Shown here: positions 1 to 64,000 of the stretch, piece after piece
How the letters are laid out: each line of letters opens with the position of its first letter
How positions within the stretch are numbered: the stretch's first letter is position 1
Assembly: GCA_963708235.1 (NCBI GenBank)
Contig: OY970200.1
Location: 847,757-911,756, forward strand
Reading direction: 5' to 3'
DNA length: 64,000 nucleotides
DNA from: an uncultured Acidimicrobiia bacterium
GTDB taxonomy: Bacteria > Actinomycetota > Acidimicrobiia > Spongiisociales > UBA5794
Made by a program: the position numbers and the translations under genes
Notes under the pieces: generated by a model
The model's input: only the letters and a program-made list of their open reading frames with translations
What the model was told of the DNA's origin: nothing
Databases searched by the model: none

Positions 1-132
1 CGGTCCTCAGGCGCCGGGGCTGCGCCCGCCCGCACGGATTGTCGGTGTCTCGGGGAGGGGGGCCTGTAGCAGAAGCGGGTGGATGGGTCGTCGCCGATGC
101 GACGGGAACGCTCGGCAGATCGGAGTGCTCGG

Positions 133-1048
133 ATGAGGGTGGTGATCGCACTCGGCGGTAACGCGCTGTTGCAGCGCGGCGAACCGATGACCGCCGAGGC
201 CCAGCGCGCCAACGTCCGTGTCGCCGCCCCGGCCCTGGCCGCGGTGGCGCTGCAACACCAGTTGGTGTTGTCACACGGCAACGGGCCCCAGGTGGGGCTG
301 CTGGCGCTCCAGGCGGCGGCGTATCAGGATGTCGAGCCGTACCCGTTGGACATCCTGGGTGCGCAGACCGAGGGAATGATCGGCTACGTCCTCGAACAGG
401 AGCTGGGCAACATCCTGCCCTTCGAGGTCCCGTTCGCCACGCTGCTGACCATGATCGAGGTCGACCCAGCAGACCCCGCATTCGACAAGCCCACCAAGTA
501 TGTCGGACCGGTGTACGACCAGGCCGAAGCCGAGGCGCTGTCCGCCGAGAAGGGCTGGGATGTCGCCCCCGACGGCGACCGCTGGCGCCGGGTGGTTCCC
601 TCCCCGGAGCCGAAGCGGATCTTCGCCATCCGCCCGATCCGTTGGCTGCTCGATCAGGATGTGGTTGTGATCTGCGCCGGTGGCGGCGGGATTCCGACGA
701 TGTACGCCGCCGACGCCGAGCGCACCCTGGTGGGTGTCGAAGCGGTGATCGACAAGGACCTCGCATCCGAATTGCTGGCACGCGAGGTGAACGCCAACCT
801 CTTTGTCATGGTGACCGATGTCGACGGGGTCTACCTCAACTGGGGAACGCTCGATCAACGCCGCCTCGAGTCGGTCACCCCCGAGGAACTGCGCGAAGCT
901 CGACTTCGCCGCCGGGTCGATGGGACCCAAGGTCGAAGCTGCCGCCCGCTTCGTCGAACGCACCGGAATGCGAGCCGCCATCGGCAGTCTCCACGACATC
1001 ATCGACATCGTCGAAGGAAGCGCCGGTACCCAGGTGACTCCTATCTGA
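133..1048 (+). CDS. arcC: Carbamate kinase with an apparent +1 frameshift near nt 896. Either a pseudogene or an indel sequencing error.
   Basis: The N-terminal frame (133..~895) reads [13 protein letters not shown]...[11 protein letters not shown]...ICAGGGGIP, a typical carbamate kinase. The C-terminus continues in the +1 frame (ORF 818..1048) as [21 protein letters not shown]...GTQVTPI. Deleting one base at ~895 gives a continuous [16 protein letters not shown]. Confidence 0.8.
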
Positions 1049-1137
1049 GGATCGGCCCTCCGCCGCTGGCGGCATCGACGCACCGAGTTCGTCGATCGAC
1101 ACCGGTACCGGAAAGCGGGCCGGTACGCTGGCGAACG

Positions 1138-2256
1138 ATGTCGACCCCGCACCCCACGTCCGAAGCGTCCGATGCGGCAGGTGATCCCGCCGCGGGTGGG
1201 GTGCCCCGATCGTTGAAGCTGGCTTCTGAGATCACATGGCGGACGGCGCTGGTGGTGGCCGGCGCCCTGGCGGTGATCTGGGTCTTCCTCGAGTTGAGCG
1301 TCGTCACCGTCCCCGCCTTCGTGGCGCTTCTGGCGGCGACCGTGCTGTATCCACCCGTCGTGTGGTTGCGGGATCGCGGGTGGCCCCGTCTGCTGGCAAC
1401 CTGGACGGTGCTGCTCGGAGTCGTCGCCCTGGTGGTGGCAGGGGTGGCGCTGCTGGTCCCGGCGTTCCTGGCCGAGACCGAAGATCTCGGAACCCAACTC
1501 GACGAGGGCATTGCCGAGGTGGAGAACTGGCTCGAGACCGGGCCCCTCGGTATCGAGAACGCCGACATCAAGGGCGCCCTGGACAGCGCCGCCGACCAGT
1601 TGATGGATGCGGGCCCCGCCCTGTTCGAGGGGGTCACTGTCGTCGTCGAGGTCCTTGCCGGGATGCTCATCGCCCTGGTGATGGTGTTCTTCTTCATCAA
1701 GGACGGCCCGAAGATCACCGACTGGGCTTCGAAGCACATGCCCGCCACCCGCCGCGACGACTGGCGGCGGGCGTCAGCGGCGGCATGGTCGGCGCTCGGC
1801 GCCTACTTTCGGGGGACGCTGGTGGTCGGGATCGTCAACGGCACCGCCATCGGGATCGGACTGGCCATCCTCGGGGTACCGCTCGCCCTGCCCCTTGCGG
1901 TGATCACGGCCGCCTCGGCGTTCTTCCCCGTGGTAGGTGCGGTGGTGGCCGGAGCGCTCGCCGCCCTGGTGGCGCTGGTCACCGAAGGTCCGGTCGATGC
2001 GCTGATCGTCGTCGGTCTCACCGTCGCCGTGCAGCAGCTCGAAGGCGATGTGCTCAGCCCGGTGATCATGGGACGCGTCCTCAGCCTTCACCCGCTCGTC
2101 ATCCTGGTGGTGCTGACGATCGGCGCCGTCACCGCAGGGATTCTCGGCGCCTTCCTGGCCGTCCCCGTCACCGCCATGGCGATCGCCGCCACGTCGTCCC
2201 TGCGGCAGGCCCGGCTCCGCAACGACCTGCCGGCGCACCCGGCGGAGGGAATCTAG
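1138..2256 (+). CDS. AI-2E family transporter (PerM/YhhT-like, UPF0118) membrane protein.
   Basis: About 372 aa with 7-8 hydrophobic helices. C-terminal motifs [23 protein letters not shown] are typical of AI-2E/PerM permeases. The ATG at 1138 is in frame with the long ORF 79..2256. Confidence 0.7.
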
Positions 2257-2337
2257 CGGGCCACCCGGGGCACACCCGTAGATGTCAAGCAGGGATAGCG
2301 GAGAAAGACCCCTCGCCAGCGGAGGACGCCTTCTTCT

Positions 2338-2580
2338 GGCCCTCCCCTCCTCGGGGGGAGTGTCGGAATATTTCATTGCCACACCGCGGGTTCCCTGGGC
2401 CAGCGAAGCCAATGGAAGCGCATCAACGCGGCGTCCCCTTGTCGGCCCTCCCCTCCTCGGGGGAGTGTCGGAATATGTCATTGCCACACCGCGTGTTCCC
2501 TGGGCCAGTGAGGCCAATAGAAGCGCATTAACGGCGCGTCCCCTTGTCGGCCCTCCCCTCCTCGGGAGGAGGGGTGGCTG
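2338..2580. repeat. Tandem array of about 2.3 copies of a 106-bp GC-rich repeat. Likely non-coding.
   Basis: The unit GGCCCTCCCCTCCTCGGGGGGAGTGTCGGAATAT(T/G)TCATTGCCACACCGCG(G/T)GTTCCCTGGGCCAG(C/T)GA(A/G)GCCAAT(G/A)GAAGCGCAT(C/T)AACG..GTCCCCTTGTC starts at 2338, 2444 and 2549. The third copy is truncated into a hairpin, CCCTCCCCTCCTCGGGAGGAGGGGTGG. Confidence 0.85.
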
Positions 2581-2740
2581 CGGACGCCTCGCGGACGCAG
2601 ACGGGGCGGAGCGCGGCGTCAAGGTCCGCTTCGCCAGCAGCGTCACCGACAGACACGTGACCAGCGCCGCAACCTCCGAACGCCTAGGCCCGCACGCGAC
2701 AAGTCGACCACAGAGGACAACAACCTCGCGCCCCGCCCCA

Positions 2741-2900
2741 CCTCCTCCCAGAACCTCGGAGGCACCCCGCCCCCCGGGGCACGTCGGAATACCTCCGAAT
2801 CAGCCATCTGGGCGCTCCGAAACCCTTGGGCCCCAACGGCCCGAAATCGGCGGACGGAGTAAATCGACAGACCCCCCGGGGCGGGAGGGCCAAGAAAGCG
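2741..2900. repeat. Dispersed copy A of a GC-rich inverted-repeat (MITE/REP-like) element family.
   Basis: Starts CCTCCTCCCAGAACCTCGGAGGCACCCCGCCCCCCGGGGCACGTCGGAATACC. Ends CCCCCCGGGGCGGGAGGGCCAAGAAAGCG. Shares the GTCGGAATA core with the tandem unit and both termini with the copy at 34876-35040. Confidence 0.6.
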
Positions 2901-2949
2901 CCGGCCCTTGCGGTGATCCCTTGTTGGCTTACCCGCTGAGGCATCACAG

Positions 2950-3095
2950 ATGGCGGGGTCCCTCATGGCCAGGGGGATGTCGGAGTACCGCGAAATCGCC
3001 GAGTCCACCTCTCCGAAAGGCCTGTGACGTAGAGGCCCTGCCTTCTCGGGCGTTGAGCGAATCGACACCCCCAGGGCGGTGGGCCAAGAAAGAGC
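2950..3095. repeat. Dispersed copy B of the same repeat family, about 195 bp downstream of copy A.
   Basis: Contains GATGTCGGAGTACCGCGAAATCGCC...CGAATCGACACCCCCAGGGCGGTGGGCCAAGAAAGAG. This aligns with copy A at the GTCGGA(A/G)TACC core and at the GGGCGG.GGGCCAAGAAAG terminus. Confidence 0.6.
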
Positions 3096-3097
3096 AG

Positions 3098-3826
3098 CTA
3101 GCCCAGGTCCAAGATGGGGCGTAGTTCTACACCGCCCCCTGGCACCACCCGGATGTGGGTGGCCATCTCGACCACCGTCTCCGGGCTGCCCCGCAACACG
3201 TAGAAAGCCCGGGCGCTGCGGGTCGCCGGCACACCACCCTCGGAGATCTGAAGGTCTCCGTTGCGAACCCGGATCGTGGCGGCCGACGAGGAGGGATGCA
3301 GCGCACCGCCGGCGACGATGAGATCGGTGGCCGCCTCGGCGAAACGCTGGTGGGCCGCCGGGTCGTCGAGCTGGTGCGTTCCACCACCGACGGCCGGGTC
3401 GTCCGCAGCGGACTCCGGCCCGTGCACCATCGCCAGAAACCGTGCCGCCCCGCGTCCACCGGCGGGCATCGCCATCGACCGATCGAACCACTGCCCGAGG
3501 GGCCGGACCTCGACGGTTCCATAGACCGCCACCGGGATCAGCCGGGCCATGTGAAGGGCGCCCTCCATCGATCCCGCCTCCAGAACGTACACACCGGCCA
3601 GGGCCTCGTCGGTCGCGGCAAACGTGCCCGCCGTCACCTCGACCTCGTCGCCCCGGTGGCGGATGCTCCGAGTCGTCGAGCGCTCCTGCAACGCCACCCC
3701 GGCCATGATCGCTCCAGCCGCCACCTCACCGAAGGCGGCGAACCCGACCATGTCGCGTTCGAAGTCCTCCGTGCCCGGCGTGGGCATCGCCGACTCGTCG
3801 GCAAACAGCAACACCAGAAACTGCAT
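3098..3826 (-). CDS. Protein with two tandem YciI-like (DGPF/Dabb-type) domains.
   Basis: From MQFLVLLFADESAMPTPGTEDFERDM, the first half ends GVYVLEAGSMEGALHMARLIPVAVYGTVEVRPL and the second half ends AFYVLRGSPETVVEMATHIRVVPGGGVELRPI. Both match the YciI-like fold signature. Start is the internal Met (M15 of ORF 3098..3868). Confidence 0.5.
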   Translation of the reverse strand: MQFLVLLFADESAMPTPGTEDFERDMVGFAAFGEVAAGAIMAGVALQERSTTRSIRHRGDEVEVTAGTFAATDEALAGVYVLEAGSMEGALHMARLIPVAVYGTVEVRPLGQWFDRSMAMPAGGRGAARFLAMVHGPESAADDPAVGGGTHQLDDPAAHQRFAEAATDLIVAGGALHPSSSAATIRVRNGDLQISEGGVPATRSARAFYVLRGSPETVVEMATHIRVVPGGGVELRPILDLG

Positions 3827-4000
3827 GGCGTTCCCTCCTCTCGGTGATGCGGGTGCCCATTGTGGCAAGTGCCCGCAGCACTCCGGCGTCTGCCGTCCGC
3901 CGCACCTACGGATCGGCGTGGTTCGACCGGGTACGCTGGCCCGACGGGCAGCGTGTCGATGGCTCGATGACCCGTGTCCAGACGGCCCGATGTCCCGACG

Positions 4001-5032
4001 ATGAGGATCCTGCTGATGCTCGACCCGGTCCCGTTCGATGAATCAGTCGCCACCGCAGCGGTTTCGACCGGACGGCTCCCGTCTCCCGATGAGGTACGCC
4101 GCCTGCTCGATGAGGCCTACGGCCGGTACCGGACCAACCGGGCCGGTGACGTCGCCGACTACATCCCGGCGCTCGCCGCCACCGACCCGGACCTGTTCGG
4201 CGCCTGCATCGTCAGCGCCCGCGGCGAGTCGTACGGGGTCGGAGACGCCGGACACGCCTTCTCGATCCAGAGCGTGTCGAAGCCGTTCGTCTTCGCCCTG
4301 GTGTGCCAGCTGCTCGGCCCCGAGGACGCCCGCCTCAAGATCGGGGTCAACAGCACCGGCTTGCCGTTCAACTCGGTGATGGCGGTGGAGCTGATCGCCG
4401 ACCGCACGGCCAATCCGATGGTCAACGCCGGCGCCATCGCCACCACCAGCCTGATCCCCGGCGCCACACCCGACGACAAGTGGGAGACCATCCGCAACGG
4501 GTTGTCGCGATTCGCCGGGCGCACCCTGGAACTCGATGGCGAGGTCTACCGGTCGGAGTCGGTGAGCAACGGTCGCAACCGGGGTATCGCCAGGCTGCTC
4601 GCCAGTTACGACCGGCTCTACGCCGATCCCGACGAGGCCACCGACCTGTACACACGGCAGTGTTCGCTCTCGGTGACCGCCACCGATCTGGCGGTGATGG
4701 GGGCCACCCTCGCCGACGGAGGGGTCAACCCGATCACCGGGGAACGGATCATCGACCCGGTCCACTGCAAGCGGGTGCTCGCCGTGCTGGCCACCGCCGG
4801 GCTCTACGAGCGCTCCGGCGAGTGGCTGTATGAGATCGGGCTCCCGGGCAAGAGCGGGGTGAGCGGCGGGATGGTGACCGTGTCGCCAGGGAAGGGAGGC
4901 CTCGGGGTCTTCTCCCCACCACTCGATGGCGCCGGCAACAGTGTCCGTGGTCAGTATCTCACCAAATATCTGTCCGACCGGCTCGGTCTCAACATCTTTG
5001 CCTCGCGACCGGTGGCGCCCGACGCCGGGTGA
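4001..5032 (+). CDS. glsA: Glutaminase (GlsA, serine-dependent beta-lactamase fold).
   Basis: VADYIPALA...FSIQSVSKPFVFAL...GLPFNSV...NPMVNAGAI...GLPGKSGVSGGMV...SPPLDGAGNSV, which is collinear with E. coli GlsA. Alternative GTG start at 3974. Confidence 0.85.
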   Translation: MRILLMLDPVPFDESVATAAVSTGRLPSPDEVRRLLDEAYGRYRTNRAGDVADYIPALAATDPDLFGACIVSARGESYGVGDAGHAFSIQSVSKPFVFALVCQLLGPEDARLKIGVNSTGLPFNSVMAVELIADRTANPMVNAGAIATTSLIPGATPDDKWETIRNGLSRFAGRTLELDGEVYRSESVSNGRNRGIARLLASYDRLYADPDEATDLYTRQCSLSVTATDLAVMGATLADGGVNPITGERIIDPVHCKRVLAVLATAGLYERSGEWLYEIGLPGKSGVSGGMVTVSPGKGGLGVFSPPLDGAGNSVRGQYLTKYLSDRLGLNIFASRPVAPDAG

Positions 5033-5187
5033 CGCTTCCGATCCCGGGGGCGACCCGTCGCCGAACTTCGGCACCGCCGCCGCAGCGGGTAGCGTGCGGG
5101 CCGCATCTCCCGAAGAGAGGGAAGCCCCTGCCCGGCGGTCGTCGGAGCATGGGGATTCGGCTGGATGAGAGGGACCGGTGGGCGGAC

Positions 5188-5676
5188 ATGTCAGAGATCG
5201 CAAGGTTGCTTGCCGCCAACGAGGGCTATGCCGCCGCCCGTGCCAATGTCACCGATGCCCGGCCCAGCCGGAGTCTGGCGGTCGTCACGTGCATGGATCC
5301 CCGTATCGATGTGTTCGCCGTCCTCGGGCTGCACCTCGGCGAAGCCCATGTCATCCGCAACGGGGGCGGCAGGGTCACCGACGACGTGCTGCGCAGCATG
5401 GCCCTGTCGACGCACGTGCTCGGTGTCGAGACCGTGGTGGTGATGCAGCACACCAAGTGCGGTCTGGTCGGCGTCACCGACGAGGAGTTGCGTGACATCA
5501 CCGGCTCCGACCTCGGGTTTCTTCCCATCGACGACCACGCCGCCGCGCTCCGCGAGGACATCGAGGTGCTCGCCACCAAGAGTTATCTCTCCCCGTTGCA
5601 GGTGATCGCCGGCTTCGTCTACGACGTCGAGAGCGGCGAAATCCACGACGTGGTCCGGTGGGAACGCACGCCGTAG
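5188..5676 (+). CDS. Beta-class carbonic anhydrase.
   Basis: The CMDPRID...HLGEAHVIRNGGG...VVVMQHTKCG Cys/His/Cys zinc-ligand pattern is typical of beta-carbonic anhydrases. Start is the internal Met (MSEIARLL). Confidence 0.8.
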   Translation: MSEIARLLAANEGYAAARANVTDARPSRSLAVVTCMDPRIDVFAVLGLHLGEAHVIRNGGGRVTDDVLRSMALSTHVLGVETVVVMQHTKCGLVGVTDEELRDITGSDLGFLPIDDHAAALREDIEVLATKSYLSPLQVIAGFVYDVESGEIHDVVRWERTP

Positions 5677-5722
5677 ACGAAGCCGGCGCAGGCGCCGGTC
5701 GCTGGCTCCTGGAGGTTGCAGC

Positions 5723-7387
5723 TCAGCCGTTGACCGGGTACCCGGGTCCCAGCGGGATGCCGAGCATGAACCATGCGGCGAACAGCACCAACCACACCAG
5801 CAGGATGCCCACCGCATAGGGGAGCATCAGGGCCACCACCGTCCCGAGACCCGCCTTCTTCTGATATCGCTGCGCCACCACCACGATGAACGGCAGATAC
5901 ACCATCAGCGGCGTCAACACGTTGGTGGGGGAGTCGCCCACCCGGTAGGCGGCGAGGACCGTCTGCGGGGCCACGTCGAGCCGGGTGAAGATCGGGATGA
6001 ACACCGGGGCGAAGATCGCCCACTTGGGGACGACGCCGGGAAGGATGAAGTTGAGCACCACGATCACCACGATCATCGCCAGCAGCAGCGGGAGTGCTCC
6101 CACGCTGGCGCTCTCCAGCACACCCGCCATCTTCACCGCCGCCACCCGGGGCATGTTGGTGTAGTTGAAGTAGGCAATGAACTGGCTGATCATCAGCAAC
6201 ATAAAGATGAGTCCGGACAAACCGGAGAACGTCTTGGTGACGGCGTTGATCACGCCCTCGCTGCCCTGGAGCGTCTTGGCCCCCCGCCCGTAGAAGATGC
6301 CGCAGACGAGGAAGATCAGCGAGATCAGGAAGATCAGGCTGTTCATGAACGGGGTCGGTCCGACGAGGGCACCGGTCACCGGGTCCCGCAGCGGTGCCCC
6401 GGGTGGGAGGGAGAGCAGGGCGATCAGCCCGCCGATGCCGAGGAGACCGTAGAAGGCGTATTTCAGCCCGCGGGCCTCGGCGTCCGGGTCGACCGCCTCC
6501 GCCGCCAGCGCATCCGGGTCGCCTTCGGTCGGATCGTAGGGTCCGAGGCGGGGCTCGACGATGCGTTGGGTGATGAACATCGCCACGCCGGCCAGTACCA
6601 GGGTCGACACCACCGCAAAGTAGTAGTTGGCGGTGACGGTGATCGGCTCGCCGCCGGTCAACCCGATCGCCTCGTTGGTGATCTCGGTGAGCATGCTGTC
6701 TACGGGTGTGATCAGCATGTTGACGCCGAAGACGGCGCCCACCCCGGCGAACGCCGCCGCCATCCCGGCCAACGGATGGCGACCCAACGTCATGAAGGCA
6801 GCCGCTCCCAACGGGATCAGGATCAGATACCCGGCGTCGGACGCCACGCTGGACAGCACCCCCACCAGGATCAGGATGAAGGCGATGAGTTGACGGGGCG
6901 CCACCGCCACCAGCTTGCGGATCAACGCCGCCATCATCCCGGCCTGTTCGGCGACTCCGACTCCGGCCATCGCCACCAGCGTCACCGCCACCACGGCGAA
7001 CCCGGCGAAGTTGCTGACGAAGGAGGTGAAGAAAAACCTGATCCCGTCGGCGTCGAGCAGACTCCGGATCGGGATGAACTCTTCCTTGACGATGTAGTCG
7101 GGAATCTGGGCGGGTTCGTTGGTGAAGACGTCGTAGGGGACGATCGACCCGCCGAGCGCATTGTTGAGGTCCCGGAGCTGCTGGATCGGGACCGGTTCGA
7201 CTATTTCCTCGGTGACGCTGATGTTCATCATCGCCAGGATCTGGGAGAGCACCATCACGATGGCGATCAGGTACACGAACATCATCACCGGGTGGGGTAC
7301 CCGGTTGCCGACTTTCTCGATACCGTCGAGGAGCTTCTCGGTGAAGCCCCGTTTTACCGGCTGTCCTTCGGCGGTCGTGGTCGACAT
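5723..7387 (-). CDS. abgT: AbgT family transporter (p-aminobenzoyl-glutamate/peptide uptake).
   Basis: 554-aa polytopic membrane protein. The N-terminal MSTTTAEGQPVKRGFTEKLLDGIEKVGNRVPHPVMMF and overall topology are typical of AbgT/MtrF. It lies immediately downstream of the aminopeptidase gene. Confidence 0.8.
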   Translation of the reverse strand: MSTTTAEGQPVKRGFTEKLLDGIEKVGNRVPHPVMMFVYLIAIVMVLSQILAMMNISVTEEIVEPVPIQQLRDLNNALGGSIVPYDVFTNEPAQIPDYIVKEEFIPIRSLLDADGIRFFFTSFVSNFAGFAVVAVTLVAMAGVGVAEQAGMMAALIRKLVAVAPRQLIAFILILVGVLSSVASDAGYLILIPLGAAAFMTLGRHPLAGMAAAFAGVGAVFGVNMLITPVDSMLTEITNEAIGLTGGEPITVTANYYFAVVSTLVLAGVAMFITQRIVEPRLGPYDPTEGDPDALAAEAVDPDAEARGLKYAFYGLLGIGGLIALLSLPPGAPLRDPVTGALVGPTPFMNSLIFLISLIFLVCGIFYGRGAKTLQGSEGVINAVTKTFSGLSGLIFMLLMISQFIAYFNYTNMPRVAAVKMAGVLESASVGALPLLLAMIVVIVVLNFILPGVVPKWAIFAPVFIPIFTRLDVAPQTVLAAYRVGDSPTNVLTPLMVYLPFIVVVAQRYQKKAGLGTVVALMLPYAVGILLVWLVLFAAWFMLGIPLGPGYPVNG

Positions 7388-7434
7388 GACGATCCCTGCG
7401 CTTTCTGGCGTCTGGACGAACTGCGTGCGGCGAT

Positions 7435-8910
7435 CTAGCCGGCGAGCCGGCGGAGATACTCGGTCACCACGCGCACTCCGGCGCCGGTGCCGCCGACGAA
7501 CTCGTACGGTCGCTCCGGTTTGGCGACCCATGCCGAGCCGGCGATATCGAGATGGACGAACGGATAGTCGCCGACGAAGGCGGTGAGGAACGCCGCGGCG
7601 GTGATCGACCCGGCGGGCTGCCCGGCGAGGTTCTTCACATCACCGATATCGCTCTTCACCAGTTCGTGATACTCGTCCCACAGTGGCAGTTGCCACACGC
7701 GGTCGCCGCTCGACTCTCCGGCGGCGATGATCTGATCGGCGAGCGCCTGATCGGTGCCCATCAGCCCGGAGGCGTAACGGCCCAGCGCCACGATGATCGC
7801 CCCGGTGAGCGTCGACAGCTCGACGACGGCGTCCGGTTCGTACCGCTGCGCATAGAACAGGGCATCGGACAGGATGACCCGCCCTTCGGCGTCGGTATTG
7901 AGCACCTCGATCGTCTTCCCGCTGAGGGTGGTGACCACGTCCCCGGGGCGATACGAACGACCGCTCGGCATGTTCTCGGCGGCGCTGATCAACCCGACGA
8001 CATGGATCGGCAACTCCAACTCGGCGACCGCCTGGATGATGGCGATGACGGCGGCGCCTCCACCCATGTCGTTCTTCATCGTCTCCATCGCCGCTGCCGG
8101 CTTGATCGACAGCCCACCGGAATCGAAGGTCAGACCCTTGCCTGCAAGACAGATCGTCGGAACTTCGGCACCGTCTCCGTTACCCAGGTCGGCGCCATAC
8201 TCGAGGACGATGAAACGTGGTTCCGCATACGATCCCTTTCCGACCGCCAGCACACCGCCGAATCCCTGTTCGGTGAGCTGGTCCATGTCGAGGACGGTGG
8301 CGGAGACCCCGACCCGGTCGGCCATCGCCACGGCGGCGTCGGCCAGTGCCGGTGGGGTCATGTCGGCCGGCGGGGTGTTGACCAGGTCCCGGGCGAGTGC
8401 CACGGCCCGTGCCAGGATCAGGCCGAGGCCCACACCCTCCCGCACCTCGTCGGCCGCGGCCGTGGTGAGCACGGTGGCGGTATCGACCGTGAAGGTCTGG
8501 GCGTCGGTGAGACCGGTGCGGTACTGCCAGAAGCGATAGGCGCCGAGTTCGATGCCCTCGGCGACGGCGCGCCCGGCGTCGTGCGGGTCCACGGGAACCT
8601 CGTCGGCGATACCGAAGGTGAACGTGGCGGCCTGTACGTCGCGGGCCTGCCGTACGGCGGTTGCGGCCACCTGACGAAGCCGTTCGGCGGTGACCTTTTC
8701 CGCAGGCCCGAGCCCGATCAGGAGGAGACGGTCGGGGACCACCACGTCGCCGGGATACAGCAAGATCGTCTGACCCGGCTTGCCCTCGAAATCGCCGGAT
8801 GGGAACAGCCCGGCGACCTCATCTGGGAGCGGGCTTCCCTCGCAGACGCCCAATGCACCAAACGGAGAACCTTCGGTCAGGACGTCGCCTGTCTGAACGT
8901 TGATATGCAC
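7435..8910 (-). CDS. pepA: Leucyl aminopeptidase (M17 family).
   Basis: M17 signature NTDAEGRVILSDAL, plus the catalytic lysine region GKGLTFDSGGLSIKP and the C-terminal catalytic domain. Confidence 0.85.
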   Translation of the reverse strand: MHINVQTGDVLTEGSPFGALGVCEGSPLPDEVAGLFPSGDFEGKPGQTILLYPGDVVVPDRLLLIGLGPAEKVTAERLRQVAATAVRQARDVQAATFTFGIADEVPVDPHDAGRAVAEGIELGAYRFWQYRTGLTDAQTFTVDTATVLTTAAADEVREGVGLGLILARAVALARDLVNTPPADMTPPALADAAVAMADRVGVSATVLDMDQLTEQGFGGVLAVGKGSYAEPRFIVLEYGADLGNGDGAEVPTICLAGKGLTFDSGGLSIKPAAAMETMKNDMGGGAAVIAIIQAVAELELPIHVVGLISAAENMPSGRSYRPGDVVTTLSGKTIEVLNTDAEGRVILSDALFYAQRYEPDAVVELSTLTGAIIVALGRYASGLMGTDQALADQIIAAGESSGDRVWQLPLWDEYHELVKSDIGDVKNLAGQPAGSITAAAFLTAFVGDYPFVHLDIAGSAWVAKPERPYEFVGGTGAGVRVVTEYLRRLAG

Positions 8911-9132
8911 GCCACATGCCCCTTCTCGTCATCCTGTCCCTTGCAGCGGAAGATAACATTCGCAACCCTGGCGTGATGCGTGAAGGACGTCCCGATCTCG
9001 CCGGGTCACCCGTCCGCCCGTGGTCTTTCGAGCGTCCGACGCGTGCGTCCGCAACGTCGATCGAGGCCGCCGTCCCGCCCGCCGACAGCGGGACACCCGA
9101 CATCGAGACGCAATGGTGAATATGGTCGTGCG

Positions 9133-10287
9133 ATGCCGCACGCCAGCCAGGACACCACGGTTCCCCGGGATCCCGTCACTGCGGCGCCCGTCCCGGTCCC
9201 GGATGGCAGAGCACACCGGTTGCGGCGCCTCGGTGACGTCTGGGTCCGCCACGGCGAACGGATCACCCTGGTGGTCCTGGTGTTGTGCCAGGCGGGGACC
9301 GTTGCGCTGACATGGAACCTGTGGAACGTCCGCACCGAACCGCCGCCGCTGCCCCTGATCGATGCGCTACCCGAGGTCGCCACCGCTTGGGCGTTGATCG
9401 TCACGTTGGCGGTGGCGCTGTGGCGGCCCCGCATCGGTGCGGTACTGCATCTCGGGGTGCTGGCATATGCCGTGATGCTGGACCAGACACGACTCCAGCC
9501 GGGTGTGGTGTCGCTTGCGATCCTGCTGGTGGCGCTCGCTTTCCCTCCGCTGACCGTGGTCGGTCGGGCGCACCTGGTGACGTTGTGGACCTGGTCCGGG
9601 ATCCACAAGCTGCTCAGCACCGGATTCGCCGGCGGCAGCGCCGTCTTCATGGCCGATGGGCTGGGTGTCCCGCTCGGTGTGACGGTGTGGGCGACGCCAC
9701 TCGCCGAGCTCACACTCGGGCTGGTCGCCTCGATGTGGCGGACCCGTCGTATCGCCGTGGCGCAGGCCGTGTTGGTTCACGGTGCGATCCTGTTCACCCT
9801 CATCGCCCAGGACTGGAACAGCTCGGTGTGGCTGTGGAACCTCGCCCTACCCTTTGCCGCGGCGCATTTCCTGCTCACCGGGCGCAACCGCCAGCTTGTG
9901 GTGCTGCGGCACGAGAACCGCAGGGCGGCGGTTGCTTCAGCCGTGGTCTGGCTGGTCGCCTGGTCCTACCCCGCAGGTTTCTATGTCGGTGCCGCCGACA
10001 CCTATCTGGCGCACAATCTGTACACCAGCAACACCCGGACGGCAACGGTATGCCAGCTTCCTGCCGGTGCCGTCGCCTCGGGGTCGGCGCCGTGTGTCAG
10101 CCCGTTCGACTGGACCTGGATTGCGCTCAACGTTCCGCTCCCACCGGAGCCCCGGCTCTACCGTCAGTGGTTCGAGGCCACCTGCTCTCCTGGCGGTGTG
10201 CTGCGGATCACTCCGATCCGGACGAGGATCACGCCGGAGACAGCGCCCGTCGAATTCGCCTGTCCACCCGCAGAGTTGTCCCGGTAG
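9133..10287 (+). CDS. Polytopic integral membrane protein of unknown function.
   Basis: About 8 hydrophobic helices, Trp-rich, with a Cys-containing C-terminal soluble tail. Start at the internal ATG (MPHASQ). No family assignable by eye. Confidence 0.4.
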   Translation: MPHASQDTTVPRDPVTAAPVPVPDGRAHRLRRLGDVWVRHGERITLVVLVLCQAGTVALTWNLWNVRTEPPPLPLIDALPEVATAWALIVTLAVALWRPRIGAVLHLGVLAYAVMLDQTRLQPGVVSLAILLVALAFPPLTVVGRAHLVTLWTWSGIHKLLSTGFAGGSAVFMADGLGVPLGVTVWATPLAELTLGLVASMWRTRRIAVAQAVLVHGAILFTLIAQDWNSSVWLWNLALPFAAAHFLLTGRNRQLVVLRHENRRAAVASAVVWLVAWSYPAGFYVGAADTYLAHNLYTSNTRTATVCQLPAGAVASGSAPCVSPFDWTWIALNVPLPPEPRLYRQWFEATCSPGGVLRITPIRTRITPETAPVEFACPPAELSR

Positions 10288-10471
10288 ACCCCGTATCCGG
10301 TGCGTCGGTATCGGGTGCGGAGGCGATCAACGGAGATCGATGGGGAGCAGCCGACCTGTGTGCGATGATGTCATTGCCTGCCGACGTCCTGCGCCGTCCA
10401 GGAACTCCTGGTGTGGAGGGTGACGCCGTGACGGGTAGGTGCATGACGTCCAGCCCCCGGATCGAGGTCGC

Positions 10472-11380
10472 ATGAGCGAACACCGACACGGCCACGCCGC
10501 AGCGCGCGCCGGGGCGCGCCATGCGGGCCGGCTGTGGTGGGCGTTCGGGCTGGTGGCGGTGGTCTTCGTGCTCGAAGCGGTCGTCGGGGTGCTCTCGGGT
10601 TCGTTGGCGCTGCTTTCCGACGCCGGTCACATGCTGACCGATGTCGCCGGGCTGGGGATGGCGCTCGCCGCCATCCACCTCGCCAACCGCGGCGGCACCG
10701 GTGGTGGCCGGTCGTTCGGGCTGTACCGGTTGGAGATCCTCGCCGCCCTTGCCAACGCCCTCCTGTTGTTCGGGGTCGCCGGATATGTGCTGGTCGAGGC
10801 ATTCCGTCGGATCGGCGACCCGCCCGAGATCGCTTCCGGACTGGTGTTCGGGGTGGCACTGGTCGGACTCGGCGTCAATGTCGCCGGATTCCTGCTGCTC
10901 CGTCCCGGGGCCGAGGAGAGCCTCAATGTGCGCGGCGCCTACCTCGAGGTGTTGGCGGACTTGATCGGGTCGGTCGCCGTGGTGATCTCGGCCGTCACCA
11001 TCTGGGCCACCGGGTGGTACTGGGTGGATCCCCTTGCCGGAGCGCTGCTCGGTCTGTGGATCCTGCCCCGAACCTGGCGGCTCGCCCGGCATGCGCTCAG
11101 GATCCTGCTCCAGGCGGCGCCGCTCGACCTGGACCTGGAGGCGGTGCAACGCGACCTGCGGGCTCTCCCGGGGGTGGTCGACGTCCACGATCTGCATGTG
11201 TGGACGCTCACCTCGGACATGGAGGTGGCATCCGCCCACGTCGTGGTGGCCGGAGAAGGGGAGGTTCATGCGGTCCTGGACCAGGCACGCATCCTTCTCG
11301 CCGAACGATATGGCGTCGATCACGCCACGCTCCAGGTGGAGCCGGCCGACCACACCGGGTGTCACGACATCGAATGGTGA
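10472..11380 (+). CDS. Cation diffusion facilitator (CzcD/ZitB-like) metal efflux transporter.
   Basis: N-terminal His-rich tail MSEHRHGHAAA, then LLSDAGHMLTDV and HVWTLTSDMEVASAHVVV, which are CDF hallmarks. Confidence 0.8.
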   Translation: MSEHRHGHAAARAGARHAGRLWWAFGLVAVVFVLEAVVGVLSGSLALLSDAGHMLTDVAGLGMALAAIHLANRGGTGGGRSFGLYRLEILAALANALLLFGVAGYVLVEAFRRIGDPPEIASGLVFGVALVGLGVNVAGFLLLRPGAEESLNVRGAYLEVLADLIGSVAVVISAVTIWATGWYWVDPLAGALLGLWILPRTWRLARHALRILLQAAPLDLDLEAVQRDLRALPGVVDVHDLHVWTLTSDMEVASAHVVVAGEGEVHAVLDQARILLAERYGVDHATLQVEPADHTGCHDIEW

Positions 11381-11486
11381 CATGTACTGCCCGGTATGGT
11401 CCCAAGGGTGTGCCCAATGGGGATCGAGCCGTTGAGTGTCGAGCGGTGCAGCGCTCGGAACCGACCCCTGATCGGAGAGTGACGAG

Positions 11487-11927
11487 ATGGTGGAATCAGA
11501 CCACGTGGAGATCCACGACAGCCCGACGGGCTGGGTAGCCAGCCACATTCGATCTTATGTTGAGAGTGATGGTAGGAAAGGGCATCGCTGGCACGGTGTC
11601 GACACCTTGCTCCTGACGACGAAGGGCCGTAGGACGGGGGAGTTGCGGCGTACCGCCTTGATCTACGGCCGGGACGGCGACCGTTATGTGGTGGTCGCCT
11701 CACGTGGCGGGGCGGCGCACCATCCGGCCTGGTATCTCAACCTGGTCACTAACTCTCAAGTTGAACTTCAGGTCGGCTCGGAACACATCACGGCCCTTGC
11801 GCGGACCGCTGATGCCGATGAGAAGCCGGCGCTGTGGCGACAGATGGCGGAGTTGTGGCCCGACTACGAGAACTACCAGCGGCGGACCAGCCGCGACATT
11901 CCGGTGGTGATTCTCGAACCGGTATGA
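11487..11927 (+). CDS. Deazaflavin (F420)-dependent nitroreductase-family oxidoreductase (Ddn/DUF385-like).
   Basis: The HPAWYLNL motif and the RRTALIYGRDGDRYVVVASRGGA split-barrel pattern are typical of F420H2-dependent reductases in Actinobacteria. Confidence 0.7.
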   Translation: MVESDHVEIHDSPTGWVASHIRSYVESDGRKGHRWHGVDTLLLTTKGRRTGELRRTALIYGRDGDRYVVVASRGGAAHHPAWYLNLVTNSQVELQVGSEHITALARTADADEKPALWRQMAELWPDYENYQRRTSRDIPVVILEPV

Positions 11928-12047
11928 CGGCGTCATCGGGTTCGCAGGCCGCAGGGGCCCGCAGGGTCGGATCTGACCCGACCGTCCGACCGCAGGTGAC
12001 GGCTCGGTATCGTGGAAGATCTGATCGAGCGACGAGGAGTCAGACCG

Positions 12048-12542
12048 ATGAGCCATCCCCGGATCCCGCTTCAGCAGCTTGCCCCCACGCAGTATCGGGC
12101 GATGCTCGCCTTCGACCGCAGCATCGAGTTGGCACCGGTGCTGCGCGAGCTGCTCAAAGTGCGCGCCTCCCAGATCAACGGGTGCGCCTTCTGCATCGAC
12201 ATGCACTGGAAAGACGCCCGCAGCGCCGGGGAGACCGAGGAGCGGTTGTACTCGCTGTCGGCATGGCGGCACAGCCCGCTGTACGACGCCCGGGAACAGG
12301 CGGCGCTAGAGCTCTGCGAAGCGATCACGTTGATCACCACCAGCGACGTCCCCGACGATGTGTGGGACCGCACCTCGGAGGTCTTCTCGGCCGAAGAGCA
12401 GGCCCAGCTCATCTTCGCCATCACCGCCATCAATGCCTGGAACCGGATCGCCTCGTCCACCCGTGCCGAGCCCGGGAAATACCAGCCCGCCCCCCGGACC
12501 CCGGCGACGACCGGTAATGGTGAGACCCGGGCGGCAGACTGA
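12048..12542 (+). CDS. Carboxymuconolactone decarboxylase family (AhpD-like) protein.
   Basis: The RASQINGCAFCIDMH motif is the CxxC/H core of AhpD/CMD proteins. Confidence 0.7.
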   Translation: MSHPRIPLQQLAPTQYRAMLAFDRSIELAPVLRELLKVRASQINGCAFCIDMHWKDARSAGETEERLYSLSAWRHSPLYDAREQAALELCEAITLITTSDVPDDVWDRTSEVFSAEEQAQLIFAITAINAWNRIASSTRAEPGKYQPAPRTPATTGNGETRAAD

Positions 12543-12653
12543 AGGGCCGCACCAGGCGCCGGCCTCAGGCACCGGCCCTGCTGGGCAGGTGGGGAAGCCT
12601 GACCGGAGAGTGAAGACTGACCGGATGGTGAAGGGCCGGATGGCGCGGGCCGC

Positions 12654-14042
12654 TCACGTGGTCGGAGCGTCGGTGGTCCCAGGTGGGATGTTGGTGTTGA
12701 GTCGGAACAGATTGTCCGGGTCGTAGCGACGCTTGACGGCGACCAGACGATCCCAGGTCGCTCCGGGATAGGCGTTGCGAACCCCGTCCTGCTCCGATCC
12801 GCCCATGAAGTTGACATAGGTGCGGTCGTCGCCCTGGTGTAGTGCGGCCGCTACGGCAGCAACCCACGTGCGTTGCGTCCCGGCATCCGACGGTTCGGCG
12901 TACATCGCGGCCACATTGATCATCAGGCGGGCGTCCCGGTGGGCGAAGGCCGTGTCCTCGACCGGGACCCGGGCCATGGCCCCACCCAGCACCCGTATCT
13001 GTACCGCCGCCATCGGGGCGGTGGATGCGGCGAGATGGGTCAGGATCGTCCCGGCCACCTCGGTGTCGATGTGATCCATGAACATGGTCTGACTGGCCAT
13101 CGTGGGATGGAACGGCGGCTCGGGTGGGAACATGCTGAGGTACGGCACCTCTGCGAGGTCGTCGACGAGCGGTTCGGCGAGTTCCCGGAACGGGGCAACC
13201 GCCTGTACACCCGCCGCCGAATCGCCGGCATGCACCATGAGCGCCAGAAGAACGGTCTTGCCGTGGACCGCCTCGGGGAGGAACGGCGCCGGTGGGGCAT
13301 TCATCACCATGACGATCGCCGACAGTTCGTCGGGTGCATTCTCGGCGAGGGCCACGAACCCGGAGATGACGTCCGGTGTCGCCGGCAGGACCAGCATCCC
13401 GCCCACGATGTCGTCCACCTCGTGGAGGCGGAACTTGAGTCGGGTAGCCACCCCGAAGTTGCCGCCTCCACCGCGGATCGCCCAGAACAGATCGGGGTGT
13501 CGCTCGGTGTCGATCTCGAGGATGCTGCCATCGGCGGTCACGATCTCGGCGGCCAGGAGGTTGTCCACGGTGAGACCGTGCTTGCGGACCAGAAACCCGA
13601 CACCGCCGCCGAGCGTGATACCGCCGATTCCGACCGATCCGGTGTCCCCGAAACCTGTGGCGAAACCGTGGGCGGCGGCCGCCTCCGTGTACTCACCGGC
13701 GGTGAGACCGGTCTCGGCCCAGGCGGTCCGTTGTTCGAGGTCGATCTCGATGGCTTTCATCGCAACCAGATCGAGGACGATGCCACCCTCGGTGACGCTG
13801 TGGCCGGCGAGGCTGTGACCACCGCTGCGAATCGCCAACTCGGCGCCGGTCGCCCGGGCGAAGTCGACGACCTTCGACACCTCGGCGGCGTTCAGTGGTC
13901 GGGCAATGGCGGCGGGGCGCCGATCGATGTCGCCGTAGAACGCCTGGCGGGCATCGTCATACCCAGGATCGTCGGGGAGAATGACCTGCCCGGCGATCGT
14001 GTCGGCAAGTCGGGAAGGGTCGTCGGTGTGGAGTGCAGGCAT
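12654..14042 (-). CDS. FAD-binding oxidoreductase, FAD-linked oxidase / berberine-bridge-like (PCMH type).
   Basis: IRSGGHSLAGHSV...LLAAEIVTADG...FWAIRGGGGNFGV and a C-terminal BBE-like RYDPDNLFRLNTNIPP. Confidence 0.8.
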   Translation of the reverse strand: MPALHTDDPSRLADTIAGQVILPDDPGYDDARQAFYGDIDRRPAAIARPLNAAEVSKVVDFARATGAELAIRSGGHSLAGHSVTEGGIVLDLVAMKAIEIDLEQRTAWAETGLTAGEYTEAAAAHGFATGFGDTGSVGIGGITLGGGVGFLVRKHGLTVDNLLAAEIVTADGSILEIDTERHPDLFWAIRGGGGNFGVATRLKFRLHEVDDIVGGMLVLPATPDVISGFVALAENAPDELSAIVMVMNAPPAPFLPEAVHGKTVLLALMVHAGDSAAGVQAVAPFRELAEPLVDDLAEVPYLSMFPPEPPFHPTMASQTMFMDHIDTEVAGTILTHLAASTAPMAAVQIRVLGGAMARVPVEDTAFAHRDARLMINVAAMYAEPSDAGTQRTWVAAVAAALHQGDDRTYVNFMGGSEQDGVRNAYPGATWDRLVAVKRRYDPDNLFRLNTNIPPGTTDAPTT

Positions 14043-14229
14043 TGATGCTCCTGGAATGGGCGGTCTTCGGGTCGTCTCGGGGACTCTTTGGCGGTGGCGC
14101 AGGGCGTACGCCGAATGTAAGGACCAGGTTCTGCCCGGTCCGTTCTCCGGTGGCGCCCTCAGGAGAGGTGACCTCGCCGGGACGGGGAACTCATCGTCAC
14201 GTGAATCGAACTACTCGGTGTCACCATAA

Positions 14230-14251
14230 GACTTCAAGAACACTTGAAGTC
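14230..14251. promoter_or_regulatory. Perfect 9-bp inverted repeat GACTTCAAG-aaca-CTTGAAGTC. Candidate operator in the divergent promoter region.
   Basis: Lies in a locally AT-richer intergenic stretch between the FAD oxidase (minus, start 14042) and the epimerase operon (plus, start 14292). Confidence 0.4.
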
Positions 14252-14291
14252 AAGCGCTCGGTTCCGACGCAGGTGAGGGCGGCGGGAACCC

Positions 14292-15320
14292 GTGGGACGA
14301 CGGATGGAACCCCACAGGTCGGAGGACGAGCCGGTGCCCTCTCGCACGCTCTATCCTCCCCGCAGCCAGGATGGAGGAGTCGAGATTCGCACGCTGGTGA
14401 CCGGAGCCGCCGGGTTTGTCGGTTCGGCTGTCGCATTGAGGCTGGTGGAAGAGGGCTTCGATGTGCACGGCCTGGTTCGCACCGCCACGTCGCCAGGGCG
14501 CCTGGGCGGCGGCGGTGGCGGAGTGTCGCTCCACACCGGCGATTTGACCGAACCCGGAGACCTTGCCGACGCCATCCGCCGGATCGACCCGCAACTGGTG
14601 GTTCACGCCGCCGCCCATGGCGGGCATCCCGTCGGCGCCGAAGGACGCCGTGTGGCTTGGCACGATACGGTCACCGGCACCCTCAACCTCGTCGAGGCGC
14701 TCCGTGATCGACCTCCGCAACGCTTCGTCCATCTCGGCAGTCCGCTCGAGTACCGCCCCGGCGGGAACTCGACCGATGATGTGACTGGTCGAACCGCGGG
14801 AGTGAATGGCCGCTGCGGTCCCACCACCTTCCGAGGTGCGATGAAGGCGGCGTCGACGCTTCTCGTCCGCCAATGGTCCGCAGAGATCGGTGCGCCGTGC
14901 GTCGTGCTCCGCCCCTTCTCGGTCTACGGGCCGCATCAGCAGCCGCAGCGGGTCATCCCGGTCCTCCTCGGTGCGCTCCGCTCCGGGAGCCCTTTCGCTG
15001 TCGCCGGTGGAGATACGGGGCGAGACTTCGTCTACATCGATGATGTGGTCGATGCCGTGGTAGCCGTCATCCGTACGAGGGCGGCCGACGGCGGCGAGTT
15101 CAACGTGGGTTGCGGCGAGATGACGACCATCACCCGCTTGATCGCCACCGCCGAAGAGGTGACCGGCCGGCGGGCCGTCCTCGCCGGCGATGTCCATCCG
15201 GGCACGGTCGCCGACGGTGCGGTGTGGAGCGCCGACCTCGGCGACACCACCAGGGTGCTCGGATGGGCGCCGCGGACCTCGCTCGCCGAGGGGCTCCGCA
15301 TCACCTGGAGCTCGGGATGA
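14292..15320 (+). CDS. NAD-dependent epimerase/dehydratase (SDR) family protein.
   Basis: The Rossmann motif TLVTGAAGFVGSAV follows a ~28-aa N-terminal extension, so the start is uncertain (alternative 14304). Stop overlaps the next start (ATGA). Confidence 0.75.
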   Translation: MGRRMEPHRSEDEPVPSRTLYPPRSQDGGVEIRTLVTGAAGFVGSAVALRLVEEGFDVHGLVRTATSPGRLGGGGGGVSLHTGDLTEPGDLADAIRRIDPQLVVHAAAHGGHPVGAEGRRVAWHDTVTGTLNLVEALRDRPPQRFVHLGSPLEYRPGGNSTDDVTGRTAGVNGRCGPTTFRGAMKAASTLLVRQWSAEIGAPCVVLRPFSVYGPHQQPQRVIPVLLGALRSGSPFAVAGGDTGRDFVYIDDVVDAVVAVIRTRAADGGEFNVGCGEMTTITRLIATAEEVTGRRAVLAGDVHPGTVADGAVWSADLGDTTRVLGWAPRTSLAEGLRITWSSG

Positions 15321-16024
15321 CGGCGGTCGACCCGGATCGGATGGCGCGCCTCGAAGTCATGGAAGGCGCCCACTTCTGGTCGGTGGGTCGGGACCATCTC
15401 ACCCGCCTGCTGCTCACTCGCTACGACATGTCCCCGCCGTACCTCGATGCCGGTGCCGGGACCGCACGGTTCGCCCGTACCCTCGCTGCGAAACACCGAT
15501 CGGTCTACTGGTTCGACATCGGGGCCGTGGATCCCCCCGGGTTCCGCGCATCGATCACCTCGATTCCACTCGCCCCCGGATCCGTCGGCACGGTATTTGC
15601 TCGCGACGTCCTCGAACATGTCGATGACGTGGCCGCGCTCGCCGAGTGCCACCGGGTGCTGCGACCCGGCGGTGTGCTGCTGGTCACCGTTCCCGGCTGG
15701 CCGTCGCTCTGGGGTCCGAGGGACGTGGTGTCGGGTCACCTGCGCCGCTACCGCCGGCGAGATCTCAGGCGTGTCGTCGAGGCCGCCGGATTCGTCGTCG
15801 AGGAGATGCGCGGGTATCAGTTCCTGCTCCTGCCCCTGGTCGTCATCTCGCGACTGCTGACACAGCGCTCCGGGCCCGAGGCTCTGCACCGTGAGGAACG
15901 AATCGGTGGTCGCACCAATGCGCTCCTCACCGCGATCAACCACACCGAGGCCGGCGCTGCACGGTGGAAGGCGGTGCGGCCTCCCACCGGCTCCACGCTC
16001 GTCATGATCGCACGACGCCCGTGA
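15317..16024 (+). CDS. Class I SAM-dependent methyltransferase.
   Basis: The LDAGAGTARF glycine-rich SAM motif, ARDVLEHVDD and LRPGGVLLV. Translationally coupled to both flanking genes. Confidence 0.75.
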   Translation: MTAVDPDRMARLEVMEGAHFWSVGRDHLTRLLLTRYDMSPPYLDAGAGTARFARTLAAKHRSVYWFDIGAVDPPGFRASITSIPLAPGSVGTVFARDVLEHVDDVAALAECHRVLRPGGVLLVTVPGWPSLWGPRDVVSGHLRRYRRRDLRRVVEAAGFVVEEMRGYQFLLLPLVVISRLLTQRSGPEALHREERIGGRTNALLTAINHTEAGAARWKAVRPPTGSTLVMIARRP

Positions 16025-16842
16025 CGATCTCCCCCTACCTCTTCTCGACCGATCTGCGGCTGGTGCAGGCACTTGCCGGCGCCGACGCCGCTCCCGATCG
16101 GCGGGTTGGGGCCGTGGTCGTCGATTGGGAACGGCGGGGCAAGGCGGAACGCCAGCAGCATGCCCTTGCTCAGATCGGAACCGACACCCAGATCGGAGTC
16201 GACACCGTCGACGATCTCGGAGCGGTGGCGGAGATATCCGCAGTTCCCGTGGTGTGCCGGCTCAACGCGTGGGGCCCCGGCACACCCGGCGAGATGGAGC
16301 GGGCGATCGCTGGCGGTGCTGTCACGGTGTTGTTGCCGATGGTGCGCACCGCCGCTGAGGTGGCCGCCGCTCTCGACGTGGCCGCCGGTCGCATCGGTAT
16401 CGGCATCCTGGTCGAGACCCGGGCGGCCGTCTCGATCGCCGACGAGTTGTCCGAGCTGCCGCTGGCGATGGTCTACGTCGGCTTAATGGACCTGGCCATC
16501 GATTCGGGATCGTCGACGATCTTCGCCCCGCTCGTCAACGGCATCGTCGAGAGGTTGCGGGCCTCGTTCTCGGTCCCGTTCGGCGTCGGGGGGCTCACGG
16601 TGCCCCTGGGTGGTCATCCGATCCCGGCCCCGATCCTCGCCGGTGAGCTGATCCGGCTGGGCTGTGATTTTTCGTTTCTGCGGCGGGCGTTCATCCGTCA
16701 TGCGGTGGACGATCCGAGCGCAGCCCTCGTTGATGTCCTCGCCATGCTCGACGCTCTGGAGCGACGAACGCCGAGCGAGACGGCCGCTGACCGCCGCAGC
16801 TTCCTGGCGGCGGTCAGGGTCGCTGCAGGGGTGGCCGGGTGA
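16021..16842 (+). CDS. HpcH/HpaI aldolase / citrate-lyase beta (CitE)-like TIM-barrel protein.
   Basis: VVVDWE...VVCRLNAWG...LLPMVRTAAEV...LVETRAAVSIADEL...VYVGLMDLAIDSG matches the HpcH/CitE motif order. GTG start overlaps the upstream stop. Confidence 0.5.
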   Translation: MTISPYLFSTDLRLVQALAGADAAPDRRVGAVVVDWERRGKAERQQHALAQIGTDTQIGVDTVDDLGAVAEISAVPVVCRLNAWGPGTPGEMERAIAGGAVTVLLPMVRTAAEVAAALDVAAGRIGIGILVETRAAVSIADELSELPLAMVYVGLMDLAIDSGSSTIFAPLVNGIVERLRASFSVPFGVGGLTVPLGGHPIPAPILAGELIRLGCDFSFLRRAFIRHAVDDPSAALVDVLAMLDALERRTPSETAADRRSFLAAVRVAAGVAG

Positions 16843-17630
16843 CCATCAAGCTCTCCGTGGTGAGTCCGCTGTACCGGTGTCGTCGCGAGGTTCCTGAGTT
16901 CCTGGAACGCCTCCGCCTCGTTCTCGAGAGCTGTGCCGATACCGGCGAGTGGGCTCCCGGGGAATGGGAGGTGGTGTTGGTCGACGATCATTGCCCGGAG
17001 TCGAGTGGTTCGGCCGCGGTCGCGGCGTGGCCGACCTGCTTGTCCGGTCTCCGCGTGATCCGGCTCGACCGCAACGCCGGCCAGCAGGCCGCCCTGTGGA
17101 TGGGCCTCAGGTCGGTGTCGGGTGAGACCGTCGTCGTCCTCGATGCGGACCTGCAGGACCGGCCCGAAGACCTGGTCGTGCTGCTCGGCGGACTCCGACC
17201 TGGGGTGGAGGTGGTCTCCGCCGGTCGCAGCGGCCACTACACCACGGCAGGCCGCCGATTCACCGCCTGGGTGTTCCGCCACATGCGGACCGTACTCACC
17301 CGAGGGCGCCTGCCGTCGGACGCCGGGCTGTTCATGGCGGCCCGTGGGGTCGTCGTCGGTCGGATGCTCGCCCTCGACGATCCGGGTGTTCACCTGCTCA
17401 CCGGTCTGTCGAGGGTGGGAGCGTCCGTCGACACGATCCCCGTCGAACGTCGGCGTCGGGCAAGCGGTGCTTCCGCCTACTCGGGGTGGCGACGGCTGGC
17501 GCTCGGCCTGGCCGCCCTGCTCGACTGCACACCCGCCTACCCGTTCACCAGATGGGTCCGGCGGCGAACGTGGCGGGAACCCCGGCCTGTCACCCTCACG
17601 CCACAGATCACCCCGGAACCCATGCGATGA
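16839..17630 (+). CDS. Family 2 glycosyltransferase (DPM1-like polyprenyl-phosphate sugar synthase type).
   Basis: VVSPLYRC...VVLVDDHCPES...VLDADLQD is the GT2 DxD core. Confidence 0.75.
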   Translation: MTIKLSVVSPLYRCRREVPEFLERLRLVLESCADTGEWAPGEWEVVLVDDHCPESSGSAAVAAWPTCLSGLRVIRLDRNAGQQAALWMGLRSVSGETVVVLDADLQDRPEDLVVLLGGLRPGVEVVSAGRSGHYTTAGRRFTAWVFRHMRTVLTRGRLPSDAGLFMAARGVVVGRMLALDDPGVHLLTGLSRVGASVDTIPVERRRRASGASAYSGWRRLALGLAALLDCTPAYPFTRWVRRRTWREPRPVTLTPQITPEPMR

Positions 17631-17658
17631 TCCGACCCCCGGCAAGGAACGAGAACAA

Positions 17659-18363
17659 GTGAGCGACGAACACAACGAGTATCAACGCCGCTACTACACC
17701 GAGCGGGACTCACCCCGGATCGGGCTCGACCGCTCGGGTACTCCGTATGTCCGTCGCCATGTCACCGAAGTGCTCGCCGCACTCGACCGGCCCACCGGTT
17801 CGTCCATCCTCGATGTCGGATGTGGGCTCGGTAAGTACACGGTGGGTCTGATGGAGGCCGGGTATGTGGTGGAGGGCATCGACCTCACCCCTGCATTGAT
17901 CGAGAGCCTGCACGGCCAGATCCCGGAATTGCCGCTCCATGTCGGTGACGTCGCGGTCCCTCCCGAAGCGTTGCACGGGCGGTTTTCCGGCGTCGTCGGC
18001 TTCTTCTTCCTGCATCACGTCGACGACCTCGCCGCCGTCTTCGCCGGGGTCCGCCGGTGTCTCACACCGGGCGGACGTGCCGTGTTCATCGAGCCCAACC
18101 CGTTGTTCCTCGGGTTCTATGCCCAGATCGCCATCACCCCTGGCATGACCTGGCGAGGGGAACGAGGCATTCTCTCGATGCGTCCCAAGGTTCTTGCGGA
18201 GGCGGCGCGGCGAGCCGGCTTCACGCGATGCCGGTCCACTGCCTTCGGCGCCTTTCCCCCGGTGCTCGCCAACCGCACCCGGGGTGCCCGGATCGAGCAG
18301 ATCATCGAGCACCTTCCCGGTTGGGACCGGGTCGGGGCCTTCCGGCTGATCACGGTGGAATGA
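17659..18363 (+). CDS. Class I SAM-dependent methyltransferase.
   Basis: ILDVGCGLGKYT, plus FFFLHHVDD and LTPGGRAVFIEP. GTG start with an AAGGAACGAG ribosome-binding site. Confidence 0.75.
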   Translation: MSDEHNEYQRRYYTERDSPRIGLDRSGTPYVRRHVTEVLAALDRPTGSSILDVGCGLGKYTVGLMEAGYVVEGIDLTPALIESLHGQIPELPLHVGDVAVPPEALHGRFSGVVGFFFLHHVDDLAAVFAGVRRCLTPGGRAVFIEPNPLFLGFYAQIAITPGMTWRGERGILSMRPKVLAEAARRAGFTRCRSTAFGAFPPVLANRTRGARIEQIIEHLPGWDRVGAFRLITVE

Positions 18364-19790
18364 GTTCGTCGCTGACGGCGATGGTCGTCATCGCCGTGAC
18401 GACCATCGCGGTGACCCGCTGGGTTCCCGTCTCGACCGACGAGGCGTGGTTTCTCCAGGTGGTCCGGCGCACCACCAACGGTGACCGCCTCTACCGGGAT
18501 GTGTTCTTCGGGGCGGCTCCCCTGGCGGTCTGGATCGCCGCCGTGGCGGTGCGGTTCACCCGGCCTCAGGTGATCGTGGTGCGGGCCATCGGTCTTGCCT
18601 ACCACCTGGCGATACTGGCCGCTGCAGCTGCGCTGTTCGCCGTCGAAGACGTGCCTGCGCTCCCCACGGTGGCGACGCTCATCGGTGTCGCAGGCCTCGG
18701 CGGCCACCATGCCGCACTGCACAATCACTACGGTCATCTGACCAACATCGGTCTGATCGGGGCGGCAGCAGCGATCCTCGCCGGACGGCCGGTCCTTGCC
18801 GGAGTGGCGCTGGCAGTCGCCGTTGCCGGGCGCTACCCGGTCGGAATCCTGGGTGCGGTGGTGCTCGTTCCGCTGAGTGCGTGGGCACACGGGACAGGTT
18901 TCGCCGTCGATGTCGCCGCGGGGCTGATCGCGGTCGGCGCCCTGGTGGTCGCCGTCGGTTGGGGGGAATGGCGTGCGTTCTACCGGACCGCCGTCGCCAA
19001 CAAGCCCACCTATCTGGCGGTCGCCGGGATCTCGCTGTTGGCCGGGCTGTCGGCGGTGCGCACCCGCGCCGATTCGGTCGCACGGCGGATCGAGGCGGTC
19101 CCGGTACTCGTCGGTTATGCGCTGTTGGTTCCGTGTGGCGGAATCGCAGCGATCGCGGCGGTGTCCGGGTTCTGGTCGGACCGTCCTGACCGGGTGATCG
19201 CCGCCGCACTGGTGGTGTGCGGTATGGCCGTGGTCTATCCGCGGGCGGATCGGGCGCATGTGGTGGCAGCGATGCCCCTCATGGTGGTGGGGGCCGGGCT
19301 GGCGTGTGCCGAACTCTCCGGCCTGGTCTGGTGGACGGCGGCGGCGGGCGCCGGTGCGGTCGCCATGGCCGGCATCGGGGGACGTATGCTGGTCACCAGG
19401 GCAGGGATCTTCCGTCGGGATCTCCCTCGATTGCGCGGACTGCCGGCACCACGGCTGCGCGGGGTGTGGGCCGACGATACCGAGGAAGTGCGTCGCATCG
19501 CCGGGTCAAGGGTCTTCGTGTTGCGAGCCGACGCCGCCTACTTCTACCTGTGCGGAGGTCTGGAGAACCCCACGCCGTACGACTACCCCTTCGCCTCCAC
19601 GTTCGGATCGACCGGTCAGGCGAAGGTGATCGACGCCATTCGGCGGGGTCAAGTGACGTGGGTGTGCGGGTCGATGGTTGCCGGAAGTGCCATGGTTCCG
19701 GAGCAGCTCGCCGGGTTCGTTGCCAAGGAGATGGATCTCGTGGCGTCGACTCCGGTCGGGCCGTTGTCGGGGTTCGGTACCGGGGAGTGA
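18360..19790 (+). CDS. Polytopic membrane protein with a C-terminal soluble domain. Putative GT-C type (lipid-linked donor) glycosyltransferase.
   Basis: 476 aa, about 11 TM helices, then a ~110-aa soluble tail (YFYLCGGLENPTPYDY). Overlaps the upstream stop by 4 nt. Function inferred from architecture and operon context only. Confidence 0.4.
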   Translation: MSSSLTAMVVIAVTTIAVTRWVPVSTDEAWFLQVVRRTTNGDRLYRDVFFGAAPLAVWIAAVAVRFTRPQVIVVRAIGLAYHLAILAAAAALFAVEDVPALPTVATLIGVAGLGGHHAALHNHYGHLTNIGLIGAAAAILAGRPVLAGVALAVAVAGRYPVGILGAVVLVPLSAWAHGTGFAVDVAAGLIAVGALVVAVGWGEWRAFYRTAVANKPTYLAVAGISLLAGLSAVRTRADSVARRIEAVPVLVGYALLVPCGGIAAIAAVSGFWSDRPDRVIAAALVVCGMAVVYPRADRAHVVAAMPLMVVGAGLACAELSGLVWWTAAAGAGAVAMAGIGGRMLVTRAGIFRRDLPRLRGLPAPRLRGVWADDTEEVRRIAGSRVFVLRADAAYFYLCGGLENPTPYDYPFASTFGSTGQAKVIDAIRRGQVTWVCGSMVAGSAMVPEQLAGFVAKEMDLVASTPVGPLSGFGTGE

Positions 19791-20022
19791 GTCGCCCCCG
19801 CAGCGCCCCCGGCGGATCGAGCGTGGTGGGCCGGCGTTACCCGGGGACACGAAACGACCTGGCGCGACGGCGGTGAGTCTGGTCCCACCCAGACCGCGTG
19901 CTTGTTTCCTGACCCATCCCCGCTTCTCCCGGTAGTCCGGTCCGGCCGTCGCATGCCGTGTATCTCGCGGCGGTACTGCGACTCTCGTAGCTCCGAGATC
20001 ATCACATGACTGGGAGTGCCTC

Positions 20023-21120
20023 GTGTCCAAGAAGTTCGCCTTTCTCGTCCATCCCCGAGCCAACGTCGCCGAGGACCTGGCTCGTGTGTGGAAGCCGCTC
20101 GGCCTGGTGCCCAACCGGGCCTACGACTGGGCGCTTCAGCGCTTCCCGGTGCCGCCGGTCAACGTCGGCCCCGTGTACCGCAAGGACGAGCCGGACGAGC
20201 CGGCCGGCTGGATCATCATGGTTCCGGTCGGCGCCCGTCAGCTCCTGACGTCCCGTCGCCGGTGGAGCATCGCCAAGATCGAGGAGGCGATCGACAAGGC
20301 GGAACGCCTCGGCGCCGAGGTGGTCGGTCTCGGGGCGCTCACCGCTTCGGTGACCGGGGGCGGCAAGCTGCTCCGTCACCGCCCCAACCTGTCGATCACC
20401 AACGGCAACGCCTTCACCGCCAAGCTCACCTACGAGGGGATCCTCCGTCTGGTGGCGGCATCCGGGTCCGCCACCCCGCACATCGCCTTTGTCGGGGCCA
20501 CCGGCAGCGTCGGTAGTTGCGTCGTCGACCTGGCCGCCGCCGATGGCTTCCCCGGCGAGGTGACGCTTGTCGCCCGCCATCAGGGACGTCTCGACCGACT
20601 TGCAGAGCGCACCCGGCTCGCCTCGCCCGGCACGAGCGTCCACGTCTCCACCGACATGGCGGCCGTCCGCAATGCCGATCTGGTCGTTCTCCTCACCAGC
20701 GCCGCCGAGGCGATCCTCGGTCCGGAACACCTCAAGCTGGGTGCCGTGGTGCTCGACGACACCCAGCCCCGTAACACCGCACCGTCACTGCTGGAGCTAC
20801 GGCCGGATGTCACCGTCATCGATGGGGGAATGGCGGTCGTCGACGGGTTCGACATCGCCGCCGACATCGGTGACATCCCGACCGGGTACGCCTATGCCTG
20901 TCTGTGCGAGACGATGCTGCTGGCGTTGGACGGCCACCAGGGCAATTTCAGTGTCGGACATCCGACGGTCGCCCAGGCGCTGCACATGCAGCGGCTCGCC
21001 GATCGGTTCGGCGCCCTGGGATTCACCCTCGGCGACTTCCTCTCCTTTGGCCGGCCCGCACCTGGGCCGGTCACGATGCGAACCGTGCCCACAGCGGCCG
21101 CCCTGGCGAGGGCGTCCTGA
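20023..21120 (+). CDS. Acyl-ACP reductase (AAR)-like, shikimate/quinate-dehydrogenase-fold NAD(P) oxidoreductase.
   Basis: Motif order FAFLVHP...LGALTASV...TNGNAFTA...IAFVGATGSVGS parallels cyanobacterial AAR (FGLIGHL...LGGFSSIV...TTGNTHTA...VAVCGATGDIGS). Stop 21120 is 1 nt before the next ATG. Confidence 0.5.
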   Translation: MSKKFAFLVHPRANVAEDLARVWKPLGLVPNRAYDWALQRFPVPPVNVGPVYRKDEPDEPAGWIIMVPVGARQLLTSRRRWSIAKIEEAIDKAERLGAEVVGLGALTASVTGGGKLLRHRPNLSITNGNAFTAKLTYEGILRLVAASGSATPHIAFVGATGSVGSCVVDLAAADGFPGEVTLVARHQGRLDRLAERTRLASPGTSVHVSTDMAAVRNADLVVLLTSAAEAILGPEHLKLGAVVLDDTQPRNTAPSLLELRPDVTVIDGGMAVVDGFDIAADIGDIPTGYAYACLCETMLLALDGHQGNFSVGHPTVAQALHMQRLADRFGALGFTLGDFLSFGRPAPGPVTMRTVPTAAALARAS

Positions 21121-21121
21121 G

Positions 21122-22453
21122 ATGGCACATTCCACTGGCAAACCGACTGAGATCGTGATCCTCGGCGGTGGATATACCGCTGTATGGGGCTACCGATCCA
21201 TCGTTCGGCGGCTCCGCCACGAACTGGCCACCGGCACGGTTCGCATCACGGTCATCTCCGCAAGCCGGCACCATGCCTTCCACGGCTGGACCGGTGAGGT
21301 GCTCAACGGACTGGTGCGCTACGACCGCACCCGCACCCCGCTCGCAAAGCTGATGAAACGGGCTCACATCATCAACGGGTGGGTCGAGGGCATCGATCTG
21401 GACGCCCGGGCGGTGCGCTACGCCGCGGCGGACGGTGCGGCCACGGTGCGCTTCGACCACCTGCTCGTCGGTGTGGGGTCGCACGACGCCTCCGACCGCA
21501 TCCCCGGACTCGCCGAGCACGGGTGGTCGGTCAAGACGGACGACGGACTGCTCGACACCCGTGATCACCTTGCCTCGGTGCTGGAACGGGCCACATCGAC
21601 CACCGATCCCGGCGAGCGGCGGCGACTTCTCTCGTTCGTGGTCGCTGGTGGGGGCTTCGCCGGTGCGGAGATGGCGGCGGCCATCGCCGAGTACCTGCAG
21701 CGGCAGGTCCGACACCACCCGGTGTTGGAGACGTGCCCGGCGCAGGTGACGTTGATCCACGGCGGCCCGGCCCTGCTCCCCGAGATGCGCCCCCGATTCG
21801 ACCGATTCGCCGACTATGCCACCCGCCAACTCGCCGACCATGGCGTCGCTGTCCGGTTGGGTGTCCGGCTCGAGCGGGTGACCGCTGCAGGTGCGACCCT
21901 CGACAACGGAGCGGTTGTCCCGGCGGCGACGGTGCTGTCGACCATCGGGCAGACCCAGGTGCCGCTGGCAGGGACCGAACGGCTCACCAGGGACGCCACC
22001 GGCAGGATCGTCGGCGACACCTACCTGCGGACCTCGCACCCGAACGTGTGGGCAGGCGGCGATGCGGCGGCGGTACCTCACGTCCTGTCGGGTGAGGCCT
22101 GTCCGCCGAATGCCCTGTGGGCGATCAAGCACGGGGTGCGGGTCGGCGACAACATCGCCCGCACCATCACCGGGCGCCGGTTGCGCCGTTTCCGCTTTCT
22201 CGGGTTGGGGCAGGCCGCCAGTTTCGGTGTGGGGAAAGGCGCCGGAGAGCTCTACGGGATTCAGCTCACCGGCTGGTTGGGCTGGCTGGTGCGGTGGGGG
22301 TTCTTCCACTGGTTCATGCCATCGCGAGGCGCCGCCATCGCCACCATCAGCGAGTGGCTGGCCATCCCCCTGCGCGGACGCTACTTCGACGACGAGATCG
22401 AGGTGGAGCCGGCCGATGGCCGGGCCGGGTCGGTCCGTATCGTCGCTGCCTGA
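21122..22453 (+). CDS. Type II NADH dehydrogenase-like FAD/NAD(P)-binding pyridine nucleotide-disulfide oxidoreductase.
   Basis: IVILGGGYTAV (FAD GxGxxG)...VVAGGGFAGAEMAA (NAD GxGxxG)...VWAGGDAA, with a C-terminal amphipathic membrane-anchor region typical of NDH-2. Confidence 0.75.
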   Translation: MAHSTGKPTEIVILGGGYTAVWGYRSIVRRLRHELATGTVRITVISASRHHAFHGWTGEVLNGLVRYDRTRTPLAKLMKRAHIINGWVEGIDLDARAVRYAAADGAATVRFDHLLVGVGSHDASDRIPGLAEHGWSVKTDDGLLDTRDHLASVLERATSTTDPGERRRLLSFVVAGGGFAGAEMAAAIAEYLQRQVRHHPVLETCPAQVTLIHGGPALLPEMRPRFDRFADYATRQLADHGVAVRLGVRLERVTAAGATLDNGAVVPAATVLSTIGQTQVPLAGTERLTRDATGRIVGDTYLRTSHPNVWAGGDAAAVPHVLSGEACPPNALWAIKHGVRVGDNIARTITGRRLRRFRFLGLGQAASFGVGKGAGELYGIQLTGWLGWLVRWGFFHWFMPSRGAAIATISEWLAIPLRGRYFDDEIEVEPADGRAGSVRIVAA

Positions 22454-22477
22454 CCCCGCCATGACCGGCCGGAGGAT

Positions 22478-22648
22478 TCATTTCGGGAAGGGTTTACCGG
22501 GTGGACCGTCATCGCCGACCTTGCGCATCTTGATCTGTCGGATCAGGACGGCCGCCCGCTGGTAGTCGGCGAGTGCGGCCTCGCTGTGCCCGCGGCTGGT
22601 GGCGGCAACGCCACCGATGATCTCGATCGGTGCGGAGCGGTCGTTCAT
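22478..22648 (-). CDS. Small hypothetical ORF (56 aa) immediately 3' of the SIR2 gene and the poly-G tract.
   Basis: MNDRSAPIEIIGGVAATSRGHSEAALADYQRAAVLIRQIKMRKVGDDGPPGKPFPK. No ribosome-binding-site spacer (GGAACGAGG directly abuts the ATG) and no recognisable family. May be spurious. Confidence 0.2.
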   Translation of the reverse strand: MNDRSAPIEIIGGVAATSRGHSEAALADYQRAAVLIRQIKMRKVGDDGPPGKPFPK

Positions 22649-22667
22649 CCTCGTTCCATCCTATCTC

Positions 22668-22692
22668 GGGGGGGGGGGGGGGGGGGGGGGGG
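22668..22692. repeat. 25-nt homopolymeric G tract (poly-C on the minus strand).
   Basis: Uninterrupted G25 read directly from the sequence. Intergenic, 19 nt 3' of the SIR2 gene stop and ~215 nt 3' of the convergent NDH-2 gene. Confidence 0.9.
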
Positions 22693-22711
22693 TCGGCGAT
22701 CCGCAGCCGGG

Positions 22712-24268
22712 TCATCGCCCGCCGTCGTCCAGCAGGAACAGCTCGGCCAGGGCGTGTTCGATCGAGGGCAGCGACACCTGGCGGAGTGCCGACAGCCGCT
22801 GGGCGAGGACACTGCGGGGCGCCGGTTCGGTCGAGGCAAGGGTGACCGACCCCACCGGGAGCCGGCCCCAGACGTCGCTCTCCACATACAGCGGGATGCC
22901 GACGACGTGGTTCCAACGGGACAGCGTCTGATGGGTGGTGGAGCGCGAAACCAGGCTGCCGGAGCAGAACGCCTGGACGGCGACGAAGTCGCTCTTCCAA
23001 CCGACCGGGACCGGAGCAAGGGTGCTCGGATCTCGCCACACCCGATCCGACGAAGCCCAGTTGGTGAGGCTCTCCGACCGTGGGTCGTAGATCCACAACG
23101 CCACCCCGAGACGCTCGTCGTTGCCGATCCCGTGGCCGTCGCCCGACAGATCTTTGCGCACCCCGTCCGCCAGCGCCGCCATGACGGCGTGGAGGGCATC
23201 CTGCACCCGTTCGAATTCCCCACGATCGGGGACGAACACGGTCTCGGAGATCCGGCGGCGCCACTCGTCCAGCCGGTCCGGAAACGGCCGGTAGGCGACG
23301 CCGGCGGCCCCGGTGCGGGTGTAGTGCACGATCTCGTGGAGGAGCTGGGCGCTCTGTGCGTAGAAGTCGGCCTGGACCGGTTCGACGCCGACCGCCTTCC
23401 ATCGAGACGTCGCGGTCAGCTCCCGGGCGGCGGCGACCGCCGGCGGAGTCGAGTCGTACAGCGACGACGACTGCTGGCGGACGAATACCGCCACGTGCAT
23501 GGTGGTGCCGTCGGCCCGGTACAGGTAGCGCAGCAGGTTGGGGTCGGTGAGGCTCATCCCGACGAACAGACAGGTCGATGCGGAGAGCCGGTCTGCGAAG
23601 AACTGCTCCTGCCAGGTCTCCGGCTGCTGCATCCGGTGGTAGTCCTGCTCGGAGAGCACCACGGTGCCGCGCTCGCGGCCCCGAGGGGTGATGACCCCGT
23701 GGAGGTGGAGCACCGATCTCCTCACGTCGCCGATCGAGTCCGGATGCACCATCCACGTTGCGGATCCACGCTTCAACCCGAGGGCCGCCGTCAGGGCCGA
23801 CTCGAGGACCAGGTCGTAGTTGGTCGTGGTGAGGCGGCTGCCGCTGTCCTCGGGTTTGGTGAGCAGCAGACTGGTCGCCGCCCGGGCGGTGGCCCCTGGC
23901 AGCGGGGTGAGTTGCTGTTCGTAGAGCGCCGTGTGCAGTGCCGGCACGAACCCGTCCCGGAGGGCTGCCTTGACCACGGCGGCGGCCCCGGTCAGCGAGT
24001 CGCCCCGGATCGTCCAATCGGCGAACTGGTCGCAATCGTCGCCGGCGAGTCCATGGTGGCGAGCTACCTGGACCAGCAACCGCCGGACCAGGGTGTCCCA
24101 GTTGGGGAACCCGACTTCGATCGAGCTGCCGGCTCCCACCACGAGCGTCATCTCCCGTGCCTCGGCCAGGCGTGCGATGAGCTGCTGCACCCCGTCGGTG
24201 CGAAAGAAGTCGCACAGGCCGCGTCTCCCCGTCTCGGTTCCGGTGTCCGGTCGTCCAGTCTCGGTCAT
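22712..24268 (-). CDS. Stand-alone ThsA-like SIR2 (SIR2_2/DHS-like NAD-binding) protein with a C-terminal GAF-like sensor domain. Candidate NAD+-depleting defense effector.
   Basis: 518 aa from MTETGRPD (M263 of ORF 22712..25054). The motif order VVGAGSSIEVGFPNW...TTNYDLVLE...VLHLHGVI...LSEQDYHRM...LFVGMSLTDPNLLRYL matches B. cereus ThsA (FAGAGLSMSVGYVSW...TTNYDRLIE...KMHGDV...FLFVGFSFTDPNL). The C-terminal ~230 aa (LHAVMAALADGV...GVALWIYDPRSESL...HVVGIPLYVESDVWGRLPVGSVTLAST...IEHALAELFLL) has a GAF-like alpha/beta pattern rather than a SLOG pattern. Confidence 0.75.
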   Translation of the reverse strand: MTETGRPDTGTETGRRGLCDFFRTDGVQQLIARLAEAREMTLVVGAGSSIEVGFPNWDTLVRRLLVQVARHHGLAGDDCDQFADWTIRGDSLTGAAAVVKAALRDGFVPALHTALYEQQLTPLPGATARAATSLLLTKPEDSGSRLTTTNYDLVLESALTAALGLKRGSATWMVHPDSIGDVRRSVLHLHGVITPRGRERGTVVLSEQDYHRMQQPETWQEQFFADRLSASTCLFVGMSLTDPNLLRYLYRADGTTMHVAVFVRQQSSSLYDSTPPAVAAARELTATSRWKAVGVEPVQADFYAQSAQLLHEIVHYTRTGAAGVAYRPFPDRLDEWRRRISETVFVPDRGEFERVQDALHAVMAALADGVRKDLSGDGHGIGNDERLGVALWIYDPRSESLTNWASSDRVWRDPSTLAPVPVGWKSDFVAVQAFCSGSLVSRSTTHQTLSRWNHVVGIPLYVESDVWGRLPVGSVTLASTEPAPRSVLAQRLSALRQVSLPSIEHALAELFLLDDGGR

Positions 24269-24361
24269 GTGTTCATCTCTCCCTGACCGGAGTGTCCCAG
24301 CCCGGTGTGACACAAACGGGCGATGAGTGGCCGGGTCCGTCGAGGTGCCAGACTTCCGCAG

Positions 24362-25208
24362 ATGAGCGACGCCCTCCCCGACTCCATCCCCACCGTCATC
24401 GTGTCGCGCCGGGTCCGTCCGGGGTCCGAGAAGGAGTTCGAGCGCTGGAACAACCGGCTCCGCTCCGCTGCCGAGAAGTTCCCCGGCCATGTCGGATCCG
24501 AGACCCAACCGCCGAATGCCGCCCATCCCGAGGACTGGGTCGTCCTCTACCGCTTCGCCACCGTGGAGGAGCTCGACCGCTGGCTCACGTCGCCCGAGCG
24601 CACCGCACTGATGGCCGAGGGGGCGCCGTTCGTCGAGGGACCGGTCAGCGAGCAGCGGATGATGGAGCCGGTTCACCGCGACCAGGCAGTCACCGCCGTG
24701 ATGTCGCAGCGGGCACGGCCCGGGGCCGATGCAGAGCTCCCGACGCTTCCACCGTGACGTGACCGCCGTGATGTCCGACTTCCCGGGCTTCCTCCGCTCC
24801 GACCTGCTCGATCCGGTGCCGGGAGCCCAGGCGGACCACGTCATCGTGTTCTCGTTTGCGTCGCGGGCCGACCTCGACAACTGGCTGGACTCGGAGGAAC
24901 GCCGCAGCATGCTCGACCGCATCGGCCCGCTCATCGAGGGCGAGCGCACCTTCAACGTGGTTGGTGGATTCGCCGGATGGTTCGGGCCCAACGACGCCGG
25001 GGGACCGGTCGCCTGGAAACAGGCAGTGGTGGTGTTGGTCGCCCTGTTCCCCACCAGCGTGTCGCTGCGCTACCTCCAGCTCCAGATCGTCCCCGATCTT
25101 CCGTGGGTACTCGGTGTGTTCACCCTCAACGTCATCGCCATCGTCATCCTCAACTGGTTCCTGATGCCCCTGGTGACCGGCTGGTTCGGATCGTGGCTGC
25201 GCCGGTGA
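24362..25208 (+). CDS. Tandem ABM-like (antibiotic biosynthesis monooxygenase/Dabb fold) two-domain protein with a C-terminal TM helix. Apparent frameshift near nt 24735.
   Basis: Domain 1 is RPGSEKEFERWNNRLRSAAEKFPGHVGSE...WVVLYRFATVEELDRWLTSPER. Domain 2 is RPGADAE/RRFHRDVTAVMSDFPGFLRSD...HVIVFSFASRADLDNWLDSEER, split between ORF 24323..24757 and ORF 24729..25208. A single-base indel rejoins them. Divergent from the SIR2 gene. Confidence 0.5.
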
Positions 25209-25286
25209 GGCGATGGCGTTCCGTTTCGGGGCACCGCAACCGATGTGGTCCAATGGGGACGACGTGCCGAGACCGGAGGTGACCGT

Positions 25287-26204
25287 GTGAATCCGACCCT
25301 GCCTGCGCTCCCCCTCGACGAATGGGAACCGGCGAAGGACACCCTCCACCTCTGGTGCCAGATCGTCGGCAAGACCAAGCTGGCCCTGACCTCACGCCGC
25401 AACCACTGGTGGAACGTACCGCTCTACGTCTCGTCGCGTGGTCTCACCACCCGGCGGCTTCCGCTCAGCGCTCACAACCTCGAGATCGAAATCGATCTGG
25501 TCGACCATCGACTGGTCGCCCGCACCACCGAAGACGAGACCGGTTTCGCCCTGGGTGACGGGCTGTCGGTTGCGGAGTTCCACGGGCGGTTCTTCGTCGA
25601 GCTACGCCGGCTCGGCATCGAGGCGACGATCCTGCCGGTGCCTTTCGGGGTGCCGATGACCACCCCGTTCGCCGACGACCACGACCACGCCTCGTACGAT
25701 CCGGCGGCGTCGCGGCGGTTCCTCACCGCCCTGCAGTGGACCGCTGACGTCTTCGACGAGTTCGCCGGCTGGTCAACCGCAAAGACCAGCCCGGTGCACC
25801 TCTTCTGGCACAGCTTCGACCTCGCCGTCACCCGGTTCTCGGGTCGCCGCGCCCCGACCATCCCCGATGCCGATCCGGTGACGGCCGAGGCCTACTCCCA
25901 CGAGGTGGTGAGCTGCGGGTTCTGGGCGGGAGACCCCGGGACCCGCTTCCCCGCCTACTACGCCTACACCGCACCGGAACCGGCGGGCATCGCCGAGTTC
26001 CCGCTCCGACCCGACACGGCGGCGTGGGTGGGGGAGCGCGGTGGGCTCCTCGCCGTCCTCCCCTATGACGCCGTCCGCACGTCCGCTGATCCGAAGGGCG
26101 ACCTCCTCGACTTCCTTCACAGCTCCTACGAGGCCGGCGCCGCCTTCGGGGACTGGGACGTTGACGATCATGCCACCGTGTGGAGTCCTGTCCCGAAACC
26201 GTGA
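25287..26204 (+). CDS. Conserved hypothetical protein (DUF5996-like).
   Basis: GTG start with a GGAGGTGACC ribosome-binding site. The N-terminal NPTLPALPLDEWEPAKDTLHLWCQIVGK matches actinobacterial hypothetical proteins of this family. No catalytic motif recognised. Confidence 0.45.
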   Translation: MNPTLPALPLDEWEPAKDTLHLWCQIVGKTKLALTSRRNHWWNVPLYVSSRGLTTRRLPLSAHNLEIEIDLVDHRLVARTTEDETGFALGDGLSVAEFHGRFFVELRRLGIEATILPVPFGVPMTTPFADDHDHASYDPAASRRFLTALQWTADVFDEFAGWSTAKTSPVHLFWHSFDLAVTRFSGRRAPTIPDADPVTAEAYSHEVVSCGFWAGDPGTRFPAYYAYTAPEPAGIAEFPLRPDTAAWVGERGGLLAVLPYDAVRTSADPKGDLLDFLHSSYEAGAAFGDWDVDDHATVWSPVPKP

Positions 26205-26349
26205 GTCCCCCGCCGTCGTCCCCGATCCGGTCGGCCGACGACGGGAGGGGAAACCGGGTGGCAAGGCGGTTGACCGGACTGAGTCGTCCGACCTAGGCTC
26301 GAATGACCCCCCCGAACGGTGGGGCTCGTGAACCACGGAGGGAGAGACC

Positions 26350-28033
26350 GTGAAACCACCAGTACTCAAGGTGCACCAGCGATGGTCTTCGATGAGGGCA
26401 GCCGGCCGGGACGGGAAGGGACGGCGCTGGATGATCACGCCGCTGGTTCCCTTGCTGCTGGCGCTCGTCGTGGCCTTCGGCCCGGTCGCCGTCGTCGCCC
26501 AGGCGCCACCCGACACCACATGGGGTGATCCGGTCCTCGAAGCGCGGGTCACCTCGCAGATCGACATCGATCGCGCCGTCGATCACCTCCGGCACTTCAC
26601 CGATGTGATCGGTCCCCGGCTCGGCGGCACCCCGGCGGAGAATGCGGCCGCCCAGTACCTGAAGGCCGAGCCTCGAGAGTTATGGCTACGAGGTCACCCT
26701 CCAAGGATTCCCCGCCTCCAACAAGCTGGTGGGAACGATCGCCATCCCCGGCACCCGGGCCCTGCAGAGCGGCATCGCCACCAACGGTCGGATCACGGCG
26801 GGGACCTTCGTCCCCGGGGAGCTGGTCTGGGCCGGCACCGGGATGACCGTCGCCGAGTTCCCGGCGGACACCGCCGGGAAGATCGTCCTGATGGAGAACG
26901 CAACGACAAACGCCAACCGCAACATCCAGGTGGGCAATGCCGCCGACCTCGGCGCCGCCGGCGTCATCCTGTGGCGCACCCAGGCCACCCCCTTCGACCC
27001 GGCGCTGACCACGGTCCGGACGATTCCGGTGCTCGGTGTCGGTGGCGGGCAGGGGACCATCCTCAAGGATCGGATCGATGCCGGTCCGGTGACCGTCTCG
27101 GTCGACACCACGTCGTACACCGGGCTCACCGCCTACAACGTCCACGCCTCGAAGGCACCCACCGTGGGTGACGCCGAGAACGCACCCATCGTCATGGTCA
27201 GCGGTCACTACGACTCGGTGCGAGGTGCTCCCGGTGCCAATGACGACGGGTCGGGCACCATGCTCACCCTTGAACTGGCAAGGGTGTTCAAGGATCTCAA
27301 GTCGGACAAGGAACTGAGGTTCTCGTTCTGGGGTGCCGAGGAACAGGGTCTGATCGGGTCCAACTACTACGTCAACAATGCCCCCCAGGCAGAACTCGAC
27401 CGGTTCGTCGGGGTGTGGCAGAACGACATGGTGGCGACAAGCTGGGAACCGGCCAACCGCTACAACCTGCTCACCGTTCATGGTCTCCACAACACGGTGA
27501 CCCAGGCGGTTGCGGCCGTGGCGCCCCGGCTCGGTCACGAGGCGTTCATCCTCGGCCCCGTCGTACGCGGCGGGAGCGATCATGTGCCCTTCCACAACCG
27601 GGGGATCGCCGCCGCCAATCACAGCTGGCGACCGGCGAGCGGTCCCGGCAACCTGGAACCGGCGTACCACACACCTGAGGACACCATCGAGAACAACCTC
27701 AGCCCGGAGAGGTGGCGCGTCAGCATGGAGCTGATCGGTTCTGCGATCTACACCCAGGCGCAGACCGCCGAGGACGGATTCGACCTGCTCAGCGATGCGG
27801 TCGCCGATCTCGAACTCGACGCCTCACAGTGGAAGCTGGTCAGGTTCCTCGATCGGATCGAGCGGGAAATGGCCGTCGACGACACCGAAGAGGCGTGCCG
27901 TGCCACCGCCGCATACGGCGAAGAGGTGGACCGGCTCGCCGGGCTGCGTCCCGAGCGGGGGCCGCTGGACCCCGAGGTCGCCTACGACCTCCGTGCGTTC
28001 ACGCAGAACCTGTCGCTGACGCTCGGCTGCTGA
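26350..28033 (+). CDS. Secreted M28-family aminopeptidase with a PA domain. Apparent +1 frameshift near nt 26671.
   Basis: Signal peptide MITPLVPLLLALVVAFGPVAVVAQA. Continues in the other frame (ORF 26729..28033) as SYGYEVTLQGF...VGTIAIPGT...GHYDSVRGAPGANDDGSGT...FSFWGAEEQGLIGSNYYV. Removing the extra C in GCCGAG-C-CTCGAG restores AAQYLKAELESYGYEV. Confidence 0.7.
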
Positions 28034-28124
28034 GAACCGGTTCCGTCGCCCACGACGGACGCTCAGGGTGTGGCCCGGCCGTAGGCTGGGCCACACCCTT
28101 TTGCGTTGCGGTCGGGAGGTCACG

Positions 28125-28712
28125 ATGGACTGGAATCAGCAGCTGATCGAACAACTCGACTGGCACTGGGCGGCGCACCTCCGCCCCCGTCTCGACGGGC
28201 TCACCGACGACGAGTACCTGTGGGAACCGGTTCCGGGGTGCTGGAGTATCCGTCCCAGGGACGTGGCCTCGACCACCCACGCCGCCGGGGCCGGCGCATA
28301 CGTCATCGACTACGCGTTCCCCGAACCGGACCCGGCCCCGGTCACCACGATCGCCTGGCGGGTCGGTCACATCGCCATCGGCGTCCTCGGGATGCGGGCC
28401 GCCAACCACTTCGGTGAAGGCGGCGTCGACTATGCCACCACCGAGTGGTCACCGTCCGCCGCCGAGGGGCTGGCATTGCTCGACCGGCACTACGCCGCCT
28501 GGATCGGCGGGCTCCGGACCCTGGGGCCGGAAGACCTGGAGCGGCCCTGCGGTCCGCACGAGGGTGGCTACGCCGATGCGCCGTTCGCCGCCCTCATCCT
28601 CCATATCAGCCGTGAGGTCATCCATCACGGCTCCGAAATCGCCCTGTTGCGCGATCTGTACCAGTGGAGCGGCGCATCCCCGCACCCGCTCGGAACAGCC
28701 GCCGGATCGTGA
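28125..28712 (+). CDS. DinB/YfiT-like (DinB_2) four-helix-bundle metal-dependent protein.
   Basis: HWAAHLRPRLDGLTDDEY...AWRVGHIAIGV...HISREVIHHGSEIALLRD matches the DinB_2 His-triad pattern. GGGAGG ribosome-binding site. Confidence 0.6.
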   Translation: MDWNQQLIEQLDWHWAAHLRPRLDGLTDDEYLWEPVPGCWSIRPRDVASTTHAAGAGAYVIDYAFPEPDPAPVTTIAWRVGHIAIGVLGMRAANHFGEGGVDYATTEWSPSAAEGLALLDRHYAAWIGGLRTLGPEDLERPCGPHEGGYADAPFAALILHISREVIHHGSEIALLRDLYQWSGASPHPLGTAAGS

Positions 28713-28720
28713 CCGGCCGG

Positions 28721-37250: not shown

Positions 37251-38717
37251 TCAGTGGGTGATCTCCGGCGCTTTCGCCGTCGCCCAGACGGTGGCTCCGC
37301 CGTTGTCCGCCGAGACCGCACAGTGAATGGTCTTGCCGACGTCCTCGGCGGTCAACGTGTAGTGCTTGCCGCGGTGAACGAGCAGCGAATCGAGCCATGT
37401 CTGGTTGGCGGTTCCGTAGAGCCCGTCCGGGTGGGGCGGGGTCGTGAAGTTCCCCAGATCGAGCTGGCTGGGCGCCCGGTAGCGCGGGTGCTCCTCCCCG
37501 ACCACGTTGGAGCGGTACCAGGTGACATCGGCGGTGGACGCCGGTCCTCCGACGCTCCACACGCCGCGCGAGCAGCTCAGGGTCTTGCCGACCCGGGGTC
37601 GGCCGGTGAGCTCGGGAAGCTCCAGATTGACCGGGATGTCGCTCGGTTGAAGTTCCTTGACCTGGATCTCCTTGTACCAGATACGATCGTTTCCTCCGTG
37701 GGCCTGGAGGCCGATGTACCCCTCGGCGAGTTGCCGGGCCATGGTCGGCGGATCGCCGTTGCGCGAGGCGATCCTCGGCACCGAGTTGTCGAACTGGTTG
37801 ATGATCTCGCCGTCGACCAGGATCGTGTACTGCTGGCCGACCATCCGGATCTCCATGTCGTGCCAGACGCCCTTCTCCAGACGCTCGTACGTCTTGGACT
37901 GCTGGGCATTGAGGTTGCGGAACCCGTACACCGACCCGGTCTTGATCGGGTCCGTCGACGGGTTGGGTCCGCCACCGGTCAGCGTCTCGTTGATCTGGAT
38001 CTCATGGCCGCAGTAGACCTGGGTCCAATGCCGGTGATTGTTGGCGTTGCCGTTGGTGGTGAGCGGTCCGGTCCCGGCCAGGTTGGTCACGTTGTGGTTG
38101 AACGCCGGGTCGGGGGCGAAGCTGTTGCTGGCCCGAGCGCAATACGGCCCGCTGTACAGGAACGGTGGATCCGAGGCATCGGACGCCGGCGGGAAGGGCC
38201 CGTCGGCACCCTCCCAGAAGTACTCGGTCGATGGCGCCGGGGTGGTCCGGTTGCAGACGACCAGCGCCGCCGGGCACACATCGAAGTTGTACCCGATCGG
38301 CTTCTGGGCCAGCACCTCGTTGTTGGTGGCGCCGGTATAGCGGACCTCCGGCGAGCGGATCATGATCCCGCCGTTGCGGGTCGAGGTGGGGATGTCCTCC
38401 ACCGTGTACTTGAGCCGCAGCACCACGTCGCCGAGAGGCCGCACCGGATACCAGAACGCACCAAAGGCGGAGTTGTTGGGATCGATGGCCCCGTGCTCCG
38501 CCTCGAGCGTGAAGAAGTTCTGGGTGATCGATGCGGCGGCGGTGCTGCTGGCGTACTCCCACTTGTCGAACGAGGCGTCGGAACCGGTGGCGGTGCCGTC
38601 GAAGATGTAGGTGAATCCAGGGTCGGGTGGGGGTGCCACATACGGGGGTTGTGCCGCGGCGGGCGTCAGCGCCATGCCGAAGGTCAGAACCATGGCAAAT
38701 GCCAGGATCCGTTTCAT
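37251..38717 (-). CDS. Secreted DUF1080 (3-keto-disaccharide hydrolase / LamG-like jelly-roll) domain protein.
   Basis: Signal peptide MKRILAFAMVLTFGMALTPAAAQ. The C-terminal GYIGLQAHGGNDRIWYKEIQVKEL matches the DUF1080 terminal motif. N-terminal domain unassigned. Confidence 0.6.
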   Translation of the reverse strand: MKRILAFAMVLTFGMALTPAAAQPPYVAPPPDPGFTYIFDGTATGSDASFDKWEYASSTAAASITQNFFTLEAEHGAIDPNNSAFGAFWYPVRPLGDVVLRLKYTVEDIPTSTRNGGIMIRSPEVRYTGATNNEVLAQKPIGYNFDVCPAALVVCNRTTPAPSTEYFWEGADGPFPPASDASDPPFLYSGPYCARASNSFAPDPAFNHNVTNLAGTGPLTTNGNANNHRHWTQVYCGHEIQINETLTGGGPNPSTDPIKTGSVYGFRNLNAQQSKTYERLEKGVWHDMEIRMVGQQYTILVDGEIINQFDNSVPRIASRNGDPPTMARQLAEGYIGLQAHGGNDRIWYKEIQVKELQPSDIPVNLELPELTGRPRVGKTLSCSRGVWSVGGPASTADVTWYRSNVVGEEHPRYRAPSQLDLGNFTTPPHPDGLYGTANQTWLDSLLVHRGKHYTLTAEDVGKTIHCAVSADNGGATVWATAKAPEITH

Positions 38718-39036
38718 GAGTCGAGCCTCTCTTTCCCTGTGTGGGATGTATTGGGGGGTGTGACCGGTGCGCACCGCCGAGGCTGCCGTCCGTCGGAGCC
38801 TCGGCGGAACCCGGCGCTCAACGTAGCGCCATACCCCCAGTCGGATCAACCACTGTCTCCTGATGCCTCACCCTGTGGCTTGCGGCATCCACAACAAGCT
38901 CGGTCTGTCTTGCCCAGACGTCCCCCACGCATTTTTGCCCGACTGCTCAAAAAATCCCCCGCACCGGGGGCACCGGCGGCTGGGGAGGCGTAGCGTTCTG
39001 ATGTTGTGCATCGGAACCAATGAGAGGAAGGTCTCA

Positions 39037-40554
39037 ATGCGCCGATCAATCGTGCTGATGGCTGCACTTACCGTGATGGCCGGTCTTGTGCCGGTCTCCG
39101 CTGCTGCGGCGGCCCAGGCCCCCCGTAACTGCGACACCCGCTCGAACGAGAACCCCCGGGCCCTGGTCGAATGTGTCACCGTCGAGGGTGTCCGCGAACA
39201 CCAGGCGGCGTTCCAGGCGATCGCCGACGCCAACAATGGCGAACGTGTTTCAGGATTCGGCGGCTACAACGCCTCGGTCGCCTATGTGGTCCAGAAGCTC
39301 CAGGCAGCCGGCTACAGCCCGGTGGTGCAACCCTTCGATTTCTACGCCTGGCTACCCACCGGTCCGTCGTTCCTCGACAAGACCGCGCCCACTGCGGCGG
39401 CATATGCCGAACACGTCGACTTCGAGTTGTTGACCCAGACCGATGGCGGAGAGGTCACCGCCGCGGTCACCGCCGTCGACCTGCAGCTCGGCATCGGGAA
39501 TACCTCGACGAGTGGTTGTGAGGCTGCAGACTTCAGCGGATTCCCCGCCGGGAACATCGCCCTGATGCAGCGAGGAACCTGCACCTTCCAGATCAAGGCC
39601 GAGAACGCCGCGGCCGCCGGTGCGGTGGGCGCCATCATGATGAACCAGGGCGACGCCGACAACGCCGCACGCAAGGGGCTGGCGGTGGTCACGCTCAGCG
39701 CCGCCTATTCCGGTGGGATTCCGGTGATCTTCACCACGTACGATCGGGGTGTCGAATGGTCGCAGACCGCCGGGTTGCAGCTGCACATGGACGTCAACGT
39801 GTTCCGCGGTGACGCCACCACCTACAACGTCATCGCCGAGACGACCTCCGGCAACCCGGACAATGTCGTGATGGTGGGCGCCCACCTCGATTCGGTGCCC
39901 GGTGGGCCGGGTATCAACGACAACGGTTCGGGTTCGGGAGCGATCCTCGAGGTCGCCGAGAACATGAAGAACGCCAACGTCACCAACAAGGTGCGGTTTG
40001 CCTGGTGGGGTGCGGAGGAGTCGGGACTGGTCGGTTCCAACTACTACGTCGCCAACCTCAGCGAGGCCGACCGGGACAAGATTGCGCTGTACCTGAACTT
40101 CGACATGATCGGTTCTCCCAATCATGTCATCTTCATCTACGACGGTGACGACTCCGACGGTGAGGGCGCCGGTCCGGGCCCGTTCGGTTCGGCACAGATC
40201 GAGGCGCGGTTCGAGAAGTTCTTCGAACGGATGAACGAGCCCTACAAGGGCACCGACTTCTCGGGTCGCTCCGACTACTCGGCATTCATCCTCAACGGCA
40301 TCCCCGCCGGGGGACTGTTCACCGGAGCCGAAGGAATCAAGACACCCGCCGAGGCCGCCATCTGGGGAGGCACCGCCGGCCAGCAGTACGACCCGTGCTA
40401 CCACCTGCCGTGTGACACCTACGACAACAACAACATGCACGCACTGGCGATCAACTCCGGGGCGGTCGCCTATGCCACTGCCTTCTATGCCAACTCCACC
40501 GAGGAGATCAACGGACCGCGGGCAGGTCAGCGGCCACGTCCGTCCCGTCCATGA
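39037..40554 (+). CDS. Secreted M28-family aminopeptidase with a PA domain.
   Basis: Signal peptide MRRSIVLMAALTVMAGLVPVSAAAAAQA, plus HLDSVPGGPGINDNGSGS and FAWWGAEESGLVGSNYYV. Paralogous to 26350..28033. Confidence 0.8.
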   Translation: MRRSIVLMAALTVMAGLVPVSAAAAAQAPRNCDTRSNENPRALVECVTVEGVREHQAAFQAIADANNGERVSGFGGYNASVAYVVQKLQAAGYSPVVQPFDFYAWLPTGPSFLDKTAPTAAAYAEHVDFELLTQTDGGEVTAAVTAVDLQLGIGNTSTSGCEAADFSGFPAGNIALMQRGTCTFQIKAENAAAAGAVGAIMMNQGDADNAARKGLAVVTLSAAYSGGIPVIFTTYDRGVEWSQTAGLQLHMDVNVFRGDATTYNVIAETTSGNPDNVVMVGAHLDSVPGGPGINDNGSGSGAILEVAENMKNANVTNKVRFAWWGAEESGLVGSNYYVANLSEADRDKIALYLNFDMIGSPNHVIFIYDGDDSDGEGAGPGPFGSAQIEARFEKFFERMNEPYKGTDFSGRSDYSAFILNGIPAGGLFTGAEGIKTPAEAAIWGGTAGQQYDPCYHLPCDTYDNNNMHALAINSGAVAYATAFYANSTEEINGPRAGQRPRPSRP

Positions 40555-40595
40555 CGACCTGACCTAGCGGGAGGAGCTGGCCACCGGGCCAGCCA

Positions 40596-40625
40596 GTGTG
40601 GGGGCGGAACGATCCGCCCCCACAC
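40596..40625. terminator. Perfect 12-bp GC-rich hairpin GTGTGGGGGCGG-aacgat-CCGCCCCCACAC.
   Basis: Lies 42 nt downstream of the M28 peptidase stop. Confidence 0.5.
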
Positions 40626-40961
40626 TGCGTTCCGGCGCCCGGGGTGCCGGTGGCGCGCCTGGTTTCGCTGGTGGACGTCGCCCGGAGGCGGGTTCCCGGA
40701 GTCTGGAAGGGACAGGTGACGATCCCGGACGATTTCGACGCCACCAGCGCCGAGATCGAGGCGTTCGGTACGACGTCACCATCGTCTGACCGAGCGCCTC
40801 GGATCGGTGCCTGGTCTCGCGGGTATTTGTGGACGGCTGTGTTGAATGTTTCGCGTTCTGCGCTCCCGATCGGGTTTCTGTCACATCCCGTCGCGACGAT
40901 CCGATGAGATGGATGGAAGGACCCAATCCTTTCTCCCGGAGAGCGATGGGAGCTGGAAGTA

Positions 40962-41808
40962 GTGAACACGATGGGTGACGACAAGGAACTTCCTCAGGTA
41001 GATGGTGCGACGGGGTCGACTCCGTTGTGGAAACGGAAATGGGTGGTGGTGGCAGCGGTTGTGGTCGGGCTGATTGCGGTTGCAGGTGGGGGCGACGACG
41101 AGACGGATTCGGCAGCGACCAGCACCACGGAATCGGGTGACGTTGTCGCAGCGGCCGACCTGGCTCCCGGCGTGGAGTCGGCCACCACGACGACCGCAGC
41201 GAGCGACCCGACCACCACGGTGCCGGCGACCACGGTCCCCTCCACCACGACCCCGCCTCCCACGACCACGGTGCCGGTTACCACGACGTCGCCGCCGACG
41301 ACGACCACGGCAGTGCCGCTACCCGAAGCGGAGTTTCGTGACGGTACGCACCTTGTCGGCGCCGACATCGAACCCGGGACGTACCAGGCATCGGGTATCG
41401 GCGGCTTCGGGTGCTATTGGGAGCGGCTGGCGGGACTCGGAGGTGACTTCGATGACATCATCGCCAACGACAACGCCGACAACCAGGCCGTGGTCGAAAT
41501 CGCAACGGGTGACGAGGCTTTCAGCGCCTCGGGATGCGGAGATTGGTTTCCATTGACCGCTCTCGAGGTTCCGTTGGAGGTGTTCTCTACCGGCACCTGG
41601 GCGGTCGGTTCCCACATCGTTGCTGGACGGTACCGCTCGGCCGGTGATGGTGACTTCTGCTACTGGGAACGCTTGTCCGGGTTCTCCGGCGAGTTCACCG
41701 AACATCATTGCCAACGACAACGCCTCGGGTCAGGCCATCGTCGACATCTCGGCAGGGGATATTGCCTTCAGCTCGAGCGGGTGCGGCGAATGGACGCTGG
41801 TGGACTGA
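40962..41808 (+). CDS. Membrane-anchored protein with a Thr/Pro-rich linker and two copies of a Cys-containing ~75-aa repeat domain. Apparent +1 frameshift near nt 41705.
   Basis: N-terminal TM segment WVVVAAVVVGLIAVAGG, then a TTTVPATTVPSTTTPPPTTT linker. Repeat 1 is GFGCYWERLAGLGGDFDDIIANDNADNQAVVEIATGDEAFSASGCGDWF. Repeat 2 (FCYWERLSGFSGEFT + NIIANDNASGQAIVDISAGDIAFSSSGCGEWT) is split across frames by one extra base in GAAC-ATC. Confidence 0.5.
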
Positions 41809-41985
41809 CAACGGATGGCGGCGCCCGTGACCCCGTGGCGCGGTGCAGCGGTCACGGGCGCCGGTCGGCGCAGGAGCGAAGTGCCGTACCGGACGAACCG
41901 CTGACGGGTCAGGCGGTCGGTGCAGCCGAGGGTCGGGTCCGGGGTGCCGGCCAAGCTGGCCGGCCGGATACGCTGTGTGTTCACT

Positions 41986-44900
41986 ATGACGGACCTCCAG
42001 CACGACCTGCGCGCCCAACTGGACGGGCTTTCCCCCGGGGATCGGGACCGGTTCCGGCGACGTATCGCCGGGGCAGGCAGGATCTCCGATCCGGCGAAGC
42101 GCACCGCCACCATGGCGATGCTCGGCGACGAGATCGACAAGGCGGTCGAGCGCACCGTGCGGCGTCGGACGCTGGCACCGAAGAAGCTCAGCTATCCGGC
42201 GGAATTGCCGATCACGGAGCGGCGCCAGGAGCTGCTCGACACGATCCGGGACAATCAGGTGGTGATCGTGGCGGGGGAGACCGGGTCGGGCAAGAGCACG
42301 CAGCTTCCCAAGATGTGTCTCGAGCTCGGCCGCGGGCTCGACGGTTGGATCGGGCACACCCAGCCGCGTCGGATCGCGGCGCGGTCGATCGCCGAGCGGG
42401 TCGCCTCCGAGTTGGGTGGGAGCATCGGCGGGTTGGTCGGCTACACGGTGAGGTTCTCCGACCAGGTCGGCGAGGACACGATGGTCAAGGTGATGACCGA
42501 CGGCATTCTCCTCAACGAGATCCATCGCGACCGCCGGCTCCGTCGTTACGACACGATCATCATCGACGAGGCCCACGAGCGCAGCCTCAACATCGACTTC
42601 CTGCTCGGCTACCTCACCCGGCTCCTGCCCGAGCGGCCCGATCTCAAGGTGATCGTCACCTCGGCCACCATCGACACCGAGCGTTTCGCCACACATTTCG
42701 GTGGCGCCCCGGTGATCGAGGTCTCCGGACGTACCTATCCGGTCGAGATCCGGTACCGGCCACTCGACGACCCCACCTCCCCCGAGCCGCGGGACCAGAC
42801 CCAGGGGATCGTCGACGCCGTCGCCGAACTGACCCGGGGCGACACCGGGGATGTCCTGGTGTTCTGCTCCGGTGAGCGGGAGATCCGCGATGCCGCCGAC
42901 GCCCTCGTCGAGTCCAACCTGCGTCACACCGAGATCCTCCCGCTCTATGGGCGCCTGTCGTCCGCCGAGCAGCACCGGGTCTTCCAGGCCCACACCGGGC
43001 GCCGGGTGGTGATCGCCACCAATGTCGCCGAGACCTCGCTCACCGTCCCCGGAATCCGCTCGGTGGTGGATTCGGGAACCGCACGGATCTCGCGGTACTC
43101 CCGCCGCACCAAGGTGCAGCGGCTCCCCATCGAGCCGGTGTCGCAGGCGTCCGCCAACCAGCGCGCCGGACGCTGCGGGCGACTCGGACCCGGGATCTGT
43201 ATCCGTCTCTACGACGAGAACGACTTCAACGCCCGACCCGAGTTCACCGAGCCCGAGATCCTCCGCACCAACCTCGCCTCGGTCATGCTGCAGATGGCGG
43301 CGCTCGATCTGGGTGACATCGAGTCCTATCCGTTTCTCGATCCCCCGGACAAGCGGGCGGTCAAGGACGGGCTGGCGCTGCTCCACGAACTGGGCGCCGT
43401 CGACCCGACCCGGGAGGGGACCCGCAGCTGGCTGACCCCGATCGGTCGCCAGCTCGCCCAACTCCCCCTCGACCCCCGGCTCGGTCGGATGGTGGTGGAG
43501 GGAGATCGGAACGGATGTCTCGCCGAGGTGCTGGTGATCGCCTCCGCCCTCTCCATCCAGGACCCGCGGGAACGTCCCAAGGACGAGGAGGAGAAAGCGA
43601 AGCAGATGCACGCCCGGTTCCGTCATCCCGACTCGGACCTGCTCGGGATCCTGGCGCTGTGGCGCCATCTCAACGACGAACGCAAGCAGCGCACCTCCAA
43701 CCAGTTCCGCCGGATGTGCCAGGAGGAGTTCCTCAACTACCGGCGGGTGCGGGAGTGGCAGGACATCCACTCCCAACTCCGCGACGTCGCCAAGGAGCTG
43801 GAACTCCGACCCAACCGCAAACCCGCCGACCCCGACCAGGTCCATCTCTCGCTCCTCGCCGGGCTGCTCTCCCATGTCGGGAAGAAGGACCCCGTCGGCT
43901 ACGAGTACCGGGGTGCCCGCGGCGCCAAGTTCTCGCTGTCACCAGGCTCCACGCTGTTCAAGAAGACGCCGGAATGGGTGATGGCCGCCGATCTGGTCGA
44001 GACCAGCCGTCTGTGGGCGCGCGGCGTTGCCGCCATCCCGCTGGAATGGATCGAACAGGTCGGTGCCCACCTCCTCAACCGTACGCTGAGCGACCCGTGG
44101 TGGGACATCGAGCGGGGGTCCGCCGTCGCCCAGGAGTCCGTCACGCTCTACGGGATCCCGCTGGCCGCCGACCGGACCGTCCAGTACGGCCGCTTCGACG
44201 AGGCGGCCTCCCGAGACCTGTTCATCCGTCACGCCCTGGTCCACGCCGAGTGGCCGGACGACCATCACCGCCACGAATTCGTCCTCCGCAACCTCGGTCG
44301 CATCGACGAGGTCGCCGAGCTCGAAGCCAGGCAACGACGCAGCGATCTCCTCGCCGACGAGGACCGCATCGCCGCCGTCTTCGACCAGAAGCTCCCCGCC
44401 GACGTCACCACCGTCGCTGCCTTCGACCGCTGGTGGCGGGAGACCCGATCCGCCACCCCCCACTTTCTCGACCTCACCCTCGACGATCTGATCGATCCCG
44501 CTGCTGCCCTCCCGGACCCCGAGGCGTTCCCCGACACCTGGCGACACGGGGACCTCGCCATGCCCATCGAGTACCAGTTCGACCCGGAAAGCCCCAGCGA
44601 CGGTGTCGTCATCGAGGTCCCGCTGGCGGGTCTCGACCGGGTCGATCCCGCCGTATTCGAGTGGAATGTCCCCGGCCGCCGTCCCGAGCTCATCGAGGCG
44701 CTGGTGCGGTCGCTGCCAAAGGCGATCCGCCGCCAGTTCGTCCCCATCGCCGACACCGTCGATACGCTGGTCGCCGGCCTCGACCCGGCGGCCGGCGCCC
44801 CCCGCGAAGCGTTGCGGCGTGAACTGGTTCGCCTCTCCGGGACCCCGATCCCGCCCGATGCCTTCGATCTCACCAAGATTCCCGCCCACCTCCGCCCGCG

Positions 44901-45873
44901 GTTCCGTGTGGTCGACACCGACGGCACCTCCGTCGCCGAGGGAGACGACCTCGCCGACCTCAAGCACCGTCTGGTCGCCGATGCCCGCTCCCTCATCGAG
45001 AGCGACGGTCACGAATTGGAGCGGCGCGGCATCACCGCCTGGGACCTCGGCGAGCTTCCCCGCAGCGTCATGGTCGGCGACGCCGCCCACCGCACCCGCG
45101 CCTACCCGGCGCTGACCGACGAGGGGGACTCGGTCGCGATCCGTCTCGTCGCCACCCCCGACGAGCAGGCAGACGCCATGTGGCACGGGACGATCCGGCT
45201 GTTGCTGCTCAATCTGCCCTCGGCGCAACGTCTGCTCGAGCCGATGCTCGACAACGCCGGTCGGCTCGCCATTCGCTCCGGTCCCTACGACAGCCCCGCC
45301 GAGTGGGTCGACGATGTGCTCGGATGCGCCGTGGGCACCATCGTCTCCGAGCACGGCCGACTCCCATGGGACGCCACCGCGTTCGACTCGCTGTTCCGCA
45401 CGGCCAGGGACCAGCTCGCCGACCGGGTCTATGCGGTCGCCGATACCTCGCTGGCCCTCCTGCAGACCTTGCACACCGTCGAGATCGCCCTCGGGAGGCT
45501 CGACATCGACCGCCACGCCGAGCCGGCCGCCGACATCCGCAGCCAGATCGACCTGCTGGTCTACCCGGGATTCCTCACCGCCGTCGGGGCGGTGCGGGTG
45601 GTCGACATCCACCGCTACCTGCGCGCCGTCGAGCGCCGCCTCGACCGTCTCCCTCGCCACCCCGAGGCCGATCTGGCACTGATGGTCAACGTGCATCAGC
45701 TCGAGGACGAGTACGACCGGCTCGCCGAACTGCTCCCGCCCAGCCCGGAGATGGTCGACATCGCCTGGATGCTGCAGGAGTACCGGGTCAGCTTGTACGG
45801 CCAGTCGCTCGGCACCAAGGGCAAGGTCTCCGAGAAACGGATCAGCCAGGCACTCGCCGATCTCGTCGGGTGA
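41986..45873 (+). CDS. hrpA: ATP-dependent RNA helicase HrpA (DEAH-box).
   Basis: GETGSGKSTQLP (Walker A), DEAHERS, SATID, and the full-length 1295-aa HrpA C-terminal extension. Confidence 0.9.
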   Translation: MTDLQHDLRAQLDGLSPGDRDRFRRRIAGAGRISDPAKRTATMAMLGDEIDKAVERTVRRRTLAPKKLSYPAELPITERRQELLDTIRDNQVVIVAGETGSGKSTQLPKMCLELGRGLDGWIGHTQPRRIAARSIAERVASELGGSIGGLVGYTVRFSDQVGEDTMVKVMTDGILLNEIHRDRRLRRYDTIIIDEAHERSLNIDFLLGYLTRLLPERPDLKVIVTSATIDTERFATHFGGAPVIEVSGRTYPVEIRYRPLDDPTSPEPRDQTQGIVDAVAELTRGDTGDVLVFCSGEREIRDAADALVESNLRHTEILPLYGRLSSAEQHRVFQAHTGRRVVIATNVAETSLTVPGIRSVVDSGTARISRYSRRTKVQRLPIEPVSQASANQRAGRCGRLGPGICIRLYDENDFNARPEFTEPEILRTNLASVMLQMAALDLGDIESYPFLDPPDKRAVKDGLALLHELGAVDPTREGTRSWLTPIGRQLAQLPLDPRLGRMVVEGDRNGCLAEVLVIASALSIQDPRERPKDEEEKAKQMHARFRHPDSDLLGILALWRHLNDERKQRTSNQFRRMCQEEFLNYRRVREWQDIHSQLRDVAKELELRPNRKPADPDQVHLSLLAGLLSHVGKKDPVGYEYRGARGAKFSLSPGSTLFKKTPEWVMAADLVETSRLWARGVAAIPLEWIEQVGAHLLNRTLSDPWWDIERGSAVAQESVTLYGIPLAADRTVQYGRFDEAASRDLFIRHALVHAEWPDDHHRHEFVLRNLGRIDEVAELEARQRRSDLLADEDRIAAVFDQKLPADVTTVAAFDRWWRETRSATPHFLDLTLDDLIDPAAALPDPEAFPDTWRHGDLAMPIEYQFDPESPSDGVVIEVPLAGLDRVDPAVFEWNVPGRRPELIEALVRSLPKAIRRQFVPIADTVDTLVAGLDPAAGAPREALRRELVRLSGTPIPPDAFDLTKIPAHLRPRFRVVDTDGTSVAEGDDLADLKHRLVADARSLIESDGHELERRGITAWDLGELPRSVMVGDAAHRTRAYPALTDEGDSVAIRLVATPDEQADAMWHGTIRLLLLNLPSAQRLLEPMLDNAGRLAIRSGPYDSPAEWVDDVLGCAVGTIVSEHGRLPWDATAFDSLFRTARDQLADRVYAVADTSLALLQTLHTVEIALGRLDIDRHAEPAADIRSQIDLLVYPGFLTAVGAVRVVDIHRYLRAVERRLDRLPRHPEADLALMVNVHQLEDEYDRLAELLPPSPEMVDIAWMLQEYRVSLYGQSLGTKGKVSEKRISQALADLVG

Positions 45874-46043
45874 TCGACCCGGCGATCAGACGGTGGGCGG
45901 TTTCACACCCCGACCTTGTCCGATGGGTCGCCCGCCTCAGTTTCGTTGCAGAGGATCGAAACCGCTTGCTCGCCGCAACCTCCGAGGTCTACGCTGGCGA
46001 GAGGGAATACCGACCGCACGGGTCGGGGGTCGAAGGGGGACCG

Positions 46044-46193
46044 ATGGATTACCAGAAGCCAGTGCTTCGCTCACTGGGTTCACTCGCCGGGCTCACCATG
46101 GGCCACAGCGGGAGCTGCCCCGATGGCAGCGGCCAGAACAACTCGGTGCGGGACCGGCCGACCAACTGCAAGCCGGGGATGGCCGGGCACTGA
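46044..46193 (+). CDS. Small Cys-containing ORF (49 aa) of unknown function.
   Basis: MDYQKPVLRSLGSLAGLTMGHSGSCPDGSGQNNSVRDRPTNCKPGMAGH. GAAGGGGGA ribosome-binding site 4 nt upstream. The frame is open upstream, as is common at 70% GC. Confidence 0.2.
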   Translation: MDYQKPVLRSLGSLAGLTMGHSGSCPDGSGQNNSVRDRPTNCKPGMAGH

Positions 46194-46272
46194 GCCCGTC
46201 TCAACGTACGTGGGAGTGACACCCCAGCGGGCGCTCGATACCTGTCGACGCTGATCGTCCGTCCACGTCCCG

Positions 46273-47367
46273 TCAATCGACCGGCATCTGCCGGACCGGG
46301 TGCCAGGTCTGGTCCTCGTATCGCAGCCACGGTTCGATCTCGTACCGCATGTCTGCGGTGTCGCCGTTGGCGGTGATCCATGGCGCATAGGGGACCCCGC
46401 CGACGACTTCCGCTCCGGCGGTGGTCCGATCGAGCACACTCTGGTGGATGATCGGCAGGTCGGTGCGCGACACATCCCAGCTGCGGATCTTGCGGCGGTA
46501 CAGCCGGGTCATCGTCCGGCCCCGTGAGTTGTGCATCATGTCGAGGGCGTTCTCGGTGATCTGAACCCGATGACCGGGGTAGATGCGTAGTCCGTGGGCC
46601 ACCGCCTGCTGGGTGAGCCACACCAGGGCGATGTCGGACAGCCCTTTCTCCCGGTACCCGCCGCCGACGTCGGTGTGCATCCCGGTGAACCACACCTGCC
46701 GGATCTTCTGGTAGTCCTTGTGCTCGGTGTCCCACAGGACCGGGTGGAAGGTTCTCCGCTCGTCGTCGATCGCCAGTGCCTGATAGGCGTTCTCGATGCT
46801 CTCCGAGAGCCGGAAGTCGTGGAACCGGTGTCGAAAGAACGGCAACCCGTCGAGGATGGCGCTGGCCATGGGGAAGGGCAGTCCCAGGGCGGCCACCGTA
46901 TCGAAACATCCGACGAAATGGATCCTCGCCCACATCGTGTTGTGCCGGGCCACGAACTCCTGCGCCCGCTCGTGCAACTTGTCGCGACGGGTGCGGCGGT
47001 AGATGCGGTAGGCCTGGCGGATGAGTTGCGGGCGCGACTCGGGAAGGATCCCGAAGTGGTGGATGAAGTTGGACAGGCTGCGCACGGTGGCGGCGCCGCG
47101 ACTGAACCCGATGAGCAAGATGGTGTCCCCGGCCTGGTAGTGACGGTGGATGAAACCGTACGCCTCGGCGATGTTGCGGGAGATTCCCATCCCTCCCACG
47201 TTGCCGGTCAGCTTGCGGAGTCCGGTGCCCAGTCCCGGCTGGTAGTAGGCGACCTGACGGTCGGTCCGCGCCTCGATCATGTTGAACAGGTGGTACACGT
47301 TGGTGTTGGTGCGTTTCCCGCCCTCCTGGCCGGTGCCGTCGGAGAAGATCACGATGTTCTTGGCCAT
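46273..47367 (-). CDS. DUF2235 (Tle1-like) alpha/beta-hydrolase, putative phospholipase/lipase.
   Basis: Starts MAKNIVIFSDGTGQEGG...NVYHLF, the DUF2235 N-terminal signature. GFSRGAA is the nucleophile-elbow GxSxG. AAGGAGC ribosome-binding site. Confidence 0.7.
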   Translation of the reverse strand: MAKNIVIFSDGTGQEGGKRTNTNVYHLFNMIEARTDRQVAYYQPGLGTGLRKLTGNVGGMGISRNIAEAYGFIHRHYQAGDTILLIGFSRGAATVRSLSNFIHHFGILPESRPQLIRQAYRIYRRTRRDKLHERAQEFVARHNTMWARIHFVGCFDTVAALGLPFPMASAILDGLPFFRHRFHDFRLSESIENAYQALAIDDERRTFHPVLWDTEHKDYQKIRQVWFTGMHTDVGGGYREKGLSDIALVWLTQQAVAHGLRIYPGHRVQITENALDMMHNSRGRTMTRLYRRKIRSWDVSRTDLPIIHQSVLDRTTAGAEVVGGVPYAPWITANGDTADMRYEIEPWLRYEDQTWHPVRQMPVD

Positions 47368-47583
47368 CGGGTGCTCCTTGGCGGGTATCGACGCAGTGGC
47401 TCGGTTGGCATCGTACCCAGGACCATCCGGCGGCGTCGTGTTCCCCTGGTGGTGCGGGACGCCGGCGAGACGGTGTGACCACCGGTCTCCTGATGGTCCA
47501 CAAGTGGAAGGCAAGCCTTCTGCAAGCTCCCTCGGGCACGGTGGCCGGGTACGCCACCGAGGATCGATCCCGAGAAGGACACC

Positions 47584-47854
47584 ATGTCGAACACCACCAT
47601 GCTCCCACCGGTCACCGTCGAGGTCGTCGACGGTGACGGCGAACCACTGACCGGCGTCGATGTCGAGGCAACGTTTCCGCACCGGTAACGATGCGGGTAC
47701 CCGGGTCATCGGGGTCACCGACCCTGGCGGTCGTGTCTCGTTCGCCGGGGTGGCCGCTGACGGCCACGCCGAGGTCGGGTTCCGGGCCGGCCACGAGACA
47801 TCCGGTCCGTTCCGGGTCGATGCGGCACCCGGGTCTTTCATCCTCGAGATGTGA
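47584..47854 (+). CDS. Small carboxypeptidase-regulatory-like (transthyretin/Ig-like fold) domain protein. Apparent frameshift near nt 47680.
   Basis: MSNTTMLPPVTVEVVDGDGEPLTGVDVEATF...(shift)...TGNDAGTRVIGVTDPGGRVSFAGVAADGHAEV, the CarboxypepD_reg-like beta-sandwich pattern. GAGAAGGA ribosome-binding site. Confidence 0.35.
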
Positions 47855-47879
47855 CCCGGCGCTCCTGCTCCCGGGTCGC

Positions 47880-48545
47880 TCAGGTGGCGATATCGCCGGG
47901 GGTGAGGAGCCCGCGGTCGAAGGCGGTGGCCACGGCGGCGGCGCGATCGTTGACCCCGAGCTTGGTGTAGATGTGGACCAGATGGGTCTTGACGGTCGCC
48001 TCGCTGATGAACAGCCGGGACGCCGCCTCCCGGTTGGTGCAGCCGTCGGCGATCAGCCGCAACACCTCCAACTCGCGGTCGCTGATGCTGTCACGGACCG
48101 GGCGGCGCACCTGACCGATGAGGCGGGAGGCAATGGTGGGGGACAGCACCGACTCGCCGAGCGCCGCCGATTTCACGGCGCGGCACAGTTCATCGCGGGG
48201 GGTGTCCTTGAGCAGGTAGCCGGTGGCGCCGGCCTCGATGGCGGGAAGCACATCGCGTTCGGTGTCGTAGGTGGTCAGCACCAGCACCCGGGAATCGATC
48301 CCGCGTCGGGCCATGGCGGTGATGGCGGTCACGCCATCCATCACCGGCATCCTCAGGTCCATCAACACCACATCGGGCCGGTAGGCGGCGGCGCGGTCCA
48401 CCGCCTCGCGGCCGTTGCCCGCTTCCCCGATCACCTCGAACTCGGGGTCCCCGGCGAACATGCCGCGCAGACCGTCGCGCACCACCGGGTGGTCGTCGAC
48501 GATCAGCAGGGTGATCGGTGCGGCATGTCTCGGCTCATCAGCCAC
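47880..48545 (-). CDS. LuxR/NarL-family two-component response regulator.
   Basis: REC domain LLIVDDHPVVRDG...DVVLMDLRMP, then LuxR HTH LSDRELEVLRLIADGCTNREAA. GTG start overlaps the kinase stop (GTGGCTGA). Confidence 0.85.
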   Translation of the reverse strand: MADEPRHAAPITLLIVDDHPVVRDGLRGMFAGDPEFEVIGEAGNGREAVDRAAAYRPDVVLMDLRMPVMDGVTAITAMARRGIDSRVLVLTTYDTERDVLPAIEAGATGYLLKDTPRDELCRAVKSAALGESVLSPTIASRLIGQVRRPVRDSISDRELEVLRLIADGCTNREAASRLFISEATVKTHLVHIYTKLGVNDRAAAVATAFDRGLLTPGDIAT

Positions 48546-49872
48546 GGAGTCCTCCCTCGGTGACGGCGGGAAGGCTGGCGGAGATGGCGGTGCCGGCACC
48601 CAACTCCGATTCGATGTCGAGGTCGCCCGACAACCCCTCGACGCGTTGGCGCATCGCGGTCAGCCCGAACCCGCGGTCGACCGGCGCCCCGTTGTCCTGT
48701 GCCCCGTTGTGCGGTGCCCCGTTGTCCGGTGCCCCGCTGTGCGGTGCCCTGTTGTCCGGGGCATCGTGGGCGACCACATCGAAGCCGCTTCCGTCGTCTC
48801 GAACATCGAGCGACACCACGTCGTCCATGTAGGAGAGGGTTACCCCCACCCGGGTCGCCCCGGCATGTTTCGACACATTGGCGAGGGCCTCCTGCGCCAC
48901 GCGCAGCAGCGTCACCTCGACCTCGGGATGGAGCCGCTCGGCCGTGCCGGTCGTCGCCATCTGCACCGTCACTCCGTTGCGCTCGGACCAGCGTGCCGCC
49001 ACCTCGGCGATGGCGTCGGGGAGCCGGCTGTCCTCCAAGGGCGCCGGGATCACCGCCTGGACCGAACGCCGCGCCTCCGAGAGGCTTTCGCGGGCCAGTG
49101 CGGCGGCATGATCCAAGCGCCGGCGGAGCTCGACGGGATCGTCGATGGTGTGTTGCGCCGCCTCGAGTTGGGTGACCACCCCGGTCAGCCCCTGCGCCAG
49201 GGTGTCGTGGATCTCGCGGGCCATCCGCTGCCGCTCGTCGAGGATTCCGGTCTCACGGGCGTGCGCCACCAGCAGCGCCTGGAGTTCGGCGTTCTCGCTC
49301 AGGGCCGCCTCCAAATCGGCAACGGTGCGCTGCCGTTCGTCGGCCACTGCCCGGAAACGTCCCTCCGAGGACACCCCGAACCCGATCCCGACCGTCTGCA
49401 CCGCCACCACGATGACGTAGATGGTGATGCTTTCCCTGGTGGGGTCGGGCAAACCGAGTATCAGCCCGTTGATCACCAGCGAAGTGACGAAGATGGCGCC
49501 GACCGCCCGTCGCAGAGGCTTCAGGTATCCGGCGTGGAAGAACCCGGTCAGTGCCACCAGGAAGAACAGCGGCGCCATGGTCATCAATGCAACGGTGAGG
49601 GCCAGTATCCCGACGATATAGACGACGAGGCGGCGCTGGGAGTGGCGGGTGGCCGGGGTCAGCGGGGAGCCCATGGTTGCCGCCACCCAGGCGAACGCCA
49701 CGGCGGTGACCCCCAGCACCCGGGCGGTCTCCGGCCACGGGCGTGGGTCGAGCGTCAGGGTGATGATCAGGCTGACCGCCAGCATCACGTACGGGATGGC
49801 ATCGACCACGGTGTCGAATCCGCGACCGGGCGCTGATTGCTCCGACTCCGGGCGCTCTCGACCAACGACCAT
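48538..49872 (-). CDS. Sensor histidine kinase (HisKA_3 / NarX-DesK type).
   Basis: 4-5 TM helices, then REIHDTLAQGLT (H-box) and HATPase motifs (DDGSGF, GFGLTAM). Alternative start at 49899. Confidence 0.75.
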   Translation of the reverse strand: MVVGRERPESEQSAPGRGFDTVVDAIPYVMLAVSLIITLTLDPRPWPETARVLGVTAVAFAWVAATMGSPLTPATRHSQRRLVVYIVGILALTVALMTMAPLFFLVALTGFFHAGYLKPLRRAVGAIFVTSLVINGLILGLPDPTRESITIYVIVVAVQTVGIGFGVSSEGRFRAVADERQRTVADLEAALSENAELQALLVAHARETGILDERQRMAREIHDTLAQGLTGVVTQLEAAQHTIDDPVELRRRLDHAAALARESLSEARRSVQAVIPAPLEDSRLPDAIAEVAARWSERNGVTVQMATTGTAERLHPEVEVTLLRVAQEALANVSKHAGATRVGVTLSYMDDVVSLDVRDDGSGFDVVAHDAPDNRAPHSGAPDNGAPHNGAQDNGAPVDRGFGLTAMRQRVEGLSGDLDIESELGAGTAISASLPAVTEGGLRG

Positions 49873-49889
49873 GTGCAGCCTCCATGCGG

Positions 49890-50636
49890 TCACTCCCACC
49901 GGAACAGCCTCACCGCCAACGCAACCGCCACTGCGGTGAATCCGATGACCACCAACAGGTTAGGAAATGCAGGGGCGGCACCGTCCCAGGTGTCCCGCAT
50001 CGCCTGGACCGCCGACCCGGCCGGGGTCAGGTCGCTGACCGTCCGTAGCCCGTCCGGCATCACCTCGCGGGGGAAGTACACACCGGCGAAGAACATCGTG
50101 GGGAAGAACGCCAACAACCCGAACCCCTGACCGGCCGAGGTGGTCGGTGCCACGGCGCCGATGAGCAGACCGATCGAGAAGATCGAAACGGTGGCGAGGA
50201 GGAACATCCCCCCGAACCCGATCCAGGACCCGGGCGCCGGAACATCGAAGACTGCCATGGAGGCGGCGACCCCGAGCACGCCGCCGATCAGCGCCACCAC
50301 CACCTGGACGGTGAGATGGGCCAGCAGCAGCCGGCTCGGAGGCAGGGGAGTCGTGGCGAGACGGCGCAGCACCCCATCCTGGCGGTAGGTCGATAGCGAC
50401 ACCGGGAAGACGGTGAGGGCCACGGCGGCGACCCCGGCGACGAGGATCACCGGTACGTAGACGTCGATCGGGCGTAGCCCGCCGAGATCTTCGGTCGGGT
50501 CGACGAAACCTGGGAAGAAGGCCCCCAGCGCCACCAGGAGGACGGCGGGAAACAACAGACCGAAGAACGACGATCCGCGGTCCCGCCAGTACAGCTTGGC
50601 TTCGACGGCGAGCATGTTGGTGAAACCGGTGGTCAT
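49890..50636 (-). CDS. ABC-2 type transporter permease.
   Basis: 248 aa, 6 TM helices. ATG overlaps the ATPase stop (ATGA). Confidence 0.75.
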   Translation of the reverse strand: MTTGFTNMLAVEAKLYWRDRGSSFFGLLFPAVLLVALGAFFPGFVDPTEDLGGLRPIDVYVPVILVAGVAAVALTVFPVSLSTYRQDGVLRRLATTPLPPSRLLLAHLTVQVVVALIGGVLGVAASMAVFDVPAPGSWIGFGGMFLLATVSIFSIGLLIGAVAPTTSAGQGFGLLAFFPTMFFAGVYFPREVMPDGLRTVSDLTPAGSAVQAMRDTWDGAAPAFPNLLVVIGFTAVAVALAVRLFRWE

Positions 50637-51605
50637 GTGCGGGTTCCTTCCTGAGCTGGAATGCCGGTCGGGTGGGCGCCGGCGAGGTGCTCCCCGTTGT
50701 CCGTCGTGGACCGGCCGGTGAGAGTGAGGTAGGCGTCCTCGAGCGAGGTGGTGTCCATCCGGAGCCTCCTCGGGAACCACGTTCTGGTCCGCAAGCGACG
50801 AGGCCACGGAGAGCAGCAGATTCCCGGTGCCGGTGACGACGACCTGACGACCTTGATCCGTCACCTCGGCGACCTCGGGGAGCGCCATCAGCGCCGCCCG
50901 GTCGATGGGTGCCGACGGTCGGAAGCGCACGCGGAGCCCTCCTCCGGCCCGGGTCACCAGTCCGGAGGGGGTGTCGACGGCGACCAGCGTGCCGCCGTCG
51001 ACCACAGCCACCCGGTCGGCAAGCCGTTCGGCTTCCTCCATGAAGTGGGTGACGAGGATGACGGTCACACCCTCATTGCGGATCTGCCCGACCAGATCCC
51101 AGGTGCTGCGGCGCGCCTGGGGATCGAGCCCCGTGGTCAACTCGTCGAGAATGGCGATCTCCGGGTTCCCGACCAACGCCAGCGCCACCGACAATCGCTG
51201 CTGCTCACCGCCCGAGAGATTCTTGAACCGTGATCGTGCAAGCTTGGTGAGGCCGAGCCGGTCGATGAGCACGTCCGTGTCGGCGTGGGACCGGTAGAAC
51301 GAGGCGTAGAGCTCGATCGCCTCCTTGACCTCGATACGTTGCGGCAACCGGCTCTGTTGGAGCTGGGCACCGACCCGGTGCTTCAGCTCGACGGCGTCAC
51401 GTTGCGGATCGAGACCCAGCACCTCGATGTTCCCGGCGTCGGGTAGCCGCAGACCCACGATGGATTCGACGATGGTCGTCTTCCCCGCACCGTTGGGACC
51501 GACGATGCCGAAGATCTCGCCACGCTCCACGGTGAACGACACATCATCGAGCACGGTCCGGTCGCCGTAACGCTTCCCCATTCCCTTCACATCAATAACC
51601 GTCAC
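50633..51605 (-). CDS. ABC transporter ATP-binding protein. Apparent frameshift near nt 50770.
   Basis: GPNGAGKTT (Walker A), LSGGEQQRLSVA (signature), ILDELTTGLD (Walker B). The true C-terminus (RLRMDTTSLEDAYLTLTGR) is in another frame. GTG start after AAGGAGG. Confidence 0.75.
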
Positions 51606-51816
51606 CACGGCCTCCTTGGAATTCGGCACCACGATCAGGGCGGTGTCGATTCCATCGTGGGGCCATGCCACCGCCGACGCATCGGCTCAACGGCTGGATC
51701 TGGTCCCGTCGGTGATTGACGCGTCGATCAACCGATCGGTTGATCGAGTGCCCCGATCCCCTGCCTCTTCGAGAGACTCGGTTGGGCCGATTTCCCTGGG
51801 CGGATCTCTCTGATCG

Positions 51817-52623
51817 CTACGCCGCCCAGAGGAGAGGGAACAAGGGATGGTTCATGGCCGCCCCTGCCGCCAGCTCGTCTTCGAGACCCGGGAAGGGAGG
51901 CGAGGTCCGCCACGGACGGGGTGCGTGGACCATGTCGTCGCCGAGGTACCGCACCGACAACACCCGACGCCGGGTATTGCGTGACACGCCGCCGGCAGCG
52001 TGGAGGGTGAGCATGTTGAAGAAGACCGCATCTCCCGGCTGCAACTCCCAGGCGACGATCTTGTGCCGATCCCGGTCTTTCTCGATGTCAGGAAGCTCGG
52101 ACAGCGATCCCTCGGGGAACCACTTTGCCTCGCCCTCCATGAACGTGCGCGGCATCAGCCAGGGGCCGAGGTGCGACCCGGCGACGAACTCCAGGGTCGC
52201 CTCCCGGTCCACCGCATCGATCGGCAGCCACATGCTGGCGTTGCGGAAGCCGTCGACGTTGTAATAGGGCTGGTCCTGGTGCCACGGGGTGCGTTGGCTG
52301 GTGAACGCCTCCTTCACCAACACATGGTCGTGATAGAGCCGGATCTGCGACGATCCGGTGAGTCGACCCGCCACCTCGGCACCCGGGGAGGTACGGACGA
52401 AACGCTCGATCTGCTCGATCCGGTCCCAGTTGCGGAAATCCTCGAAGAACAGCCCGTCGTCGTCACGGCTGGCGACGAGGGCAAGCTCGCTCGGATCCGC
52501 CAGCACCAACTCGATCGCTTCGGACACCGTATCGAGGTCGTCCGGTGCGATTAGGCCGCGGATGCACACGGCGCCGTCACGCTGGTAGGCCTCGATATCT
52601 GCCACGGTCACGAGTTCGGCCAC
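51817..52623 (-). CDS. Phytanoyl-CoA dioxygenase (PhyH) family Fe(II)/2-oxoglutarate oxygenase.
   Basis: WHQDQPYY (HxD) and LTLHAAG (distal His), plus typical PhyH length. GTG start after AGGAGG. Confidence 0.7.
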   Translation of the reverse strand: MAELVTVADIEAYQRDGAVCIRGLIAPDDLDTVSEAIELVLADPSELALVASRDDDGLFFEDFRNWDRIEQIERFVRTSPGAEVAGRLTGSSQIRLYHDHVLVKEAFTSQRTPWHQDQPYYNVDGFRNASMWLPIDAVDREATLEFVAGSHLGPWLMPRTFMEGEAKWFPEGSLSELPDIEKDRDRHKIVAWELQPGDAVFFNMLTLHAAGGVSRNTRRRVLSVRYLGDDMVHAPRPWRTSPPFPGLEDELAAGAAMNHPLFPLLWAA

Positions 52624-52756
52624 GTCACCTCCTGATTCCCGGAGTGGTGCGTCGAGCCTAGAGAACCGCCGTGAATCGGGTCGAGCCGCCGTCCCCGGCC
52701 GATGACAGAATTCGGGCGTCAACGCTAGTGTTCTGGCATCCAGACGGAGGGTGTTC

Positions 52757-53764
52757 GTGGACGGAACTCGGATGCGGGCGGTGCGCACCGCGGCGGGGTT
52801 GACCCAGTCGGAGCTGGCAAGTCGCAGTGGGGTCAGCCGCCAGATGGTGGGGGCCATCGAGGCCGGTCGTCACCTCCCACGGATCGACGCTGCCGTGGCG
52901 CTCGCCGAGGTGCTCGGGGTCGCCGTCGGCGAGTTGTTCGGTGCGCCCGGCGTCGCCGTCGATGTGCTGACCGGAGCCGCCCCCGGGCAGGGGGCCATGG
53001 TGCGGTCGTCGTCGGTCGGGGGGCGCATCGTGACGGCTCCGGTGAGAGATCTTCCCGACGGGTGGGAGGCAGCCGATGGTCTGGTCGCAGGTGATCGGCT
53101 CGCACCGCTGGGACATCTTGCCGAGGGCATGGTCGTGGTGGGATGTGAGCCCGGGATGGTGGTGCTGGAACGGATCCTGCGTGAAGGGGGGATGCGGGCA
53201 ATGGCGGTCGCCGGGTCCACCCGGGCGGGGCTGCTGGCGCTCAGGGCCGGTCGGGCCCATGCGGCCGTGGTGCACTGGCCGGTGTCCGAGCCGGCTCCGG
53301 ACACGCTCGGTACCGCTGTCGCCCGATTCCACATCGCCAGGTGGCGGGTCGGAATCGCTGCTGCGAGCGATGCCCCGGGGGACTGGTGGCGGGAGGCGTT
53401 GGCGGGCACGGTTCCTGTGGTGCAACGCGAGCCGGGCGCCGGTGTCCAGGCGACATTCGAGTCCGCTGCCGGGGTCGGCGCCGGGCCACGGCCCGGCCCG
53501 CGCGTCGCCGGTCACCTGGAGGCGGTGCGGGTGGGGATCGCCATCGGGGCTGCGGCGGTGACCATCGAGCCGGTCGCCGTCGCCGTGGGCGCCAGATTCC
53601 ATCCTCTGGACCGACACCGCACCGAGCTGTGGGTGGATCGCCGCCGCCTCGGGGACCGGGCGGTGATCGAGGCGCTGGCGGTGCTCTCGACCGGGCGCTT
53701 CCGGCGACATCTCGAAGGGATCGGCGGGTATGAGGTGGAACGGTGCGGGGAGGTCGCCGGATGA
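52757..53764 (+). CDS. XRE-family HTH regulator fused to a periplasmic-binding-protein-like (ModA-like) domain. Putative molybdate-responsive regulator of modABC.
   Basis: N-terminal GLTQSELASRSGVSRQMVGAIEAG is an XRE HTH. Followed by a ~250-aa PBP-like domain. Sits immediately upstream of, and overlapping, modA. Start ambiguous (GTG 52751/52757 or ATG 52772). Confidence 0.6.
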   Translation: MDGTRMRAVRTAAGLTQSELASRSGVSRQMVGAIEAGRHLPRIDAAVALAEVLGVAVGELFGAPGVAVDVLTGAAPGQGAMVRSSSVGGRIVTAPVRDLPDGWEAADGLVAGDRLAPLGHLAEGMVVVGCEPGMVVLERILREGGMRAMAVAGSTRAGLLALRAGRAHAAVVHWPVSEPAPDTLGTAVARFHIARWRVGIAAASDAPGDWWREALAGTVPVVQREPGAGVQATFESAAGVGAGPRPGPRVAGHLEAVRVGIAIGAAAVTIEPVAVAVGARFHPLDRHRTELWVDRRRLGDRAVIEALAVLSTGRFRRHLEGIGGYEVERCGEVAG

Positions 53765-54546
53765 GACCGGAGGCCACCACCCGCCGTGACGCGGTACGGA
53801 TCCGTACCGTCGTCGGGATCGTGCTGGTGGCTGCCGTCAGCGCATGTGGGGGAGGCGCCGACCCGGCGGCCTCCGGCGAGGTGCGGGTGTCGGCGGCCGC
53901 CTCCCTCACCGATGCCTTCACCGAGATCGAAGAAGCCTTCGAAGCGACCGTCGACGGTGCGGATGTGGGGCTCAACTTCGGCGGGAGTTCGGCGTTGCGT
54001 GAACAGATCATCGAGGGCGCCCCCGTCGACGTATTCGCCTCGGCGAACCTGCGGAACATGGAAGAGGTCGGAGACCGAGGCCTCATCCAAGGTGAGCCTC
54101 GCATCTTTGCCGTCAATATGTTGCAGATCGCCGTGCCCCCGGGGAACCCCGGCGGTGTGACCGGTCTGGCGGACCTCGCCCGTGACGAGTTGCTGGTCGG
54201 ACTCTGCGCCGAGGGGACGCCGTGCGGCGACTTCGGCCGGGAACTGCTCGCCGGCGTCGGGGTCACCGCAGCGGTCGACACCAACGAGCCGGATGTCCGG
54301 GCGCTTCTCACCAAGATCGAACAGGGCGAGTTGGATGCGGGGATCGTCTACGTCACCGACATCATCGCCGCCGACGGTGGCGTCGAGGGGGTATCCATCC
54401 CCGGCACCGAGACCGTCGTGGCCGAGTACCCGATTGCGGTGCTGGCGGATGCCGGCAACCGATCAGGTGCCGAGGCGTTCGCCGAGTTCGTGCTCTCGGC
54501 GGAGGGGCGTCGCATCCTGGGCGAGTACGGCTTTGCGACCCCGTGA
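53761..54546 (+). CDS. modA: Molybdate ABC transporter substrate-binding lipoprotein.
   Basis: Lipobox VAAVSACGG, plus AASLTDAF and GELDAGIVYVTD, which are ModA hallmarks. Confidence 0.8.
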   Translation: MRPEATTRRDAVRIRTVVGIVLVAAVSACGGGADPAASGEVRVSAAASLTDAFTEIEEAFEATVDGADVGLNFGGSSALREQIIEGAPVDVFASANLRNMEEVGDRGLIQGEPRIFAVNMLQIAVPPGNPGGVTGLADLARDELLVGLCAEGTPCGDFGRELLAGVGVTAAVDTNEPDVRALLTKIEQGELDAGIVYVTDIIAADGGVEGVSIPGTETVVAEYPIAVLADAGNRSGAEAFAEFVLSAEGRRILGEYGFATP

Positions 54547-54594
54547 CGCTGACTCCGTGACACGGGCCCCCGTGATCGTGGCCCTGGAGATGCG

Positions 54595-55398
54595 ATGAGC
54601 CGTCATCGCCGGGCCGCCAGGACCCGCCCACCGGCGCTGTTTTCCGTGCTCGGTGCCATCGGGTTGACCCTGTTCGTCGTCCCTCTCGCCGGTATCGTGT
54701 CCCGAACCCCGTGGTCGTCGGTACCGGCCCTCCTGGCCGACGACCTGGTACTCGATGCCCTGCGGCTGTCCCTGGTGGCGTCGGTCGGGGCGACAGCGAT
54801 CGCGGTGGTGCTCGGCATCCCGCTCGCCTGGCTCCTGGCCCGCACCGAGATGCCCGGACGATCCGTGATCCGGGGCTTCGTGATGTTGCCGCTGGTGCTC
54901 CCACCGGTGGTGGGCGGGGCGGCGCTGCTCTTTGCGCTGGGCCGGCGCGGCCTGGTCGGTGAACCGCTGTACGAGGCCACTGGGTTCCTACTCCCGTTCT
55001 CCACATGGGGGGTGCTGGCGGCCACCACCTTCGTCGCCATGCCGTTCCTGGTGATCACCGTCGAAGGCGCCCTCCGCAACCTCGACCCGCGATACGAGGC
55101 GGCGGCATCGACGTTGGGAGCGGGCCGGTGGACGGTACTGCGCCGGGTGACGTTGCCGATGATCGGACCGTCGTTGCTGGCGGGACTGGTGCTCACCTGG
55201 GCGCGCGCCCTCGGCGAGTTCGGCGCCACCATCACCTTCGCCGGAAATCTGCAGGGCCGGACGCAGACCCTGCCGCTCGCCGTGTTCGTGGCGCTGGAGT
55301 CCGACCGCGACACGGCTGTGGTGCTGAGTCTGCTGATGGTGGTCATCTCGCTCACCGTGCTCATCGGTCTGCGCGACCGGTGGTGGCGGGCCCTGTGA
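54595..55398 (+). CDS. modB: Molybdate ABC transporter permease.
   Basis: EAA-loop ASTLGAGRWTVLRRVTLP and 6 TM helices. Confidence 0.85.
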   Translation: MSRHRRAARTRPPALFSVLGAIGLTLFVVPLAGIVSRTPWSSVPALLADDLVLDALRLSLVASVGATAIAVVLGIPLAWLLARTEMPGRSVIRGFVMLPLVLPPVVGGAALLFALGRRGLVGEPLYEATGFLLPFSTWGVLAATTFVAMPFLVITVEGALRNLDPRYEAAASTLGAGRWTVLRRVTLPMIGPSLLAGLVLTWARALGEFGATITFAGNLQGRTQTLPLAVFVALESDRDTAVVLSLLMVVISLTVLIGLRDRWWRAL

Positions 55399-55423
55399 TC
55401 GGCAAGCCTGTGATGGGGGAGCG

Positions 55424-56521
55424 GTGATGGAGGGGGCCGAGATCCGGGGTGCGGGTGGGACGGCGTCAACGGGGGGTCTCGACTGCCACATCGTCGTCGA
55501 CCGTGGTCAGGGTTTCACGCTCGAGGTGTCTGTGGCGGTCCCGCCCGGTCGCACCGTGGCACTGCTCGGGCCCAACGGGGCCGGGAAGTCGACGACCGTC
55601 GCCGCAGTTGCCGGTGTGCTGGCGCTCGACTCCGGGCGGATCGCCCTCGGGGGCCGGGTGCTCGACGACGGCGCCGGCATCTTCGTCCCGCCCGAGCAAC
55701 GCAGGATCGGGGTGGTGTTCCAGGACTACCTGCTGTTCCCCCATCTGTCGGTGGTCGAGAACGTCGCCTTCGGGCTGCGCAGCACCGGGATCCGGCGCGA
55801 GATGGCACGGGACCGGGCCATGGAGTGGGTCGACCGTCTCGGGCTCGGTGAGCTGGCCGATCGTCGATCGTCGGGGCTTTCCGGTGGGCAGGCGCAGCGG
55901 GTGGCGCTCGCCCGGGCGCTGGTGACCGAACCCGATCTCCTGCTCCTCGACGAGCCCTTGGCGGCACTCGATGTCACCACCCGCACCGAGGCCCGCCGCC
56001 TGCTCTCGGACCACCTCGATGCCTACCCCGGCCCGCGTCTCCTCATCACCCACGACCCCACGGAAGCGTTTCTCCTCGCCGATTCCATCCACGTCATCGA
56101 GGAAGGCACCATCACCCAGGTGGGTGAGGCCGACGACATCCGACTTCGTCCCCGCACCGCCTACGCCGCCGACCTCGCCGGGGTGAACCTCGTCAGCGGA
56201 CAGGCGCACGGCTTCGAGGTCGATGTCGGCGGTCACATCATCACCGTCGCCGAACCAATCGACGGTCCGGTGCTCCTCACCATCCGCCCACAGGCGATCT
56301 CGCTCCACCCGGTGGCCCCGCACGGAAGCGTGCGTAACACGTGGCAGACGTCGGTCGGTCACGTCGAGCATCTCGGAGAGCGAACCAGGGTCCGGCTCGG
56401 AGCGCCACTGGGATTGACGGCCGAAATCACCCACTCCGCCGCAGACGAGCTCCGCCTTGCAACCGGATCGGTGGTTTGGGTGGCGATCAAGGCCACCGAG
56501 GTGGCCGTCGGGGCGGCCTGA
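55424..56521 (+). CDS. modC: Molybdate ABC transporter ATPase with a C-terminal TOBE domain.
   Basis: GPNGAGKST, LSGGQAQRVALARAL, LLLDEPLAALD, and a C-terminal Mo-binding TOBE-like region. Confidence 0.85.
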   Translation: MMEGAEIRGAGGTASTGGLDCHIVVDRGQGFTLEVSVAVPPGRTVALLGPNGAGKSTTVAAVAGVLALDSGRIALGGRVLDDGAGIFVPPEQRRIGVVFQDYLLFPHLSVVENVAFGLRSTGIRREMARDRAMEWVDRLGLGELADRRSSGLSGGQAQRVALARALVTEPDLLLLDEPLAALDVTTRTEARRLLSDHLDAYPGPRLLITHDPTEAFLLADSIHVIEEGTITQVGEADDIRLRPRTAYAADLAGVNLVSGQAHGFEVDVGGHIITVAEPIDGPVLLTIRPQAISLHPVAPHGSVRNTWQTSVGHVEHLGERTRVRLGAPLGLTAEITHSAADELRLATGSVVWVAIKATEVAVGAA

Positions 56522-56943
56522 CCTGCCCCGCCCACCATGTCTGGCGACGTTTGAGAGCCAGGGTTGGCATTCGGCGACGATCGAGGACGCCGCCTGGTCG
56601 CAGGGTGGTACCGGTATGAGTTGCCCCCGACAGGTTCCGGCATCACCGAGGTACCACTCTGCGTTGCGGGTTCTGCCGGGTAGGTCGTCCACTTGACCCG
56701 AAATCCTTGCGAACCGACCCGGGATATCTGCAGATTGGGGATAGCGGAGGCGCCTTGCCGAGTCCTAGTATCCGCCGATCGTACGAGCAGGGGAAGCCGT
56801 CGAGCCAGCTGGGAAGGGAAGAATTTGGCCTGCGGTAGTGCTGCGCCGACCCCGTCGGAGTCGGAGACGGCCCGATACGGAGCATGACTGACACCGGGGG
56901 GCGAAATGCCCGTTTTTCGACAGGAGGGAAGAAGCACGTGCAG

Positions 56944-64000: not shown

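Follow-up and report, generated by a model that had tools for sequence, protein, structure and literature searches.

Lineage-specific families of MITEs and REP-like repeats are already well known, as are elements that home to palindromes, and the locus that we describe here leaves this general picture unchanged. Mobile elements of different types leave different footprints, with duplications of 3-4 bp for IS3-type elements and essentially none for IS110-type elements, and they can be particular about their targets, as is IS231, whose preferred site is a symmetric GGG(N)5CCC. The IS4-family transposases produce duplications of ~10 bp (PMC2266710). One end of a REP palindrome bears a conserved tetranucleotide, GTAG or CGTC (PMC3733652), and three further sources describe the typical properties of REPs, BIMEs and REPINs (PMC2817692, PMC3116915, PMC3333891). 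Insertion of IS elements specifically into REP palindromes has been described as well (PMC1525189).

The window studied here is a stretch of 64,000 nucleotides from an uncultured Acidimicrobiia bacterium. It contains a non-coding, repeat-filled gap of 841 bp (2257..3097) between the stop codons of two convergent genes, which Pfam identifies as an AI-2E transporter gene on the left (+ strand, stop 2254-2256) and a YCII-like gene on the right (- strand, stop 3098-3100). The gap lacks GC3 periodicity, and the codon-position GC signal is absent over 2260-3100 as well as over 34740-35220. The preliminary description had taken the 280-aa ORF at 2282-3124 for translated repeats. This is borne out, as the ORF has no codon-position GC signal and its homologues are solely other repeat-derived ORFs from the source genome. 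The YCII-like protein, for its part, has as its nearest relatives seven proteins in 5.8 billion clusters; the host lineage is thinly sampled.

The repeats are confirmed. There is a tandem array, there are two related cores of ~92 bp (B and C), and modules of the gap recur in inverted orientation at 34887-35100. The initial idea of a GC-rich MITE/REP-like inverted-repeat family with more copies genome-wide passed every test that we ran. We consider that the gap probably holds mobile repeats private to this lineage, none of them autonomous, in which a MITE-like family is nested inside BIME-like arrays and both are presumably moved by proteins whose genes lie elsewhere in the genome. This reading is built on what we observe: the units are repeated, nested and found in both orientations, flanking sequence is duplicated, and empty sites exist among paralogues as well as at the orthologous locus.

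The larger unit is a host element (2543..2898, + strand) that measures ~254 bp without its nested core. It has imperfect terminal inverted repeats (TIRs) of ~85 nt, with the ends CCTTGTCGGCCCTCCCC... and ...GGGAGGGCCAAGAAAG. When the left end is reverse-complemented and compared with the right end, the core being removed, the score is 25 vs 10.1+-1.75 in shuffles (0/1000 reaching it), and nhmmer reports weak reverse matches at 2628-2544 and 34978-34889. The end types can be written CTTTCTTGGCCCTCCCC...GGGGAGGGCCAAGAAAG and the termini also as GGCCCTCCCC...AAGAAAG. Each terminal repeat contains a GC palindrome. The one at the left terminus, H1 (GGCCCTCCCCTCCTC GGG AGGAGGGGTGGC; 2549..2578, +), was identified by an inverted-repeat search and by folding, and it adjoins the X hairpin (CTGCGGACGC CTC GCGGACGCAG; 2578..2600, +). 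Next comes the Y module of ~105 nt, which together with the left arm of the second palindrome, H2 (CCCCGCCCC), occupies 2666..2779 (+; nhmmer E 1e-24, alignment). Its identity to the copy at the distant locus D and to two sites in a relative's metagenome (L140 and L141) is 82-98%. The reconstructed H2 reads CCCCGCCCC CC GGGGCGGGG, and its right arm and tail (CGGGAGGGCCAAGAAAG; 2882..2898, +) make up the host element's right terminus. The tail, GGGAGGGCCAAGAAAG, is exact at 2883-2898 (+) and at 34887 (-) and has 2 mismatches at 3077; with up to 3 mismatches allowed, the window holds 7 matches where 0.46 are expected. An earlier pairing of two terminal sequences as mutual inverted repeats was wrong: CCTCCTCCCAGAACCTCGGAGGCA is the 3' part of the Y module, and the real inverted partner of the tail is CTTTCTTGGCCCTCCCC at the opposite end of the host element. 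No target-site duplication is definable for the host element itself.

In the A array (2328..2571, +) three copies of the left terminus of the host element (CCTTSTY GGCCCTCCCCTCCTC GGG) alternate with two A segments of ~77 nt, which start with GTCGGAATAT, at a period of 105-106 bp. The tandem array of a 106-bp unit in the preliminary description stands: TRF returns 2338-2571 with period 105, 2.2 copies and 92% matches, the window repeat search finds the pair 2333-2437 / 2438-2542, and GGCCCTCCCCTCCTC lies at 2338, 2444 and 2549. All elements of the gap had also been said to share GTCGGA(A/G)TA(C/T). Four GTCGGARTAY sites are present (0.22 expected), all inside the 2257-3097 interval, but the A units are not homologous to B and C beyond the 9-mer GTCGGAATA (score 9 vs 7.6 in shuffles, reached by 108/500). 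In P0009 and P0013, two repeat-derived ORFs elsewhere in the genome, the left terminus is likewise preceded by A-like segments. The A array would most likely have arisen by local tandem duplication of the left terminus and an adjoining segment bearing the same GTCGGAATA end motif.

Locus D is flanked by a Laminin_G_3 gene of 1440 aa, which stops at 34736, and a molybdopterin oxidoreductase gene, which starts at 35217. It consists of an X-type terminus (34887..34978, +; CTTTCTTGGCCCTCCCCGCCC, a palindrome, then the X hairpin; Lrc vs Drc score 31 vs 9.6 in shuffles, 0/1000 reaching it) and an inverted Y module (34997..35100, -; nhmmer E 1e-25). The Y match pairs 2690-2771 with 35080-35003 (inverted, 82%, E 2.5e-13) and the X match pairs 2568-2618 with 34927-34977 (direct, 78%). 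A distant inverted copy had been placed at 34876-35040. It is real, with Y inverted at 82% and the tail exact, but it extends to ~35100.

The smaller unit is nested in the larger. Core B (2780..2871, +; CACGTCGGAATACCTCCG...CGGAGTAAATCGACAGA) is a 92-bp miniature element at the centre of H2, recognized by nhmmer and TIR comparison. Its ends are GTCGGAATAC...AATCGAC (the end type is also written GTCGGAATAC...GTATTCCGAC), and its weak, imperfect TIRs, GTCGGAATACCTCCG vs GTCGATTTAC-TCCG, agree at ~12/15 nt. The sequence on either side is a 10-bp duplication of CCCCCCGGGG, the left copy at 2770..2779 in the centre of H2 and the right copy at 2872..2881. The undivided site, ...GCACCCCGCCCCCCGGGGCGGGGAGGGCC..., is present in two other repeat-derived ORFs, P0010 and P0011 (residues 358-385). 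Core C (2976..3067, +; GATGTCGGAGTACC...GAATCGACA) is a diverged second copy by nhmmer and alignment, and its score against core B is 17 vs 7.7+-1.3 in shuffles (0/500 reaching it). At the level of the whole elements, B (2773-2901) and C (2969-3095) align over 131 nt at 66% identity (window search, E 9.5e-6). Of the TIRs, core C has no more than GTCG and a few bases in common; it is flanked by a 6-bp repeat only (CCAGGG), and has no Y module to its left by nhmmer. Beside it are the right arm of a palindrome and a tail (CCCCCAGGGCGGTGGGCCAAGAAAG; 3068..3092, +) that ends 5 nt ahead of the YCII stop codon, and the variant CCCCCAGGGCGGGG next to it is the one in L140. The core has no coding capacity and the ORFs that overlap it are spurious. 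The two '~150-bp elements' noted at first are real and related but are composites: a larger element with long TIRs, in whose terminal palindrome a 92-bp core sits.

Twelve further repeat-derived ORFs (P0009-P0020), all on the same 3,740,380-bp contig, place copies at many separate loci with differing unique flanks. They answer the doubt that the genome might hold no further copies, and two DNA copies occur in the metagenome of a relative. Between them, these ORFs add at least 24 Y modules and 7 cores to those of the window; the ORF translations put the Y copy number at a lower bound of ~26. The module order X-Y-tail is repeated in P0010, P0011 and P0012, long arrays of near-identical units occur in P0011, P0012 and P0015, and multi-kb arrays are seen.

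The cores at the 7 further loci are near-identical, and 5/7 are inverted relative to Y. In total there are nine cores, 2 forward and 5 reversed relative to Y and 1 in a solo palindrome, in a sample that is skewed to cores adjoining Y or tail modules because the ORFs were found through those modules. Between the same flanks, the core is inverted in P0011, P0012, P0013, P0014 and P0016 and forward in the window and P0018. The core duplications in P0011-P0018 are 8-10 bp long, as back-read from the amino-acid sequences of spurious ORFs, which is the source of every duplication but the window's own. The flanks are palindromic and consist of G and C only, which makes it easier for short duplications to appear by chance or through slippage. 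The duplicated flank tracks the local target variant: CCCCCCGGGG, CCCCAGGG in P0014 and CCTCGGGG in P0017, while the core of P0018 has S-P-T-G to its left and right. Core-less paralogous sites read ...APRPPGRGGP..., which is the undivided palindrome (P0010, P0011), and P0015 has no core where the near-identical P0012 array carries one. Undivided palindromes are found in P0010, P0011, P0015, L140 and L141.

Could these patterns arise with no transposition at all? Arrays might grow by local tandem duplication, slippage and palindrome gene conversion, and the core might flip by inversion across its palindromic flanks, through homologous or site-specific recombination. The A array is indeed a plain head-to-tail duplication at 92% identity, and the long arrays of P0011, P0012 and P0015 have near-identical units. 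In addition, the CCCCCCGGGG copies beside the core are direct repeats and, being self-complementary, inverted repeats too. We nevertheless regard this explanation as unlikely. The family occupies many separate loci with different unique flanks and other sites in a second species, core-free forms of the same palindrome exist, and which bases are duplicated depends on the target variant, something that inversion leaves unexplained.

Relatives supply the orthologous comparison. In L138 and L139 the same two stop codons are just 25 bp apart, so that the site is empty in the relative and filled in the window; the AI-2E protein is 91% identical there and the flanking genes have ~86% nucleotide identity. 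The relative's metagenome has core-less Y elements at two other intergenic sites (L140, L141). Beyond these, the repeats are private to this bacterial lineage, with no copy in any other searched genome, plasmid or viral contig. The plasmid collection had no match in blastn distant mode, and viral contigs gave 14-mer chance matches only and none to the specific patterns. The tail pattern GGGCGGN{1,3}GGGCCAAGAAAGMG was scanned against a genome-contig collection whose genomes do not include the source genome; its 17 single matches, in contigs from unrelated phyla, are rejected as chance, since none extended past the motif. A metagenome scan for the Y 18-mer, a 95-125-nt gap and the tail, a pattern that leaves out core-less copies, had no match. 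One Logan contig ends inside core B, and we have withdrawn its interpretation as a repeat-induced assembly break, its other end breaking in a single-copy glutaminase gene.

For the nest of mobile repeats that we favour, we propose a mechanism in two tiers. The first would be the host element of ~250 bp, with long (~85 nt) imperfect TIRs, a GC-rich palindrome in each terminus (arm GGCCCTCCCCKCCYC), ends in AAGAAAG and a well conserved Y module of ~105 nt inside. It would spread into intergenic DNA and build head-to-tail arrays with alternating palindrome arms, much like BIMEs. The second tier would be a 92-bp miniature transposon, the core, with the ends GTCGGAATAC...AATCGAC and imperfect TIRs of ~15 nt. 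It would insert in either orientation at the apex of the first-tier palindromes, duplicating the central 8-10 bp. We infer the transposition chemistry from this duplication: a DDE-type transposase supplied in trans may have cut the two strands at points roughly one helical turn apart. The ~10-bp duplications of the IS4 family (PMC2266710) and the IS elements aimed at REP palindromes (PMC1525189) speak for this reading. Among the window ORFs (34 scanned with Pfam, 10 with NCBIfam) there is no transposase, integrase or RAYT. The repeats might conceivably also affect the neighbouring genes. As a more tentative extension, which we regard as possible but doubtful, the core could be a hyper-parasite that lands only on the apical 8-10 bp of an older family's palindromes, and Y could be a selected functional unit (a protein-binding or RNA element) and not merely selfish.

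A further question is whether the modules are primarily functional, e.g. as hairpin terminators, as 3' structures that stabilise mRNA, as sites for protein binding or as sRNA genes in multiple copies, kept by selection and only secondarily repeated. The preliminary description had raised terminators, IHF or gyrase sites and small RNAs as conceivable roles. Over 56 nt, the Y blocks of the window and L140 agree at 98%, against ~86% identity in the neighbouring genes, hence Y may be under selection. Two base pairs of the X hairpin differ between the window's two copies, at 2578-2600 and 34931-34953, and both changes are compensatory and preserve the stem, as read directly from the sequence. GC palindromes lie directly past stop codons in the window; in L140 and L141 they precede start codons by 43-121 nt. 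That said, Rfam 15 gave no match at gathering score in the window and none that is credible at E up to 5 at either locus, the promoter and terminator consensus scan found nothing exceeding shuffles, and RNAalifold on three Y elements found no covariation (covariation term +2.22; 1 compensatory pair / 38). A tRNA/tmRNA search found none. Individual copies, whose folding had been raised earlier, do form stable structures, but most pieces fold within ~1.5-2.7 sd of shuffles. The modules also occur in both orientations relative to the flanking genes and in multi-kb arrays, and the site is dispensable in the relative. We therefore judge a primarily functional origin to be quite unlikely.

It is very unlikely that the palindromes are strict REPs, arranged as REPIN/BIME doublets and mobilised as single-stranded hairpins by a RAYT (an IS200/IS605-like Y1 transposase) encoded elsewhere. 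They are 30-35 bp long, GC-rich and extragenic, in inverted pairs and arrays of alternating orientation, much as the sources cited above describe, and H1, H2 and the palindromes of P0011, P0012 and P0015 fall within the 20-40-bp imperfect extragenic palindromes, in pairs or arrays, that mark REPs, BIMEs and REPINs. Yet no GTAG or CGTC tag, which defines REPs (PMC3733652), abuts H1 or H2 at 2257-3097, locus D, L140 or L141, the repeat unit with its 105-nt non-palindromic module far exceeds a REP doublet, the 8-10-bp core duplications are unlike Y1 transposition, and no Y1_Tnp is found among the window ORFs. Integron attC sites, CRISPR, and retron or bridge-RNA genes are rejected, as the architecture matches none of them and an adjacent protein gene is lacking.

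The mobile-repeat reading has some practical consequences. In annotation, the gap with its 280-aa ORF belongs under repeat DNA and not under genes, and at least 12 further hypothetical proteins of the source genome are the same artefact. Arrays of such repeats break short-read assemblies and are likely rearrangement hot-spots. A pile-up of small repeats is an ordinary sort of bacterial junk or selfish DNA, and this is a tidy example. It is a clean case of a miniature transposon aiming at the palindrome apex of another repeat family, with filled, empty and inverted sites all seen inside one genome, and could help to find the responsible transposase and its target rule.

How does the family compare with known systems? 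The BIMEs, REP clusters and REPINs of Proteobacteria are likewise extragenic GC-rich imperfect palindromes, in inverted pairs and in mosaic arrays with alternating orientation and spacers; they too favour gaps between convergent genes, form lineage-specific families and are sites into which other mobile elements insert. The differences are that the family here is ~250 bp long, with ~85-nt TIRs and a 105-nt non-palindromic module, where those have a 20-40-bp palindrome or a ~100-bp doublet, that its copies number in the tens so far and not in the hundreds, and that the window ORFs include no RAYT. The mycobacterial MIRU/VNTR intergenic tandem repeats resemble the A array, in which an intergenic unit of 105 bp is present head to tail in 2.2 copies, but the A unit combines a dispersed element's terminus with the segment next to it.

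The core has its own counterparts. IS1397, ISKpn1, ISPpu9/ISPpu10 and IS621 also insert specifically at the apex or centre of another family's extragenic palindromes (PMC1525189; PMC12288879), whereas the invader here is a 92-bp non-coding core and not a full IS, with duplications of 8-10 bp. Duplications of this size do not fit IS200/IS605-derived PATEs or IS110-type hairpin-targeting elements, which have none or <=2-3 bp and no TIRs. Like the bacterial MITEs (Correia/NEMIS, RUP, ERIC/IRU and MIC231 from IS231), the core is short and non-coding, with candidate TIRs, a target-site duplication, many intergenic copies in both orientations, and filled and empty sites. It differs in that none has sequence similarity to it (plasmids and viral contigs being without match), in its weaker TIRs, and in a target that, so far as seen, is limited to the palindromes of a second repeat family. 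It has several of the attributes by which MITEs are recognized, i.e. a non-coding length below ~600 bp, a direct duplication and dispersed copies in both orientations with empty sites, and the whole is best read as a lineage-specific family of an already known kind.

The best-supported account of these repeats, and a probable one, holds that two non-autonomous mobile elements are nested here, a host element and a 92-bp MITE moved in trans. The host element would be palindromic, with long terminal inverted repeats, and would build BIME-like arrays. The MITE would target the host palindromes at their apex and be moved by a putative, probably DDE-type, transposase.

The repeats lie in a gap (2257–3097) between two convergent genes assigned by Pfam, an AI-2E-family transporter gene (stop codon 2254–2256, plus strand) and a YCII-domain gene (stop codon 3098–3100, minus strand). 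Third-position GC bias is strong in the genes on either side and absent over 2260–3100, so the 280-aa ORF at 2282–3124 is a read-through of the repeats, as had been supposed; the bias is likewise absent over 34740–35220. The surrounding genes have ordinary housekeeping roles (among them glutaminase, AbgT, M17/M28 peptidases, HrpA and a molybdate-type ABC transporter), and no transposase, integrase or RAYT was found among the window ORFs searched (34 against Pfam, 10 against NCBIfam). The AI-2E domain (residues 391–706) shares a single uninterrupted 725-aa frame (79–2256) with an amino-acid-kinase domain (residues 19–280). The frame is a fusion or else a pair of genes lacking a stop between them; a relative's contig, L138, ends before the matching region.

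The preliminary description proposed a tandem array, two similar units (B and C) and a distant inverted copy, and each is borne out. Tandem Repeats Finder reports 2.2 copies of period 105 at 2338–2571 (92% matches), and B (2773–2901) and C (2969–3095) are 66% alike in alignment. The 16-mer GGGAGGGCCAAGAAAG occurs exactly at 2883 (+) and 34887 (−) and near-exactly at 3077, while 2690–2771 matches 35080–35003 in inverted orientation (82%) and 2568–2618 matches 34927–34977 directly (78%). Whole-window self-comparison and profile searches found no further copies within the 64 kb. The motif GTCGGARTAY, thought to be a core common to all units, does occur four times against 0.22 expected in a window scan, all within the gap; the A units are otherwise unlike the B and C cores.

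The unit boundaries did not stand. Judged from the sequence, the units first drawn are composites, and the core interrupts a palindrome inside a larger host element. Core B (2780–2871, 92 bp) is flanked on both sides by the 10-mer CCCCCCGGGG, with junctions ...GAGGCACCCCG CCCCCCGGGG / CACGTCGGAATAC...GTAAATCGACAGA / CCCCCCGGGG CGGGAGGGCCAAGAAAG, and this 10-mer is the centre of the GC palindrome CCCCGCCCC-CC-GGGGCGGGG. The two ends of the core show weak inverted similarity, GTCGGAATACCTCCG against GTCGATTTAC-TCCG (about 12/15). To its left is the ~105-nt Y module (2666–2769), found again inverted at 34997–35100 and, in another organism, on contigs L140 and L141. A second palindrome, H1 (2549–2578, GGCCCTCCCCTCCTC GGG AGGAGGGGTGGC), follows CCTTGTC and precedes the hairpin X. 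With the core removed, the reverse complement of the host's left end aligns with its right end over about 85 nt (score 25 versus 10.1±1.75 in shuffles, reached by 0 of 1000), therefore 2543–2898 forms a single host element, about 254 bp in size, whose terminal inverted repeats are long and imperfect. Each terminal repeat holds one palindrome, with ends (C)CTTKYY...GGCCC / GGGCC...AAGAAAG.

The A array (2328–2571), in which the host's left terminus occurs three times with two ~77-nt A segments between, is explained most simply by tandem duplication in place. The segments begin with the 9-mer GTCGGAATAT, outside which they have no similarity to the B and C cores (score 9 versus 7.6 in shuffles). 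A diverged core C (2976–3067) abuts a palindrome right arm plus a tail, the sequence that forms the right end of the host element (3068–3092 here). This tail stops 5 nt short of the stop codon of the YCII gene, and a profile search found no Y module to the left of core C. At the distant locus (34887–35100) a Y module is joined to an X-type terminus. A hairpin at 34798–34830 (14-bp stem GGTCACCTCAATCC / GGACTGAGGTGACC, 5-nt loop), separate from the repeat family, lies 60 nt past the stop of a 1440-aa Laminin_G_3 gene and probably acts as a U-less terminator of that gene.

Copies elsewhere in the home genome are known from protein translations, as gene callers had made repeat arrays into 'proteins'. 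In 5.8 billion protein clusters, the ORF at 2282–3124 retrieved itself and P0009–P0011, and P0011 retrieved P0012–P0017; HMMER, run exhaustively over 1.84 billion representatives with a minus-strand reading, added P0018–P0020. All twelve ORFs share a 3,740,380-bp contig with the genes of the window, and neither the cluster nor the HMMER searches found repeat-derived ORFs from any other genome. They are mosaics of the same modules in shifting frames. The nine ORFs read in the forward frame hold at least 24 Y modules between them and those in the antisense frame a further 7, and B-type cores number 7; arrays reach at least 1.3–1.4 kb (P0011, P0012). The suggested MITE/REP-like family thus survives the refuting condition set for it, a genome lacking other copies. 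The main consequence is for annotation, as no fewer than 13 called ORFs are spurious (P0008–P0020), 'hypothetical proteins' of 193–457 aa for which no homologues were found in other genomes.

The repeats are also of value as a tidy archive, made by nature, of insertion sites in the filled, empty and inverted states. The palindrome is undivided, and the core absent, in P0010 and P0011 (residues 358–385, ...TSEAPRPPGRGGP..., i.e. GCACCCCGCCCCCCGGGGCGGGGAGGGCC) and in the DNA copies on L140 and L141, and a core present in P0012 is missing from the near-identical array of P0015. The core is forward in the window and P0018, and inverted between the same Y and tail in P0011, P0012, P0013, P0014 and P0016 (for example PPG-SVDLLRPPISGRWG...GIPTL-PPGRGG, equal to window minus strand 2928–2764). 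Purely recombinational array dynamics, with the core inverting, would be another reading of these arrangements, though an unlikely one.

In the nested-element account the sequences flanking the core would be target duplications. These are CCCCCCGGGG in the window, P0011, P0013 and P0016, CCCCAGGG in P0014, which has the CCCCCAGGG form of the palindrome that L140 carries too, and CCTCGGGG in P0017, where the core sits within an H1-type palindrome; P0018 encodes S-P-T-G on either side. All but one were deduced backwards from amino-acid sequence, the flanks are palindromes made up of G and C alone, and the sample is biased to cores adjoining Y or tail modules. Core C has a repeat of 6 bp only. 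The duplication tracks the target, not the element, as transposition by staggered cuts would have it; the duplications left by IS4-family enzymes, for example, span about one helical turn (PMC2266710). An IS200/IS605- or IS110-type mechanism for the core is excluded by the 8–10-bp duplications.

Only seven relatives of the YCII protein are present in the protein database, and the closest (70% identity) is encoded on two contigs, L138 (ENA) and L139 (JGI). Gene order is conserved on both (carbonic anhydrase, glutaminase, YCII, AI-2E), with ~86% nucleotide identity to the window and a 91% identical AI-2E protein. The whole cluster is absent from this orthologous site, since the convergent stops are only 25 bp apart, versus 841 bp in the window. 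A Y-block scan of JGI metagenomes found two copies, on contigs L140 and L141, one upstream of a SpoU/TrmH-like gene and the other in a divergent promoter region. Both come from L139's metagenome, so the family is present at other places in the relative's community; the two contigs are likely from the same organism as L139. An empty site with Y copies elsewhere fits mobile repeats that are gained and lost.

The Y block is 98% identical over 56 nt between L140 (60–115) and the window (2723–2778), above the ~86% of the neighbouring protein genes. The window's own two Y copies are only 82% alike, so Y is better conserved between genomes than within one. Identity above the coding level leaves room for functional constraint, and it speaks for reading the repeats as functional RNA or cis-elements, which we nevertheless consider quite unlikely: no Rfam family matches the repeats, they contain no tRNA or tmRNA, promoter and terminator consensus scores do not exceed shuffles, folding energies are modestly lower than shuffles, and no covariation was seen among three Y elements. 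A strict REP/RAYT system is very improbable, as REP super-families are defined by GTAG or CGTC tags (PMC3733652) and these are absent from the palindromes.

Other features of the window were noted. At 22668–22692 there is an unbroken stretch of 25 G, poly-C if read from the minus strand. It lies between the stop codon of a gene for a 780-aa SIR2_2-domain protein (22712, minus strand) and the first codon of a small ORF on the minus strand (~22649), and could be either a phase-variable tract, in what may be a defence operon, or an artefact of long-read sequencing at homopolymers. Near-perfect palindromes at 40594–40627 (34 nt, 94%; about 40 nt past an M28 peptidase gene stop) and 18375–18412 (38 nt, 84%) show no sequence relationship with the repeat family. 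A 15-nt unit recurs 5.3 times at 48681–48759 (30-nt super-period, 91%) within a histidine-kinase/response-regulator gene region, and a ~190-nt direct repeat (41355–41546 versus 41604–41793, 64%) lies just upstream of, or overlaps, an hrpA-like gene start. The 63% nucleotide similarity of 27189–27400 and 39866–40077 falls in two paralogous PA-domain M28 peptidase genes.

The preliminary description was therefore essentially right in its interpretation, with its boundaries corrected. The repeats are a lineage-restricted, previously undescribed addition to a familiar class, the MITE/REP-BIME-like intergenic repeats. The nested pair of elements resembles the IS elements that target REPs (PMC1525189) in its palindrome-targeted nesting.

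Follow-up and report, generated by a model that had tools for sequence, protein, structure and literature searches.

A run of 25 consecutive G residues on the forward strand of the 64-kb stretch of DNA analysed here (hereafter the window) raises two questions, namely whether so long a homopolymer exists in the organism and, if it does, whether it affects the genes on either side of it. Direct reading and a run-length count place the uninterrupted G25 at 22668-22692 on the + strand, within the context ...CCTATCTC-G25-TCGGCGATCC.... The GC content of the window is 67.8%, and a census of its G-runs returned 283 of G4, 60 of G5, 18 of G6 and one of G7, followed by the single G25; that G7 and one C7 are the next-longest homopolymers. 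Since each extra base reduces the number of G-runs about 4-fold, the chance expectation for a 25-mer is well below 1e-9 and the tract is beyond chance. A first-pass annotation of this DNA had described an intergenic and highly unusual 25-nt poly-G, which agrees with the census, and its distances also hold: the tract lies 19 nt past the stop codon of a SIR2 gene (22712-22714, minus strand) and 214 nt (about 215 in the annotation) past the stop of the convergent NDH-2 gene (22453). No direct or inverted repeats of the kind left by an insertion were found to flank the tract, and a mobile-element end was rejected on that ground. Coordinates of the features are collected in Table 1.

Table 1 Features at and around the homopolymer tract, in window coordinates
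Feature	Position	Strand	Evidence
NDH-2-type oxidoreductase, 443 aa (P0070), convergent	21122..22453	+	homologues at 65-66% identity
Small partner gene, 56 aa (P0074), MNDRSAPIEIIGGVAATSRGHSEAALADYQRAAVLIRQIKMRKVGDDGPPGKPFPK	22478..22648	-	homologous ORFs, alignment, BLASTP, GC3
TAGGAT, -10-like hexamer (TANNNT)	22658..22663	-	position conserved in 13/19 family loci
Homopolymer G25 (+), which is C25 on the SIR2/small-gene sense strand	22668..22692	-	direct reading, run-length count
SIR2-stop-to-tract spacer, 19 nt, CCCGGCTGCGGATCGCCGA on the minus strand	22693..22711	-	direct reading
SIR2_2-domain protein, 518 aa (P0001), defence-type NADase-like fold	22712..24268	-	Pfam, alignment, AF2/Foldseek

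The annotation had placed the tract simply between SIR2 and NDH-2. It is indeed intergenic, but the annotation missed the 56-aa minus-strand ORF (22648..22478) that sits between NDH-2 and the tract. This ORF (P0074) is annotated as a gene in the source record and has a GC3 of 0.79; its stop lies 24 nt from the convergent NDH-2 stop and its ATG 19 nt from the tract, so that two same-strand genes flank the tract at 19 nt each. Along the minus strand, the SIR2 TGA is followed by the 19-nt spacer, C25, GAGA, TAGGAT, GGAACGAGG (9 nt) and ATG, with the tract spanning about -44 to -20 counted from the small-gene ATG. The spacer between SIR2 and the small gene thus measures 63 nt with the tract and 38 nt without it, and 34-59 nt in homologues. 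Recoding between SIR2 and the small ORF was rejected, as an in-frame TGA separates the two.

A small same-strand ORF is present downstream of SIR2 in all 19 unique family loci, which comprise the window and loci among L060-L093. Behind the closest SIR2 homologues (L060-L068) it is 48-53 aa long and starts 34-59 nt past the SIR2 stop, and the motif I-[IV]-G-G-[VI]-x(5)-G-H-S...Y...A...K is common to the small ORFs of the window and of these closest loci. The alignment of four small ORFs (A5) has 11 invariant columns, and BLASTP aligns 31 aa of P0074 with the ORF of L063 (45% identity, E 3e-6); a word-based search retrieved no protein other than the 56-aa query. SIR2 homologues that are more distant (25-40% identical, from 25 metagenome loci) likewise precede a small ORF on the same strand, 46-98 aa in length, and these ORFs comprise at least two sequence types other than that of P0074, giving at least three types overall. 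Based on these sequence comparisons, the small gene is a genuine conserved partner of the SIR2 family, with which it forms a two-gene cassette. Because it is conserved behind the SIR2 genes of the family, the tract lies inside a genuine cassette, in a region that is intercistronic and that would also belong to the putative promoter of the small gene. The first-pass annotation, one of whose explanations was an effect on the 3'-UTR stability of the defence gene, therefore captured half of the picture but not the intercistronic and promoter-proximal position of the tract.

The larger gene of the cassette encodes P0001, which has a likely start at the ATG at 24268 and matches Pfam SIR2_2 (PF13289, E 8e-17). 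The protein is intact in a full-length alignment with 32 homologues (A1) and retains all family-invariant residues, including T148/N150/D152 (TTNYD) and H188/H190 (HLHG). Its AlphaFold (AF2) model has a pLDDT of 90.8, and the best Foldseek matches of the ~320 N-terminal residues are to ThsA, KomC and DSR2 (E 2e-10 to 1e-8, prob 1.0), with which P0001 shares the fold of this part and the family-invariant Asn/His; the C-terminal alpha/beta domain (330-518) lies outside these matches. Sequence searches of PADLOC, NCBIfam and PDB returned only weak matches to ThsA, Dsr1, LmuA and KomC, those in PADLOC and NCBIfam being sub-threshold (NCBIfam Dsr1, 37.5 bits vs a cut-off of 1400). The cassette differs from Thoeris, Kongming and DSR1/DSR2. 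Unlike Thoeris, it has neither a SLOG domain in P0001 nor an adjacent TIR-domain ThsB, and unlike Kongming it lacks a KomAB partner. A HerA partner is likewise missing, and the sole conserved partner is the ORF of 46-98 aa. With 518 aa, P0001 is half the size of DSR1/DSR2, which reach ~1000-1300 aa with a large C-terminal sensor, and it falls outside that group as well. The SIR2_2 two-gene cassette is unnamed in the libraries searched (Pfam, PADLOC, NCBIfam).

P0001 is identical to one database entry, which lies on one contig of 3.74 Mb, and its 68 homologues are at most 53% identical; exact-protein look-ups (SIR2, small ORF, P0001) found no independent assembly of the same strain in the collection. 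Neighbours of SIR2 homologues include type I R-M genes, integrases, Abi genes and IS elements. No counterpart of the SIR2 gene was found in phages, and its homologues on plasmids reach only 25-28% identity. In the window, the neighbours of SIR2 are the small ORF, NDH-2 and an ABM-domain gene, and a search of genome contigs with NDH-2 returned nothing above 65-66% identity (Acidimicrobiaceae/Nitriliruptoria). In a more distant relative (L097; ENA ERZ27256897 k141_1092616, 3909-6232), whose NDH-2 is 71% identical, the interval from NDH-2 to DUF5996 is occupied by two cupin genes and a sigma-70/SnoaL gene, which take the place of the SIR2 cassette and the ABM-domain gene. Since other genes occupy the same slot in this relative, the SIR2 cassette is accessory and located in a variable slot.

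Between the tract and the small gene lies TAGGAT, a hexamer of the -10-like form TANNNT, separated by 4 nt from the tract and by 9 nt from the ATG. A TANNNT hexamer stands 6-9 nt ahead of the small-ORF start in 13 of the 19 unique family loci (window included), against a background of 1.3% at random positions in the same loci, which corresponds to a binomial P of about 1e-20 for loci that are not all independent. In five further loci the hexamer stands 20-35 nt ahead of the start, and in most of these a purine-rich Shine-Dalgarno-like stretch comes after it; L084 has no TANNNT hexamer near its small-ORF start. In many distant family loci a CCATCCG box also precedes the hexamer by 7-13 nt, and the three closest loci have in common a CTGTC[AG]CA box at 10-11 nt upstream. 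Neither box is present as a clear copy in the window, where GGATCGCC, within the 19-nt spacer just upstream of the tract, bears a weak resemblance to the CCATCCG box. A generic sigma-70 scan of 22300-22900 returned no promoter site. A -10 element alone suffices for many actinobacterial promoters, and according to mycobacterial transcription-start maps such -10 geometry drives leaderless or very short-leader mRNAs in actinobacteria. TAGGAT may be a working promoter of this kind, or alternatively could act as a Shine-Dalgarno-like AGGA on a bicistronic message.

The hexamer recurs across the family and the tract does not. At the tract position, the other 18 family loci have no G/C run longer than 6 nt, and because all of them are without a long run, the tract is not a conserved feature of the SIR2/small-gene system. 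Runs of C3-C6 are found at the equivalent place in L060, L066, L084 and L078, and are plausible seeds for expansion.

A homopolymer confined to one assembly might be an artefact, and the annotation had named a sequencing or assembly error among its explanations. In this case, the real genome would have no run or a short one, and the G25 would have been produced by poly-G reads, polishing or a homopolymer miscall. The window run resembles two-colour Illumina poly-G artefacts in being a pure G-run of at least 25 nt. However, poly-G read tails lead to terminal runs or to junctions between a G-run and a C-run: among IMG/VR viral contigs, a run of at least 25 G or C lay within 150 nt of the end of the retrieved DNA in 96 of 120 loci, and about half of the 24 internal runs were G-run/C-run junctions. 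In contrast, the window run is internal, single and cleanly flanked, with no abutting C-run, and is situated between genes that are adjacent in independent homologous loci; of a contig end, a join of unrelated sequences and an abutting C-run, none was found at the tract. As the sequences on both sides of the tract belong together as a conserved gene pair at native spacing, a chimeric join through poly-G is excluded. In an assembly closed to a 3.74 Mb contig, correct spanning reads would be expected to outweigh a spurious path, and long-read miscalls would resize existing runs rather than create them.

The artefact explanation does gain from the length of the run, which exceeds the longest well-documented bacterial promoter tract found (C19, PMC1891110), and from doubtful long G/C runs in other public assemblies, such as a G23 near a contig end (L008) and a cluster of G/C runs (L048). 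It gains further from two +1 frameshifts relative to a close relative, which fall within about 4 kb of the tract in two of seven genes and fit residual indel errors; the full-length domain matches of twenty other ORFs in the window speak against it. Overall, a long run of about 15 nt or more is likely to be present in the organism, possibly over- or under-called in length, and the tract is unlikely to be an artefact. An Illumina tail or join, as suggested by the annotation, is unlikely given the native gene pair and the clean internal run, but a length miscall is possible.

The close metagenomic relative (ABM-domain protein about 90%, NDH-2 86% identical) bears on the reliability of the length, although its contigs end short of the tract: L094 and L095 inside the SIR2 5' part, and L096 at 54 nt past the NDH-2 stop. 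Comparison with L094/L095 verified two of the single-base frameshifts that the first-pass annotation had reported. The ABM-Y2318_C gene of the window has an extra base at about 24739 (GAGCTCCCG vs GAGCT-GCG in the relative) and is split into ORFs of 131 aa and 159 aa, whereas the relative encodes one protein of 278 aa, P0073. A second +1 base, at about 26672-26700 (GAGCCTCGAG vs GAG-CTGGAG in the relative), lies in the next-but-one gene, downstream of DUF5996, and splits it into ORFs 26350-27171 and 26663-28033. Two of the seven comparable genes are thus frameshifted, both within about 4 kb of the tract, and these changes suggest that the genes are pseudogenes or that a long-read consensus retains indel errors. 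Because of the two +1 frameshifts near the tract, its exact length of 25 is unreliable, and conceivably even the tract itself may be wrong; that the cell carries a run of roughly this length is a presumption. Pfam analysis of 20 other long ORFs of the window returned full-length matches with intact domains, but this test was insensitive to frameshifts, because the comparison with the relative then revealed two real ones. Both frameshift sites adjoin a SacI- or XhoI-like palindrome (GAGCTC, CTCGAG), which could reflect basecalling errors at methylation motifs or be a coincidence.

Two other observations concern L096. Its terminal 54 nt (3459-3512) end in a direct repeat (ATCGGGACCGGTGGCGC twice) and give no convincing alignment with the 3' end of the window small gene, so that the two strains may differ in what follows NDH-2. 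L096 also lacks a 5.9-kb block of the window (14054-19960) with an epimerase, two methyltransferases, an HpcH-like aldolase, a GT2 glycosyltransferase and an unknown ORF; the sequences matching about 14054 and about 19960 are contiguous on it.

For a tract that is real, one explanation put forward in the annotation was a G-quadruplex (G4) acting as a bidirectional transcription barrier. The G25, or the rigid duplex that it forms, would in this case insulate the convergent transcription units from each other and the small gene from SIR2, with the + strand G25 being template for SIR2/small-gene transcripts and non-template for NDH-2 read-through. A G4 is formally possible, since the tract holds 1001 three-tetrad registers and the quadruplex-allowed (gquad) fold of ViennaRNA, computed with RNA parameters only, puts it in a G4. 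Nevertheless, this capacity is unspecific: at least four G-runs of at least 3 nt within a short span are trivially present in any long G-run, and neither a G4 motif nor a G/C-rich run is conserved at the homologous position in the other 18 family loci. The absence of an intrinsic-terminator-like site (GC-rich hairpin and U-tract) between the convergent genes or after SIR2, within 22300-22900, leaves room for another means of insulation, but the barrier is not itself accompanied by RNA structure, as the sense (minus)-strand RNA around the tract shows no significant fold (z = 0.47). It would moreover be misplaced, since 214 nt past the NDH-2 stop it lies beyond the whole antisense small gene and would give no protection from antisense read-through. 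Based on this evidence we regard a barrier as very improbable. A terminator at the tract was rejected because no hairpin was found, and Rfam and tRNA scans of the window returned nothing.

As the best of the explanations considered, we tentatively propose that the tract is real and slippage-prone, and that it tunes or switches the small gene. Under this proposal, the sense strand of the accessory cassette would carry a genuine, long stretch of poly(dC).poly(dG), filling the spacer and the -35 region of the putative promoter of the small gene, from which a short-leader or leaderless transcript is predicted. The tract would also be intercistronic in any transcript reading through from SIR2. Like other Actinomycetota, the lineage of the window probably lacks MutS/MutL. 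A G/C homopolymer of 25 nt would be expected to undergo frequent replication slippage, more so if mismatch repair by MutS/MutL is indeed missing, and each change in length would alter the distance between upstream sequence and the -10 element. The altered promoter geometry could then change the amount of small protein relative to SIR2, resulting in stochastic, heritable and reversible tuning or an ON/OFF switch, as described for the C-stretch of Bordetella fim promoters.

Alternatively, the tract could be real but functionless, a short C-run that was expanded by slippage under weak indel repair and persists by drift, with the small gene expressed through the -10 element or by read-through only and insensitive to tract length. 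The long tract is unique to the window among the 19 family loci, and the short C-runs at the equivalent place in four other loci are consistent with such an origin, as is the lack of an associated structure or motif at the tract. The upstream sequence may also be irrelevant to expression, since many actinobacterial promoters need only a -10 element. However, a pure 25-mer must either have expanded very recently or be kept pure by selection, and neutrality for expression is not easily reconciled with a position 4 nt from the conserved promoter-like element of a probable toxin-partner gene. We consider a neutral tract somewhat unlikely.

The proposal that tract length tunes or switches the small gene draws on known contingency loci. 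The poly-G/C tracts of Neisseria porA/opc, the poly-G tracts of Treponema pallidum tpr and of a Bifidobacterium breve pilus locus, and the C-tract of M. tuberculosis glpK lie in promoters or 5' regions and are 7-17 nt long with documented length variation; the Bifidobacterium and Mycobacterium cases indicate that the slippage mechanism operates in Actinomycetota. The window shares with these loci a G/C homopolymer at a place where slippage may change expression, and the G25/C25 is above the instability threshold (about 7-9 nt) that characterises promoter-type contingency loci; the window tract differs in its length of 25 nt and in being a single observation. The closest parallel is provided by the fim promoters of Bordetella, in which a C-stretch of up to C19 between the activator site and the -10 box controls transcription through its length (PMC1891110). 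The C19 is that of B. bronchiseptica fim3, in a genome of about 67% GC (PMC1891110). Like fim2, fim3 and fimX, the window has a long sense-strand poly-C immediately upstream of a -10(-like) box in a high-GC genome. However, its tract is longer (25 nt) and precedes a small SIR2-partner gene rather than that of a fimbrial subunit, and an activator site and an effect of length on expression, established for Bordetella, are hypothetical for the window. A homopolymer tract in a promoter is a known kind of element, which here, if real, is unusually long and found in an unusual lineage and gene pair.

Known examples of simple-sequence phase variation concern restriction-modification systems and the surface antigens of pathogens. 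If the tract is real and variable, a defence cassette of the SIR2 NADase type, from a deep-branching, high-GC environmental lineage, would be added to them, and the tract would offer a natural way into the role of the small partner (e.g. inhibitor, sensor or regulator). The most far-reaching reading, phase-variable abortive infection with the C25 as a contingency switch in a previously undescribed defence or toxin-like cassette of a SIR2 NADase and a ~50-aa partner that has a leaderless-type promoter of its own, strikes us as quite improbable. Should such a switch be true, slippage would shift the partner-to-effector ratio, clonal cells would have the NADase armed, restrained or silenced, and the tract would be the longest promoter homopolymer yet described, in a high-GC actinobacterium. 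Were the tract an artefact, it would be an example of how homopolymer artefacts may be told from real tracts through the conservation of flanking genes. Independent of the tract, the SIR2 family is consistently found with a small downstream gene that has its own promoter-like element.

Among the other loci retrieved, two contain long G/C runs. At 120-142 of L008 (a Micropruina MAG), a G23 follows two copies of GGGGCGGGAGGGACGA at 120 nt from the contig end, and at 8667-8835 of L048 (Streptomyces sp. NPDC018610) G runs and C runs of 9-19 nt alternate in a 170-nt intergenic cluster. Runs of the L048 type were absent from the other Streptomyces loci fetched, and those in L048 and L008 either arose in assembly or are natural G/C-run elements of Actinomycetota. 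Within the SIR2 gene itself, the N-terminus in the close relative (L094/L095) has extra copies of a 15-nt repeat encoding RLETG units that are missing from the window gene. The insert comprises 48 bases just after the SIR2 start codon (A2 columns 342-389; window equivalent about 24225-24260), and represents a second slippage-type length difference within the SIR2 cassette.

Follow-up and report, generated by a model that had tools for sequence, protein, structure and literature searches.

In bacterial immunity, SIR2 NADases appear again and again as the executioner, and what sets each known system apart is its switch: a SLOG domain with gcADPR, the phage tail tube protein, HerA, pAgo or dITP. 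DSR1 and DSR2 are existing single-gene systems of this kind. The pairing of an NAD+-degrading toxin with a small antitoxin is also a known principle, exemplified by RES-Xre and MbcT-MbcA (MbcTA), in which an NAD+-consuming enzyme and its small partner form a two-gene unit. The locus considered here lies in a 64-kb stretch of DNA (referred to below as the window; GC content, 68%), where an earlier note, made from the sequence alone, had proposed a stand-alone, ThsA-like SIR2 NADase fused to a GAF-like sensor. No description of a SIR2-GAF architecture was found in PADLOC v2, NCBIfam, Pfam or the searchable literature, in line with that note's impression that no such system had been reported. Our comparison bears out both halves of the protein and replaces the single gene with a pair, which most likely is to be read as a new variant of SIR2 NAD+-depletion defence.

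An N-terminal SIR2 domain of the defence type

The SIR2-GAF gene occupies positions 22712..24268 on the minus strand (518 codons and a stop, matching the 518-aa ORF translation), with GGGAGAG preceding the start ATG at 24266-24268. All the motif strings quoted in the earlier note are present in this translation. Residues ~18-321 (23306..24217, minus strand) make up a SIR2_2 domain, as supported by PF13289, Foldseek, profile alignment and the invariant residues; the Pfam SIR2_2 model itself (PF13289) matches residues 146-258 at E=4e-17, with 63 bits against a curated cut-off of 24.5 bits, and is carried by all of the ~70 full-length homologues in our set (35-53% identity to the window protein). 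Within the domain, on the same strand, lie the Gly-rich NAD loop G45-A46-G47, Asn150 in TTNYD (codon 23819-23821), His190 in HLHG (codon 23699-23701) and D242/N244 in SLTDPNL, the two codon positions having been checked. Across 46 homologues, G45/A46/G47, T148/N150/D152, H188/H190/G191 and D242/N244 are invariant. The alignment of the profile to 6lhx places N150 on N112 and H190 on H152 of ThsA (6lhx numbering), residues that we take to be the catalytic ones of ThsA.

The fold tells the same story. With an AF2 model of the SIR2-GAF protein (pLDDT 92.2, pTM 0.92), Foldseek returned ThsA (8bto/7uxt) at E~1e-10, together with DSR2 and KomC, the three spanning E=1e-10 to 1e-7 at probability 1.00. 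In the PDB profile search, ThsA was the best sequence match (E=7e-21 to 4e-18) and KomC was among the top matches, while canonical sirtuins align over the NAD loop only (E~2e-3). The nearest relatives by sequence and by fold are exclusively defence NADases (ThsA, DSR2 and KomC), not deacylase sirtuins. Pfam, Foldseek and the profile alignment thus uphold the reading of the N-terminal half as a ThsA-like SIR2_2 NADase domain with both catalytic residues in register, and we regard it, from sequence and model, as a defence-type SIR2 domain and a predicted NAD+ hydrolase.

A predicted GAF fold in the C-terminal half

Residues 322-518 (22715..23305, minus strand) present a different situation. The C-terminal half of the window protein has no match in Pfam, NCBIfam or PADLOC; none of 26 family C-terminal domains matches any Pfam GAF model (GAF, GAF_2, GAF_3 and others), even at E<=10; cNMP-type GAF families give no sequence-level match; and a PDB profile search with the domain returned no GAF chain and no similar PDB chain. 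Since Pfam, NCBIfam, PADLOC and the PDB profile gave nothing, the domain is assigned by fold comparison only. On a model with pLDDT 92-93, two methods give a GAF fold, in which helices flank an antiparallel sheet and the N- and C-terminal helices pack against each other; the order of elements is two linker or N-terminal helices, a beta-beta-alpha-beta-beta-beta core and a long C-terminal helix. The same fold comparison bears out the view that the domain is not a SLOG domain, and we consider it a divergent GAF-fold domain as judged from the model.

The domain is conserved at full length in the ~70 homologues, with a mean pairwise identity of 0.37 compared with 0.41 for the catalytic domain. It has motifs of its own (ERLG..LW, SSDRxWRDP, SRWNHV and GRLPVG..T.AST), and R332, F352, Q356, E385, W392, D408, R409, G437, R451, W452, P459, G473, T476 and S479 are invariant or nearly so. 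Clustering of the GAF-like module at 50% identity gives at least 444 groups, in which it is almost invariably part of this ~500-aa SIR2 fusion, and even among family members of atypical length, 9 of 10 still carry SIR2_2; the module is dedicated to this fusion. Apparent stand-alone GAF-like proteins were considered and set aside as frameshift fragments in error-prone assemblies, in which the small ORF described below follows as well.

What the domain might bind is suggested by its conservation: a conserved ligand would account for the invariant Arg, Asp, Glu and Trp residues better than a variable phage protein would. The GAF fold in general is promiscuous, with members that bind small molecules, ssDNA or proteins and some that are enzymes (fRMsr), and so the fold by itself gives no ligand identity. 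Among the fold matches of the C-terminal domain is the GAF-like domain of T4 holin, which is a protein binder. In the CapP/IrrE immune regulators, GAF domains bind ssDNA and a protein partner (PMC13228613).

A small gene downstream of every SIR2-GAF gene examined

The one-gene part of the original proposal did not survive comparison of the loci. In every locus examined (~25 distinct), a small ORF of 46-117 aa lies downstream on the same strand, and its start ranges from 10 nt ahead of the SIR2 stop to 65 nt beyond it. In three of them (L013, L004 and L015), the start overlaps or abuts the stop (10 or 3 nt before it), which is consistent with translational coupling, and the small ORF is probably co-transcribed with the SIR2-GAF gene. 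An adjacent, co-oriented and tightly spaced pair of enzyme and small protein, the layout of type II toxin-antitoxin (TA) modules, is thus seen in all loci, although in L007 and L018 the case for the small ORF is mainly positional.

In the window, the small ORF (22478..22648, minus strand; 56 aa and a stop; MNDRSAPIEIIGGVAATSRGHSEAALADYQRAAVLIRQIK..., pI 9.8) is separated from the SIR2-GAF stop by 63 nt. Its GC content at codon positions 1/2/3 is gene-like (0.67/0.51/0.79), and its exact 56-aa sequence is found in an NCBI/ENA-derived protein collection (P0071). It belongs to a group of small basic proteins with the pattern RI[VI]GG[VI]AR.S.GHS...Y..A....[IV]K, and an HMM from which it was left out gives it 26.5 bits (best of 1000 shuffles, 9.6), making it a significant homologue of the small ORFs of the closest clade. 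A profile search of 5.8 billion proteins yielded 9 relatives, and the 2 whose loci were checked both follow a 499-aa SIR2_2 gene at a distance of 59-65 nt; the linkage is thus reciprocal.

Across the family, homology between the small ORFs is clear within clades and marginal between sequence groups. In the window's clade the partner has a pI of 10-12 as against ~5.8 for SIR2-GAF, and in several other clades its pI is 4.6-6.5. The small proteins gave no match to a known domain, HTH, RHH and AbrB included. When all six-frame ORFs within +/-5 kb of 20 loci were compared all against all, the small downstream ORF was the sole recurring neighbour, and no conserved third gene (TIR, cyclase or other) emerged from that comparison. 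That the small protein might occur as a Rosetta-stone fusion at the C-terminus of SIR2-GAF was also entertained, but the tails of the two candidates (P0178 and P0197) score no better than shuffles.

The spacer in the window holds a G25 homopolymer (22668..22692; C25 on the coding strand) that lies 19 nt 3' of the SIR2-GAF stop codon. Its length is exactly the 25 nt previously counted, and it is the sole homopolymer of >=8 nt in the window. The equivalent spacer of all homologous loci has no G25 tract; the one in the assembled sequence may be genuine or may be an assembly artefact. The small ORF sits between this tract and the NDH-2 gene, and so the latter converges on the small ORF and not, as had been stated, on the SIR2 gene; the identities given for the two neighbours, NDH-2 (Pyr_redox_2) and ABM, were correct. 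Scans for promoters and terminators, Rfam families, tRNAs and repeats around the locus returned nothing informative.

Distribution and genomic contexts

The hosts are mainly Actinomycetota, plasmids included, and this taxonomy of the homologues, together with the 68% GC of the window, points to Actinomycetota for the window as well. Occurrence is taxonomically patchy, with loci that are not syntenic. One such place is between holA and comEC, where one abundant MAG lineage stably keeps the cassette on >150 contigs. A subset of loci has a defence or mobile context. There the gene may be joined to a type I R-M operon, overlapping hsdM by 4 nt, or adjoin pAgo and Aga-SIR2; GmrSD may lie within 4 kb, or HEC-05 nearby. 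Family members also occur inside an integrative-conjugative-like element or beside an integrase and an excisionase, and members on Rhodococcus and Paenarthrobacter plasmids are next to recombinases, IS elements and an Abi gene. These contexts come from individual loci; among 100 neighbours scanned across 15 genomes, the majority are housekeeping genes, and many loci lie among such genes, including the window, where the neighbours are NDH-2, ABM, DUF5996 and an M28 peptidase. The comparison of homologue neighbourhoods proposed in the earlier note thus gave a conserved partner, the small ORF, and, in a subset of loci only, a defence-island or mobile context. A conserved metabolic operon, which would have spoken against the proposal, did not appear: there is no synteny, and no metabolic partner is conserved.

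No signal-generating enzyme was found either. ThsB/TIR and CD-NTase models had no match among the 44 gene products of the window (PADLOC, E<=1e-6), and no TIR/ThsB or CD-NTase was seen among the annotated neighbours of homologues, so that the absence of a TIR or cyclase partner noted for the window extends, as far as conservation is concerned, to the ~25 loci. Searches of IMG/VR with the family pattern and of INPHARED by tblastn recovered no phage- or virus-encoded homologue.

Discussion

The reading that we favour, and hold to be somewhat better than an even proposition, is that the SIR2-GAF NAD+ hydrolase and the small protein form a two-gene, hitherto undescribed anti-phage suicide module. 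The two domain identities, the register of the catalytic residues, the exclusivity of the fusion and the linkage of the small ORF are direct results of the comparison; what we infer is that the enzyme hydrolyses NAD+, that the pair acts in defence (as suggested by family resemblance and by a partial defence-island and mobile-element context), what kind of ligand the GAF domain reads and what the small protein does. The first gene would supply a defence-type SIR2 NAD+ hydrolase in which a divergent GAF domain fills the position of the SLOG sensor of ThsA, and the second, directly downstream, a protein of 46-117 aa that evolves fast and is usually basic. A resting oligomer would keep the SIR2 active site inactive until the GAF domain, through the invariant cluster of E385, W392, D408/R409 and R451/W452, reads an infection-associated cue. 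In response, the protein might change its conformation or oligomeric state, as ThsA, DSR2 and KomC do, and hydrolyse NAD+, so that the infected cell stops growing or dies (abortive infection). Its small partner would be a regulatory subunit; our leading guess is a labile, antitoxin-like inhibitor, with a nucleic-acid-binding co-sensor or adaptor as the alternative. A bolder form of the proposal, which we offer tentatively and regard as somewhat unlikely in its entirety, is that the GAF domain directly senses an infection-derived small molecule (a nucleotide or an NAD-related compound) with no synthase in the operon, that the partner is a labile brake on the NADase, and that the pair represents a new class of abortive infection.

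Much of this evidence can be turned to other ends. The order of a large enzyme followed by a small, fast-evolving partner, the occasional overlap of stop and start, the complementary charges in the window's clade (pI ~5.8 for SIR2-GAF, 10-12 for the partner), the members on plasmids and integrative elements, and the RES-Xre/MbcTA precedent for an NAD+-degrading toxin with a small antitoxin would all suit a TA module for addiction or stress, with SIR2-GAF as the NAD+-depleting toxin and the small protein as its labile antitoxin, the pair stabilising mobile elements or answering general stress and the GAF domain reading a host metabolite. However, several clades have a partner that is not basic (pI 4.6-6.5), no HTH, RHH or AbrB antitoxin-type DNA-binding domain was detected in it, and a simple TA pair needs no dedicated conserved sensor domain. 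We consider this reading unlikely; it overlaps with the defence module that we favour, because many TA modules also defend against phage. From a different perspective, the protein could be a housekeeping or regulatory SIR2 gated by a metabolite and working, for instance, as an NAD+ glycohydrolase, a deacylase or an ADP-ribosyltransferase; it would adjust NAD+ or modify the Ser/Thr/Arg-rich small protein encoded downstream and would have no role against phage. GAF domains are classical metabolite sensors, metabolic or housekeeping genes surround many loci, the window's among them, the holA-comEC placement is stable on >150 contigs of one abundant MAG lineage, and the gene is not found in the phage databases IMG/VR and INPHARED. 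But the loci lack synteny and a conserved metabolic partner, the taxonomic distribution is patchy, the nearest relatives are exclusively defence NADases (canonical sirtuins matching the NAD loop only), and at several loci the surroundings are R-M, pAgo, GmrSD or mobile elements, which together leave the housekeeping role quite improbable.

The original form of the proposal, in which a self-sufficient single gene, or a Thoeris-like effector served by a nucleotide from a TIR or cyclase encoded elsewhere, makes the small ORF irrelevant, can point to the ThsA-like layout of SIR2 followed by a C-terminal ligand-sensor domain and to DSR1/DSR2 as single-gene precedents. It has to contend with a small ORF that is kept by position everywhere and by sequence within clades while other neighbours vary, and with the lack of a TIR/ThsB or CD-NTase in the window or among annotated neighbours, and we think it very unlikely.

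If the two-gene defence module is correct, a widespread, Actinomycetota-centred family would bring SIR2 immunity a new mode of activation, through a GAF sensor together with an obligatory micro-protein, and possibly a new infection signal. Should the GAF domain read an infection metabolite, infection would be detected at the metabolite level without a dedicated signalling enzyme. There is also a lesson for annotation, in that tiny, domain-less partner genes matter: a partner of only 46-117 aa with no known domain is easily overlooked, and the system is then mis-scored as a single gene. The Rhodococcus and Paenarthrobacter plasmid members offer culturable starting points.

Comparison with known systems

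Type I Thoeris comes closest. The SIR2_2 domain of ThsA (SIR2-SLOG) is the best match in sequence and fold, with catalytic Asn and His in register, and the two proteins share an N-terminal effector, a C-terminal sensor and a similar size (~480-520 aa). The sensor, however, differs: in Thoeris it is a SLOG (or Macro) domain with gcADPR or His-ADPR as its ligand, and here a predicted GAF fold takes its place; the ThsB/TIR synthase of Thoeris is neither present nor conserved, and a conserved small downstream gene is found instead. PADLOC ThsA models match weakly, and to the SIR2 part only (E=1e-14). DSR1 and DSR2 likewise join a SIR2_2 NADase effector to a fused C-terminal sensor and appear among the Foldseek matches, and Dsr1 HMMs match in part (PADLOC, E=3e-11; NCBIfam, 37.5 bits, SIR2 part only). 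But the DSR1 equivalog NF041818 describes proteins of ~1260 aa with a cut-off of 1400 bits, well beyond a 518-aa protein, and DSR proteins as a group (~1000-1270 aa) have large helical sensors that bind phage proteins, with neither a GAF domain nor a small partner gene. Kongming KomC (HAM-SIR2), SIR2-HerA and SIR2-pAgo resemble the present pair as multi-gene systems with SIR2 NADase effectors and partner- or ligand-induced assembly; their partners (KomA/KomB, HerA, pAgo) are enzymes, ATPases and Argonautes, whereas here the sole conserved partner has 46-117 aa and no known domain, and the sensor belongs to the SIR2 polypeptide itself.

RES-Xre and MbcT-MbcA resemble the SIR2-GAF pair in logic only. 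Their toxins have the RES/ART fold, unrelated to SIR2, and their antitoxins are Xre/HTH proteins usually encoded upstream, unlike the domain-less protein encoded downstream here. The GAF domains of CyaB2, PDE2A, DcsbIS, fRMsr and IclR-C share with ours the role of a regulatory module beside an enzyme, with no similarity at the sequence level. CapP/IrrE already has a GAF domain as part of a regulator of immunity or stress, where its surface serves ssDNA and a protein partner and not a small molecule (PMC13228613).

The SIR2 gene and its catalytic domain

The gene at 22712..24268 (-) translates into a protein of 518 aa from an ATG at 24266-24268, with GGGAGAG just 5' of the start, and every motif that the earlier note had quoted for it is present in that translation. 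The ORF finder also offered a 780-aa frame; since homologues do not begin before residue ~15 of the 518-aa protein, the extra length is an artefact of high GC content. Residues 146-258 match Pfam SIR2_2 (PF13289; E=4e-17, 63 bits against a cut-off of 24.5 bits); PADLOC returned only partial matches, to the ThsA, Dsr1 and LmuA models and confined to residues 35-318, and the NCBIfam Dsr1 model scored 37.5 bits against a cut-off of 1400. Invariant in the SIR2 half of a 46-sequence alignment are G45, A46 and G47 of the NAD loop, then T148, N150 and D152, then H188, H190 and G191, and finally D242 and N244. A profile-to-PDB search, in which canonical deacylase sirtuins were matched over the NAD loop alone (E~2e-3), aligned TTNYD on 109-WTTNYD-114 of ThsA and HLHG on 150-KMHG-153, so that N150 corresponds to ThsA N112 and H190 to ThsA H152. 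The Asn and His that had been called catalytic from the sequence are thus in register with the pair of ThsA positions at which mutation destroys the NADase activity. A full-length AF2 model on the family alignment (pLDDT 92.2, pTM 0.92) was matched by Foldseek, against the PDB, to ThsA (8bto, 7uxt; E~1e-10), DSR2 and KomC/HAM-SIR2, with coverage always of the first ~300-390 residues. The SIR2 domain is of the defense type with its catalytic residues intact, and from these residues NADase activity is predicted.

A search across 5.8 billion proteins found ~70 relatives, nearly all of them ~500 aa long and carrying PF13289, at 90-97% query coverage and 35-53% identity. They come from Acidimicrobiia, Thermoleophilia/Solirubrobacterales, plasmids of Actinomycetes, and one NC10 MAG; none was found in the viral contigs or phage genomes searched.

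A GAF fold in place of the SLOG sensor

The C-terminal ~200 aa have no match in the Pfam, PADLOC or NCBIfam libraries and, at the sequence level, lie outside every curated GAF family. Comparison of structure models nevertheless shows that the GAF assignment, originally a guess from sequence pattern, was correct at the level of fold; SLOG is excluded at that level, and PAS is without support. The domain occupies the position of the SLOG sensor of ThsA, and ten of its residues are invariant in the 46-sequence alignment (R332, F352, Q356, E385, W392, R409, G437, W452, P459 and G473). An HMM of the domain, run against 1.84 billion cluster representatives, matched 683 proteins at E<=1e-3, of which 444 reach E<=1e-10, and in almost all of the best 150 matches the domain lies at ~310-500 of a protein of ~500 aa. 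Among members of atypical length, 9 of 10 contain SIR2_2, and the short "GAF-only" proteins proved to be frameshift fragments from error-prone assemblies and not an independent stand-alone form; for these 2 reasons the module can be considered an appendage that is, in essence, specific to this SIR2 clade. The exception among the 10 is P0197, a 520-aa metagenomic cluster representative with the GAF-like domain at 268-457 (E=1e-25), in which the N-terminal ~230 aa, in place of SIR2, are without a Pfam match; here a different effector may have become joined to this sensor, or the gene call may be chimeric. The GAF-like domain is conserved almost to the degree of the catalytic one (mean pairwise identity 0.37 vs 0.41). 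This conservation and the invariant Arg/Asp/Glu/Trp residues point to a ligand or interface that is itself conserved rather than to a rapidly changing phage protein.

A small partner gene

The earlier note described a stand-alone, one-gene system, and this is refuted. When all six-frame ORFs within +/-5 kb of 20 loci were compared against each other, the sole recurrent neighbor was a small ORF directly 3' on the same strand. Every locus systematically listed has one, 46-117 aa long, whose start lies between 10 nt 5' and 65 nt 3' of the SIR2 stop, and the loci fetched later conform to this. With position conserved in all loci and sequence conserved within groups, this is a two-gene cassette to which the small partner is obligatory. 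The small-ORF groups track the clades of the SIR2-GAF protein: the clade of the window has the motif (T)RI[VI]GG[VI]AR.S.GHS...Y..A....[IV]K and is strongly basic (pI 10-12); that of Solirubrobacterales has EI.+.L.DG...AWD[ST][ST]E, often with a basic tail; a third group has LPNGDVLIQD..R.RPEVE..F; and the plasmid type has RSAVTG[RK][YF]V. Homology between groups is marginal, and therefore across groups we claim positional conservation only. No known domain was detected in any small protein examined. As a side observation, many of the Solirubrobacterales-clade proteins (loci L008-L021) have at the C-terminus a basic stretch and then ...AA or ...AAA (RRVAA, RRAASA, RRAAA, SRRTAA, KSAAA), tails reminiscent of an ssrA-like C-terminal degron that would fit a protease-labile regulator.

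The copy in the window, 22478..22648 (-), encodes 56 aa. Its GC by codon position (0.67/0.51/0.79) is gene-like, it scores 26.5 bits against an HMM from which it had been left out (no more than 9.6 for any of 1000 shuffles), and its exact sequence was found in the protein collection, from NCBI/ENA sources. The small-protein profile found 9 relatives among 5.8 billion proteins, and both of those whose context was fetched lie 59-65 nt 3' of a 499-aa SIR2_2 gene. The spacer from the SIR2 stop to the small-ORF start holds the poly-G tract reported earlier, which is indeed 25 nt (22668-22692; C25 on the operon mRNA strand), with no other homopolymer of >=8 nt anywhere in the window. The tract is absent from all homologous loci compared; it may have arisen in sequencing or assembly, or it could be a tract prone to slippage, or a C-rich Rho-loading site, with an effect on how strongly the small ORF is expressed.

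Genomic context and distribution

Apart from the small ORF, the context of the cassette is not conserved. In L024/L025 it adjoins a type I R-M operon (hsdR-S-M), with hsdM overlapping the SIR2 start by 4 nt, and in L022/L023 it lies in an integrative-conjugative-like element with an integrase, a TrwC relaxase and ImmA/HTH. Elsewhere an integrase and an excisionase (L001), GmrSD within 4 kb (L031) or HEC-05 (L018) are found nearby, and on Rhodococcus and Paenarthrobacter plasmids the cassette sits beside recombinases, IS elements, an "abortive infection family protein" and a helicase. In Ca. Solirubrobacter pratensis URHD0082 (L020:11842-15887) it stands back-to-back with a directly adjacent pAgo system, consisting of an 845-aa Aga_SIR2-PNTD1-PNTD2 protein (PADLOC E=0) and a 504-aa neighbor, so that 2 different SIR2 NADase systems are side by side. 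Other loci, the window included, have housekeeping surroundings. In MAG GCA_041594715.1 and its relatives (L027-L030), the small ORF (46 aa, identical throughout) and its SIR2 gene (499 aa) are inserted between holA and comEC, in a region of otherwise housekeeping genes (rpsT, greA, lepA, hrcA and dnaJ). The cassette occupies this site on more than 150 contigs and the 46-aa protein has records on 152, which makes the lineage that carries it a very abundant one in the environment. Such a patchy, non-syntenic distribution, sometimes in defense islands or mobile elements, is typical of defense genes.

Within the window, domain annotation agrees with the NDH-2 (Pyr_redox_2) and ABM neighbors originally described, and no gene matches a ThsB/TIR or CD-NTase model, as had been said of TIR and cyclase genes. 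The ABM-matching ORFs, 24323-24757 (+) and 24729-25208 (+), match the domain at E=3e-6 and 2e-3, overlap in different frames and contain a near-identical 17-nt repeat (24689-24705 and 24759-24775) encoding a repeated "VTAVMS" motif; they may be one tandem-ABM gene split by a frameshift or a duplication junction. PADLOC matches among 44 window gene products include mad3 (2 genes, best E=7e-30), mad8 (2 genes, 3e-18), mad2 (5e-19), AriA (5.5e-10) and CARF3 (4e-7), which may be generic matches to an ATPase, a kinase or a methyltransferase, or may mark a MADS-like defense locus elsewhere in the window. The 1440-aa ORF at 30414-34736 (+), with a long Gly-rich (GGxGG) center and repeated Ig-like C-terminal segments, has no PDB sequence match and resembles large proteins that are secreted or displayed at the surface; likewise without a PDB match is a 901-aa secreted protein (56884-59589). 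The ORF at 41920-45873 (+) is a full-length HrpA-type DEAH RNA helicase (E=0 against HrpA structures from E. coli), an ordinary housekeeping gene.

Proposed mechanism

To our knowledge, every characterized SIR2_2 effector (ThsA, DSR2, KomC, SIR2-HerA, SIR2-APAZ) is a NADase kept off until a ligand or partner shifts its oligomeric state. The most economical reading is that the GAF domain would be the module that reads the trigger, upon which NAD+ would be depleted and the infection aborted. Known ligands of GAF domains include cyclic nucleotides, bilins, amino acids and other metabolites, and the GAF-like domain of the T4 holin, which was among the fold-comparison matches, binds the antiholin. 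In CapP and IrrE, peptidases with immune and stress functions, a GAF domain contributes to the ssDNA-binding groove and to substrate-protein binding (PMC13228613). Because the pocket-type residues of the GAF domain are conserved and the small partner evolves very fast, we favor a small or otherwise conserved ligand, with the small protein presumably acting away from the ligand site as a brake or adaptor. Gene order, tight coupling and, in the window's clade, complementary charge make a labile, antitoxin-like inhibitor the leading hypothesis for this putative role; the main alternative is that the small protein is a putative nucleic-acid-binding co-sensor. A defense function of the cassette is plausible.

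Comparison with known systems

New SIR2 systems are regularly reported. The earlier note knew of no described SIR2-GAF system, and our full-text search of papers available without subscription likewise found none and nothing linking SIR2 and GAF in defense; neither PADLOC v2 nor NCBIfam nor Pfam contains the architecture. The protein does not reach the DSR1 equivalog threshold. The most similar known effector is ThsA, likewise a SIR2 effector with a C-terminal ligand sensor, although the sensing role of the GAF domain is predicted and the defining features of Thoeris, a SLOG/Macro sensor and a ThsB partner, are missing. The family is large, uncharacterized and mechanistically suggestive, with culturable plasmid-borne members, and it is plausible that the cassette represents SIR2 NAD+-depletion defense, a predicted role, with a sensor domain and a micro-protein partner that are both new.
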